DNA of 64,000 nucleotides, taken from positions 1 to 64,000 of the forward strand of contig JAHLWZ010000808.1 of NCBI GenBank assembly GCA_020536535.1, given 5' to 3'. Below the pieces are notes generated by a model that searched no databases, had not been told where the DNA came from, and was given only the letters and a program-made list of their open reading frames with translations. Shown piece by piece: positions 1 to 64,000 of this stretch (positions are counted from its first letter, which is position 1; the number at the start of each line of letters is the position of its first letter). Origin of the DNA: Pelomyxa schiedti. Lineage: Eukaryota > Protista > Evosea. Both the position numbers and the translations under genes were made by a program.

Positions 1-2949
1 CGCTTTTCAGAACAGGTTCTAAAACAAATGGATACTGAGAAAAGCTTAAAGTGTTAAATATGGAAAAAGAATCGGGACATAAATACCAGGCTAAATGTGT
101 GCGGTAGTTACGAGGGGTGACCTTGCATACTTTTTTACAATAGAATCTTTGAAAAGAAATAATAGATTTCTTCTCATTCACTGTGTCTGCACGGAGAGCA
201 CAAATAAAACTGGAAACTACCACTCAACAGAAAAGCTACATACAAAGAACTTTTAGGATGGGCAGTGCGTCACACTTCTCAAAGTTTTCTTGGTGACTTG
301 ACCAATGTTTCAAAGATGTCAAAAAAATGTTCACCAGTCTTCCGAAATCATCTTCAGTATAGCTGTATTGTGTAAAGCCATGTGGGACCTAGCCACTTAG
401 TACCTTGTCCACCAGCTTTCAAGTATAGATTTCATTTCAGGACTCAGGGAATTAATTAGGTGAGTAAGTTTGCTTAACAACTCGAAGGGACAAGAAGCCT
501 TGTCACAAAATATGGGATGCTTGAATGAATGAGTTCAAGAAAGAGGGAGTATATTCCAACTTCAAGAAGAATGAGTAAGATTCGAAGTGTTTCTGGTTGA
601 TACAACAGAGGAACGACATCAATTTGGTTTATGGAAGAGTCCATTGCACCAAGTAAACAGTCCCGTAATTGCTAGCTCATATCAGAAATTGAATTTGAGG
701 AATGTAATACGTTTGAAGAGATGATGGAATAGAAGTGTCGGAGGGATACAAAATTGATTCCTTGCACAACTTATTCTGGAACGTGTTTCAGGGAAAATAC
801 CACAAAAACTGGGACTGGTTTCAAAATGTTTCCCTCCAGGCTATACTAATATTAGGAGAAGTAAGCATATTACTAGTAGCATGCCAAAAGAAAACTTGCG
901 TTGATACAACTTGGTGAGCTGAATGTTTCTATTATACTTTTTTTGACAGCTGCAGTATTTCCTTCAGTCAATAACTGTCCCCCCCCCCCCAACAGGTTTA
1001 GTTCTGGAAATTGGAGGTAGAAAGCACTTGTGTGATTTTCCTTGTATCAACAGTTGTTATTTCCAATGGCGGCAAAACCATAGGAACTTAAAACCCATTA
1101 CACAAATGACTAGTGAAAAGAATAGGCGTACTAATGCTGCCAGCAATAGAGATTACTGAATGTCCTGAACCACAATCCATAAAGGGTTGGAGCTTCCCAC
1201 CAAAAAATGAAGCAAGAGTTGTAGGAATGTGACGAGAGTTTGTATCACCAGTTCCAAGCTTGAAAACAGTTGGTTTTTCAATGAATCGAAGTTTGGGTAC
1301 TTGGCCGTGGTTATTCAAACCCCAGGAAAACAAGTGTGACGCCTGACTCTCAGAATATTTCAAGGCAATGCTATGCTCCCGCCCACAAGATATCTGTTGG
1401 GGTTGCGATTACACTCCTTGAACCCTTGAATTGAAAGAACTTTGGAAATGAAGTATCCATTCAAATAAGACACTGCAGTGGGGACAGAACAACACTCTGC
1501 ATTTCCATGTCCTAACTTCAATATTCAACAGTTAGACTGTATGGTTTTTTAGTTCAAATGATACCTGCCCATACTTGCCTGTTGGCCAGATGACTAGTTA
1601 GTTTCATGTTAATCAGGTAAAAAAGAGGTAACCTTTTCCAAAGGAATAGACAACTCCATATTCTGGAATTCTTAGTCAGAAGGAGTGGACTTGGAGAGAT
1701 ACCAGAAAGTAGTAATGAGTGACCAGAACCACAGGCTGCAGCTATAATGCGTTTCCCACGTAAATAGGGATTCACCTGTGCCACTTTAAGGCGACGGTTA
1801 GCTACACCAAGGCCAAGTTGTCCATATTGGTTGGAACCCCAACAATATACATTTCCACAAACTGAATATGAAAATTGTGAAGGTGCATCAATGATTTCTC
1901 CTGAGATGCAGAGGAAAAAAGGTGCAATACCAGATATGCAAATACAGTGGTAATCTCCAACAGCACAGGAAACAACTGGAACCCCAAAGAGGGAGGAAAC
2001 CCACAAAGGTACTGAAGACTGTAATTCTTTTCGTGCAAGCTGGCAATAGGGTGAAACCTCGTCTCAAGGAACAGAGGGAAGAGTACTTGACCAAAAGAAT
2101 TATCTCCAAAAGAAAACACAGCACCAGATCCTTTTGAAAATGATCAAGTACAAAAATGAAGGCAGCTCACTTGTAACAACAAGAGAGTGCTTTCTTCCAC
2201 AACCAAGAGCGATTGCCCCATGCAAATTTGGAATTTTTGTTGGCTTGTCAATGAACGACGTATTACCCTAAAGGATTTATTAAAGCACTCCAAGGAGAAA
2301 TGGAGGAACCAGTCCAAGCTGTCCACTAGTGTTTCTACCCTTTGCATCATTATATCTAATATAGAGTCTGATTGAAACATACCCAAGAAAGAACTTCTGA
2401 AGTGTTTATCAAACAAACTACCACCTGTTTAGAAAGAAATATTATAGTCACAATGGCACACGAGTGTGTGAGTGACCACAGGCAATTTGAGTGACTGGGT
2501 TCTGAATTCTTACACGTTCAGGGCTAACAGCAGACCCGTTCCTCCCAAGTTGCCCATGCCTTGATTGGCTGTAAAAGGGGGGCAAACACAAAAGCACTTC
2601 TTGAGTGGAATGCATTAGCATACACATTACTGCCAAAAGAGATAACACTATCAGCACCAGTCAAAACACAGGTATGTGATGCACCACATGTAATCTTTCA
2701 ATTCGAATTTCGAAATTAAAAAAAAAAAGTCATAGAACAAAGGGCGACCTGTTTCACTCCCTCGTATCTGTAATACTCCAGTAAAAGAAGAGGTGACTTC
2801 TCCATATCTCTCGTGCCCTCCATCCCCAACTATATAACAGTGAACCAATAAAACCGAATAGAAGGCATGTCTGTTCGCTGGCAGCAAAATTAATTTACCT
2901 GCCCATGAACATTGCTGCCAAAACTCCACACCTGCGTCCTCATTGTCAT
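1..2949 (-). CDS. RCC1-repeat protein, probably a small-HERC-type E3 ubiquitin ligase (multi-exon; 3' end runs off the left edge, HECT domain not in window)
   Basis: Spliced reading MTMRTQVWSFGSNVHGQ|LGMEG...GVKQITCGASHTCVLT. Further RCC1 repeats: GQLGRNG..QIACGHSH, VYCWGSNQYGQLGLG..AAACGSGHSLLL, ISCGREHSIAL..LFSWGLNNHGQ. Downstream segments ETLRILLILL and ESWWT|SYTEDDFGRLVNIF resemble the post-RLD helical region of HERC3/4. ATG at 2949. Confidence 0.75.
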
Positions 2950-3157
2950 TTGATGAAGGGAAAAGTTCGACCGAAAAAAGGGAAGGAGATCTGATGCGCG
3001 CCGAGCATTCACAGAACACCAAAAAAAATAAAAAGAAAAACAACGTGTGGCCCTAGAAGTAGTAGAGCCGTGCGTGGTGAGTGGTGTGCCAGCGAATTGT
3101 GGGAGAAAACAATTACTGTTGGTAGTGAAACGCTATTGTGTTGTGGTACAACCGACC

Positions 3158-4816
3158 ATGAGCGGGGGCGGAGGCATGGACAATCCCATAAGTAACGCTA
3201 TGGTGATGCAGTTGCTGCTAGGTGGGGGAGGCGACGGAGGGTCTGTTTTTCTCTTTGTTTCCAGTATTTTAAACACCCTAAAGGAAGTCGGACAGTTCTA
3301 GCTGCAGTCCAGCTGTAAACCTCCAATTTTTTTTTTCCCTTTTCTAAAAACTTTGTCAGATAAGGTTTCTGTGAAATTGGTTTTCTCTCTGCACTTCTAC
3401 AAGAAACAACTAGCCAAAAAAAAAAAAAACCAATTCCAATACAAAACCAACCCTCCAAAAAAGAAGCTCAGATGACAGAACTTCAAAAACCAAAGACGGG
3501 CACTTGACAATGTGGGTGGAGGCACCCAATGACGACCCAAGGGGAGCATCCCCCAATTCCTCTGGGAAGAGGTACTGGTGTGTACTCAACAAAACAGTGC
3601 GGGAGTCATCTTCTCCCTCTCATATATTGCTGATTTATCACAGCAGTAAGGTATATGATGCTTTAATTTGTCTATGAATACATCTCACAAAACATAGTCA
3701 ACACATAGTACACGTAAGATAGATCTATCTACTGTTTCCCATATCAGCCGAAGTTATAACAGTAAGACAAAAATTTTTGGCATCACTCTGCATACCCCCG
3801 AGCACAACTACATTGTACAGGGAAAAGACCAGAGAACAACTGAAGAATGGTAAACATCTCTTTTGTTTTAAAGTCTAAATTAATCTTTGGTTGGGTGCAA
3901 TACAAACAGGCAAGCAGAGTTTGATAAAGTGCTTACAGACTTTAACAAAAACACCACTCACACAACAAGTGATGATGATGCTGAATGTGGTACATATGTT
4001 ATAAAAAATGATGTACCTGACTGTCCTGATTTTTCTGCGCGATCATTGGAGTTGTGGGAAGAGAATCTTGTAGCTTTGGATAGAGGGGAGTGGAGTGCAG
4101 GATTGGAAGAAAATATTTGTGCCTTCAAGAGATACAAGAAGAAGAGATTGCCACTCCCTTCCCAAGCAACCCTGAGGCGAATGACCAAGTCAAGTAGGGA
4201 GCCAGATTCACCACAAACCGAGCCCGCAATTATTCCCAATGCTCTTCTGATGCAGAGTGCACCTGTTATGAACAGCATGGCATTCGACCTTTCACAGTTC
4301 TCCTCAGCATCCCAAATTCCTGATATACCTATACGTTTGGATCCAGATTTAAATGTCGACGGGATCACACTGTCTGACTTTACACTCCAGAAAACAACCA
4401 CCAACTCCACAACAACCACTTCGACATCACCAACATCAACCCCGTCGATATCATCCACCCCACCAACACCCCTGTCCTCACCCGAGCCCCCGCCAAAGAA
4501 TACCCCCAAGAAGCCCAGCCTGTCCCCTATAGACACCGAAACCTCACAAGGATCCAACAACAGTAACAGCAACAGCAACTCCTCCGCACACTCGCGCTCA
4601 TCCAATTCACCATCCAACTCACCCACCCGCCAGCATTCCAGCAGTGCAACATCACACCGCCGGTCATCGTCCTCCCGCAATACTACAGTGGACACTTCTG
4701 GTGCCAAAAAGCCTTCTCCATCATACCTGTCACAAGTTTTCCCTTCTGGCAGACACCACAGCAGTCACAGGAAGCACCAGTCAGTGATGGAAGCTCCCTC
4801 CAACAACAATTCCTGA
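3158..4816 (+). CDS. PH-domain protein with a Ser/Thr/Pro-rich disordered C-terminus (multi-exon)
   Basis: Exons encode GHLTMWVE...KRYWCVLNK and GITLHTPEHNYIVQGKDQRTTEEW, the typical PH-domain end with its Trp. Last exon is ORF 3887-4816. Confidence 0.7.
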
Positions 4817-4919
4817 TGAGATTTATGGGGGTGGGGTGTTGTATAGGTGCACACAACAAACAGTACATATGGTAAAAAGAAACAAATTGTTTTAGTGATA
4901 CACACTATAGCACCCTCAC

Positions 4920-6890
4920 TCAGTTGGCCTTTGGTGGCACTGTTTGGGGTTCTGTTGTATCTTTTGGTTTGGCCGGCTCTGCTGCAGTCTTGTTGCCAGT
5001 GGCCTTGCTATCTTGTGGTTTAATAGCTGTTGTTGAGGAAGGTACCTTGGGCTTAGTGCCAGGTGGTTTGGTAGTATTGGGATTTGTATGACCTGAAGGC
5101 TTAGTTGTTGGTTTGGTAGGGGAGGTGTTATGAGGTTTTAATGTGGGTTTGGTGGTTGTTGCTCCCCCTGGGGGTTTGGTGGGTGTGGAATGCAATAAGC
5201 CGGGTTTAGTGGCTGCTCCTGGCTTGGTTGAGGTTCCTCCTGGTTTGGTGGGTGTGGAATGTAATAAGCCGGGTTTGGTTGTGGGTTTGGGTTTGGTGGG
5301 GCTGGTTGGGTTGGTGGGTTTGTGGGTGTTATTGTCTGCTGCTCCCGGTTTCACTCCGGGTCCGGGTTTTACTGTGGGTGTTTTGTGATCAACTTTGGGG
5401 TCTGGCTTTGGTACTGGGGGTTTCACTGGTTTGGGGGCCGGCTTATTGGGGTCAGGTTTAGTGTTGAGGTCCGGTTTTGGTTTTGGTTTTGCTGGGTCTG
5501 TTTTGGGTTTTGTTGTATCTGGTTTGGGTTTTGCTGGGTCTGTTTTGGGATCGGGCTTCTTGGGGGCTGTTTTGGGATCTGGTTCAGTTTTGGGGTCTGC
5601 CTTGGGCTTCACTGGGTCCGTTTTGGGATCAGTTGTCTTGGGTCCGGTTTTAGTATCTGTGGGTGGATCGGTTTTAACTACATCTGGTTTTGTGCCAGTT
5701 TTTGTAGTGTTAGTCTGAGGAGGTTCGGGATTTGTTGTAGTAGCCGGAGTCTTAGTGGGAGGATTGTTACTCTTAATATCCACTTTATCTGGATCGTTGG
5801 AAACGGGCTTTGTGGGCTTGGTGGGCTTGGTGGGCTTTGTTGGGCTAGGCTTTGGGTCCGTTTTTGTACCTGGCTTATCTGCCCCCGGTTTGGTAACCCC
5901 AGGAGTTTTTTGGGTGTTATTGCCATTGGGCTTGGGCTTCGTTGTAGCTGGGACACCCGGTTTAGTGGTTGGTTTTGGTTTTGGATTTGGATTTGGTTTC
6001 GGTTTCGTGGGTGTGGTCTTGTCGTGAGTATGGACAGGAACACCAGGCTTCACAGTCGGATTGGGAGCCGGCTTGGGCTGTTTTCCCCCAGGCTGCTTTG
6101 GGGGTGGAGATGGCAGAGTGGGAGCAGGAGTGAGCCCAGGGAGTTTGGTTGGCGGCGATGTTTTGCTGCCTGGCTTGGCAGCGGGAGGGCGCGTGGGGGA
6201 CGAAGAAGGCGGCAGGGGTTTTTTCGGGCCTGGGGGCGAGTGTGTGGGACTTGGCTTGGGGTTTTCGTTCGCAGGTGTACTGGTGGTTGTGGTTGTGGTT
6301 GTGTGAGTGTTTGTACTTGTACCTGTACTTGCGTTGCCATTTGGGGATGGTTTGGCAGCAGTCTTCTTGGCCGATTTCGTAAGAGGTTTTGTTGGGATGA
6401 CTGAGGGCTTCGCAGTAGTAGTAGTCTTGGCGGAGTCCGTCGGGGGTTTGCCCTTAACGGAGGCACTCGGCGCGGCGGCGGCGGCGCTGCGGGAGACAGC
6501 CCCTGGGGGTTTTCCCTCCTTCTCTGGTGGGACATCGGAGGGCTCCAGGGGGGTCGTTTCCGTATGTGCACCGTGGTCCTCCGCGTCGCTAGGTTTCTTG
6601 GGTTCTGTGGCTTGTTGCTGCTGCTGCTGTTGCTCAGGCTCTTTCTCGTGTGGTTGTTCTTGGTCCTGCTCGGCAGGGGCTTGTTCCTGTAAGAAACTTA
6701 AGCAACACGAGAAGAGAAAGAGGAGGGGAACTCTCACCTTTGGCTCCTGGTGATCATCACCATCAGGTTGGGCATTTGGCACGTCGTTATGGTCATCGAC
6801 CTGGGGGACCGGAGGAGGCTCTGAGGGTGTTGTTTGGTCCTCAGCGGTTTCCGTCGCGGGTTGCACGTTGGTTTGGTTGGCGTCGCTCAT
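4920..6890 (-). CDS. Low-complexity Pro/Thr/Lys-rich repeat protein (TKP/KPKP/DPK motifs) with an acidic N-terminus; function unknown
   Basis: 667-codon ORF; first ATG at 6890 (MSDANQT); one 51-nt in-frame GT-AG intron at 6687-6737; internal duplication KPGLLHSTPTKP. Confidence 0.7.
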   Translation of the reverse strand: MSDANQTNVQPATETAEDQTTPSEPPPVPQVDDHNDVPNAQPDGDDHQEPKVRVPLLFLFSCCLSFLQEQAPAEQDQEQPHEKEPEQQQQQQQATEPKKPSDAEDHGAHTETTPLEPSDVPPEKEGKPPGAVSRSAAAAAPSASVKGKPPTDSAKTTTTAKPSVIPTKPLTKSAKKTAAKPSPNGNASTGTSTNTHTTTTTTTSTPANENPKPSPTHSPPGPKKPLPPSSSPTRPPAAKPGSKTSPPTKLPGLTPAPTLPSPPPKQPGGKQPKPAPNPTVKPGVPVHTHDKTTPTKPKPNPNPKPKPTTKPGVPATTKPKPNGNNTQKTPGVTKPGADKPGTKTDPKPSPTKPTKPTKPTKPVSNDPDKVDIKSNNPPTKTPATTTNPEPPQTNTTKTGTKPDVVKTDPPTDTKTGPKTTDPKTDPVKPKADPKTEPDPKTAPKKPDPKTDPAKPKPDTTKPKTDPAKPKPKPDLNTKPDPNKPAPKPVKPPVPKPDPKVDHKTPTVKPGPGVKPGAADNNTHKPTNPTSPTKPKPTTKPGLLHSTPTKPGGTSTKPGAATKPGLLHSTPTKPPGGATTTKPTLKPHNTSPTKPTTKPSGHTNPNTTKPPGTKPKVPSSTTAIKPQDSKATGNKTAAEPAKPKDTTEPQTVPPKAN

Positions 6891-7073
6891 CTTTTCGTTT
6901 TGTTGTTTTTGTTCTTTTCTCACGAGTTTTCTTCAGTTAAAACCAAAAAAATTTTTTTCCGCTAAGGGCGTAAGATAAAAGATTTCTCGAATACACCTGC
7001 GTGGAAATGCTTTCTTGTGTGTGTCTCCCTTTGGCTTGGTTTCTCCAGAGGTAATCTCAGTCAAGGTGCGGTT

Positions 7074-8405
7074 TTATGGTGTGTACTGGAAATGGGCTAG
7101 AGAAACTAACACAGACTCGCCCTGGCTTTGCAGCCCAACAGTGGGCCATAGTGACTGTGGGCTCAAATTGCTCTGCAAGCGGAATATCTCCTTGCCATTC
7201 ATTGTCCAGTAAATCATTCCCGTAGCACTCACACCACAGCCAACAACATCGCCATCTTCCCACGTGGGGAGAGAGGCAACTACTTTGCCGTTTGCAAACA
7301 CACTGCCATCGTCTCCTTGATGTCCAAACCTACACGTTGAGAGTGTGCCTGTTGATTGGATGAAGATTTGCAGTTGATAGTGACGCACGAGTTTTTGACC
7401 CAACCAGGCTGATTGGTGTGTATGTAATTCTCAAGTGCTAAACCAACTCCAACTGCGCCCTTCCACCCAAGAGAAATCATCTTTGTAATGTAAGAGAATT
7501 AATAAATTCCCAGTTACACACTGTGACTTCAAAGTATGGAATATGCAGCTTCGGCATTACCTACCAGAAGACAGTTAATATTGAAATGTGTTGATACGCC
7601 GACCTGAAACGACCCAACAGGCGGCCCAGAATTACTTATATATGTAACAAACGCATCAGAAATTGTTAGGTGAGGTGATTTTGATGAAATTGGGAAACTA
7701 GGCGAGATCCATGAAGAAAGTTTGTCGATGAAAGAGGTGGAATTTGGTTTGGCCCGTACGCCACTATACCTCCTCATGGACCGCAATTTGCCAATAATAA
7801 GTGAATCTGCCATTCTATTTAGGGATGTTCTATTAGGGTACAAGACTCTTACATGGGGGAGGTTCCGTGAACTTGACTATCTCAATTAAAGTTCCAAATG
7901 AGAGGTTCCTCAGCGGAGAGTGTACACTGGTACGTGGATGTTTTCCTGCCAAAAACGCAGTGACACAAGCTTTCCAAGGTTTACGAGAATCTTTCAAGTC
8001 ATTACTGAAAGGTAAAGTACATCTCTGCCATCACCAAGTAATGCAGGATCAGGTAGATGATCCACATCTTCTTCGTTGGCACTTACAGCAGTGATAGTTG
8101 CTGAAGCGGACAATAGTTTCTCTTGATTTTCGGGCGAATCAAGCAATCGGCATGAAACCAACTGCTGTAAGGCACGAAGTACCACTAAGCAAAGGCACCA
8201 AATGGTAATTTAGCTCGCCATTGCATTATAATACATTTTTGGTGCCGTTTAAACAGGTGATGACTTGGTGCAGAGAGGAATGAGTACATGGACGATCATA
8301 CGCAAGGGTCGTGTCGTCCAACCCAGCCACTGTAAATATGGGTCGCCACTTTTCAGGCAGCGACGGGCATTCTGGCCTTTCAATCCACAACCGTCTGCCA
8401 GCCAT
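7074..8405 (-). CDS. SPRY-domain protein (RanBPM/SPRYD3-like SPRY type; multi-exon)
   Basis: C-terminal exons GAVGVGLA...QPGWVKNS|..FGHQGDDGSVFANG...WEDGDVVGCGV...IYWTMNGK...LWPTVGLQSQGESV. Start MAGRRLWIERPECP at 8405. The 3' end is uncertain. Confidence 0.7.
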
Positions 8406-8578
8406 AGGGTAAAAAAAAACCGAATTTTAAGAAGTGAGATGCAGTCTCCGCAGGTATCAGGACGATACTGGAGCCACGAGACCACTGAAGATTGTTGCCT
8501 GCAGCGTTCTCTGCACAGAACCTCTTCAGGCCCGGAACAGTGATGGTAACCGAGGAGGAAAAAAAACCCAGTATTTAC

Positions 8579-10851
8579 ATGAGCGCGTCGCAGCCTGGGG
8601 AGGGCACCACCAACTCCGGCGACACACACTCCACCACCACCACCACGACAGGGGACGGCAGTGGGGCCAGCAGCGGGAACGGCCCCGGCACAGCCCCGGG
8701 CGGGGGCGCGGCCACGTCGCTGTCGTTCGCGCTGAGGCAGCCGACGAGGCGGAAACCCGTGGCGCCCTCTGCCCGCTCGGGGCTGTTCGACCAGGCGGAG
8801 GGCGGCGGCCCGGCGCAGCCCACGACGCAGGCCCACGACACGGAGGAGCAGCGACGGCAAGCAGTAGGCGAAGGGGCGGCGGCGGCAGCGGCGGCGGCGG
8901 CGAGCGGAACGCCCCCCTCTGCGGCCACTACCACGGCCACAGCCACCTCCACCGCCACAGCCACCACAACCGCGTCTTCTTCGGCCCAAGGGGGAGGGGA
9001 GAGGGAGAAGGAAAGCAATCACGGCGGCTCGAAGGAAGAGCAAGAGCGAGAGAAGGAGAGCGGCGGAGTGGGAGAAGGAAAGGCGGATGGGGAGGGGGAG
9101 GGGGTCAGCGGAATAAAATGCGGCAGCGGCTCTTCCGGTCACGGTCACGGTCACGGTCACGGTAACGGTCACGGGCGTGAGGGTGAGGAGGGACAGGAGT
9201 CGGCACTCGACCGCGACTCGGAGACAGCATCATCGGCTGTGGTGGACAAACCCTCAGTTGGTCCTATTGCGAGAGGTGACTCTGCTGCGAATACTGGTAC
9301 TAGTATATCATTTTGTCATGTGCTGGAGTGACCTGGGACATTTAGGAGTCACTGCTGCGAACGGTACTGGTAGTGCTAGTACGCCTGTGGAACCACCGTG
9401 GAAACACAGGAGGGTGGCGGCGAGGCAATCGCATTTTGGTTTGGCTTCCCTCCTCGCTCTCCTTGCCAACACTCAACAAACTCCTGCAGGAGAGGTTGAC
9501 CCCACTATAGCTCGATTTGGATCATTTCCTCTGGGCAAGTAAGAATCTTACGCCAATTCAAGTTTTTTCTTGCCTACACACTGAAGTCCTAAAATGGACT
9601 TCTTCTCAAATCCTTTCAGACTAAAAACTTCCTGCTGAAGGTTAGAACCAGAGTGCAATTTGGGATTTTATACACCACAGTTGCAAAACCTGGTTCCACA
9701 AAGGCAACCTCTTGCACGGACAATACCACAGGTATAGCTACAGTTACTTATACCTCATTTGTCTAAAATTCAATTGTGAGACACCCACTATGACAGATTT
9801 ACCCCAGAACCAAAGGTACATCGAGTTTCGCAGCAATTCTCACTACGAATAGAGTGAGAGAAACTTCAACTGGACAGACAGTTGCCACCCAGATAGCAGT
9901 ACAGGTTGCTGCAGCAAGAGCAGCAGCCGTCGTTGCCGCAGCAACTGCAAATTCAACTTCACTACAAACTCAATCCTTTAATTCAACTCTACTGCACCCA
10001 CCAAGGCTACAACTTCAATCCACATCTTCACTCCAACTTCAATCCAAGCCTCCAAACTTGCAATCGACCGCCCTGCTGCAACCGAAGGCCCAACTACCCG
10101 TCCCACAGACCGCCATGCAAATTCCTCCGACGAATCAATCCACAGTGCCATTGCCTCTGTCTTATGCACAAGTACAGTTCCAGGCGCAAAACTCACAGTT
10201 AGCACCTCAGCTGCAGGCACTGTTACAATCACAACCTTATCTACAACACATCCCACAACCTACCCAAATCAGTGTGCCAATGCCTCTTTCCGATTCTACC
10301 CAAGCAGAATCCACTACAGGAAAACCTGGTGAATCCAAGAAAAAGCAGAGGGCACACCATATTGGGGACTACCTCCCAAAAGATGAATTACAAAAATTTC
10401 TATCATTCCAGCAGCAGGTACAACGGGTTCCCACACCTTACAGAGAAATAATTTCAACCAGACAGCAGTTCCGGATGATTCAAGCACTGATAAGCTCACT
10501 GAAGAAAATAAGGGACACCAAATGCTACTCAAGATGGGCTGGCGAGAAGGTCATTATGATAGATTCACTTTATCTTTTGTAAATAATAATAATAAACTAG
10601 GCACTGGACTTGGTGCCTCAGGCACAGGGAGGGTTGATCCTATTACCGTTGACGGAGGCCACAAGGTGGGGGGCATTGGGTCAATCAGACCTGAAGAACT
10701 TGCAGCAACAGATGATATATATGAGCAGTATAAAAAAAGAATGATGGTGTCGTACAGATACCGCCCTAATCCTATGGTATTTTCAACCCATCATTGCTGG
10801 AGCTAAATCCCAACAACTTAACAGAACAATCCCAGAAAGAGTTACTACTAA
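8579..10851 (+). CDS. SUGP1: SUGP1/SF4-like G-patch splicing factor
   Basis: C-terminus [16 protein letters not shown]...[19 protein letters not shown]|[14 protein letters not shown]...[22 protein letters not shown]|NNPRKSYY* matches the characteristic SUGP1 G-patch and terminal RPNP-NNPR-YY motif. Confidence 0.85.
9137..9174 (+). repeat. (GGTCAC)n hexamer repeat encoding [13 protein letters not shown] in the SUGP1-like N-terminus
   Basis: Direct tandem repeat seen in the sequence. Confidence 0.9.
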
Positions 10852-10979
10852 GACTGTAAATGCCTTTGGCTTCCATTAATTCTTCTTTTTTGGCCATAAG
10901 AGACTACACTTTTGAATATAATGCCTTATGTTGGTTGTTCGTTGTGGGGTCTGTTCATAGCAAAATCCATGTCAAACCA

Positions 10980-13900
10980 TCAGTGGTTCAATTGCTGGAA
11001 AGCACATTGCACTGCATCACAACACTCACGTAATGCCTGCCTTTTGTCCAGTGAAGCTTCTTCCACAATCTGCACTAAGTTGTCCACAAAGTCACCTACG
11101 TTTTCCAAGCACTCCTTCTCAAACTTCTGTGCTGAGTCACGGCTACAGCAGTCAGCATGTTGACGCAGCAACGGTGCCGAATCAGCTGCAATAGTACCGG
11201 CAGTCGTGGAATCAACATCAATCGGATTCAGAGTTGTAGCTGGAAGTGGAATCGGGAGAGGACTTGCAACTGGACTTGATTGTTGTGTGGTGGGGGTGAT
11301 GGCGGCTGGCTTGGGATCGGAATCTATGGTAGTCTGGTGGAGGGAATTGCATAGGTCTACAAATAGTACTACGAGGTCGGAGCAAATCGCCGCGGGAACC
11401 TTGCTTTGCATCAGAGTCTCGAGGAGCGTGCTTAAGCTGTCCAGCATTGTAGCCAGTGAAAACCTGGAGCAGGGCTGCGGTGCGGACACTGCTGCGGATT
11501 CCGGCGTGGTCTTGTTGTTTCCGCCAGTAGACGTGGCGATGGCGATAGTGTCCCTGCCCAAGAGTACGAGGTTTGTGGCGAGAGCTGACATGTCAAATAT
11601 GTTACCTCCTTCACGTGGTTCCTGCACAGTGGTGGAGCGCAATCCGGCTAGCATGCGGGCCAAGGGCTGCTCACACAGCAGGGCAGTGCAGTGGGCTATG
11701 AAGCTGAAGGTGCAAGAGTGCAGGATACCAGTACAAGCTTGCTGAGGGTGAATGAATTCCTGCTGGAGCCACGGGAATTGGTCACCAACAATGAGTCCCT
11801 TCTTTACAATCTCCTCAAGGAAAAGCACAACAGAAGTGAACTCAGACTCAGTCAATAACGGTATAACAGAGCCAAGAGAAAGTGTCAGAGCTTGAGTGAG
11901 ATGACTGGGTTCCTGCATCCTCTCAAAGAACTTGAAGGTTGACTGTTTGGAGGATGGAGTTGGTTCCTTTACTTTATGTGTCACACATCTCGCAGAAAGT
12001 CGGCGAGCAAGGAAAGTTGAAAAATCAGATGAAAGAGAGCACGAATCGAGAAGCTGAATAAAGTGTGCAACTGCACCATTTGCTGAGGAACACGCAAAAT
12101 CACGGTTATCAGAGGAGCAAAGAGCTGTAGTGAGGAGTGGGGAGGAGGGTCCTAAGACAATTTCGTCAGGTGGCGTTCCTTGTGCGAGATTAATTCTGAG
12201 ATATGATCGCCATCCAATGCGCGTTTGTACTGTATTCGAAACCTCATCGATGACGGAAGGAATGCAAGTCTGAAAATGTCCAACAAGAGACCAAAGAAGC
12301 CTATTTGCTTGCGAGCGTGGCGTGTTCCACAGAGGAAATATGATACTATGCGTTTCGGTATCAATCTTTAGTAGATAGAGGAGTAGGGCTGTTAAGGTCT
12401 CTATATCGTCCTTCAGCCACTCACATTTAATTGCCTGAACTTCATTCCCCTGGAGAAGTAGTGCTTCAATAATTCGAAGAGCAGTAGTGTGTGATGCACA
12501 AGTGACCCTTGGTTTAATCTGAAACTTCAAAAGACCGGACACAAGTTGACGTGCAAGTGTTGGCCCGAATTTTTCAGCCGCTTTGATACACAAGTCCACG
12601 TAGCTACTCATATGTGAAAGGGGTGTATGCACTGTGAAGCTACCGAGAATAGAGAGGATGTTGTTTATCAAAACGAAACCAGAGTCATCTTGGATGCATT
12701 GCAACCCAACGCAATCAATTAAATCAAGGAGAAGAGATATGTGCCCAGGGTTCAAGCATGCATGTTTCACGATCATGCCTACCACAATAATAGGAGTACA
12801 AAGTGTAGAAGTTCTTAGTTGTGAAATGATTGTGCCGTCTGTAACTGAGGTAGATACCAAATGATTTAGAACAGAGATCATCTGGGCTTGTGAGTTGAAC
12901 TGTGAAATGTCTTGTATTGAATTGTTTGAAGAAGAGAGAGCGGCAAAGAGGTATCCTCTTGGATCATTGTGGGTACGTTGCCATATACGCTGCAACAGGG
13001 AAGAAAAGTTTGACTGGGAGAGGGTTTGACTCCAGGAAAGGCACTTTAGAAGTATCTGAAGTGTGGGCAAACAAGTAGTAGTGGTATGCAGCACAAGAAG
13101 GTCCTCAAAAAGGAGATCCATTAAAGAGCTATCCAGGGGCGATGCGTGATTTGTTGTATTTGATTGGGCCTGTATCAGATCCAGTAGAACGTTCACGACT
13201 TCACACCAACTCGTCCCACCATTTCGAGGGATGTGTCTTAGCAAAGCCCCAAGACATTGGCTCGGAGTCAAGAAAGGGGGCATTGGAGTATCAGTAAGCG
13301 AAGTTGCTTGCAGGAATGCCTCATATACAACATTAATGTCACAGGTGTGATGCATATTTAGCAGTGCTACACTGATAGAGCTTTCTTTTGCGGGATTCCT
13401 TTCTTGTAATACATATGATGAACCAAGGAGAACCTTTGTGGTGTCACTTTGTTGCGCCTCAAGACCTATAGTCAACGATGAAGCTATACTAGACGCACTA
13501 TTCAGCATGCTCTTTCGCTCAGATTCTGATAGGCATTCACCATTGCAGTGTTGGTTAACACACTCAAATGAATGACAGCTTCCCAAGTCAGATAGATACT
13601 GTCGCAGGACGAGTTCAGCTATATCGGACTTTATTTTACCAGTGCACATCACATTGCAAAACTGTTCAGCAATTCTGGGACCAAACCGAGGGGCAAAAAA
13701 GGCAGCAAATAAATCGAAAAGAATATCAGGAGGAGGTGCAGCAGCAATAAGTTCCGATACAATTTGCACCATATCCTACACCGGAAGTTAATACAGGAAA
13801 AGTTGAGCTATCGGGTCTGCCGCGAGTCCCAAAATGGCAGGACAACAACCAACCTTAGAGGGAATTGCGTTCAGGCACAAAACGAGGTGATGAGACAGCT

Positions 13901-14825
13901 GCAGGCAGTCCACGCAGCCCAGCAGCCCCCTCGCGTCGATCCGCCACATCCCCGGGTTTAGCAAAACCAACTCGCGGGGTGGGAATTCGCCCCCGCACCA
14001 CCACTCCCCCCCGCTCCCGTTGCACTCGGCAGGCGTCCCCATGCCCCCGGGAGAGGGGTCCCACTGCCTCGCCAAGAACTCCTCCACCGCCGCCTTTCCG
14101 CCGCCCCCGCCCCCATAAAAGGGTCCCTCTTCCCCCACAGAGCCATAGCCAGGACCACAATTGGCACCAGGAGCAGCGGCCGTGGGGCGATCAGGGAAGA
14201 ACAGATGGGGCTTCCACGAGGCCAACAGGTGGGACAGCGCGCACGCCATCCCGACGCCTGCTGCGCCCGGCTGCCGCTGGGCCGGGCCCAGTCTGGCTAT
14301 GATCTCTGCCCCAACCTCGGCTGCCACCAGCTGCCTCGCCCTGTCGCCGCCGCCGCCGGGCGCCGCGGCCTCCCCCTGGTATCCCTGGGAGGGCGACGCC
14401 GAGGCCATGGCTCGGCAGTAGGCGTCGGCGACGTCCGCGGAAATGCGCCGGCACGAGTCGGGGGAGGAAGTTGCGGAGGGGGACGGCGCCGCCGCAGCGT
14501 CGGCGTGGCGCCTGCCTCGGACATAGAGCGAAAGCTGTGCCCGTACCTGCTCTGGCAAACCCCCTCCCCCTTCGGTTGCTGTAGCCTGTGGTTGCTGCTG
14601 TTGGCAAGCATTCGAGGCAAAACTGCTAGCAGACGGAGACGAACTTCCTCCCAGGATCTTGAGAGACCCCAGGGCGTTGGAATAGGCCGCGGCAACATCG
14701 AATCCTCCTCCTCGGGTGGTGACGGGCGCCCCTCGTGGTCGCCCGCGCTGGTGGCGCTGTCCCATAATCAGTCCTCGCCCCGGAGTCCTCCCTCGACGTG
14801 CACCCGGCTCGCATGACCGCAACAT
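10980..14825 (-). CDS. Large uncharacterised, probably alpha-helical protein (about 1,250 aa; two exons)
   Basis: 930-codon ORF 10980-13772 can be joined in phase 0 (PSK|DMVQIV) to the GC-rich ORF 13788-14834 through a GT-AG intron. Leu-rich helical composition; no family motif recognised; start codon uncertain (14825 or 14765). Confidence 0.65.
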
Positions 14826-14939
14826 CACGCCCAAACTCGCAATTCGTTCCGTAACTATTGATGTTTTGTGGGAGAAAATTCAGAAAGGGTAATGTAGGTA
14901 TTAAATTATAACACAGGGGGGTTTGTTTGCGTGCTTGCA

Positions 14940-16775
<1,836 letters not shown>

Positions 16776-17003
16776 ACTTAAATTAAAAAAAAAAACAAAG
16801 GAATATTAACGGGCCTGGCAGGCACCAACACCCACGGCACAAATCGTGGTTTTTTTTGTTTTTGTTGTTCCTTTTTTTCCTTGCCCGTTTGCGGAATAAC
16901 GGAAACCGGTTCAATCAAAATATATGTTTTGCCTAATGGAGATGAAGAAACTTGTGTTCGTGGCGTTTTGCAAGGAGGAAAAAGTTCTTTTCCCCTCGTT
17001 TGC

Positions 17004-17388
17004 TCTGCCCCTTTGCATCTACGCCGTTGCAGACAAGGGACACTCTGGTTGGTCTAACGAGGAATCTCTGTGCGTTCTCTCATAAGTCGATCTTCACCAA
17101 TTCAGCCAGTGTGGTTCGGAGAGACAATCCCCGAACCAACTTGGGGGAACGGCTTGTGAAGGAGAGGGGGAGAGAGTGGGCGCCTCCCTTCCCGCCCTCC
17201 GCTCTCCCCCCTTGTCGATTTCGGTGCACGTGCAGAAGCAAGTTTGTGAAGGCAACTTGTTTTTAGTCAAAAAGTGCACTGAGAGGGACGAATTGGGTAA
17301 GGGCAAGCACCGAGTGAGAGTATCTGAGACAGATGATTATGTGGTTGATCTTGCCGAGGGTGCTGCACAGGCCAGAAAAGTAGTCAGA
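17004..17388 (+). ncRNA. Candidate structured RNA with RNase P-like topology (unconfirmed)
   Basis: Several nested inverted repeats, plus a CR-I-like GGAATCTCTGTG (17061-17072) able to pair with GCACAGG (17365-17371). The CR-V consensus is poorly matched and the strand is uncertain. Confidence 0.25.
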
Positions 17389-17496
17389 TAAAAAAAAATT
17401 CACAATAGGAAAACGGAGAAAAGGAAAAAAAATACAATAAAAAAAGGCGACACCAAGGAGTGCTACGGCTTAGTGTATTAAAACACCCACACGACA

Positions 17497-18829
17497 ATGG
17501 AAAAATACGCAAAAATTGAGACACTAGGAGAGGGGACCTACGGTAGAGTTTTTTTTTTCCTCGTTTAAAAAAAAAAAAAGATGTGGGGAGTAACATGTGC
17601 CACTTTTTTATTCTTAAGGTATTGTGTACAAGGCCCGAAACAAAGAGACCAACGAACTCGTTGCTCTTAAGCGTATTCGTTTGGATAGTGTGGATGAGGG
17701 TGTTCCATGTACCGCAATTCGTGAAATATCTCTTCTAAAAGAATTGAGGCATCCTTCAATTGTCAGGTATATTGGAGCTCGATTGGTCCCTTCTCTGAAT
17801 TACTGATTCTTTTTTTTTTTTTTCCCCTTAAACCAACAAAGACTGTTTGATGTAATATATACAGAGAAGAAGCTCACCCTTGTTTTTGAGTACCTTGACC
17901 AAGACTTAAAGAAGCACATGGATGAATGTGGTGGGGCACTCCCTCCTCAGAAGATCAAAGCATTTTTGTATCAACTGTTAAGAGGAATTGCTGTTTGTCA
18001 CGAAAGGAGAGTTCTGCACAGGTATACAGTAGCAAATTTGTTCCGTTTGTCCAATAAGCCATGTAGGGACCTTAAACCTCAAAATTTGCTCCTCAACAAG
18101 GTTTTTTCCTTGAGCGGTTGCTTGTAATACTGAGATGCTTGTAGAGAGGAGATTTGAAACTGGCAGACTTTGGTCTTGCCCGAGCCTTTGGTATCCCTGT
18201 CCGTAGTTTCTCCCACGAAGTTGTCACCTTGTGGTACCGTGCACCTGATATCTTAATGGGGTCTAGCAAATATGGTACTCCCATTGATCTGTGGAGTGCT
18301 GGATGCATTTTTGCTGGTAAAATTCTCGGTGTTATCTTCTCCTTAACTCACTTATGCAAAAGAGATGGCAAATGGAAGACCACTGTTCCCTGGGGCCAAT
18401 ACCCAAGACCAACTGTTGCGAATCTTCAAGTATTTACCACTCATTCGCTACTTTATAACGTTGCTAAACAAAAAAAAAAAAAAAAGGATAATGGGAACCC
18501 CCAACCCCACAATATGGCCCACAATCGTCGAGCTTCCAGAGTACCGAGTATAACCACCTTCCTCACGGAATTTTCTCTTTCACTAACGTACTCCACAGCC
18601 TGATTTCCCTGTTTTCCCACCTAGACACCTTGCAGAGATTGTACCAACCATGGATCCCCGCGGTCTCCAGCTTCTTACAGTGTGTAGTACTGAAATTAAC
18701 TTCGCACCCCTAACAACAATACACAAGGACCTTCTACACTACGACCCTACTCAGCGCATCACAGCACAAGCTGCACTTGTACATAGTTACTTTGCCGACC
18801 TGGACAAGAACAAGTTCAACGGCGTTTAA
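17497..18829 (+). CDS. cdk5: Cyclin-dependent kinase, CDK5/Pho85 (PCTAIRE) type
   Basis: [15 protein letters not shown]|GIVYKA...[18 protein letters not shown]...H|RDLKPQN...[11 protein letters not shown]...[10 protein letters not shown]; nine exons reconstructed in frame. Confidence 0.95.
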
Positions 18830-19079
18830 TCAATCGAACTACCACTTCAAATAATCAACTCGTACATTTCCTTTTTTTTACGTTCCCGCCGTTTTCTTCC
18901 GAAACCTAGGACTTCGAGTCTCTTCCAGAACTTTCCCACTTAACGTAATGCTCGATTACGATCACGAAACTCAGGACCAAAAAGAAAGGGACAAAAGTTT
19001 TTGTGGCAATCTACCAATTTTAATACAACAAAAAAAAAAAAAAACACAAAAAAATTACGTTGTTCCTTGACCCTGAGCG

Positions 19080-21566
19080 ATGACAACCAAGGTCGACACG
19101 TCGTCAGCGTTCGACGTAGTCGAGGAGTTTTCAACTACGCCGGTGCCGTTCCCGTCGTTGCCGTCGCCGCCGCAGCAGCGCCGCCGGGCCGAGCACTCGC
19201 CGCTCCACAGGCAGTACAACTTCGTCGTGGCCGGCGGCAGCTCGCCCTCGCCTTCGCCGTCGCGGCCGATCCCGATCTCGTCGTCTTCGGGCTCGTCGCT
19301 CCGCTCGTCGTCGTCCACGTCGCCCGGCTGCACCACGCCGATGCCGACGCAAACGCCGACGCCGATGATCCCCGCGACGCCGATGCGCGGCGGCTTCGGC
19401 ATCGGCGGCGAGGCGTTCGGGGCGAGCCCGCCGGGGGCCGCGACGGGCGCGTTCCTGCCGGAAATGGGAACCAGCCCGGGGTCTTACGTCACAAACATCA
19501 ACGCCATGGGGGGTGACATGAACGCAGGGGAATTGGGTATGGAGGGCCTGGGGTATGACGGGAGATCTGGGGACCAGAACCCGCAGGAAAACCAGTACGG
19601 CGGAGAGGACGAAGGCCGCGACGGGGAAGGACCAGACGGAGATGGAGATGGGATTTCGCAACAGCGAGAGCAAGATCTCGGTGTTGGAGACGAGGGTGAT
19701 AGCATTGATATTGGAAATGACAATGACAATGACAGGGGCGAGAGTTTGTTGACGAGCGAGACGGGCGCGGTCTTGACCAACGTGGAATTCTCTGAGGAAA
19801 ACTATGACCAGGGCGCGGCGGTGTTTACTACCGAGAAGAAGTCGAGGAAAAGTGCGGAGCTGCGCCGCGGCGTTGAAATGGAGACTATGTCGCTCCCACT
19901 TGTTTCTGACAGCGGGTCAATTGATGTGGAGAGGGGCGGAGAAAGTACGCAGGGGAGGAGAAGTATCAGTAGCGAACGGCCACCTGCTTTTGCCAGAATG
20001 AAGAGCCACAAAGCTCGAGTATTCACAGTGGTAGTTTTTGGAATCATCTCTTTATGCACGGACATTGTAACCGATGCAGGAAGGGGTGTAGTGGGGCAAT
20101 TCTTGACTTTGCTATCAGCATCACCCACTGAAATTGGAATTACTGCTGGTTGCAGCCAATTTGCAGGCTATGCAACTCGCGCTTTGTGTGCTTTTGTAGC
20201 CGATAAAACGAGGCAACACTGGTGGTTTGTGGCATTGGGATATGCTCTACTAGCTGGTGTGGCCCTTCTTGGCTTGTCCCCCGGATGGATGGTATTTTTT
20301 CGACGTCTTTCAAAATGGACTTACATTTTTTAGGTTGTCTTCATACTCCTTATCATTGAAAGAACTGGAAAAGCAATTAGAGGACCCAGCAAAGAGACTA
20401 TTTCCAAGGTATCACAGCTCATCTACTTCTAGTATACTATATATTCGTAATGTGTGCTTTATATTTATAAGAAGTACAGCAATCAAACTCTGTGGATAGT
20501 GGGATAGTTTACGGGGCTCGTGAGGCATTAGATAGAGTAGGCTCATTTTTTGGACCAATGCTCTTCGTACTTATATTGTGTGTGCGCTGTGATATTGACA
20601 AAGATCCCGACAGTGGTATGCGCCAACCAACCCTATCCAGTCTACTGACTTTTTTCAGATTATTGCAGCATTAAGGCTTACAGAATGGGATTTCTCCTCA
20701 TGTTTATCCCTATAGGAGTAATCTTTGTCTGCATTATCGTAGCTAGAATTGTGATGGGAGCACACCCCGAGCGTTCCAACTCACCAACACCTCCATCAAC
20801 TTCCACTCGAACAAATTCTCCTACTACATCTGACTCCACCACACCCACATCTGGTACTACCGTGGAAACACCTGTTGCCGTCGAGGGTACCTTCCGCAGA
20901 ATCACTGCATACTGCAAAGCCCTTGGGCCATTCTTCTGGCTATACACCACCTTCACATTTTTGAGCAGCTGCGGCTTCATTGGTTTCCCACTGATTGCTC
21001 ACCATACCCTCATCAACAACCTCGTTCCGGAACAATTTATTCCTGCTCTCTTTGCTGGTGCTATGGTTGTAGAAGGCCTAACTGCACTACTTATTGGCTT
21101 GGTGTGGGAGCGAATGGGCTTCACAGTTCTCTCCACCATACCTATATTCACACTGCCTCTTCCTTTCATGATATTTTCAACAAGCCTACCACTTCTGCTG
21201 ATTGGAGTTGGACTCTGGGCTGTTGCACTGAGCGTGAGAGAAACTACACTACGTGCAGCAGTAGCTGACCTCACTAATATTGTACAGCATGGCCCAGGCT
21301 ATGGTGTTTACGAAATAGCCTACGGTACAGGTCTCATGGTAGCACTGGTTGTGGCTGGCGTTTTGTATGGTGGAGATAAGCAAGTGTGGCTATACTTTCT
21401 GGTGGGAGTGGTGGAAGTGGCAGCTTTTATTGTCTGGGTTGTGATGCAAGTGAAGCTTGGACTTCCCAAAGGGCTCTTTGCGCCATGTTGCCACAAGCGT
21501 GTTGTAGAAGGAGACTCCTATGACACCCCAGGTACAGCAACAACAGACAGCTCAACCCATGAGTAG
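19080..21566 (+). CDS. Major facilitator superfamily transporter of prokaryotic MJ1317-like type, with a long disordered N-terminal extension
   Basis: FGIISLCTDIVTDAGRGVVGQFLTLLSAS..IGITAG..QFAGYATR...ADKTRQHW, IIERTGKAIRGP, YGAREALDRVGSFFGP and ETTLRAAVADL...GPGYGVYE match that family. About 12 hydrophobic segments; short introns present. Confidence 0.8.
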
Positions 21567-21735
21567 TAACACAATGGTTGTAAAAAAAAACAGTACAAAA
21601 TTTCCACATTTTTGAAGAATCTGTCCTCTTTCACTACATTACAAGCCACATCAGGAAACGGTGTGTCTGTCTTGCTTGTGTGGGTCCCACAAAAAGGTCC
21701 ATTGTTGATTTAGAACAGTATGACTTGCAACAACT

Positions 21736-23939
21736 CTAAATCCAATCATCATCGTCTCTGGGATGTATACCAAGCCAGATGAGAGTCTCGTCAGGTAACT
21801 CGGAAGAGAACCAGGGAGACTGAGCAACATGCTTGCACATTTCAGCCTTGGTGATTGTGGGGAACTTGGACATGACGAACTTTGCTGTGATTGGCGAGCT
21901 CAAGGCCATGCCAAGCAAGTGCTCTCTGACAGTGTCTGCTGTGAGTCCGGGATAGTGCCTCAGAAGCAACTTCCACGTTTCGAGGTTGGCGCTGTGCGCG
22001 GAGGAGGAACTGGCCCAGCGGCTCACCATCGTCATCATCTATTTAAAGTGGAATGAGGGAGGAGTTTTTTGATTTAAATACGAATTACCTCTTGGGAGGT
22101 AACTCCAAAGGATCTGATGATCCAATCGGCCATGCCGTTCTTCCCCACTTTGAGCCTGTTGAATAGCAGCTCGTTGCTGTTTGCCTTGACTTGATCACTT
22201 CCCAGGTCATACTCGCAGATTGCCCATTTCATAATCTTGCTGGAATGTATTATCCCTTGTGTCATAAGCTTTGCTATCAACTCTTTTGAGAAGATGTCCT
22301 TCCCAAGCAAGGAAATCAACCTCTTGACTTCGGCCGGGCTTGTCACTAAAATGGACAATCTGCTTTCTCTTTCTCTAACTGATGTCCAATCGTACTTGAT
22401 GGCATTGATGTGGAACATCTCCAGCAAATACACGGAGAGCTGAATGAATGGGGATTTCTGGATGGATTCTACGATCACAGCCTCTGGAATAAGATGCAAG
22501 GGAACATGTTGAAGAAACCACTCGACACCTTTGATGCAACCAAGAAATGAGTGGCTGCACACTTCCACCACGGCACAGCTTATTGTTTCGCTGTCAGATT
22601 TGACTTCATCCATGATGTGAAACGAATCCTCCAGCCATTCCGCAATTTGCATGTTGTTGCATTCCAATGCACGGAACAATGCTTTCCTGAGTTGTTCCCG
22701 AGAGAGTGCAGGCAACTTATTTGCAATCCACTTCACAACTGAAAGGGTACCTTTTCTATTTCCACACATCTGCAAGAAGAGCTCGACCGAGGTAGGCAGG
22801 CGCTGTTCTTCCAGTGCCCATTGAATGAGTGATGGGTGGGCCATGTACAAGGTACTTGAGCTTTCCAAATTTACCTGAAAATTGGCAGCAACCCACCTCA
22901 GAAACGTTGGGCTCCCTGACAGTTGTGGACCGTCTACTTTGGTAAGAAAGAACGTTCTCTTAGCCCACGCACACAGCGCGATAATCTCAGATTCGCTTTT
23001 CCCTCTCACTGTCTTAGACGAGAGGATGTCGGTTATCAAGCACATGTTGCCGTTAATTGCACCCGGGAACCTGCCCACAAACCACTCCGAGAATTCCACG
23101 CTGTACTGGAGCGCGTCGCTGGGTTCGCCCACGCGCCGCAGCGACTCCGAGCTTATCAGGAACTCCCCACTCAGCCACCTAACCACGTCCAAGTGGCCCT
23201 CCTCCAGCGCCTCCGCAAGGGGCCGCGCCACCTCCCACTCCTCCGCGACCCCGAGCCTCCGCACGAGCCACCGGGCGGTCTCCAGGTGCCCGTGGCGGCA
23301 CGCGGCGCACAGCGGCGAGCGCAGGGGGCACTCCCTGAGGTGGGACGCCATGTCCCCGTCCCGCGGCCACACCAGCCCGCAGTCCTCCCGCCACCACTCC
23401 GCCATCGCCGCCACGCTCCAGCGCCCCAGCGACGGCGTGCGGGAGTGCCGCGCAGCAACGACGCCGCGGGGCGGCACGGGGGCCTCGGTGCGGGCGTCGC
23501 CGGCGAGGGCCCGGGCGAGCGGGGTGTGGCCGCCCCCGCAGAGCCCGCGGAAGACGGCGGCGCAGACCTTGCGGGGGCTGCGGGGAGCCGGGTCGTCGGC
23601 CTGCAGCAGGCGCAGGAGGCAGCGGACGCACGAGGGGGCGCCCGCGAGCCCGGCCCAGTACAGCCGCTTGTACATGTTGGAGAAGCTGAGGCCCCCGCCT
23701 GCGCCGGCGGCGGTGAGCGAGTAGCGGCACGCGAGGGGGGCGAGGGGCCACAGGGCCTCGCCGACGAGGTGCAACCACACCGCCGTTTGATGGTCGCGCT
23801 CGACGGCGGCAAGGGGACCGTGGTCCGGTGCTGTCTTTATTGCATTGATCCATACCGGCACCACGTGGGCCCACACGACATGGGACACGTACACGGCGTG
23901 CGCGTGCTTGTTGGTGTGCTGTAGAGTCCCACCGTCCAT
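21736..23939 (-). CDS. Degenerate ankyrin-like repeat protein
   Basis: Repeated motifs CRHGHLETARWL, ALEEGHLDVVRWL, ALECNNMQIAEWL, LKVGKNGMADWII. One intron near 22080-22039 joins QE|MMTMVSRW. Probable ATG at 23939. Confidence 0.7.
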
Positions 23940-24043
23940 CTGATGCTGCGGGCTATTTATGGTCTCGGGACATCGGATCAGAGAGAGAATTGTGATGGCA
24001 AGGAAAATCAAATACAAAAAAAACCCCAAATAACGAAGCCAAG

Positions 24044-24367
24044 ATGCCGTCCGGCAACGGGAACCGCGCCAAGCAAAAGAGGGAGCGCAACCAGGCCAAG
24101 ATGGCACAGCAAACAACTGCCAAGAGTCAACTCAGAGTAAACGAGAAGGCCAAAACAATCGTGTGCAAAATATGCAAGCAAAGCTTCTTGTGTACTGCTT
24201 CCGCAACCGAGTATGCAAACACAAAAAAAAAAACCCCAAAACACACTATACACACGCAAATTATTCTCTCCCCTTTTGTGCTACGACATTAACGACAATG
24301 GCATGGCAGCCTCAACTTGCACGCGACCAACAGGCACCCCAAGTTGCCGTACTCTGATTGCTTTTGA
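24044..24367 (+). CDS. ZNF706/4F5-type small C2H2 zinc-finger protein (At2g23090-like)
   Basis: MPSGNGNRAKQKRERN...KSQLRVNEKAKTIVCKICKQSFLCTASAT|DLNLHATNRHPKLPYSDCF*; splicing at 24309 completes the C2H2 finger. Confidence 0.85.
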
Positions 24368-24555
24368 GCGTGAGATCTATTGTGTCTAGTGGTGGGAACT
24401 GCTGTCTTGAGTCACAAGCAACTTTTTTGGTGGCTTGATTTCGACCAACACAACTCCCCTGTAATGGGTTTTTCCTAACAACAACAACCAAACACATGAA
24501 TTACAAACACAACTAGGCTTTGTGCTTTTTTTTTTTTTGTCTTTTTTCTTTCTGT

Positions 24556-26524
24556 TCATGGAGCCTCTGTGTACTTGTGTTCTGTAGAAAAGTCACCTGT
24601 TTCAAGTGCCTCAAGTCTCTCAATAAGGGAAGGGTGACTGTTGTGGTATATTGAATACAGGGGGTCATTTACAACAGAGATGAGGTTTTGTTGCTTTTTG
24701 TATTTGGGTTAGTAGTTTGGAACATGGATAACAAGGGCTACTTACGTGGAGTTTGACAAGGGACCCTTTGAGGTCATAGCCAAATTTGGATACAGAAAAG
24801 AGGTCCGCATTGTACTCAAACCGGCGTGATACAAAGTTCATGCAAAATAAGAACAGACAGTGAACCGGCATAAAAACAACAGAAAATAGCAGCAGCCCAA
24901 TAATAAGCTGAAGGAGCAATGTTAATTGCGTGTAGGAGAGGTGGGAATGGTACAGGCTGAGATTCAAAACCAAATGCAATAAATATAGAAGGCGTAGTAA
25001 CGATTTTTGACAATCCAAACAACAGTACAAAGAAATATGTTTCTGTGAGTACTATGTTCTTGTAAGTGTGGTAATAAACATGGTGACCTTGGTCGAATGC
25101 TCATTGAGGAAAATTGAATAAGAGAAAGCCTAGTACCCATTTCGTGGCCTGCAGAAAGGTTGGTGAGCCATCTTACAAGAAAAACACATACCCAAAACAG
25201 ATAATATCTCATTAACAGACAGATTTTCAAGCAGAGTGTCAAACAGAAGGATTTGTTTTGTGTTGAATAATCCCAGTAAAGCTCTTTTAACCATGAGGCA
25301 GTAGAAGAAAAAGTAGCATACAAACGCATTAGAATGACTTGATCTCTTGGATTCGTTCAAAACAAGTAAACGACTTAAAGAAAATTTCACCTTCTCTAGA
25401 GTTATCCTTTTTGGTTTCAAGCGAGTCTCACCTTAATGCACATTTCGCGGACAGCATTTCTCAGTTCCCCATCTTCAAGCTCTTTCACTTCATAGAAGAG
25501 TGGTATCACAATGTAGGGTGAGATGGCTGTGCTCAAAAGTGTGAATACAACAGTAAATATCCAGGTATCTAGGAGAGTAAGTTTCAGTGAAATTCACAAT
25601 TGAGGGGAACTACAAAACCAGAAGTACTGGCCAGTCCACTCTAGAATATGGTTGTGATCAAGGGATTTCATTTGCGACGGGAGATACCAACGATTTTCAA
25701 TAGAAACGTTATTACAGGGGCACCGATAAGTAATGATAGACAGATAGCAATCAACTGTGTTGTGAAGAAGAGCTATGATACTCGTTAGAAAAAAAGGACT
25801 AAGCTTCTACTTCCAGAAGGCATCTACCTTGGGTGTTGTATTGTTAAAGCCATGTCGCACTTCAATCACAAATACTCTGTTGCAGAAGGTAAGGAGGGAA
25901 GATTGGCACGTAGTAGTATATACTCATATATGCCAAATGGAAGATATATGATATAATATACAAGTGAAACAAGTCCAACAAATATCAGGGATGTGATAAT
26001 CTACACAGTGAATTAACTGATAGTTTGAATGAAAGTTACACAAACAGTGTGGGATTCATCTCCAGTTACTGCGCAGGAAATAAAAACGGACCATTTCCAC
26101 GTGAATGAGAGTCCAAAGAATACGAACACCAATAGACAGAGCGTAAGAATAGTATCATATACAAAAGAAAACCGGCTAGTGGCATTTGGAGTCAGTCACA
26201 ACACCATAACTTTTCCAAATAATAAATGGCACCCATAAATTATGCCATAACCCCGAAAAAAGTGACATTATTATCGAGGTCTCGAGCCACATGCCTGCAA
26301 TCACGCGCATAAGCCTGAGACTTTGCGAAAGACTCTGGGGTCATCACACCAGGCGCGCATCTGTCGATCAGAGCGCGAGCCGAGGGCGGGATGACCGCCT
26401 CGACGCCGCCCCGCGCCCGCAGTTGCATGTGCTGACGCAGCCACACGTAGGACTCGAAAAGGTACACTGCAGCAGTGCACCCCAGTCCCACCCACCACCA
26501 ATAATCATCGCCACTCACAGCCAT
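24556..26524 (-). CDS. STE24: CAAX prenyl protease 1 (peptidase M48A)
   Basis: YLFESYVWLRQH, SFAKSQAYARD, zinc motif GHEMG|H (HExxH), SRRFEYNADLF, SLVKLH, NDPLYSIYHNSHPSLIERL. Confidence 0.92.
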
Positions 26525-26801
26525 CCCTCCCAGCAGGAGCAGCAGTTGTTTTGAGAAAAAATGCCGAACCGACAAACGCCAGTTTTGCATCTTAAGAGGT
26601 TTACGGGGAGAAAGTCAGGTCGTGCTTGGATTCAGAGATTGGTGGGGAGACATGTCTGCAAATTTGTGTTGTTGTCTGCCCTTCACACAGAAAAGTGGAG
26701 CACAGCAAGGAACTCAGCGCCTTTTTGAGGAGACGGTCTCTGGTTCCCATTTATGAAAATGATGCAAAATTGCCCGCAATTAGAGATCTGACAGACAAAG
26801 G

Positions 26802-29800
26802 ATGTCGTATCGCCGGAAAACAACGTACGACAGCGACAGCGACATCTCCAGCAGTAGCGACTCGTCCAGTTCCTCCTCATCACCGGCAGATCCTCCGCCA
26901 AAAAAACCTCGAAAGATCACCGCTGTAAAAGCCACTAAAAAACCGCTCAAGAAGAAGCCGCGCCGCTCGTCCTCGTCCTCGTCCTCGTCGTACTCGCCAT
27001 CTTCGTCGTCTCCTTCTCGCTCTCGTTCTAGATCTAGATCCGGAGGTCGTCGCCATCGTTCTAGCTCTAGTTCTAGTTCCCGTCCCAAGCCGCGATCTGA
27101 CGACTACGACGTCGATGAATCGCCTGCCGTTGTTGTGCCAACCAAAAATCACGCAAAGCACGAGGCTGCAAAAACGACCAAGGAAAACGTAGATGTTGAA
27201 GCTGACTGTTGTGGTGATAGTGGTGCTGATATTGTTACTGCCGGCACGCCGACGGCTACTACGACGACCACGACTACTACAAGTACTAGTGTTACGTCAG
27301 TGGACAGATCCGAAGACAAGATCCTCCCAATGAAGCGTAAAATTGACCCTCCACGTGAAAGTGCAGCCTCCAAGGCAGCTGGGAAAGAGCCTGAGAGCGA
27401 GTTTGGCGACGCCGTTATTGAAATTAGCGATGACGACTCCACACTACTGCCTGCACGACCCGACGACATTGGTGCTGAGTCTGCTGCAAGAGACGAAGGC
27501 ACGGAACGCATTGATGTTACGGCCGACGGCATGTTACTTCTTGCCACAACTCATGTTTGTCTTACCCTGACGAGTGGTTTGTCACTAGTTTTGTACAATC
27601 TTTTTTCCTCAACCCTTCATAGGTGTGGATCCATATATCCGAGCGGTTCCCTTGCGGACAGGATATGGACCCGGTTACGATTTTGACTGCCCCTGTCCTG
27701 ACCCTTTTCCAAAATGTTATACAAAACACTAAAACTGACCCTCTTACTGATGGAAACTGCAGGTAAGCAAGATGAAGCGTGTGCACTATCAGAAAAGAAG
27801 ATGCCACCTGAACTTCCTGAGCTTGAGGGTCCCCTTTTCCTAGTCTCCGGCGACCCATCCAATGCCCGCTCCATGGGATCCAAGAAATCCCACATGACTT
27901 GTATGAATTCAAGTGGGAAGAGTGTGGGAAGGGTTACTCACAGTTCCCTGCTTTGTATCCCTCAGGTTGCAACCACACTTTAAGTACACTACTTACACTC
28001 TATAATTAGGTTGACGTACCCTTGAGTAAGACCAACCTTGCAGGTTACCTGAAAAAAATACCCAAGCACTGTGGGATGTATCACTGGGAGTGGCGTCATA
28101 ACAAGTTTTTTTACTTTCTACTGGATGGACTTAACCTTACTTCTAGAGAGGTATCTGAGAAACTAGGTTTTTGTCACCTTTCTGGCAAACTGTACGTCAA
28201 AATCAAAACATTTGAGAAATATGTGGCACAGGGCACAGAAATTCCTTTCCGTGATGTACTATTCTCTAGGCTGTTCCCCACATAAAAACCAAAATAGATT
28301 CTTACTCAAAATTGGACGCATGCATCAGACCCTGTTGGGGAGGACAGTGATACCTTTAGAACTTCAGATTCCATTGAAGAGTACGGATTCCACGAAGTCA
28401 CGATTCCACTAGTTTCAGATGTCCCTATCAAACAACCTCCTAGAGTATCTCTCAAGATGTTTCGTTATCAGGTGCAAGGTTTTTTTAATTCTTACTGCTC
28501 CCCTCATGTAAAAATAGTTGGACGCATTATCTTGGGCTTTAGAAATTGAAAAATCTTGCCGCACTGGGTGGAACTTTCCTCTCCTTTCCACACTTCAGGG
28601 GACCAAGGTCCGGGTTGACAGAGAAAATATGCGATTCTACCCTCCAAGTGAAGTACAGTCACATGAAGGTGTCATCAAAGCACAAGGTGGTTTCTACTGC
28701 GACGAAGTTGGCCTGGGAAAGGTTCCTTCTTTCGGTGTTTCATTCTTTCCTAACCAATCAAAGACTTTGACGATGCTAGCCTTGGTAGTTCAAAATAGGT
28801 TTCTTTAGTTCCCCTTTTGTTAGTTTCTTCCTTTCTCTAGGCTGGCAACTGCGCCTATTCGAATCGAGCCGTCAAATCTGCTGTTTCCCTCAAAAGCAAC
28901 TCTTGTGCTTTGCCCCAATCATCTTACACGACAGTGGAAAACGGAGGCTGAAATGAATATCTCCCCTCATCTCAAAGTATCATTTCCCTTAGAATCTTGG
29001 TTTTAAAAGTTATTCTCTACAGGTCTATCTCATAACAACTGTCACTCAAGCAAACGAGTTGACATACTCTAATGTGATACAAGCAGGTTTAACCCCTGGT
29101 TGTCCATTCCTTTTTCTTTAATGTAATCTTCAGATCTCGTGATTGTTAGCTTTCAATTCTTGATGAATGCCCACTATGCAGAAAGAGTGAGGCTCGTGCG
29201 GAGTACTACTCCAAGAACTGAGGTAGCGGAGATAAGGCAAGCAGGTGGCCAATATTCCAATCCTTTTTTTTTTTTTTTTTGCATTGACTACGTGAACAGA
29301 TTCTATTACTCGGTTACAAGAACTACGCAGACGAAAAAACCCTGAATCTGTAAAATTTCCCATCCTTGATCACTTCCATTGGCACAGAATAATGTACATG
29401 ATGAATCTCTAACTGTTTAGAACTTGTCTTCACTTATTTACTTATCCTTAAGATTGGATGAGGGTCATGAAGTTGCCCTAACACCCCTGTCGTCACACCT
29501 TTCTAGCTTCGTTGGGACTTACAAGTGGTATAGCTTTAATTCTTGATATGTCGAGTACCTAAATCAAAGTGTAAAGGTATGTGAGTGGTACACCATTTCC
29601 TTCTGGGTTGGAGAGTTTGCTGTTTGGCCTGAGCTTCATTGGATGCCAAGTCAGTTGCTACAACAGTAGAAATGAACTATCCTTTCAGCAAGTCAATCCC
29701 CCAAAGAAAAAAACAAGCCGGAAATGCAAGCTGGAAAGGGAGGCAATTGTTACGTCCCAAGTGTGTAGATCAGTTCGATCTTGTTTGTTTTGGAGGAACA

Positions 29801-31593
29801 CAAAATCTAGTGTTGAAAGTGAATATTCTGTGCCAGGTACGTTTTTGTCCTCCACGTTGATGTTCTTACATATCCAGATATTGTCGAGGAACTTGTTCTA
29901 CTGGAGCAGTCTGATGTTGAAAAGGGAATGTACCAAGCGGCCTTGCGAATGGGGGACGAGGTATTTGTTTTTGAGATAAATGTATAACGACTAACTTTAC
30001 ATCCAGTTGCGCATGCGACAACTGTGCTGTCACCCACAGGTCTTTTTTCCCCACACCCCTCACCAAGAGTTTAACATCACAAAAGATCTCGGATGAAGAT
30101 CGATCTATCCTTGGCTCCGCCCCAAAGACATTGGAAGAGATCCGCACAGTACTTCTGCAGCATGCACAGCAAGAGATTGTCAACTGTGAGAACCTCATCA
30201 AGAAAATCAAAACCGACATAAAAGACTTGGAAGTCAGGCCACTTGATAACGAGGAATCACAAGCCCAACGCGATCGTCTCATTGAAAGGAAAAAGGGAGA
30301 TGTTTCTGCTCAAAAACACGGTAAGCCCTTTACACTGGCATGCATTCTTTTTTATAAATGACGCAGCGTGTGAGGTTCACCGCCGTACATTGGAGTACTT
30401 AAAAGCAGTCGTCCCGAAAATCAGCCAGAAAACCTCAGATCCTTGTGGTGTATGCCTTGAGGAGATCACTAAACTGACAATCACGATTTGTGGCCATCTC
30501 TTTTGTTTCGACTGTATCAGCAGGGCCATTGACGCACAGCACACATGTCCTGCGTGCCGACATAAACTGGAAAGGAAAGACTTACAGGTAAGGGCCATTG
30601 AAAGTCAGTACAGCACAATGATCATGCTCTAGCTCGTTGGGGATGAAAATGCTGCAGACCAAATTGATTACTCCGCGGAACAGGCAAAACTCACTCAGGT
30701 AGAGAAGGTATACCTAATTATTCTCACCATTTCTTTACCACAGAAATATGGATCTAAGATGGCTGCACTCATAATGTACTTGAGGAAAATATTTCAGTCA
30801 GATGCCAAAGCTATTATCTTCAGTCAGGTAACTTCTTATGTTATGTTGTACTCCCTAAATATTCTTCAAGTGGGATGGCATGCTCCACCGTGTTGGTACC
30901 CAGTATTACATTCTGGCTTCTATTAAGTAGTGCAGGTAGTACCTTGGCTGAAAACGAAATTCCACATGTTTATTGCAAAGGAAACGTGTTTATGCGAACT
31001 AAGGTAAAATTTAGTTGTGACTTTGGCTGAAGTCTTTAGGCTATTGCGAATTTCACTCAAGATTCTCGGACAAGAGTTATCATGCTTTCTTTAGAAAATG
31101 CTGCCTCGGGTCTGAATCTAACTGAGGCAACCCATATCATCGTGTGTGCGGGCTAATAAATTTCCTTCATTAACAACAATCCAGCTTCTTGACCCAATCG
31201 CAGGAAGCAAGGAAGAAGCAAGGGTTTTAATCTCCTCCTTATCGCCAAGTACTTAACGACGGCCGACAGGCAATAGAAAGACAAGCCATAGGAAGAGCAC
31301 ACCGCCAAGGGCAGCAAAAGCAGATAACTGTTGTGCGGTTCATAATAAAAGGGACCATCGAGCACGACCTGTACTTGAGGAACAGCTCTCCGGATCACCC
31401 GTTCTCTTCCGAGTGCGTTCGCATTCCCCCGCCTTCCTCTTTCCATCATTCCTTTTCCATTTCCCTTTCCTTTGCCACACTCAACTAACCCTACTACAGA
31501 GTTGCGCCACGCGAGTCACCATCCACCCCACCACCCGCAGCCTCTGTTCCACCCGCACCTAAGGGCAAGGGAAAGGACAAAGGCAAGGACTAG
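26802..31593 (+). CDS. SNF2-family helicase/ATPase with an inserted RING finger (RAD5/RAD16/HLTF-like); Ser/Arg-rich N-terminus
   Basis: GGFYCDEVGLGK|TLTMLAL (motif I), LVLCPNHLTRQW, LDEGHE (motif II), VSGTPF, RING CGVC..CGHLFCFDC..CPACR, AIIFSQW, SGLNLTEATHII, QAIGRAHRQGQ. Confidence 0.9.
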
Positions 31594-31847
31594 CCAAGTG
31601 TGCCCTTTGCTTGATGTAATCTCTGTTGCAATACTAGACAAGAACACACATACACAATCCGAAATTCACCAATCACTCCCCACGTCCCAGAAGACAACTT
31701 GTTTCCACCTCACCTTGTTTTTTGTTTGAGGTCTCGGGTCGGGAGACATCTCCGGGCCGAAAAGTTCGGGAAAACAAACCAAAAGAAAAACTAATTGAAA
31801 ATAAAAAAAGAACAATAAACCAGGGTATAGTGCTGCACACACCGAGG

Positions 31848-34800
31848 ATGAGCACGCAACACCAGGTGAGTTTCGCCCCGCGAACAAAACGACGAAGTGA
31901 TAGTAACACGCTAAAAATAAACAACCAGCAGGGAGAGGAAGCAGCAACGGAGGGGACGACGTCGCAAAGAGTACCTTCCAGTTGTATGTCGCGAGTGCAA
32001 TTCATTTGTTTAACTCCAAAAGTAAACGAGACATGCCTCCCCGTGTCGTCTACGACAAGCGCGAGCAGTTCCGAAGGAGGCGCGACGGCAAGCAATCTCA
32101 ATACTAGTGCATCAGCTTCTACGTCGACGTCTGCAATTGGGTGTAACACGTGTGAGGAGGCTTTGGTGGCCAACGCGTCGAGGACGGCGCAAGATGGCGC
32201 GAGTCAACAACCACAGCAGCAACAAATGCAACTGCAAAGCCAACAAATTCAGCAGCAGCAGCAGCAGCAGCAGACGCAACAACTGGAGGTGAAGTCTGAG
32301 GAAGACGGTTACTGGAAGAAGGTGACTGACAACCCAAACGACTTTTCCTCTTGGCAGTATCTTGTATCACTGGCCGACAGATCAGTAATCTTTCGACTTT
32401 GTGCCTTGCCCCATTTTGAAAACCTCTCTCTTGAATAAATAAATAAAAAACAGAAAGACATTGCACAAATCCGAAAAGCTTATGATGGATTTTTGGATCA
32501 TTTTCCTTTGTGCTATATGTACTGGCAAAAATATTCTGAGACCGAACTTGAACACACTGGGCTTGAGGCAGCTATAAGCATATATGAGCGTGCTGTCAAA
32601 GGTAAATTTCTAACTGGGTTTTCCCACCTACTTTTTTTTTTTTTAACTCTGAGTGCAGCGGTACCCAACAGCATAGACCTATGGACACACTACTGCCAGC
32701 ACATGGTGGAAAATTCAGAGATGGAAAAAGCGAGAATGTACTTCCCTCTTAGATGTCTTTTTTCCTGAGTGTTTTCCTTGTCCTCCTCCCCCATTGAAGT
32801 GTTTTTGAAAGGGCAGCAAAGGTTATTGGGGAACACTTTGCTTCACACTCTTTTTGGGACAAATATATAGGTATTAGCGAGAATAAGGGACATCAAGGAG
32901 AAAAACTAAGGGCACCAAAAAGAATTTGAAACTTCCCTCCAAGACTATCCTCGAGTTATGGAATTATACTTAAAAATTATTACGACCCCCCTCGATCAGC
33001 TTCAGAGATACTGGGAGAGGTTTCTTTTCCAGTACTTGATTTTCCACTAAATTTCAATAGGTTCAAATCATTTGCAACTATCCGCCCACTACAAGAATTG
33101 TTATCTCCAGTAGAAATGCAAGACTGGGAACAAAGACAAAAAGTACCCTAAAGAAAAGTTTTAGTCATCTAAGTTTTTGACTCAAAAGGAAAACGAGAAG
33201 TTGAAAATTGAAGCGAGTTGTACCATAGAACTTCCAAGTGAATCTCAATTTTCTGTACTTTTTAGTTTTTTTCTCTAGTATCTGAAAAAACGTGGTTTCC
33301 TTTTATTTTAGGAAGCACTTCCCAGTAAGATTCTATCAGATGAAGAGATTGAAAAGGCAGTGAAAGACAAGGTGCGCCCTTCATCAAAGACATGAGATTG
33401 AACATTTTAAGGCTCTTGGAGGCTGGGAGGCGAAGTACAAAATGGCATTGGAGGAAGCAAATGCGCGACGGGATTTTGAGACTATTGTGATGAAAAGAGC
33501 TTTTTTCCACATCAAGGCTGTGCCAGAAAGCATGCTTGATATATGGAGAAAGTACCTCGATTTTGAAGAGTTGAGTGGGAAACATTCACGTATCATCGTG
33601 CTTTACGAACGGTGTCTTATTACCTGCGTATGTACTACCTACTCAGTATAAGTCTGACTTGGCGTTTCCAGTTCTATTACAGTGAATTTTGGTTGAGATA
33701 TGCCTGTTGGTTAGAAAAGTATGTGAGTATAGAAGCAGCAAGAGACGTCCTGGCCCGAGCAAGCACATACCTGACGAAACGGTCTGTAGTTATAACAAAA
33801 ACAAATTCTCTTCAGTGACCTGTTTCAAGGCCAGAAATTGGTCTATTGTATGCACAAATGGAAGAAATGTTGAACAATGAATCGAAAGCGCGCTCAATTT
33901 TATCAAGCTTGATTGATCAAGGTACCTCTTTTCTGCGTCGTATAAGTATTAACAGTGGTAGTTCCAGGACACCTGGAGACAACTCTTCAGGCTGCAGCTT
34001 TTGCATACCGACACAATACAACTAAAGTGTCTTTATCCCCTACTAAGTCCCTCACCTCATTAAACCAATCAGGAAGTGTGCAACATCTACGAACTTGGAT
34101 TACAGGCTGTTGACTCCGCTTCCTATTCATTTCTTGCAATACAATACTCGTTTTTTGCCTCTAGGGTTTGTTTTGGTTTTGTAATTTGTTAGTAACTCTT
34201 TTTAGGAAATAGGCTTGGACCGCGCAAGGGAGATACTTCAACAAGCTATACACAAATGTGGTGAATGCAAGAGTTTGTGGCTAGCTGCCATTCACTTTGA
34301 ACTCTACCAGACCGGTAACTTCAATCCAGCTTATATTATCGTTTTTACACTCTTTGCAGGGCCTGATAGATATGAAAGGGTAAAAAAATTGTTCACTCAA
34401 GCACTCGAGCAGAACAGCCCTCTCAACCAAACCGATCAAGAAGAAATTGCACAAATGTATACCGATTTCATGCTGATGTGGTGCCGGAATATTCGTGAAT
34501 ACAGATCTGTCATACAAACTTGCCGGCGCCCATCTCCACACCCTGCACCACAAACCAACGACTCCTCACAAAATTCATTACCAACCACCAAACACGAGCC
34601 TCAAAAACGCCCTGCCGAAATCACAACAGACACCACCTCATCCCAATCCGCACAACAAATTCCCCTCACTGGACAAGAAGGCGCTGACCTAATTTCCATT
34701 TCACAGCCCCCTGCCAAACACCTCCGCACAGCACTTCTACCAGTCATTCCCGCCACGCCTGTACTCCCCACAGGACTCGCCAGCAATCCATATGCAATGG

Positions 34801-35128
34801 TTTGTTGTCCGCCGTGTTACTCTTTTACTAACCGCAGCCATCCTAGTATGGAAATGTTGTTGGCACATACGGAGCTACTCAGCCTTTTGGCTATCAGTGG
34901 CCAACTGCTATGGGTGGGTCATTCCCGTACGCCTATGCTCCAGCAAGCAACCCTCAGACAGCCACTCCCACAGCAGCACCAACGGTATTATTTTTTTTTT
35001 CTTTTGCAATACCCTTTCCCCTCATTCACCATTCCCTCTTAACCTTCTCTCTTGTGGTGTTTTGTACGAAACTAACCTTTGGTTTCCTACAGTGGGACTA
35101 TTCACAAATGTTCAGTGGCAGAAGCTGA
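31848..35128 (+). CDS. PRPF39: Pre-mRNA-processing factor 39 (HAT-repeat U1 snRNP protein)
   Basis: YWKKVTDNPNDFSSWQYLV, IRKAYDGFLDHFPLCYMYWQKYSETE, YERAV..SIDLWTHYC, MKRAFFHIKAV..WRKYLDFEE..LYERCLI, YYSEFWLRYA. Confidence 0.9.
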
Positions 35129-35423
35129 TAAGGGAGGGCATTGTCACTAGTTTGTTTTTTGCTTCACAGCCACTTTCTCCCCTTCTTTTTCCACCTGCCA
35201 CAGTCACCTTGAGTATCATCCCACTGCGCCATGAACTTGAGCACACCCCAAACAAAAAACTTGCAAAACTCAAGCCTCGAAATTTTTCGTAAATTTCTAT
35301 TTTCCTTAAAAGCCCGGACGCTGTTTCGGGATAAACGAAATCGGGAAGTCACAAAAGAAAAAAAAAAAAAAAACAAAGATCTGGAGAATCGGTGAGGGGT
35401 GCCGCGTGTGAGGTGTCGTGAGA

Positions 35424-38017
35424 ATGTCTACGGCACCGACCAGCGAAGAGGTCAGTGGATCTAACGACACAATCTTCCCTAACAACCATGTATCCTTGCC
35501 CCGTTAAAAAAAAACAGATGGACTACTGGAGCAGAGCGAAGGCAACAATACTTGAGTTGTGGCATGCATTTCAAGACTACGTGGATCCACAATGGCCGCC
35601 AACATACCCCGAGGCACACGACATGTCAGCAACAACAATTCACGCCACGCCAGTTGCACCCACCACTCACACACCAATTTCCATGTCTCTGCCGCCTACA
35701 AGTTCACACACCAGCGCCACGAATTCCTGTAGCAGTACCAGCAGTATTGCAGAGAAAAAAGCTCCTGACCCAGTAGAGCAGCAACAACCAGAAACACCTA
35801 AGGGCAACAGTGAACAAACACCGTCGGGCACTTCAGAAACCATTCCTCCTGATACAAACACCTCTTCATCTTGTAGCAGTAACACAACCACAACAACTTC
35901 TACGGTAACTGTAACAGGCACTCCACCTTCTCCAACTGGACCTCACTCCCCCTTGTTAGCCAATACTACCTCACTGCAAAAGAATCGCCAAGGGAGATCA
36001 CCCTCTGTTCCGGCACTGGGACCTTCATCAACTTTCTGTGATGGGGTCTCAGTCTCATCTGCAGATTCTCAGGTAAATTCTGAGTCTCGTAATGCAGCAG
36101 GTGAATCTGGACAGACCTCCCCACTTTCTTCTTCACCAGGCCAATACATACACAACCAACGCCCTGTATTTCCTACGCAACTTCGCTCATCCATGATCAC
36201 ACCCTCTACACAGGAAGAGCACTGCACAACCGCTTCTTCTACTATTTACAACATTTCTCTTCCAGATACACCGACGATTCCAACTACACAATCAAACCCC
36301 GTTACCCCTTCACCAACTCCACAGAACTCCCCTCCTCGTCAAAGGCTCATTGCATCCTCAGATGCGCACCCCCCTCTCCGTGGAGCTTCTTTTAGTGTGT
36401 TGCGAAATGTGATCACTACCATGCTACCGAATTCCCCAAGTACAACAGGTTCCAATTCCGCAACCCACTCTTTAACCTTCTCCCAAACTTGACAGTTTTT
36501 ACTAGACGACCTTAATACTCAGCAAGCACAAGAGCAGCCACCAAAGCCTTCCAATACCAACACTCCCTCAACTTCCTCCCACATTCCTTTGCCTCATTCG
36601 GCAGCTCCTTCAGGGACTATGTCAAACAAACTTGATTACAGCCGACAACGCAACTACTCTAGTCCGGTACCCATGAAGATCACTGCGAACTGGCATGCAG
36701 AAACTCTAAAGATATGGAACCGAAAATTAGCCGACTTGCCTGTGGCTATCGATTTACCACGTTTATGCACTCACATTTCTGTATTTGATTGTGCAACCTG
36801 TGAGGAAAAAAACCTTTATTCGTTATGACCTGACCTCTCTCTAGCACTGATCGTTCTCCCGCCTGCACTCGATGCTGCTGCCCCGTTTCTACCAAATGGT
36901 AATTTCAAGTATTTTGTTGGAACTCTAATTTCTTGCAGGTCGCCCGACAGCTGTTTTCCTCAATCAACTTCTTGCAACCATGTCCTTCCTGCTTGATGGT
37001 CCCGAGATGCATGATATTCTCAACTCTGAGTTTGGTACTTTCATAGACTTTTATATTTCCTTTTAATGGGAAAAGCCAAGCTGATCAATGGCGACGACCT
37101 CACAGAACAAAAAGCTGCCATCATCTCACTACTGACGGTATTCCTTCTTTTGCTTCATTTTCCTTCAAAGTTACGGAACAACCCTGAAGGAGAAACTTGG
37201 AACAAGTGCACTGTCCAATACTTTAAAGGGGATCAATCAGTCTATTTTGGCACCAGCTAACATCGAACTCAGACTTAATATGTGTGTCGCATTACCGTTC
37301 AAGGACTCACGTATCAGAAACCTTCACAAAATAAAATATCTAACGGTAGTAACAGAAACCAATGTCTGGGAAATAGATGTTAACAGGTTTGATGATAACA
37401 TTGAAGTCGTGCATCGCAGGAGACAAGTCAACGTGGACGCGAGAAAAGAGGAAGATTACTTCGAATTTACTTGGGAGCTCATTTTAGTTACTTCCCTCAT
37501 CATTTTGAGTAATTCAAACTTTTTACACCATTGCCAGCTATTCGATAACAAGGCGTCGGCTCTCAAAGATAGTAGCATTAACATCATCGAGTTTAAATTT
37601 GGACCCAAAACCAGTGAGGAGCGAAGACGCCTCGTTTCGGGGCTATTTACTCCATTCATGTTTCCAAAGCCCCCTAAAACCTGCAAACTGCTGTTTCCCA
37701 TTAAAAAATCCACAACCCTTGAATCCACAACAACCCCTACAACAACCACCCCAGCAGCAACCACTACCACACTCACAACGACCGCATTTGCAGCACCTTC
37801 AGCTTCATCCGAATCAACTCAACACGCACTAGATCAACAACCCCCAACACCCAATTCAATCACAACCACACCTGAAATGCACCCCCAAAACACTACCGCA
37901 AAAACCTACACTGACCCAACACCCCCAAAAACGCAGGAAATGGCACCAAAGCCTCTTTCCTCCCCCACCACAACACCCCTTCCATCATCAGAACCCCAAG
38001 AACACTCCTCAGAATAA
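35424..38017 (+). CDS. Protein with a long S/T/P-rich insert and a C-terminal domain resembling the amoebozoan GlfB-like C-terminal domain
   Basis: DQSV..APANIELRLNMCVALPFKD...WEIDV...VVHRRRQ...YFEFTWEL..|FD resembles that family as recalled; not verified by search. Confidence 0.5.
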
Positions 38018-38098
38018 TCGTTTTATTGGCAACTAATTGTACAAAAAAAAACCAGTGATCACTTTTAGGCAAAAAAGTCTTTTTGAACAGTAAATACA

Positions 38099-39832
38099 TT
38101 ACAAATTTACTTCCTCTTTGCGTTCTGCTGCTGGGGCAGTTGCAGGGAACACTTGGAGTGCGTTGTCAAAGGATATTTGTGGGTCCATCTTTTGTACAAA
38201 TCTAAAAAAAAATAGATGAGGTTATGTTCAGGTAAAGAACAAACAAACTTGTTGGATTTGAGAGGCCGGAACATAAGAGCCAGGATCAAGTAAGAAAAGA
38301 ACTTGACACCAAGTTGTACAGGAACCACCACTTTCTGCCGCCTCCATGCGGGAACAAAATGCATGGCCAGTACAATTATGGGCAAACTAATAAACCAGAG
38401 AGCATAGGTGGCTGCAAAGACTATATAAAAGCGGCGGTTCTCCACGCGAGTCTCGATGATAAAAGTCCGGGATACTATAAACAGGAACACAAACATCATA
38501 AGAATTCGCAAGGCAATTATAATATAGCCCGGTATACTTTCGTAGATATCTTGGAGCTATGTTTAAAGGGAAAACATGTGAGTAAGAGTGTTACATAAGG
38601 TAGTTGCCGGGTCAACTCCATACAGTTGGTAGAAATAGAGGGCGAGATATGCCCAAATGAATGGAAACCAAAGAAGTAACAATAATCGGTGGTGTGTAAG
38701 TTTCCTGCTACTAATTTTGTACCCTAACGGAAAAGAGGTAATGAGATTCACGTGACTTCCCAAAAGGTACCTTTTCCCAGATACAGAATCAGTAAAAGGA
38801 AAATCAACTCAGAGACGATATCAAAGACTATGGAAAGTGAGAACTAGCGAGTACCACAAACGAATACAAACAGTTAAATGTGCTCACGAGCTCAGGGTAA
38901 CCAATTCCATTGTTAGAGAAGATGCAAACGTGGACAGACCAGAAGATAAGAGCAACAGCCTCTACTGCAACTACGGCTAAAAGTCTATCTGTGATCTGGG
39001 TTATTGAAATGAGTATAAACCAAATCCCATAGGACTGCATACGGCGTATTGCAATTTATTTTTGATCAAGATGACCAAAGAAATAGCAAGACCTATCGCC
39101 AGAGCCCAAAACAAGGACAAAAATAACAGTACCTCTTGCAGCAATCCTACTCTAAGTTGTAGTGGTGGGAGGAGGTGGGTCACAGTATTGGTGTACCTAT
39201 TTCATCAGCACTGAATTGATCCCCAGAGACAGATGGGTTGATGAAGGTGAAGTTGTAATGTATATCTATAGAGACCACTCAAACGTAAATCAACAAAAAA
39301 TGCATGTGTGACAACACACCTATTTCATCGCCGTCGCAGTTTGAGGCGGCAACAAACCACCAGCGATCTCTTCCTCCATAAATATGCACTTGAAAGGGCA
39401 TGTCATCTTGGGTGTATGACCGTGATGCGCTATGTATCTGACACGTTTTAATTCTACACCTTTCTCCCTTCCCATTGCAATATAACAAGAAGTACCTTGT
39501 AGGCGCATGAAGTTTGGTCCCTCGTATTATAGACCTTGGGCCAAGAGTACTCCATGTCAGCATAAAAGTTTATTGCAGTTCCAGCAGAAATTGAGTAAAA
39601 GTCCACATTCGCATAAGCACCTAAACCACAAAAAGAAGTTGGAACAACACCCAATAGCAGTGTTAGCCACACTGTGTGGCGCACCTTTGTTAAGGAAACA
39701 AAATTTTTCCACAAAAGCCCAGTTTTCATCAAAGACCTTGTGGTGAATAGTAACCAAGCTGTAGACACCCCCGACACACAGCCCACAAATCACTACAAGT
39801 AGCTCCAATCCCGCTCTCCAATGTACATTCAT
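38099..39832 (-). CDS. TMEM145/GPR180-like seven-transmembrane protein
   Basis: Signal-peptide-like start, NWAFVEKFCF, RDRWWFVAASNCD, FINP...QFSADE, then multiple TM helices ending RRFYIVFAATYALWFISLPIIV...WRRQKVV...LMFRP. Confidence 0.8.
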
Positions 39833-40074
39833 TTAGACGAATGAAAACGGGCGAGTTGCTTGTTGTTCATACGATCTTCATCTAATTCGTTTCAGGCCAA
39901 ATTGAGTTGATGGAGTACGAACAACTCACCCCAAAGAAAGTGCACCCACATAACCCCATGTGCGGGAGTATGATCAACGGCTGAGGAGTACGACTGAATC
40001 GAGGAAGAACCGTGCCCGGAGCCCCCCACTTCCTCTTTCGGAAGGTAACAGCAAAAAAGAAAAAAACAAAAAAA

Positions 40075-42051
40075 ATGCTTGGGCAAGCTGATGACGGTAC
40101 GAGTACTGGCGCTGCGCTTGCGCCGACTCCGGGTATCCAACCGTTGAATCTCGATTGCATCGTCGCGATGCTTCATCAACAACAATCTCACCCCTTGCAA
40201 CAGTTGCGGCGACGCCGCCGTCGTTCAAGGCCGAGGACGAACTGCAGAAGGCTCTCGGCCGGCTCAGCGCCGGCGCGCTGCGCTCCTCCCTCGACTGCGT
40301 GACGCCGTCCACCGCGGAGCAGACAAAGTCGCTGGGGCGCGAGCAGCTGTGCGACTTGTACTTCAAGCAGGTGGCGCACTGCGCAAACTCGGTGCTGGTC
40401 AACGACTCGATGACGCAGGCCATGCGGGAGGAGGCCGCCGGCGTCCTGGGCGTGTCGACCGACGACCTGGGCGCCGTCGTGGACCGCAATGGAATAACGA
40501 CCTATTTCCGGCCCCCAGACCCTCTTCAAGCCATTTCACAACAGTTGGCTTTTTCCCCCTTGGTTCTTTTTCTAAATGATTTGGCAGTTGAATTTGGATC
40601 AAACTGAGGATCCTATTGGATTACATATAAAAATCGTTGACGAAATAATGCTTTCTGGGGTGGAAATCTTTCTTCAAAAGCTTTCTCAACAAGTTCTTAG
40701 GTTTCACAAGCTCTCATTTGCAATAATTGATTCCCCCCTTCATTTCTTTTTTTCCCCCCAAAAGCCAGCATAGTGTCGAGTTGAGTCTCAATCCTGCATC
40801 AACTGAACCAACGGCAATCATTGAAGCTTTTATGTCAGAAGTGTTTCAGCTGGAACCTCCATCTTCAGTTCCTACTTCGTCTGCTACAGCTACAGTGCAA
40901 GAGGCACCAGTTGGAGATCCTGATAGTTCGACACCAAAACTCTCCACTCCAAAACAGACTGAAACAGATTCAAAAGAAGCTGTTGACAAATCCCGAAAAA
41001 ATAATGTGGAGGAAACACCTAAAGGAAAAGACAAAGACAGAGACAAAGACACAGATAAAACAATGGAGGAAACACCTAAGGGAAAAGACAAAGCCAAAAC
41101 TGAGGATAAGAAACACCACAGGGGAAAGAGAGACAAAAAGGACAAGAAAGGAAAAAAATCCAAGAAATCCAAGGATGACGAGGAGCATAAAAGGAAATCC
41201 AGTGCTAGTTGCAAATCACCTAAAAAATCATCCAAATCAAAAAGGAAATCCTCCAAATCATCTCACAAATCTAAGTCACACAAGCACTCCAAATCTTCCA
41301 GCAGTAGCTCAGATAGTGACAGCTCCGATAATCACAAGTCAAAAAAAGGGTACTGGGGCCCTGATCACCGCTGGGTGTCACCACCACTGGAATGCATCAA
41401 GAAGGGAGCGTAAGTCTCCTCTTTACTGCCCCTTTTTAAAAAACTATGAAGGTACACAGCGATTACCATGGATACAAATTTCCACAAGTCGGCCCTTGAT
41501 GAATATCTGGCAAAAAATGAATTGCCAAAGTGTCAAACAAAGAAAAAAGCTGTAAAAATGATTCTGGACTATCTAGACGGGAAGGCAATTTTGGTATTTA
41601 ATTCCATCATCCTTTCCTCTTATTTACGAACCCATGTTCTTTATAGCCGAAAAAGCGAAAGAGCAGGAAGGGCAGGAGAAAGCCAAAGAAAGACAAGAAG
41701 GGAGAGGAAGGAGATGAAGCAGCGCAAGCTGGGAATGACACCACTGAGCAAAAAGAGGACCCAGAAGCCAATGGTGAAGCAGAGGACGCAAATGCCGGGG
41801 AGGAACCAAATGAACCCAAAAGCAAGAAACCCCGCACAACAACTACAGAGCATGAGCATGAGCATGAGAACGAGAACGAGAACGAAACAAATGGAAATGT
41901 CAGTCCTCCATCACCTTCCCCAATCCCACTGGGCTCAGGACCCGAAACAGAAACGAATCCAACCTCTAAAAGTGAGAGCCCTACCACACACCCAATGCCA
42001 GAAGCAACAGGAGCCCCTGATGTGTCACTTAGTGATCAACCCCGAGAGTAG
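40075..42051 (+). CDS. Lys/Ser/Glu-rich nuclear-type protein with a SAP-like helical motif
   Basis: Spliced MLGQADD|VAATPP...; K/D/S-rich tract; PPLECIKKG|..FHKSALDEYLAKNELPKCQTKKKAVKMILDYLDG (SAP-like spacing); basic PKKRKSRKGRRKPKK cluster. Confidence 0.5.
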
Positions 42052-42286
42052 TTATGTTATGCTAGGCAATGAATGTAATGTGCATTTTCAAAATTAAACT
42101 CAACTCCTACAGGTTTTATGAAGCTGGAGAATAGGCACGAGCACTCACCTCTTGTGTTTTTGGGCACAAGGAAAAAAAAAGGAACTTTTTCCTTAATGAT
42201 GTATTGTTGTTTTCTTACCAAAATTTTACTTTCAGTAAAATAACAAGGGGTTGAGTGTGGTTATGGGTAACTTGATTGAGGTGACC

Positions 42287-44471
42287 TTACATTCCCACAA
42301 GGAAGTTGGAGAACTGTAGGGGGTCATCTGGGTCCCTTGGTGCTTTTTGTAATTTATTGTGGTTCTGTCCAAAGTCAGTCCAGCTTGAAAAAACAAGGAA
42401 ATTTGAAACCTGTAGTGGGTGCCAATTTGTCCAATAGCCTCTGCAGCCCAAGAAGGGTTTCACGAAATCGATTATTTCATTGTGATCCATGTCTGTAACG
42501 GAGTAAAGACCAAGAGCAGAACTAGGGTAAACTTGTACACACCACAAGGTTCTATCAGGCCGGACATGGGGTGAGCGACTGCCCACCTGAAACCTGCTAT
42601 GACCCCGTACGTTACAGGGCATGTTGTGGCATTCACTCTCACATGGGGCAGCATTTGCTTAACCTTTTCAATGGAGATATTGACACCATACCTAGATACA
42701 ATAAGAACAAGAAAGAAGGTTATGGCACCCGGAAAGCATGCCATAGCCAATGCATGAAACACACCAATATCCTCCAAGCTTACTGCCAAGTAACAACATC
42801 CCATATTCATCATAACCACCTGGTAGAATATTGGGAGGAAGAAGGATACGATGTCGCGTTTGGGAGACAAAATCATTCTCCGCCAACTCTCTCAAAGATA
42901 AAACAGCATCGTCACAAGGGTGGTAAGAGTAATAAGTAGTGGGACGGTAAATGTCTCGTCCTGTGCTTGGATCTTTGATTGTGAGGAAGTCGGCAAGCTC
43001 AAGGCACTACAAACAGTTGGTTTTTTGTACCAAGAAAGAATATTTGTTACCTCATAATGAGTGGTCAAGGTTCCAAAGTGAGGACCTTGTTGAGGGCACC
43101 AGGTTTTAACTGTAAAATGTGAGCCACGCCGTTGAGCACAGAGCGGTAAAAACCTGTACACAGTGCACTTGGTCTATCAAGCATGATAGCAGACTTGGTT
43201 CCAGTTGTGTGCTATTTTGGTGCTAAGAACTTCGAAATAAGAATAAACGTACTAACCAACAATGCTCCATCCGGTAATCTTCTTTCATGGGTACCCCAGC
43301 CCATCTCAGCCGGCTGAAGTAATTCTTCAATGTCTAGGTGAAAGTCAGTGTACCAGGTCATTACAGAGGAGTCATACAGCCAATAACGGACCATGTCTGA
43401 ACGAACTCGCCCTTCTTTTTGGGTACTGAGGACTGCTGTCCGTCGCGTTCAGAAACTTGAATAATCTAATCATGATCAGGGCAGTGGATTTTAGGAGGTA
43501 ACAGTACGCGAATTCCAAGGCGTTGGCACAGGGCAGCCCACTCTTCTTTGTTTGTGGGTATTGGTGGTGCTACGCCGTCAGTAGCTGTTGCAATCTCGTA
43601 AATTCCTTGCTTTGCAAAGGATTCGGCCAGTCCAGGGTTGGCACCATGTGAAGTTACTGGATGGAGGATGGATGTCAGAAGTAGTTATGAAGTCATGGGG
43701 GAAGTAGTACTAGCAGTGGTCGAGCAACCCTTGAAGGCGCCAAGACGTTGGCGGAGGGTTAAAAATTTATTCCTTATGGAGTAATTACTTCTGTCCTCCA
43801 TTCTAGACCAGTTTAGTTCTGAAACAGTGTTTCGAAGCATACGATATATTAGGATCCATAAAGCCATCACCCCACGGTTCTAAAGAAGCGTCTTGATAAA
43901 GAATTCTTCTACGCTGGCAGTACTCAATCAGCTCCAAGCTCCCGACAGCAACAGAAAGGTTGAGGAGGAAGTCACCTGGGCTTAGGTATCTGAAGAAAAG
44001 TGGGTTCATGGAGTGTATGAGGTCAGTAACACACGAGTCAAGAACTGATGTATAATTCTCTTTGGTGAACTTCTGGATTACGTAGCGCATGCCAAGGCTT
44101 TCAACAGTGGACCTTCCTTTGAAAAAATGGGTACCAAAATACAGTCTCGTAACAGGGGGAGTACCTCCATTATCAGCAGAGAGGACAGTGACTAATGCCG
44201 GGTCGAGGTTCACGTAACGAATGATCAAGGGCAGTACGCCTTTGCGCGAAATTTACTAAACGAATGCCGCAACGTGTAAACAAAGAAGAAGCGCACTTTG
44301 AGCAATGACACCTGCGCCCATCACGAGCAGTTTATTGCTCCAGGTTGGATTGGGGGACACATGGCCCATCAACATTTCCACACGTCGCGAAGCAGACGAC
44401 GTAACAGCGGGAGTGGTTCCATCGGGGGCGGATGTCGAAGACCCGGCAGATGCGCTAGCTCGCGTGGACAT
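42287..44471 (-). CDS. hss: Homospermidine synthase, bacterial type (saccharopine-dehydrogenase-like fold), intron-containing
   Basis: LLVMGAGVIAQ|SVLPLIIRY (NAD-binding), GDFLLNLSVAVGSLELI..LYQDASLEPW, SHGANPGL, IQVSERD...GEFVQTWSVIG|YIEELLQPAEMGWGTHE, VKTWCP..G..TTHYE, YRPTTYYSYHPCDDAVLSLRE, NATTCPV, DPDDPLQFSNFLV*. Confidence 0.92.
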
Positions 44472-44816
44472 AGGGCTGTGCCTTTGTTTTTTCTTTTTTT
44501 TTTTTCTTGTTGTTTCTATGTTTTTTTGGTTTGAACTTTTGTTGCGTTTGCATTTTGCTGAAGTCCCCTCAAATAAGGGCCCACTATTTGTGGAATGATC
44601 GGTGCTTCTCGCAAAACATTTCATCTCATCAAGTGCATTTGCACTTGTTCGAGCAAACAGTCAGGCCACCCCCAATAACCGCCGAGGCCGTTCTCCCTTC
44701 TCCCAAGTTGAGCTTCTAGAACTACTAATGAGAATTTGGGACCAGACACTGAGTGAAAGGGTTTTTGGTAAGAATACTTGGATGTTTTTTTTCCCCCTTT
44801 GCTTGTGGATAGAAGC

Positions 44817-45146
44817 TCAGTCCTTCAAGAAGTTGAGAGCACCCGTCTTGAATTCCTCCCACGAGATCTGGCCGTCGTGGTTGGTGTCCATCTGAATAGC
44901 TTGTAAGTGGAGAAAACTAGTTTGGCCAGGGGGGAAACCGTTCGGAGGACTTCGTCAGCCATTGTAACGACTCTATCGGCAGAGGCTCCAGCGTGTGTTA
45001 GTGCTGCTCGAATTTCGTCAAGCTGAATGAACCCATCGTGGTTCCTAAGGAGCCTTGTTAAGGACATAGCAACGCGGCATATCAAGTTTAACGGAGGCGC
45101 ACTTGTCCCAAAGATCGAAGGCTTCACGTAGTTTCGCCTCGGTCAT
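44817..45146 (-). CDS. Small two-EF-hand calcium-binding protein (74 aa, three exons)
   Basis: MTEAKLREAFDLWDK|NHDGFIQLDEIRAAL...ADEVLRT|MDTNHDGQISWEEFKTGALNFLKD*; two canonical 12-residue loops. Confidence 0.9.
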
Positions 45147-45398
45147 TTTACCCTTTGGTTGTTGTGAGGTTTCTTTTTGTGTTTTGTTTTGCTTGCCTTT
45201 TTTTTTTTCTTTTAGCGGGTTTTCTTTCTCATTGATAAGACTCGGAATGAGAAAAACCCAGGATTGAGCCCCCGCTCTCCCTCGCGTGTCCCTAAAACCA
45301 CGTTGTGTGCTCCACAAAGGCCAGCCCCAGACCTCCTCTCACCCTACACAATTGTAGATGGCATCTGAGATCTTTCGGAGGTTTTTCATCTAATTAAC

Positions 45399-48300
45399 AT
45401 GTCAACGCCACTCGCCACACCCGCGGTGTGCACCCCCACGTCGACCACCAACGGCACCGCCTCGACTACTCCACCTGCAATATCGAGTATTGCACCCCAA
45501 AGCACCACCTCGTCCGCCAGTCCAAACACAAACACGAGCGTCGGTGCAACCCCTAATTCTAGTGTTGGGGGTGGTGGTGGCTCCGCGGCAGATGCAAGTT
45601 CAAAGGCCAAAGTAATGCCCCAGGGTGAAAAGATCCTTTGGGGTGTGTGCTTGTGTATTGTGTATTGTGTACTGCGTATTGTGTATTGGGTTTTCTCCTT
45701 CCTCTTTGGTGTTTGTATTAAGTAGAATGCCAGATTTTTCATGCGCTTACTTCAAGGCGGGGTTTATGCACCAAGGCAGAATTTACATGTCTGCTAACTA
45801 CATTGGCTTTCAATCTTCAGTGTTTTCCACTGTAGATATTCCCTCTTTCCCATTTTCCCCTTGTTGTGGATCCTATTCAACATTATTTTTCTGTTCTAGA
45901 CTGTTTTGATTACTGTAAAAGACATCGAGTCCATAGCGAAAAGGAACACTGCCCTCTTGTTTCCAAATGCCATTGAGATTACTGTAAAGGATCAAAAGCA
46001 CTTCTTTGCCTCATTCTTGCAACGCAATGAGGCATACACAAAGTTAAGGTCTCTGATTAAGGTTTCCCAGATTTCCTTCCCTCATATTTTAAGCTAATAT
46101 CAAGGGTAAACCTTCTGAAACTGCTGATTCCTACAGTGACTCTAGTGATGTACCTGTATCTTATCTCACACAACTCATTATTGACTACCTTAGTCAGACG
46201 ATGAAGCGGACCATAAAAGTACCAAGGATGACCCAAATGAAGTGCGTCTCTCTTTTTTTTACCATATTCCTAATGAAGTTAACAAATACCAAATCAAACA
46301 ATAGCAAACAGTTCCCAAAACACATGTGAGGTCTTTATCAGAGTCATCACCACTGATAGGAACAAGTGAGCTAGTCTATTAATGCAACAAAGCTATTTAA
46401 AAAACCTCTAACAATAAAAACACACTTCAGGTGTGCCAGGTTCTGGCGTTCCTACCATAACAATTTCTCCAACTTCGGCACATTCGCAACTCCCAATGCA
46501 ACTGGCTACACAACTCAATCCTGCCTCCGCACCTACAACACCATCACTAAAATCAGCCCCACCAGTCCAAGTACCATCACTACCCACTTCCCCGAAAATA
46601 TCACCTGCTTTGCCCCCATGCACAGCAATTCAATCTTCATTGCCCACTTCCAACTCCAGCATGCTAGTGCCGCCCACACAAGTTCCACCAAACCTGGAGC
46701 CACCTGCAACCAGTCAATTAATTGGTATGGATTGACGAAACAATACATTCGAAGCTTATCCACCGGCAGGCATCAGTGGCACCTGCCCACATACAAAGTA
46801 CAGAGAATGGTTTTCGAACACGTCTACCCCGTGCCTGGAGGACCACCTGCCAATACCGGTATCACAAGTGTGGCCCCTTATGTTAAGTGCTGGCTGTAAC
46901 TTTTGGTCCTCTGTGCTGGAACAGAGCAGTTACACTGGTACACCCCTCGTCTGACGAAAATTTCTTATTGTTAAAAGATGTGCAGATCGCCCCTTGGGTA
47001 CGGCATTCTGATGGTTGTTGCAATTCCAGAGCACTGGACTTTATAACTCCAATTACCTCCAAGTTAACTTCCAAGAAGCAAGCACCGGTTCACCAAGATC
47101 AGACATGCACCTTCGAGGATGGGTATGTTTAGATCGAGCATATGAAATCTCTTAGTTAATGATAGAGTTTTAACTGTGGAGACTATAGCCGCTACTCGTG
47201 ACGTGCCATATTCTGATTGTTTTGTGGTACAAAGTTTGGTTCGCTGTGTGCCAAGTGATTCTGGTGGATGTGACGTTCTTGTATATTGCCATATCAATTT
47301 CATTAAGGCTATTTTCTTTGGAGTAAAAGGCTAGTCCCCTCACAACCCTAATTTCCTAAAATAAAAATCTACTTTCCCAGCAATCGCTGAAAGAACTGCA
47401 AGCAACCAGACAAAAGAATTTTATGTTGTATGGATGAAGTGTGCCTTGGAAATAGCCCAGACATACCAAGCCCAACCTATTGCAGGAGGCCCACAACAAC
47501 CAGTTTCTACTACAATTGCAAATGATCTGGCAGGCTGTTCAGCGCCTCTCATCAATATTCCCGACGATACACAACAACAAGCAAACACTGCAGACAAACA
47601 GGAAAATTTGAACTCTGAAGTTGGTGATACTCCTGCGGAAAGAACTCCCACAGAGCTTCCCTCTGTAGTGAAAGGGAGTGAAACTGTACCACATTCCGTA
47701 TCACTTTCTGCCAAGCCATCTGCAAGCCCCAGCGGCAATCTATTCGGAAGGCTGTCAAGCTCTCCGCCTGGTGCACTTGGTTCTAGGGAAAAACCAGCGG
47801 ATATCAACGGGTTTTTGTCATTTTTTCTGCGCACTCTCAGCAGTGGAACTATGTCAATACCAAGAAATTTGGCCATTGCAGTAACCGTGCTGTTCTTATG
47901 CTTGATATTTATACTGCATGGAAAGGTACACGACTAAGGGACATAAATAGCTACGCCAATAAAACTTAACAAAACAAATTTGCTGCCAGATTTCTAGCCA
48001 AGAACACCAATTGAGATTGATGGCTGAAGCGTCAGCACGAACAGATCAAGGTGTAGCTCTCGTTAGTGCCCTTCTACTCTCACTGCAAAACAACGGCACT
48101 TGGAATTCTAAGTACTACGAGTTCCGTGAGTGGAACAACAGGCTTCAGATGGTCCGCCATCCAAAATTCCCGCCTACTCTCCCCCAACACTAAGTCATGG
48201 TACAGGCACAGGAATCCCTTAAACGCACCGAGCACCTTCTTACTGAGCTTGCGGGCGAATTGCACGGCAACCCGCTGCTCACAGACTTGGCGCAAATGCC

Positions 48301-48469
48301 CTACTCAATGACACCCTCATTCACCACATCCCTAGCATACCACAATTACGAGGAGCCGTCATCATCGTTCCTTGTCACTGGAATCCTTCTTATGTGTGTT
48401 TTTGGAATTGCCGTGGCAGTCACTTACATAGCAGTACGAAACTGGCCAACATCCCACAAAAACACTTGA
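45399..48469 (+). CDS. GRAM + VASt (StART-like) membrane-contact sterol transfer protein, GRAMD1/Aster/LAM family
   Basis: GRAM: DFSCAYF..HQGRIYMSANYIGFQS...KRNTALLFPNAIEI..KHFFASFLQRNEAY. VASt: IAPW...SRALDFITP...RDVPYSDCFVV. C-terminal TM and coiled-coil segments. Confidence 0.85.
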
Positions 48470-48628
48470 CGTTGTAGCAGTGCCCAAAAATGTTGTTCTA
48501 ATTTTCTAACGGTACAAAAACCAAAAAAACAAAACAAAAAAAAAAAAAGCGCAAAGAGATCTAGAGCTTTTAACATTTTGGCTGTCGTTCGACGTGCTGT
48601 GAGGGAAGACAGTTGGTGAGACCCGGAG

Positions 48629-50692
48629 ATGGCGACTTCAGTCACTACAACAACAGAAAAACCGTTCCCGTGCTTCGCGAGTATTAGTTGTGTTCCCGCT
48701 GTAGTCAAGATCTTGCGTTTCCGTTACACGACGTACAAGATCGGCAGGTATACGAGTGGCACTGCGGACAAAAAAAAAAAAAACCAGTGCACTCATCAAC
48801 CAAAGGGATTCGAACTGTGACATCAGAATCATACGAGGGAATGCCGAACCTGTCCACGCTGAAATTCTTGTTGACTTCGAAAAAAAGGAAGTAAGGAAAA
48901 ATAAATCCCTAAACTTTGTCTCATTACTCCAGCTTTTCCTGACTGCACGCGGCCCCACGACAGTAAATAACGCTGCTGTTGAGCTAGGAGTGAAAATACC
49001 TCTGAAATTCGGTGATCTTATCAATGTGGCTGGGAAAACGTTCTGCATAGAAGAATGCCCGTCTTCAGTTCCCACTGCCTCTAATTCATCTTCAAGTAAA
49101 GTTCCAAGCACCCAATTGTCTAGCACTGAAGTTAAACCCCCGTCTGGTAGTCCCCTAGGCTCCAATGTGTGTCCTTTGTTCTTAGCTTAGAACTGTCCTC
49201 TAATGAGAGCATAAAAGACCAGAAAAGGAGACCACACTGCACTGAAGGCCAAGGAGTCAAGTGAAGAACAAGCTGTTTCACCCCCACCAAAAAAACCTAG
49301 AATGGTATGTATTTCTCTTACATTTTCTTAGCATAACAACGTTCACAGGAAAAGGCAAGTGCAAACAAAGAGGACAGCTCCAATTCAGAGGAAAAAGCAG
49401 GAAAAAAGAAGTCACTGAAAAGTCGAAAAAGTGGAACTCCCGCAAAGAAATCTTCTACAGCAGAGAAAGTGTCAACACCACCCAAAGATTCCCCAGCAGC
49501 CAAAAAAGACCCCAACATTGAGAACAAACCCCGCAAGGACTCCTGCCCTAAAACTTGCAATGAAAGTCCAAGCCATAACGTGAACAGTACTGCAGTAAAA
49601 GAGACTACAAGCCCAAAAGAAGACCCGACAAGTCCAGTAGGCACTGCGGCGAACAATGCGAACAACCCAGCTCCAAAAGAAATGCCGGGCATCCCAAATA
49701 GTGCTGTCAGCAAAGAGGATCCCAAAAGTACCGCAGATGGCAAGAAGCCAGATGAAGATGAAGTGGAAGAAACAGTGAAGGAATCTGTGGAGGAGATGGC
49801 AACAAACATTTCAGAGGATCTTTCTGAACAAAAGGGTGAGAAGATGGTTGAGGAACAAGGTGAAAAAAAGGAGGAATGCCAACCTGAAGCCACTAAGACA
49901 TCCAAAAAAAGCAGCACCGCTGATAGTAGCTCTTCAAGTGATAGCCCAAAGCGACCCAAATCCAAGCAACGTCCAAAAGCAGCACCTCGCCATGGTCCCC
50001 CCGTCCCTTCTAAGCCAGCACCGCCAGCAACAAAACTTGGACTGAGAGCACAAGCAAGAAAAGACGCGGAAGCGAAAGCTGAACCAGAATTAGGGAAAAA
50101 ACCAGTTGACAATACACCTCCAGTTGACAATACACCCCCAGTCGCAACACCACCCAGAAAAAGGGGCCGACCTGTCGGTACCACCAAGAAACAACTGGAA
50201 TTGAAGAAAGCAGAAGAACTCAACAAGAGCAAGGAACACAACACGAGTTCAAGTTCCAGTTCAAGCAAAGGTAAAAGCCACACGAAAAGCAAGAGCAGAA
50301 GCAGAAGTAGAAGTTCCAGTAAAAGTAAAAGTAAAAGCAAAAGCAAAAGCACAAGCAAGAGCAAGAGCAAGAGTAGAAGCAGAAGTAGAAGTAGAAGTAG
50401 AAGCAAAAGCAAAAGCAAAAGTAAAAGTAAGAGCAGAGGCAAGAGGAGTAGCAGCTCAAGCAGGAGCAGGAGCAGCAGTAGCAGTAGCAGTAGCAGCAGT
50501 AGCAAGAAAGATAAATCAAAGAAAAAAGGTAAAACTAAATCAAGTGGCAGCCACAAAAAGAAAGCATCCTCCTCCAGTGACACAAGCGACTCAAGCGCAA
50601 AGAGAAAGAAACAAAACGGCTCAGCGCCAGTGACACTACTAGAAGCCAGACTCATGGCCAAACGAAAAGGCACCTCTCATCCCCCAATATAA
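48629..50692 (+). CDS. FHA-domain protein (Ki-67-like FHA) with a disordered charged tail, an AT-hook and Ser-Lys/Ser-Arg repeats
   Basis: Spliced KIGR|DSNCDIRI...HAEI...PTTVN...LKFGDLINVAGKTFCIE; AT-hook RKRGRP; SKSKSRSRSRS tract. Confidence 0.75.
50280..50505 (+). repeat. Degenerate hexamer/trimer repeat tract encoding (SK/SR)n and poly-Ser
   Basis: Tandem AGCAAA/AGTAAA/AGCAGA/AGTAGA/AGCAGT units seen directly. Confidence 0.85.
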
Positions 50693-50883
50693 TACATTCA
50701 ATGACTGTCTTTGCAGGTTGACACCGGCTAATGCAAGCAATGCTCCAGTTAGTTGGCACCTTGTACGAAAAGAACAAAATAAACAAAACAGGGGCGTGTC
50801 TTCCCCGCACAATACAAACGAAGAAATTCCTTGTTCCGGAACCACAGACGCCCTTCTCATTCGACAAAACAAATATTTGAGCC

Positions 50884-52852
50884 ATGAGCACGCCCGGCGA
50901 CGTGACGTCGTCGAGGAAACGGAGTGGGCGAGGCGGCTCGGCCTCCTCGGTGCAGCAGCCCAACGTGGGCAAGCGCCGCAAGAGCACCAAGGAGGAAAAA
51001 AAGCGGAAGAAGAAGTACGGCAACTGGAAGACGAAGGGGCCCTGGCGGGGCGGGGGCGGCCGCAGCGCGGCGGCGGACGCGGCGGCACCTACTGACCAAG
51101 GTGCTGGGGACAAGGCGGCCGCCGCCGCCAGCAACACCAACAGCACGGGAGGCGGCGGGGGAAGCAGGAATTTTGACCTGAGGAAGGGGGACCGGGGGTT
51201 CGTGGCCACGTGCCCGGTGGACAAGGAGTACCTGTGCCGCGGCGACACCATCACGCTGCTCGAGGAGGCCATTGGAAGGTGGTACCCGCAGCTCTCCCGG
51301 TTCTGCGGGGGCGGCGACGGGCCCAACGAGGCAGCAGAGGCCCGCGAGGGGGAGGGGGAGGGAGAGGAAAGAGATTCCAGCGGGGGAGGAGGAGCGGAGG
51401 CAGAAACAAAGAGGGCGGAGGAAGGGGCAGGGGCAGGGGGAGAGGGGGTGGACAGCATGCTGGAGAAGGAGCTGGAGTTGTTGAGGCAGCAGCAGATGCC
51501 ACCAAAGAAGAGGGGGAGGGGTTCGTTCATGGTGGATTGGTCCAAGGTAAGGGGAGGGGGGGCTTCTTTTGGTTACTTTGGTTTCTTAGAGTGAAACAGG
51601 TGGCATTGGCACCAGTTAAAACTGGTATAAAAGGTATGATATTCATCAAACTGGGAGAACCAGCTGCCATTGTTGACCCTGTTTTCATTGTCACAAAAAT
51701 TGCGGAGTATCTACAGCCAGCTCAGCCAATACTCAAACCTGTCGCCAAAGACCTTGCTGTTTCCAAAGGAAACTGTGCTCCACAATTACCACCTAAAGTC
51801 CTTTCCCCTACAACTGAAACCTCACCTAGTCCAGTGGAAGAAAAACCATTTCTCCTGTTTGCTCCAGTTAAGCCAAAGCAAACTGGTACTCCTCCCGTAA
51901 TTGCAGAGAAGATGGTTGAGCCACCCAATAAACCTTCAGAAACAACCGACATCAAGTCTGCTTGTCAGGAAACACCTGATACCAAGCCTATATGCAATGA
52001 AAATTTAACCACAACACCTTCTTCAACCCCAACATCTGCTTCAGCAACTACGATTCCATTGCTCACATCTAGCAAGGATCAGGGGTTGGAACTTACTGTT
52101 CCGAGATTTTTGCAACGCCTTATCCCTGTCGATTTCACATGTAGAGTGGACGCCGAGGAGATTTCAGCAAGTGTTTCTGCCCTGTGTGAGAAAGTCTTCA
52201 AAAACTGGTATTTCTTCTCACATTTCCAGCTTATTTACCGCAAATAGTGCTCCTGGAACAACATACAAACTTATTTGTGCTTGCAGACACAATAGCAGCA
52301 TCACCACCCAGTAAGTGCCATTTTGGTGAGGTGCTTCATCTCACTTCTCCCAGACTTGTTTCTCGAATCTTTGCTAAAGTAATGCCTCCTCATGTTGTGG
52401 ACATTACCTATTCACGTAATAGCGCACATCACCAACCCAAAGTACAAACACCAACTGAAACACATACAACCATTCCTACGAACTCACCGCCAATTGTACC
52501 CACCTCAACAAGCACATCCCCTGCAGTGCCCCTTACACCACAAGGATCCAATCCCACAACAACATCAGCAACCATCCCCATAACTAGTACCCCTCCTACC
52601 ACCACAACCACATCAACAGAATCACTTCAAACCCCCGCTCTTGAACCAGCACCACAAGAAAGCCATGATACCGCGGCCCCCAAGGCACCAGCAGACACCA
52701 CAATGACTACAACCACCTCCAAGTCAGCAGCCCCCGAGCCTGACTACTACATCCTATTTGAGGTGTATCACAAAGTATGCGGCCTCAGTGCAGTCAAGGA
52801 CTATGCACGCCACAAGCGATTCAACCTCCATGCCATCTCGAATGGTTCCTGA
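50884..52852 (+). CDS. THUMPD1: THUMP domain-containing protein 1 (Tan1; tRNA ac4C adaptor) with low-complexity inserts
   Basis: RGFVATCP..KE...LLEE, SMLEKELELLR, TGIKGMIFIK, DPVFIV, RFLQRLIPVDFTC, PDYYILFEVYHKVCGLSAVKDYARHKRFNL. Confidence 0.85.
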
Positions 52853-53069
52853 ACAAAAACACATCAACGGCGAGTTGTTTTGTTATCATCAAAACCGCGA
52901 ACGGGAAAACCGAAAAACGAAAAACGAAGCGGTGCACCGCTTGGGAAACACGAAGACCCCTTACTGCATTATGGTTACTGAGCGCCAGCAAGAGTTATTA
53001 AAAGAGCCGTGATGCCAGATGCACAAGGAATAATAAGGAACAACAAACAAACCTACAACAGCAACTACA

Positions 53070-53669
53070 ATGAGCTTCTTGTTTGGAGTTGATCCGTGGT
53101 CCGAGTTGCGCAGAATGGAGCGACAAATGAACCGCATGTTTGGGTCTGATTGGAATGATGTTGGGCAACAGCAGCCGAGGTTGACGTCGCCTGGTGAGCC
53201 TCAGGGTCCGCAGGTGGCAACAACGACGCAAAGTTCCTCAGCCCCGCCAATGGATGTGGTGTCTTGGCACCCAAGGTGTGATCTCAGGGAGACTGACACT
53301 GAGTACCAGGTAGGAGAAGCCATAGTAGTCACTATATAGTAATATAACATTGAACACGAGTCAAGTCGTGACTGTAACCCATAATAGATTCACACTGAGC
53401 TGCCCGGAGTGAGGAAGGAAGACGTGTCTGTTGACTTTGCGCCCGACGGCACCCTTGTGATACGTGGCAAGAAGGAGCACGAACGCGAGGAGACGAACGA
53501 GCGTTGGCACACAGTGGAGCGCTCCTTTGGCACCTTCCAGAGATCTTTCAATGTGCCTCAGGGAACTGACCCCTCCAAGATCACTGCGCAGTTTGACAAT
53601 GGTGTCTTGAAGCTTGGCATCCCAAAGACTGAGAATAGGCCTGCTGTGCACAGGATTGACATCAAGTAG
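53070..53669 (+). CDS. Small heat shock protein (HSP20/alpha-crystallin domain), one intron 53310-53387
   Basis: WHPRCDLRETDTEYQ|IHTELPGVRKEDVSV...VERSFGTFQRSFNVP..DPSKITAQFDNGVLKLGIPK. Confidence 0.95.
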
Positions 53670-54094
53670 TCATGACTGACCGACTTTGCGGGAATTGAAT
53701 GACATGAATGGAGTAACAAACATGCCACGTTTGGGTTCTCTTCCTTTGCTTTGGTTTTCTTTCAAGATCACGTTGACACCAAGTTGGTTTTCTGGAAAAA
53801 ACCCACTTTTGTTACTCGTTTTTTTCGCCTGGTTTTTCTCCGCCACAGCCACCGCCGCGCTCTCGGAAACGATGTCAGAGGAGGGACCTTGGGTGGTTGG
53901 CCATTTTAGCGATGTTTGTTGTGGAGTTGGTGACTCTCCTTGCGAGATCTCCCCTCCCGAAATCCCTGCTCGGGAAGCCTCTTATTTCCCGGAAATGCAC
54001 TTTTATGAGATTAGGCGTCCCGTCGCAAATGTAAACGCAATCAAAAAGGACCATTGTAATACCAGCAATTAATCGCGTTTGTGTGTATAAAGAA

Positions 54095-55844
54095 ATGATT
54101 AACGTGGCAGTAATTGGAGGCGGACGCATTGGCAGGCTTCATTTGAAAGTTTGACACATTTCTCTTTTGTTACTTGTTCATTTCATTTCGTTTATTTTAC
54201 CTCCTCGTGTTGTTGTGCTGTCTTCTCGATCGTGACTCTGTCTATCCAGAACTTGTCTCGTATTCCCAACGTAAAAGTCGTGGGTGTAGCGGAGATCAAA
54301 CCGACTGAAGATCTCTACAACTTAGTAGCAGAGCTTGCTCCCCCACTTTCACGCACGCCATCTCCTTTTAGGCCACTTTCACCAACAACTTCGAATGGTG
54401 TATGTAACGGTACACCTTCGACAGCTACTTCACTAAGCTCGGCCGTACCTATTTGCATCGCGACAACAACACCGCCTCTGCCTTCTCCATCCGCACCGTC
54501 ACCTACACCATCAGTTTCTGTAACACCACCTACTCCCACAACACCGCACCCCACTGCAAATGGCAATGGTCCAGTAAACGGTTCCAGGCCAACACTTTCT
54601 CCCACACCTTCGCCACCTCTAGCTGTACTTCCTTTTCCAATTGTCGAAGATTATCATACCCTTCTAAATGACCCTACGATTGAGGCTGTTCTCGTCTGCA
54701 CCAACACGGCCCTTCATCCGCAAATATGCTTAGACGCACTAAAAGCCGGCAAACATGTATTCTGCGAAAAACCTGTCAGCTACGACCTCGATGTTCTCAG
54801 AAAGCTTCAGTATGTTGTCGTTGAGAGGTTCCTATTCACTAACTCTTTCGTTCAGGGAAGAAGTCGATAGAACTGGTACACACCACTTCAAAAAAAAAAA
54901 AAAACAAAAGAAGCCACCACTTACAAATAAAAGGTCTGATTTTGCAGGTCGGGTTCAATCGACGCTTTGATAACCACTTCAGACGTGGACGAGAAATCTT
55001 GTCTTCTGGAAAGGTCTTATTGTTGCTCATTAGATGATCCATGATACATTGTTTGAGTAGGTTGGCAGACCTCATACTATCCGCATAACATCCCGAGATC
55101 CCACTTTTAATTTGGAGTATTTACGAGAGGCTGCTAAAGCTGGTAAGTGTTTTTCCATACTTCCCCTCCGAACTAAGAATCCGTAGGAGGGATATACTTC
55201 GATTTTGTTATCCATGACTTCGATATGTTGCACTACCTTATAAGTGGGTTTCAGGAGAGCACCACGGTATCTGACGTTGTTGCAATGGGATCTACATTGC
55301 TTGCACCCGAACTTACTGAGCTTGGAGATGTTGACACTTCAGTAGTTACATTAAAACTCAATAATGGGTGTCTCGTCATAATTGATAATTCTAGACAAGC
55401 TGTCTATGGTTATGACCAAAGGGTAAACTAAAACCAGACATAAAAAAAGATTCTCTAAACCAGCTAAGATTGAAATCTTCGGAGCAGATGGGTGCATAAT
55501 GATTAACAACGAACAATGTTCTTCAGCTGTTGTATTATCCCGGGACCCCCCTTCCTCTGACAAACTGAAATGGTTCTTTGCTGATAGATATGCTGATGCG
55601 TATGTTTTGCCTTGTTAATCATTCTTCTGACAGAGCCACCAGTTTTCTCAATGAAATGGAAGAGTTTATTAACTGTGTCCGAAATCAGGGGAAACCATCT
55701 GTCGGCCTGAAGGATGCCTACAATGCTGTCCACCTGGCCACACTTGCCAAACAGAGTCTGACTGAGCACAGGATAGTTTCAAATATAACAGGTCTTTCAC
55801 AAGCTTTTTACAAACCTATTGTAACCACTCTGCCAGGCCATTGA
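54095..55844 (+). CDS. iolG: Gfo/Idh/MocA oxidoreductase, myo-inositol 2-dehydrogenase (IolG) type
   Basis: MINVAVIGGGRIGRLH, GKHVFCEKP, QVGFNRRFD, RITSRDP, GGIYFDFVIHDFD, GDVDT...IDNSRQAVYGYDQR|IEIFG, FFADRYADA. Confidence 0.85.
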
Positions 55845-56025
55845 CCTATCTTTCCCACCCTCTTCTCTGTCGTTTTTCCCAACATGTAACAAAAAAAATA
55901 AAAACCAAGCCCAATTTTTGTGTTGCCTGCCTCCTCCCTTCTTTCGCGAAACCAAAAAAATAAAAAACGAAAAACCAAGGCCTTTCGCCCCCCGACTGTA
56001 TTTTTTTCTTATTATTTTGAACCGT

Positions 56026-57620
56026 ATGGCTAGCGGGGGACCGCACGTGCACATCGACAAGCGGCCGATAGTCATCGACTGCGGGAGCGGGGTGACCAAG
56101 GCGGGGTTCGCGTCGGAGGACGCGCCGCAGCTGGTGTGCCCGACGCTGGTGGGGGCGCGGCGGGGGTCGGCGGCGGCGAGCTTCGTGGCGGACCGCCTGG
56201 CGGACCAGCGCGCAGCCGCCCGCGCCCTGCAGCTGGAGCACCAGGCCTCTCGCTCCGCCGCCGCTACTTCTACCTCCACGAGCACCGCCACCACCAAGCC
56301 AACCGGGCCCAAGAGACGTGTGAGCGTCCTGCCTGTGTTTCTTTGTTTCTTTGGTTGTTTTTTTTTTTTTTTTTTTTAACTATTTTAGCCTTGTGGGTTT
56401 TTTTTTAAGTTTGAACTTTGGGGATTTTTGGCATTTCGAGTTTGTTTTTGCTTGTTGTTTACTACTTTGTGTCTACAATTAAGTCACGACTGTAAAAGGC
56501 TCCAAAGAAACGGCCAGCTTATGATCAACCTACGGTATTGCCATGCATGTGTAAAGACCTGCAAGGTTACTAATCAGTCTCGCTCTATCCAATTTCTTAT
56601 GTGTATTAGTTGGTAATGCCGCATCAACAAGGCGAGGTCTTCTTACAACTCAGTATCCAATTGTGCATGGTGTTGTGATAGACATGGATAGCATGGAGTT
56701 GTTGTGGCAAAATGCTTTTAAGGAACTCAAAGTAGAGCCAAAAAAAAAGCGTGTTCTGCTGACTGAGGCTCCTTTGAACCCCAGAGAGAACCGAGAGCGA
56801 GTGGCCACTGCCATGTATGAAAGGTTTAATGTGAAGTCGCTGTATATAGCCGGAACGGATAGCACTGCATTTGTATCTTCTGGCCGGACAACTGGGCTTG
56901 TAATTGATGTAGGTGATGGTGTCACCTACACTGCTCCAGTTTTTGATGGATTTGGAATCTCTCAAGCTGTTCACAGACTCGATTTCGCAGGGCGAGCCTT
57001 GACTGAACTTCTTGTGGCAAAGCTTAGGGAGAACCGCGGCTATTTGTTTACCTCCGCTTCAGATTTTGAGCTTGTGCGTGAAATGAAGGAGAAAATGTCA
57101 TATGCCGAGGAGCATGTTGGGTTGGCACAACCACACCCTGACACATCCTACGAGCTTCCAGATGGACAGGTCATTACAATTGGCAAGGAGTGCGGAGAAT
57201 GTATTGAGCCACTGTTTTGCCCCAGCAAGCTCGGACTGGAGTTACCTGGAATTCACCGCATGTGCTACAACTCAATACAGAAATGTGGTATGGATGTACG
57301 CAGGCCCTTATACAGTAGTATCACTCTTTGTGGTGGCGGCACTATGTCTGCTGGATTCCAAGAGAGGATGCAAGCTGAGATGCAAGCCCTTGTACCAGAC
57401 ACCATTAAAATCAAGTATACCCCATTCACTGGCCATTCTTCCACTCTAATATTTCACCTTAAGGGTTTATGCCCCTGGAGAGAGGAAGTACTCTGTTTGG
57501 ATAGGGGGAAGCATTCTTACATCTCTGAGTACATTCAGATCCATGTGGATCACCAGGGAGCAATATGAAGATGCTGGTCCCGCCATAATACATAACAGAG
57601 CTAGTGGAGGTGGTTCCTAA
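56026..57620 (+). CDS. Divergent actin/actin-related protein
   Basis: [101 protein letters not shown]; C-terminus ..[10 protein letters not shown]. Confidence 0.9.
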
Positions 57621-57833
57621 ACAAGCACCCAACACTTCCCCTCACCCTTATGCTGTATTGGAAAAAACGACAAAAAACCATTTAAGGAATTGAATTAGAT
57701 GTTTTAGTTTTAGCCTCGTAAAAGAGCCAGCGCCCAAAAGAAAGGTTCAACAAAAGTATCGAAAGGGTTTTGGTAAAAGAAACAATTGTGCAGTATTTTG
57801 TTTTGGAATTCCGACTGTAAAAAAAACAGTTTC

Positions 57834-60263
57834 TCAGTGGGAGGCAAGCCACTTTTTGTGGTCCCAAGCTCCTTGTTGGATGGTTGATGGGGGCATGGCT
57901 GTCTTGAGGTAGCGGATTTGCTCCTCAGTAAGTGCTGCCTTGGCAAAGTCTGCTTCGGTAACAAAGTCCTTTCCGCCGGTAACAACAGCGAAAGCTTCGG
58001 CAAGCTGGGGATGGTTGGTAAGTAAGACTGAAGGAGGTGGGAGGGAAGAGATACCTGAGCTGGGGATACAGAGTCCTCAGTGATGGAAATCATGAACTTT
58101 ACGTATTGATCGAAAGTGATGACGTTGTTTCCTTCGGAGATTTGCTGGAAAATCTTGTCGAATTCACCTTCCTTGCCAGAGAAATCAACACCAATTACAC
58201 CCAAGCTTGACAAGGCACTTCGGGCCTCGAGTCGGTCGAGTGTCTGTTCTGGGTAAGTACAAATACTGTGGGGAAAAAAAAAAGCATACGTGATCGTTGT
58301 TGGTGTCGAAGTGCATGAATGACTCTCGGAACTCATTGAGCTTCTCTGGTGGCACTCCGCCCTTAGCTTCAGCAATTTGGGTTTGAATGAACATGATCTT
58401 CTTTTCGAAGCTGGACTTGAGTTGATCAAACGAGTACTGCAAGTCTTCGAAGGTTTGGTCACTGTACTCATTGTCCTCAATGTTAGCAGCCAAGCACTGG
58501 TCCTCCGCCTCCTTGATAACTGGAAGTCTGGACTCGAGTTCGGCAACAAACTCCTTCTCAAGGTTCTGGAACTTGTGTACGGCTGGTTCAAGGTCTCCCT
58601 GTGAAAGGTGAGAAGAGACTTGATATTGTTGTTTACTAACCTCAATTGGTTGTGAAAGAGCTGTAATGTACTTCTGGAGGTCGGAAAAGAACTGGTTTGC
58701 GGGGTCGGCGAAAGCCTTTCTGAGGTTGTCGAGAGTCAAACGCATCTGGGAGTTCAGACCACCACGATATTTGCGCTCAACAGCTGTGAGCTCTTCCATT
58801 TCGTGATCTAGGGCAGATGGGGCAATGTCCTCTGGGGGAACATAGGGAGGTCGGCCCATGGATTTCAACTTGGATTGGATATTGGAGAAAAGGGATTCCA
58901 AGTCAGCAAGCTCGCTAACCCATTTGCGCTTTTGTTGAATTTTGTACTCCCTTAAACTTGTAAGCGAACAAAACAACAGAAATGGACTTACTTGAATTCG
59001 GCAATATTAGCTCGGATTTCAGCGTAGGTATCGCCTGGGGCCTTGGTGCTCAGAGCCTTAATCTGTTCCTTCATATGGTGCTTAAGAGCGTGAGCACGTT
59101 CTTCATAATCGTGGAGCATCTCCTCAGTGGTCTTCATAAAGTTCACGAACTAAAAAAAAGGTCAGGTTGGATACAAAAATATAAGGTAAAAAGAATGAAC
59201 CTTGGCAACACGGCGACCAGCTGTGCCGACTTTGTCATAAGAAGAGAATACGTTATAGAGAGCTTCAAAGAATTAGAATGCTGGGACTGGTTACGAAGGG
59301 AAAATACCAGCAACGTAAGTCATAACGGACCTCTCATCAGGCTTGGGCATGTTGATGATATCATCTGTCTCCAGAAGTTTGGGGACATCCAAGTACTTGG
59401 CAGCAACATCAAAAGCAAGGTCCAAATTAGCGCGTGGGTTCTCCTTGGTCAATGAGTCGTAGTCAAGAAGATCCTTAGAGGAAAGATTTAGAATTGTTAC
59501 GCCCACAGAGAGAGTACATACGGGTCGGTGCTTGTGGATAAGAGCACAGAAAGCAAGACCGTCTTTGAAGGAGTCCTGGAAGTCCAGAACATTGACTCCC
59601 TTGTATCCCTCAGTCTTGCGCTGGCACCACAGTAAGAGACCTTGCTTAGCACTGATACCCTCCTGGCTCAGTCCTTGAATTGCGAACCTCAGAATGACAG
59701 TCCTAGAAAACAAGTCAAACACGAGCTTGCGCTAGATTGAAGCACGAACCAAATCATTCCCAGTGTCAATGTTCGGTTTCCATCAACAATGGCCTCAGCT
59801 CCAATGTTGGCAAGGTTCACCTTGTGATCGGCAATAAACTTGAGTGCCTTGCCTAGAACCATAAGTGTTAAAACAATGCAGCAACATTCAATTAAATTGA
59901 GAGTAAACACTACGAAAACAGGCGGACTACACACCGACGTTCTCGATCTGATGGAGACGCATCTTGGGCGCCTTGACATAGCGAGGAATAGTGTCTTCTC
60001 CGATGATTTCGAGCAATTGAATGAGGCGAACGCCGTCTCTGAAGTCGGTCAAAATACTGTCAATCTTCTGTCCTTTTTTCGCCAAGTGCATGTTGCACCA
60101 CTTGGTCTACATTTTTGTCAACAAAAAAAATGAAGCGTAAGCTACGAGGCGAAAACAAAACAAAAAGCCAGCAAGTGAAGGAAAAAAAAACCAAAGAGGT
60201 ATCACATACGAAGGTGTTGATTTGTACGCGCTCCCATTGTCCAACCAAGTCTGCTGACGACAT
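57834..60263 (-). CDS. Alpha-actinin (two CH domains, short spectrin-repeat rod, EF-hands)
   Basis: QINTF|[39 protein letters not shown]|[68 protein letters not shown]. Confidence 0.92.
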
Positions 60264-60574
60264 TGTCTCACTAATATGTTCTTGTTGGTTTTTATTTTGC
60301 TTTTGTTTGTGTTTTTAAAACTTTTCGAAACAAAAAACTCTCCAAGGGAAACCCCGACAACAAAAAAGGAAAAAAAATGCCTGCCGGTTACCCGAAACGA
60401 ACTATTTTCGGACTTGCTCTAGAACAACTGGTCGTAAAAAAAACCCTTAAAAAAGCCACTCTCAACATAGTTGTTTCCTCTGTTCCCACGTCCGTGAGCT
60501 CGAGACATCCCACAATCTCCGTTGCCCACTGCCTCTTTGTTGTGTTTTACTCCTTTCTTCTCGTCATACCCAAA

Positions 60575-61637
60575 ATGATGGCCCGAAGTGCAACTCATTT
60601 GACATCGAGGACTGTTGTTGAGGGCATTGACACTTCATTACGTTGTGCTTTTTCGCCTTCTTTCGATTTTGAGTACATAAGGACCAGTGAGCACTTTTTT
60701 TTTTTTTTTAACTCGCTCTTCCCTCGTTCACGTGCTATTTTTTTTTTTTTTTGTTTTTTGCACTCTAATTGGTGTGGTGAGATGAATATTTGCACAGAGA
60801 GGCACACTCTGTGGAACCATCTTTGTTGTGTGATTGTGTCAGATTGCCTGGCAAACCGTCATGTGGCTCATCTTGTATCAATAGGTTAGGCAAGGGCACT
60901 AAATTACTTTGCTACTTCCTTGTAACATTGTATCCTTGCACTCTAATAAGACTCATGCAATACGAGTGCCCTCCAACATGCAGGTGTGGTGACGAATGTA
61001 TTAATAGAAAATTCCAGAAACGTGACTACCTTGCAGTGATGCCATTTAGAGTTTGTATGCTTTTGCCTTGTTTCAAGCATGTCACTTTCTACAAAGACCA
61101 CAAAGAAGGGATGGGGATTGATGGCACTGGAAAGTGCTGAACCAGGAACATTTGTTATTGAATATGTTGGAGAAGTCATGGATAGAACAAGGGCACAAGC
61201 TCGCTTGAACGCACAAAAGTCCGTGTGGCAAATAACCACATTAGTTCCCTGATACAGATGCATTTCTTATTCCCAGTCTAAATGATGCTACGTACATTGT
61301 GCAGCTGGATAAAGGTGAATTTCTTGATGCATGGAAGAAGGGAAATGCGGCCCGGTTCATTAATCACAGCTGTCAGCCAAACTGTGTTCTTGAAAAGTGG
61401 TATTCCTACAATTTCCCGCAAGATTCCACTTCACTGACACCTAGGGTTGTGCTCAACGAAATTCGGATAGGGATATTTACCATTCAACAAGTGCCAGCAG
61501 GTTCCGAACTAACTTTTGATTACCAGCTACAAGAATTTGGATTTCAGCATGAATGTTTCTGTGGAACGCCCGCTTGTAGACACTTTCTTAGCCCCAGAAC
61601 GGCATCGACCAATGCAGTTCCAATGTTCCTGGAATAA
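60575..61637 (+). CDS. Compact AWS-SET-postSET lysine methyltransferase (SET2/ASH1/NSD class)
   Basis: FEYIRT|NEYLHR..CDC..CGSSCINR|..YECP..CRCGDECINRKFQK, KGWGL..FVIEYVGEV, GNAARFINHSCQPNC, ELTFDY, CFCGTPACR. Start codon uncertain. Confidence 0.88.
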
Positions 61638-61945
61638 TGACAATAATAACCCTGAGCACAGTTCACTAAATATCTCTCTCAAAAAATCTTTGAGAGTGTA
61701 ACACTGGAATGCCTACTTTCTCACACTTGACACGCATCTGTATGAATCCAACCCAACCGTACACCCGAGCAAAAGTCTCACATTTTATTTTGTGTGTGCA
61801 CCATTGAGTTGCCACCCGTGCAGGATGGGGATCCACCACGGTTTTTTCCTCGCCCAAGCAATTGTCATCATTCCCCTGCCACCAGATCCGAAAGAACAAA
61901 ATAAAAAAAAAAGGAAAAAGAACCAACAAATCGAGGTGGCTTGGA

Positions 61946-64000
61946 ATGGACGGTGCGGTGGAGATCGTGTCGGTCACGAGTGATGCTTCCGTTGGTGGGA
62001 ATCAAGCTCTGTTGTCGTTGTTGAAGAGTTTGAAAAGAACGTACACGCTGTACGGCGCTATGCCGGGGACGTACGACCCGAAGTCGTTTTCTCTGTCACC
62101 AAGCGAGGCTACGGCGGCAAAAACGACCAAGGCCAGCGACGATGCGGGCGAGAGACCGACCGCGGCGAAAAAACCTGAAAAGTCAACCAGGAGAGATTAC
62201 AGCCCCAGCGATGCTGTGAAGGTTAGGCTCTTGACCAAGATCTCGGGAGAATATGCGAACGTTCCGGCTGCTACTCCAGCCGCTGCGCCGGCTCAGCCAA
62301 CCAAAAAACGTCAGAGGAAGACCTCCAAGGCATCCACACCAACGGAAACTGAATCTATGCCAGTGGAAAGTCCCGTCACAGTAACTGGCCCTCATCCACA
62401 CCCGTCGGCACCAGGTTCTTGAATTCTTACATTATGCATGCAACTAACGAGTTTCTCTTTTCAGGTGTCTCTTTAACAGAAAACACAGCTGTCCCGGGAA
62501 GGCAGCCTTCTAGTGCGGCCAAGACAGCTGTAATTGAGGACATGGACGAGTAAGATATAATCCCTTTTTTTTCTATGTGATGACAAAATAACCAACAACC
62601 AAAAGAGCTGCAGTCGATGCAAGCATTAATGCAAGCCTTTCAGCAATCCGTCAAACTGCACATGAGCATCTCCCCTCTACATCCACATCTTCCACTACCC
62701 CAAATAACCTGGCTCTTGTTAAATCCTATCAAGTTCCTCTACTTAGTGACATTGGAAAACCAGAGTGGCATCCCCCCTGGAAATTATATAGAGTACTTAA
62801 CCTCCACTTCTGTTGTAAGCTGATTCTATGCAGGTCATAGCAGGTCATCTTGGTTGGGTTCGTTCAGTTTGCGTTGATCCAGCAAATGAATGGTTTGCAA
62901 CAGGTTCTGCTGACAGAACAATCAAGGTGAAAAGGTTGAAATGCCGGAAATGGCTTAACTTTAATCAAAGATATGGGACCTTGCAACAGGGCAGCTCAAG
63001 TTGACCCTTACTGGGCACATCAACTCAGTACGTGGCTTGGCAGTAAGTGCAAAGCACCCTTATTTGTTCTCGTGTGCAGAAGATAAAATGGTAAAATGCT
63101 GGGATTTGGAGTATAACAAGGGTATGTTATCTTCTGCAATATGCTAGCTAGACAGTAATTCCTATTCTAGTTGTCAGGCAGTACCACGGCCATTTAAGTG
63201 GTGTGTATTGCTTATCTTTGCATCCCACTCTCGATTTGCTTACTACTGGTGGACGAGACTCTGTGTGCCGGGTAAAACACCGACTCCTGCGTAAAACACT
63301 TTACATCCTGTAGGTGTGGGATATCAGAACAAAAGCACAGGTTCACGTGCTTGAAGGCCACAATAACACTGTTTCGTCAATTTGCTCACAGGGACCAGAT
63401 CCACAGATTATATCTGGTAGTGCTGATACAACTATCAAGTGTGAATCTACTCTAATTTACCATTTACTAACAGTAACCTAGGTATTGGGATCTGGCAGAG
63501 GGGCGTTGTATAACTACTCTTACCCACCATAAAAAGGGAATACGAAGCATGGCTATTCATCATACAGAGTATTTTACCAAACTCGGTAACTTTCGATTTA
63601 TTGGTACCAGGTTTACCATGATGTCGGGTGCAGCAGATAACCTTAAAAAGTGGCGACTTCCGAAAGGTGAGTTCATGACCAACTTCACTGGGCACAACAG
63701 CGTTGTTAATGCGATCGCCTTATCTTCGGATAACGTTCTAGTCAGTGGTGGAGACAACGGTTCGTTTCTAACATTTCCTAGGGTTTTTTACCTGACATTT
63801 CATTAGGGTCACTGTATTTCTGGGATTGGAAAACTGGTTACAACTTCCAGCAAGAGCAGACAAAACCACAACCCGGTCTTGTTTAAAGCGCGTTGTATAC
63901 TGGTACTTACACAACCCTCAGGTTCTCTCGAGAGTGAAGCCGGTATTTATGCTTTGTCATTTGATCAGACAAGCCTAAGGCTCATCACATGTGAAGCCGA
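61946..64000 (+). CDS. PLRG1: Pleiotropic regulator 1 / Prp46 (WD40 NTC spliceosome protein); runs off the right edge
   Basis: [31 protein letters not shown]|[60 protein letters not shown]. Confidence 0.95.

Follow-up and report, generated by a model that had tools for sequence, protein, structure and literature searches.

The genome of the amoeba Pelomyxa schiedti holds a gene, Pelo_11047, whose predicted product resembles bacterial homospermidine synthase (HSS), which raises the questions of whether this gene really belongs to the amoeba, what its product does and where it came from. It was studied in a window of 64,000 nt, by which we mean the whole analysed stretch of contig JAHLWZ010000808.1. 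The best explanation, to which we assign a probability of about 0.85, is that Pelo_11047 is a nuclear gene for a functional bacterial-type HSS (EC 2.5.1.44), which was most likely derived from a bacterium in a pelomyxid ancestor and was later duplicated.

The gene lies on the minus strand, with its ATG at 44471 and its TAA stop ending at 42287 (Table 1), and the gene model was built from the sequence and corrected by RNA splice joints. Several short GT-AG introns had been predicted by the initial annotation, which also proposed a check of the transcript by RNA. Both points are now settled: 13 introns of 40-73 nt were found, 13/13 of the GT-AG type, and every one of them is joined in spliced RNA contigs from single-cell transcriptomes. 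These contigs differ from the window at one base and otherwise show no mismatch. Introns 2, 3 and 13 are in frame and stop-free and were revealed only by RNA. An earlier sequence-only model, made with a bacterial reference and having 10 introns and 563 aa, was rejected, as RNA showed that three introns had been misread in it as insertions. The RNA-based model of 517 aa is identical to P0390, that is GenBank KAH3757133.1, whose public label is "hypothetical protein Pelo_11047 [Pelomyxa schiedti]". The spliced protein contains the whole motif series listed in the initial annotation, namely GAGVIA, DASLEPW, HGANPG, SERD, QTWSV, QPAEMGWGTHE, THYE, YHPCDDA and PLQFSNF. RNA coverage ends at about 44360, with the start codon beyond it, and the N-terminus is conserved in a second copy, Pelo_3573. 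Pelo_11047 is a genuine P. schiedti nuclear gene that is both expressed and spliced. An alternative GC-AG splice was also observed, in which 23 nt are retained, the frame is shifted and a truncated product of 439 aa results; this variant is present in two of the three long RNA contigs.

Table 1. Features of the Pelo_11047 locus in window coordinates (X1 to X4 are RNA contigs)
Feature	Position	Strand	Remarks
Complete HSS coding region, Pelo_11047	42287..44471	-	14 exons, 13 introns, 1554-nt CDS, 517 aa
Exon 1	44297..44471	-	N-terminal extension ~45 aa, then start of Rossmann fold
Dinucleotide-binding loop GAGVIA, residues 52-57	44301..44318	-	Spliced protein
PTS2-like nonapeptide RVEMLMGHV, residues 30-38	44358..44384	-	Inside N-terminal extension
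Intron 1	44296-44240, 57 nt	-	Joint 44238->44296, RNA contig X1
Exon 2	44165..44239	-	
Intron 2	44164-44117, 48 nt, in frame, stop-free	-	RNA joint 44115->44164, cut +1
Exon 3	44035..44116	-	
Intron 3	44034-43990, 45 nt, in frame, stop-free	-	RNA joint 43989->44035 in X1
Exon 4	43843..43989	-	Carries E148 (Glu-117 equivalent)
Intron 4	43842-43803, 40 nt	-	RNA joint in X1 and X4
Exon 5	43711..43802	-	
Intron 5	43710-43657, 54 nt	-	RNA joint in X1-X4
Exon 6	43508..43656	-	HGANPG; N197 (Asn-162 equivalent)
Intron 6	43507-43466, 42 nt	-	RNA joint in X1-X4
Exon 7	43378..43465	-	SERD with E246; QTWSV with W265
Intron 7	43377-43334, 44 nt	-	RNA joint in X1-X4
Exon 8	43257..43333	-	E273; QPAEMGWGTHE
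Intron 8	43256-43212, 45 nt	-	RNA joint in X1-X4
Exon 9	43154..43211	-	
Intron 9	43153-43110, 44 nt	-	RNA joint in X1-X4
Exon 10	43051..43109	-	THYE: H332, E334
Intron 10	43050-43007, 44 nt	-	RNA joint in X1-X4
Exon 11	42765..43006	-	YHPCDDA; Y360, Y362, D400
Intron 11	42764-42692, 73 nt	-	Canonical joint in X3
Alternative GC-AG intron, 50 nt, within intron 11	42692..42741	-	Joint 42690->42741, X1 and X2
Exon 12	42543..42691	-	T437
Intron 12	42542-42493, 50 nt	-	RNA joint in X1-X3; decided between two possible donor sites
Exon 13	42410..42492	-	
Intron 13	42409-42365, 45 nt, in frame, stop-free	-	RNA joint in X1-X4
Exon 14	42287..42364	-	Terminal PLQFSNFLVGM and TAA stop; RNA contigs
3' untranslated region, at least 52 nt	42235..42286	-	RNA contig X1 extends to 42235

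Sequence and modelled structure support the product of Pelo_11047 as a bacterial-type HSS with the saccharopine-dehydrogenase fold. Two Pfam domains were detected, PF03435 (Sacchrp_dh_NADP; residues 49-180, 68.8 bits) and PF16653 (Sacchrp_dh_C; residues 195-479, 56.9 bits), and the protein contains no further Pfam domains. In a sequence search against solved structures, HSS chains were matched at full length (residues 39/48-515, E 3e-117), including 2PH5 from Legionella pneumophila (395 bits), 6Y87 from Pseudomonas aeruginosa (388 bits) and 4PLP from Blastochloris viridis (351 bits); the sole non-HSS matches were marginal ones to TAL-effector repeat proteins. The AlphaFold model of the protein has a pLDDT of 85 and a pTM of 0.86, and its top 21 chains in Foldseek were all HSS, with TM of 0.83-0.87 by model length and 0.92-0.95 by chain length and rmsd of 1.7-2.8. 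The next fold family was carboxyspermidine dehydrogenase (TM 0.53). This enzyme, lysine 6-dehydrogenase and saccharopine dehydrogenase/reductase share the superfamily and the Pfam domains of Pelo_11047, but they show only 10-13% identity and TM of ~0.4-0.54 to it, and no chain of the saccharopine-dehydrogenase family other than HSS was matched at E 1e-3 in the search of solved structures. A grouping with the saccharopine or carboxyspermidine dehydrogenases, which the initial annotation had named as the outcome that would speak against it, is not borne out by these comparisons. Its assignment to the bacterial type of HSS, unrelated to the deoxyhypusine-synthase-derived plant HSS, is borne out by the HSS fold and by the presence of saccharopine-dehydrogenase Pfam domains only. 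None of three amoebal HSS proteins was matched in NCBIfam, which is taken to mean that no HSS model there reaches the amoebal proteins and is no argument against membership. In a profile search with exon pieces of the window aligned to a Methylorubrum HSS, the sequences retrieved were all close alphaproteobacterial HSS.

An HMMER alignment to 4PLP shows that Pelo_11047 keeps each of the eight residues to which PMC4725965 assigns a role in catalysis or substrate binding in B. viridis HSS: Asn-162 = N197, Glu-210 = E246, Trp-229 = W265, Glu-237 = E273, His-296 = H332, Glu-298 = E334, Tyr-323 = Y360 and Asp-361 = D400 (B. viridis numbering first). By analogy with the solved bacterial HSS, the product is predicted to be a two-domain enzyme that converts putrescine to sym-homospermidine. 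Tightly bound NAD+ would oxidise a first putrescine to a 4-aminobutanal/imine that stays on the enzyme, this intermediate would be attacked by a second putrescine, and the NADH formed would reduce the Schiff base, yielding sym-homospermidine and ammonia with a net cofactor use of zero.

Two other readings of the gene itself have to be weighed. That it is bacterial contamination, or the dead relic of a transferred gene, has the bacterial affinity of the protein in its favour and nothing else. Pelo_11047 is part of a 130-kb contig and has eukaryotic neighbours there, namely GRAM/VASt, TMEM145, HAT-repeat splicing factor and EF-hand genes; these identities come from called genes, since introns split the genes of the window and left Pfam scans of its long ORFs uninformative. 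A dispersed second copy, Pelo_3573, is 92% identical, has 13/13 intron positions the same and lies between unrelated flanks, and, judged by sequence comparison, both copies are under strong purifying selection (dN 0.064, dS saturated, dN/dS ~0.03). Spliceosomal introns removed in RNA, eukaryotic neighbours, an intact and selected frame and a conserved active site together refute contamination or decay, to which we give a vanishingly small probability, and the initial annotation was correct in setting contamination aside. It is also unlikely, though far less so, that the HSS fold has shifted in specificity, with other diamines, spermidine as aminobutyl donor or NADP being used and a different main product being formed. 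Such a shift could be read from the long branch of the amoebal sequence relative to bacterial HSS, from the GAGVIA Rossmann loop and from three substitutions on the substrate entry path (B. viridis D94->A125, V115->S146 and Y123->F154), by which the 'ionic slide' Asp-94/Glu-117/Glu-237 keeps E148 and E273 and has Ala (A125) for Asp-94. Against it stand the eight residues listed above and the fact that Asp-94 and the loop residue Tyr-123 are not universal in HSS, because the Legionella enzyme has Gly and Phe there. The loop is of the form G-x-G-x-x-A, and P. aeruginosa HSS, with the same Gly-to-Ala change (GLGTIA at the equivalent place), was crystallised with NAD and putrescine; the effect on cofactor preference suggested by the initial annotation is not supported by this comparison. 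Among the amoebal proteins, the third-position Ala is confined to the two P. schiedti copies, Mastigella and an environmental relative having kept Gly, and it therefore does not mark the clade as a whole. Strand 2 is followed by an acidic residue (SAD in Pelo_11047, AAE in Legionella), and the dinucleotide loop is compatible with NAD.

The origin of the gene was approached through its relatives. HSS of an uncultured environmental relative is 64% identical to Pelo_11047 and has 10 introns in common with it in position and phase, and that of Mastigella eilhardi is 52% identical. In a 58-row tree composed of HSS homologues only, without an outgroup family and with Paramecium and other known eukaryotic HSS left out, the four amoebal HSS group together with 100/100 support in a clade whose long stem lies within bacterial HSS, and all neighbours of this clade are HSS homologues. 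The bacterial rows were ORFs picked by best BLAST match, and the final tree omits four very long rows (P0143, P0258, P0269 and P0201). A Kaiserbacteria sequence and another bacterial sequence are sister to the amoebal clade (97/93), a grouping of long branches in a tree whose backbone is a polytomy. Legionella was considered as donor because 2PH5 was the best solved match; the tree was built without Legionella sequences. Among 5.8 billion proteins, the best matches after the amoebal sequences were bacterial or metagenomic HSS with 42-47% identity, and the best bacterial genome loci showed 38-44%. The best reading is that pelomyxid amoebae took up an old bacterial gene, which became completely domesticated. 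The gene would have entered from a bacterium into the ancestor common to Pelomyxa, the uncultured relative and Mastigella, would then have acquired numerous very short spliceosomal introns along with an N-terminal extension specific to eukaryotes, and would later have been duplicated in the Pelomyxa lineage, where strong purifying selection acts on both copies. Of the lateral acquisition and domestication proposed by the initial annotation, the old, domesticated gene within bacterial HSS holds; the transfer itself we infer, given the polytomy and an AU test discussed below.

Some of these data would also fit vertical inheritance of an ancient eukaryotic gene that most lineages have lost. The AU test did not reject a joint clade of the amoebal HSS and that of the choanoflagellate Salpingoeca kvevrii (p 0.205), the many introns of this old gene include 10 common to two lineages, and the gene has no compositional anomaly, because the GC content of its CDS (48.3%) is near that of the window (46.6%). 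Free trees, however, never join the amoebal clade to Salpingoeca, which is placed beside an alphaproteobacterium (100/91) in one build and in the polytomy in the other; the nearest non-amoebal proteins are all bacterial or metagenomic HSS; and eukaryotic hss has been described as patchy and bacterially derived (PMC9992855). Vertical descent is therefore held to have only a small chance of being right. A slightly smaller one still is given to arrival through a giant virus instead of directly from a bacterium. Working HSS enzymes are encoded by giant viruses that infect amoebae and algae (PMC9992855), viral HSS being known from chlorovirus PBCV-1 and from Imitervirales such as Tupanvirus and Harvovirus; homologues occur on 80 viral contigs, and the tree singles out no donor. 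The viral sequences are nevertheless just 30-40% identical to Pelo_11047 and fall into separate tree groups, none adjoining the amoebal clade, and the viral genes have neither introns nor the N-terminal extension. Transfer from a bacterium remains the preferred account.

Pelo_11047 shares its two-domain fold (TM 0.87/0.95) with the bacterial enzymes of B. viridis (4PLP/4XQ9), L. pneumophila (2PH5) and P. aeruginosa (6Y87), to which it is ~39% identical over the whole length; it retains the eight residues for catalysis and substrate binding, the loop that binds NAD and, at the C-terminus, the P(W/L)QF motif. Unlike them, it is encoded in a eukaryotic nucleus by a gene interrupted by 13 introns, has the ~45-residue N-terminal extension with its conserved RVxx[LM][MA]xH[VM] and carries two residues inserted before the NAT motif (PHVRVNATT); from B. 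viridis HSS it differs also in the replaced equivalents of Asp-94, Val-115 and Tyr-123. Plant HSS makes the same product, homospermidine, with an unrelated fold and by a different reaction, aminobutyl transfer from spermidine (PMC13625781). It was reported that diverse single-celled eukaryotes probably acquired hss from bacteria (PMC9992855). According to PMC13625781, Paramecium tetraurelia likewise carries a bacterial hss in its nuclear genome, and spermidine is replaced by homospermidine in Paramecium; Pelo_11047 differs in its lineage, the Archamoebae of Amoebozoa. No report of a bacterial-type HSS in Archamoebae was found in the searchable literature. Bacterial HSS in protists has already been published and the Pelomyxa gene is one more case of a known pattern, so the novelty seen in it by the initial annotation was overstated, and the current view of polyamine evolution, of which bacterial hss in protists is already part, is unchanged.

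The significance of the gene lies elsewhere. A putative function can be assigned to a pair of P. schiedti genes that are deposited as "hypothetical protein", and the anaerobic Archamoebae join the protists carrying bacterial HSS. Homospermidine is predicted in these amoebae, alongside or instead of spermidine, and its synthesis would provide a route to a triamine that is oxygen-independent and SAM-independent. The clade would also be a clean example of the domestication of a transferred gene, with 13 very short introns, ten of them common to different lineages, a subsequent duplication after which neither copy was lost and a new N-terminal extension.

This extension contains R-V-x-x-[LM]-[MA]-x-H-[VM] in 4/4 amoebal HSS, and even a looser form of this motif was absent from the first 60 residues of all 372 other HSS. 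The PTS2 consensus is R-[LVIQ]-x-x-[LVIH]-[LSGA]-x-[HQ]-[LA], and free-living Archamoebae retain the PTS2 receptor Pex7. RVEMLMGHV of the window copy fits this consensus at positions 1, 2, 5 and 8 and fails at 6 (M) and 9 (V), so it departs from the strict form; RVSTLATHV of Mastigella agrees at 8/9 positions. Peroxisomal proteins were predicted in the P. schiedti paper with R[LI]x5HL, a stricter pattern that would have missed Pelo_11047. We raise only tentatively, and consider rather doubtful, that the extension carries a putative variant PTS2 signal conserved from Pelomyxa to Mastigella. If such a signal works, homospermidine synthesis would be sent into the anaerobic peroxisomes of free-living Archamoebae, and a laterally acquired enzyme would add a polyamine step to this poorly understood organelle.

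The gene Pelo_11047 was revealed by translation of the three minus-strand frames of the window as a chain of open segments with the motifs of bacterial-type homospermidine synthase (HSS). The longest segment by itself is enough to match HSS proteins of known structure, as well as the Pfam saccharopine-dehydrogenase NADP domain. With the plasmid-borne Methylorubrum HSS as guide, a gene model was built from DNA only, which aligned with that protein end to end (37% identity, E 5e-103). This model (10 introns, 563 aa) was replaced when RNA joints revealed three further introns. Pelo_11047 sequence is present in four single-cell transcriptome runs that carry the label "protist metagenome", and their RNA contigs match the window with zero mismatches bar one base. 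All 13 spliced joints have GT..AG ends on the minus strand, and 10 of them are introns already predicted from DNA; the other three are in frame and stop-free, and had therefore been taken as insertions. RNA also decides between two possible donor sites of intron 12. The final model comprises 14 exons and 13 introns of 40-73 nt, and its 517-aa product is identical at every letter to KAH3757133.1 (Pelo_11047). Direct RNA support ends near 44360, where the contigs stop, short of the start codon at 44471. The initial annotation, which proposed an intron-containing bacterial-type HSS gene here and RNA as a check of its transcript, is thus confirmed by end-to-end HSS matches and by splicing at all 13 joints.

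Coordinates and sequences of the features associated with the amoebal HSS genes
Feature	Location	Strand	Description
HSS gene Pelo_11047	window 42287-44471	minus	
Intron new from RNA	window 44164-44117	minus	48 nt, in frame, stop-free
Intron new from RNA	window 44034-43990	minus	45 nt, in frame, stop-free
Intron new from RNA	window 42409-42365	minus	45 nt, in frame, stop-free
Alternative GC-AG intron	window 42692-42741, inside intron 11	minus	50 nt; RNA contigs, two runs
T-rich low-complexity tract	window 44474-44519		long; on complement of coding strand
Upstream EF-hand gene	window, about 44817-45146	minus	74-aa protein
Convergent downstream neighbour	window 40075-42051	plus	545-aa product
Second HSS copy Pelo_3573	JAHLWZ010000276.1, locus L162:8001-10177		KAH3764555.1, 516 aa; 92% protein identity to Pelo_11047
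Third intron-split HSS gene	ENA ERZ21831265 contig ctg81258l, locus L164:3605-5558		spliced alignment
Conserved nonapeptide, Pelo_11047	N-terminal extension		RVEMLMGHV
Conserved nonapeptide, Pelo_3573	N-terminal extension		RVGVMMGHM
Conserved nonapeptide, environmental relative	N-terminal extension		RVEVLMAHM
Conserved nonapeptide, Mastigella	N-terminal extension		RVSTLATHV

When only DNA is read, the three stop-free introns mimic lineage-specific insertions, and one of them creates an apparent PLQVSNFLV/PLQFSNFLV repeat; such introns can mislead gene models built from P. schiedti genome sequence alone. The GC-AG variant of intron 11 retains 23 nt, and the resulting frameshift would cut the protein short at 439 aa. 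The productive 73-nt GT-AG form was found in a third run; contigs such as these give no ratio of the two forms. The P. schiedti genome paper gives a density of 7.43 introns per gene; GT-AG ends account for 98.4% and GC-AG ends for 1.6% (PMC8887013). High intron number and an occasional GC-AG site in one gene are thus typical of this genome. The single mismatched base lies at 43939, where one RNA contig (run X1, one of the transcriptome sets) has T and the DNA has C; it changes Ser128 to Asn on the coding strand at a nearly invariant position, and may stem from an allele, an error or editing.

The Pelo_11047 protein contains both saccharopine-dehydrogenase domains (Pfam). Its significant matches among all PDB sequences are HSSs of Legionella (2PH5, 395 bits), P. 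aeruginosa (6Y87, 388) and B. viridis (351), spanning residues 39/48 to 515; at E 1e-3 the only others are marginal ones to TAL-effector repeat proteins. The AlphaFold model (pLDDT 85, pTM 0.86, residues 1-37 disordered) superposes on 21 HSS chains with TM 0.83-0.87 when normalised by model length and 0.92-0.95 when normalised by chain length. Carboxyspermidine dehydrogenase, to which the protein might alternatively have been assigned, follows after a wide gap (TM ~0.53, 10-13% identity), and lysine and saccharopine dehydrogenases come next. Residues were mapped via alignment to the B. viridis structure 4PLP, whose chain numbering is two ahead of that in the paper (PMC4725965). The catalytic and substrate-binding reference residues are all kept (N197, E246, W265, E273, H332, E334, Y360, D400), as are B. 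viridis Glu-117, Tyr-325 and Thr-396. Differences from B. viridis are Asp-94 to Ala, Val-115 to Ser and Tyr-123 to Phe; positions 94 and 123 are variable, since in Legionella HSS too the first is not Asp and the second is Phe. Given these domains, matches, fold and residues, the enzyme should work as bacterial HSS does. By the mechanism described in the literature, it would join two putrescines through a cycle of NAD-mediated oxidation, imine transfer and reduction. It had been suggested that the GAGVIA loop may alter cofactor preference, but P. aeruginosa HSS has GLGTIA at this position and its crystal contains NAD and putrescine. The loop reads GAGING in Mastigella and GSGVIG in an environmental relative; the Gly-to-Ala change is recent, belongs to Pelomyxa, is known to be compatible with NAD and offers no ground for assuming another cofactor.

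One Pelo_11047 exon used as query found a relative in the Mastigella eilhardi transcriptome of EukProt (499 aa, 52.5% identical over the whole length), and a search with this relative reached the P. schiedti proteins. KAH3757133.1 and KAH3764555.1 share one 90% cluster, and both are annotated "hypothetical protein". Between the Pelo_3573 contig and the window the gene alone aligns (70% nucleotide identity); the flanks are unrelated, with SecE upstream and a class-V aminotransferase downstream of Pelo_3573. The 13 introns of this copy occupy exactly the same CDS positions, and the pair shows dN 0.064, saturated synonymous sites and dN/dS ~0.03. The duplication is old, and purifying selection acts on both copies. 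A 106-aa fragment match led to a metagenome contig of 179.5 kb (GC 39%), probably from another pelomyxid amoeba. A purpose-written spliced aligner, which in a self-test recovered the window's 13 introns, found on it a gene for a 499-aa HSS, 64% identical to the Pelo_11047 product. It contains 11 introns of 36-51 nt, lacks Pelomyxa introns 4, 9 and 10, and has one of its own; 10 of the 11 coincide with Pelomyxa introns in position and phase, and most introns are therefore older than the split between the two.

For phylogenetic analysis, 80 bacterial genome loci and 80 viral contigs were added. The best bacterial loci are 38-44% identical and belong to Alpha-, Beta- and Gammaproteobacteria and a few others; viral HSSs are 30-40% identical and group apart from the amoebal clade. 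The maximum-likelihood tree, built on 58 rows, gives 100/100 support to the clade (Mastigella, (environmental, (Pelo_11047, Pelo_3573))), whose stem is 1.29 substitutions per site long. It groups (97/93) with a Kaiserbacteria sequence and a second sequence with bacterial two-component gene neighbours; as these are all long branches and the remaining backbone is a polytomy, this grouping is not taken to indicate the donor. Apart from these four amoebal sequences, the closest matches in a set of 5.8 billion proteins are HSSs from bacteria or metagenomes (42-47%). These matches, the placement inside bacterial diversity and the patchy eukaryotic distribution in the literature argue for lateral acquisition. 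A shared eukaryotic origin would draw on an HSS-like transcript of the choanoflagellate Salpingoeca kvevrii (EukProt). This sequence lay among proteobacteria beside the alphaproteobacterium Falsiroseomonas (100/91) in one build and has no resolved place in the 58-row tree; a separate acquisition or bacteria contaminating the culture could account for it. The AU test does not reject a clade that unites it with the amoebal sequences (p 0.205), so the tree alone is compatible with a shared eukaryotic origin. The C-terminus of this transcript is apparently frameshifted. The initial annotation is upheld in full as to what it observed, and its main interpretation, a probable lateral acquisition since domesticated, holds; its cofactor idea does not.

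No paper was found on homospermidine in Pelomyxa or Mastigamoeba, nor on Archamoebae polyamines with lateral gene transfer, and both Pelo_11047 and polyamines are absent from the text of the P. schiedti genome paper and from its supplement (PMC8887013). Paramecium contains homospermidine in place of spermidine (PMC13625781). Pelo_11047 adds to the known protist HSSs, and its novelty is modest.

All four amoebal proteins carry an N-terminal extension, which bacterial HSSs lack. A loose form of its nonapeptide pattern occurs in none of 372 other HSSs (first 60 residues). The nonapeptide is similar to PTS2, a peroxisomal import signal: 8 of 9 consensus positions agree in Mastigella, and Pelo_11047 departs from the consensus at positions 6 and 9. 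Both anaerobic peroxisomes and Pex7, the receptor for PTS2, are present in P. schiedti, and the published PTS2 screen demanded R[LI]x5HL (PMC8887013) and would therefore miss this protein. AlphaFold predicts a low-confidence helix over the nonapeptide. Peroxisomal targeting by this putative motif seems unlikely, and its conservation more likely reflects a structural role or chance.

The window matches P. schiedti contig JAHLWZ010000808.1 (130,492 bp; assembly GCA_020536535.1) with the same numbering as the record. The called neighbours are eukaryotic (EF-hand protein, GRAM/VASt protein, HSP20, TMEM145/GPR180 and a HAT-repeat splicing factor). The T-rich tract immediately precedes the start codon, and the EF-hand gene, the next one upstream, is only ~345 nt away. 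No Pfam family was found in the product of the convergent neighbour. Its stop and that of the HSS gene are ~235 nt apart, so the 3' untranslated regions of the two may be close or overlapping.
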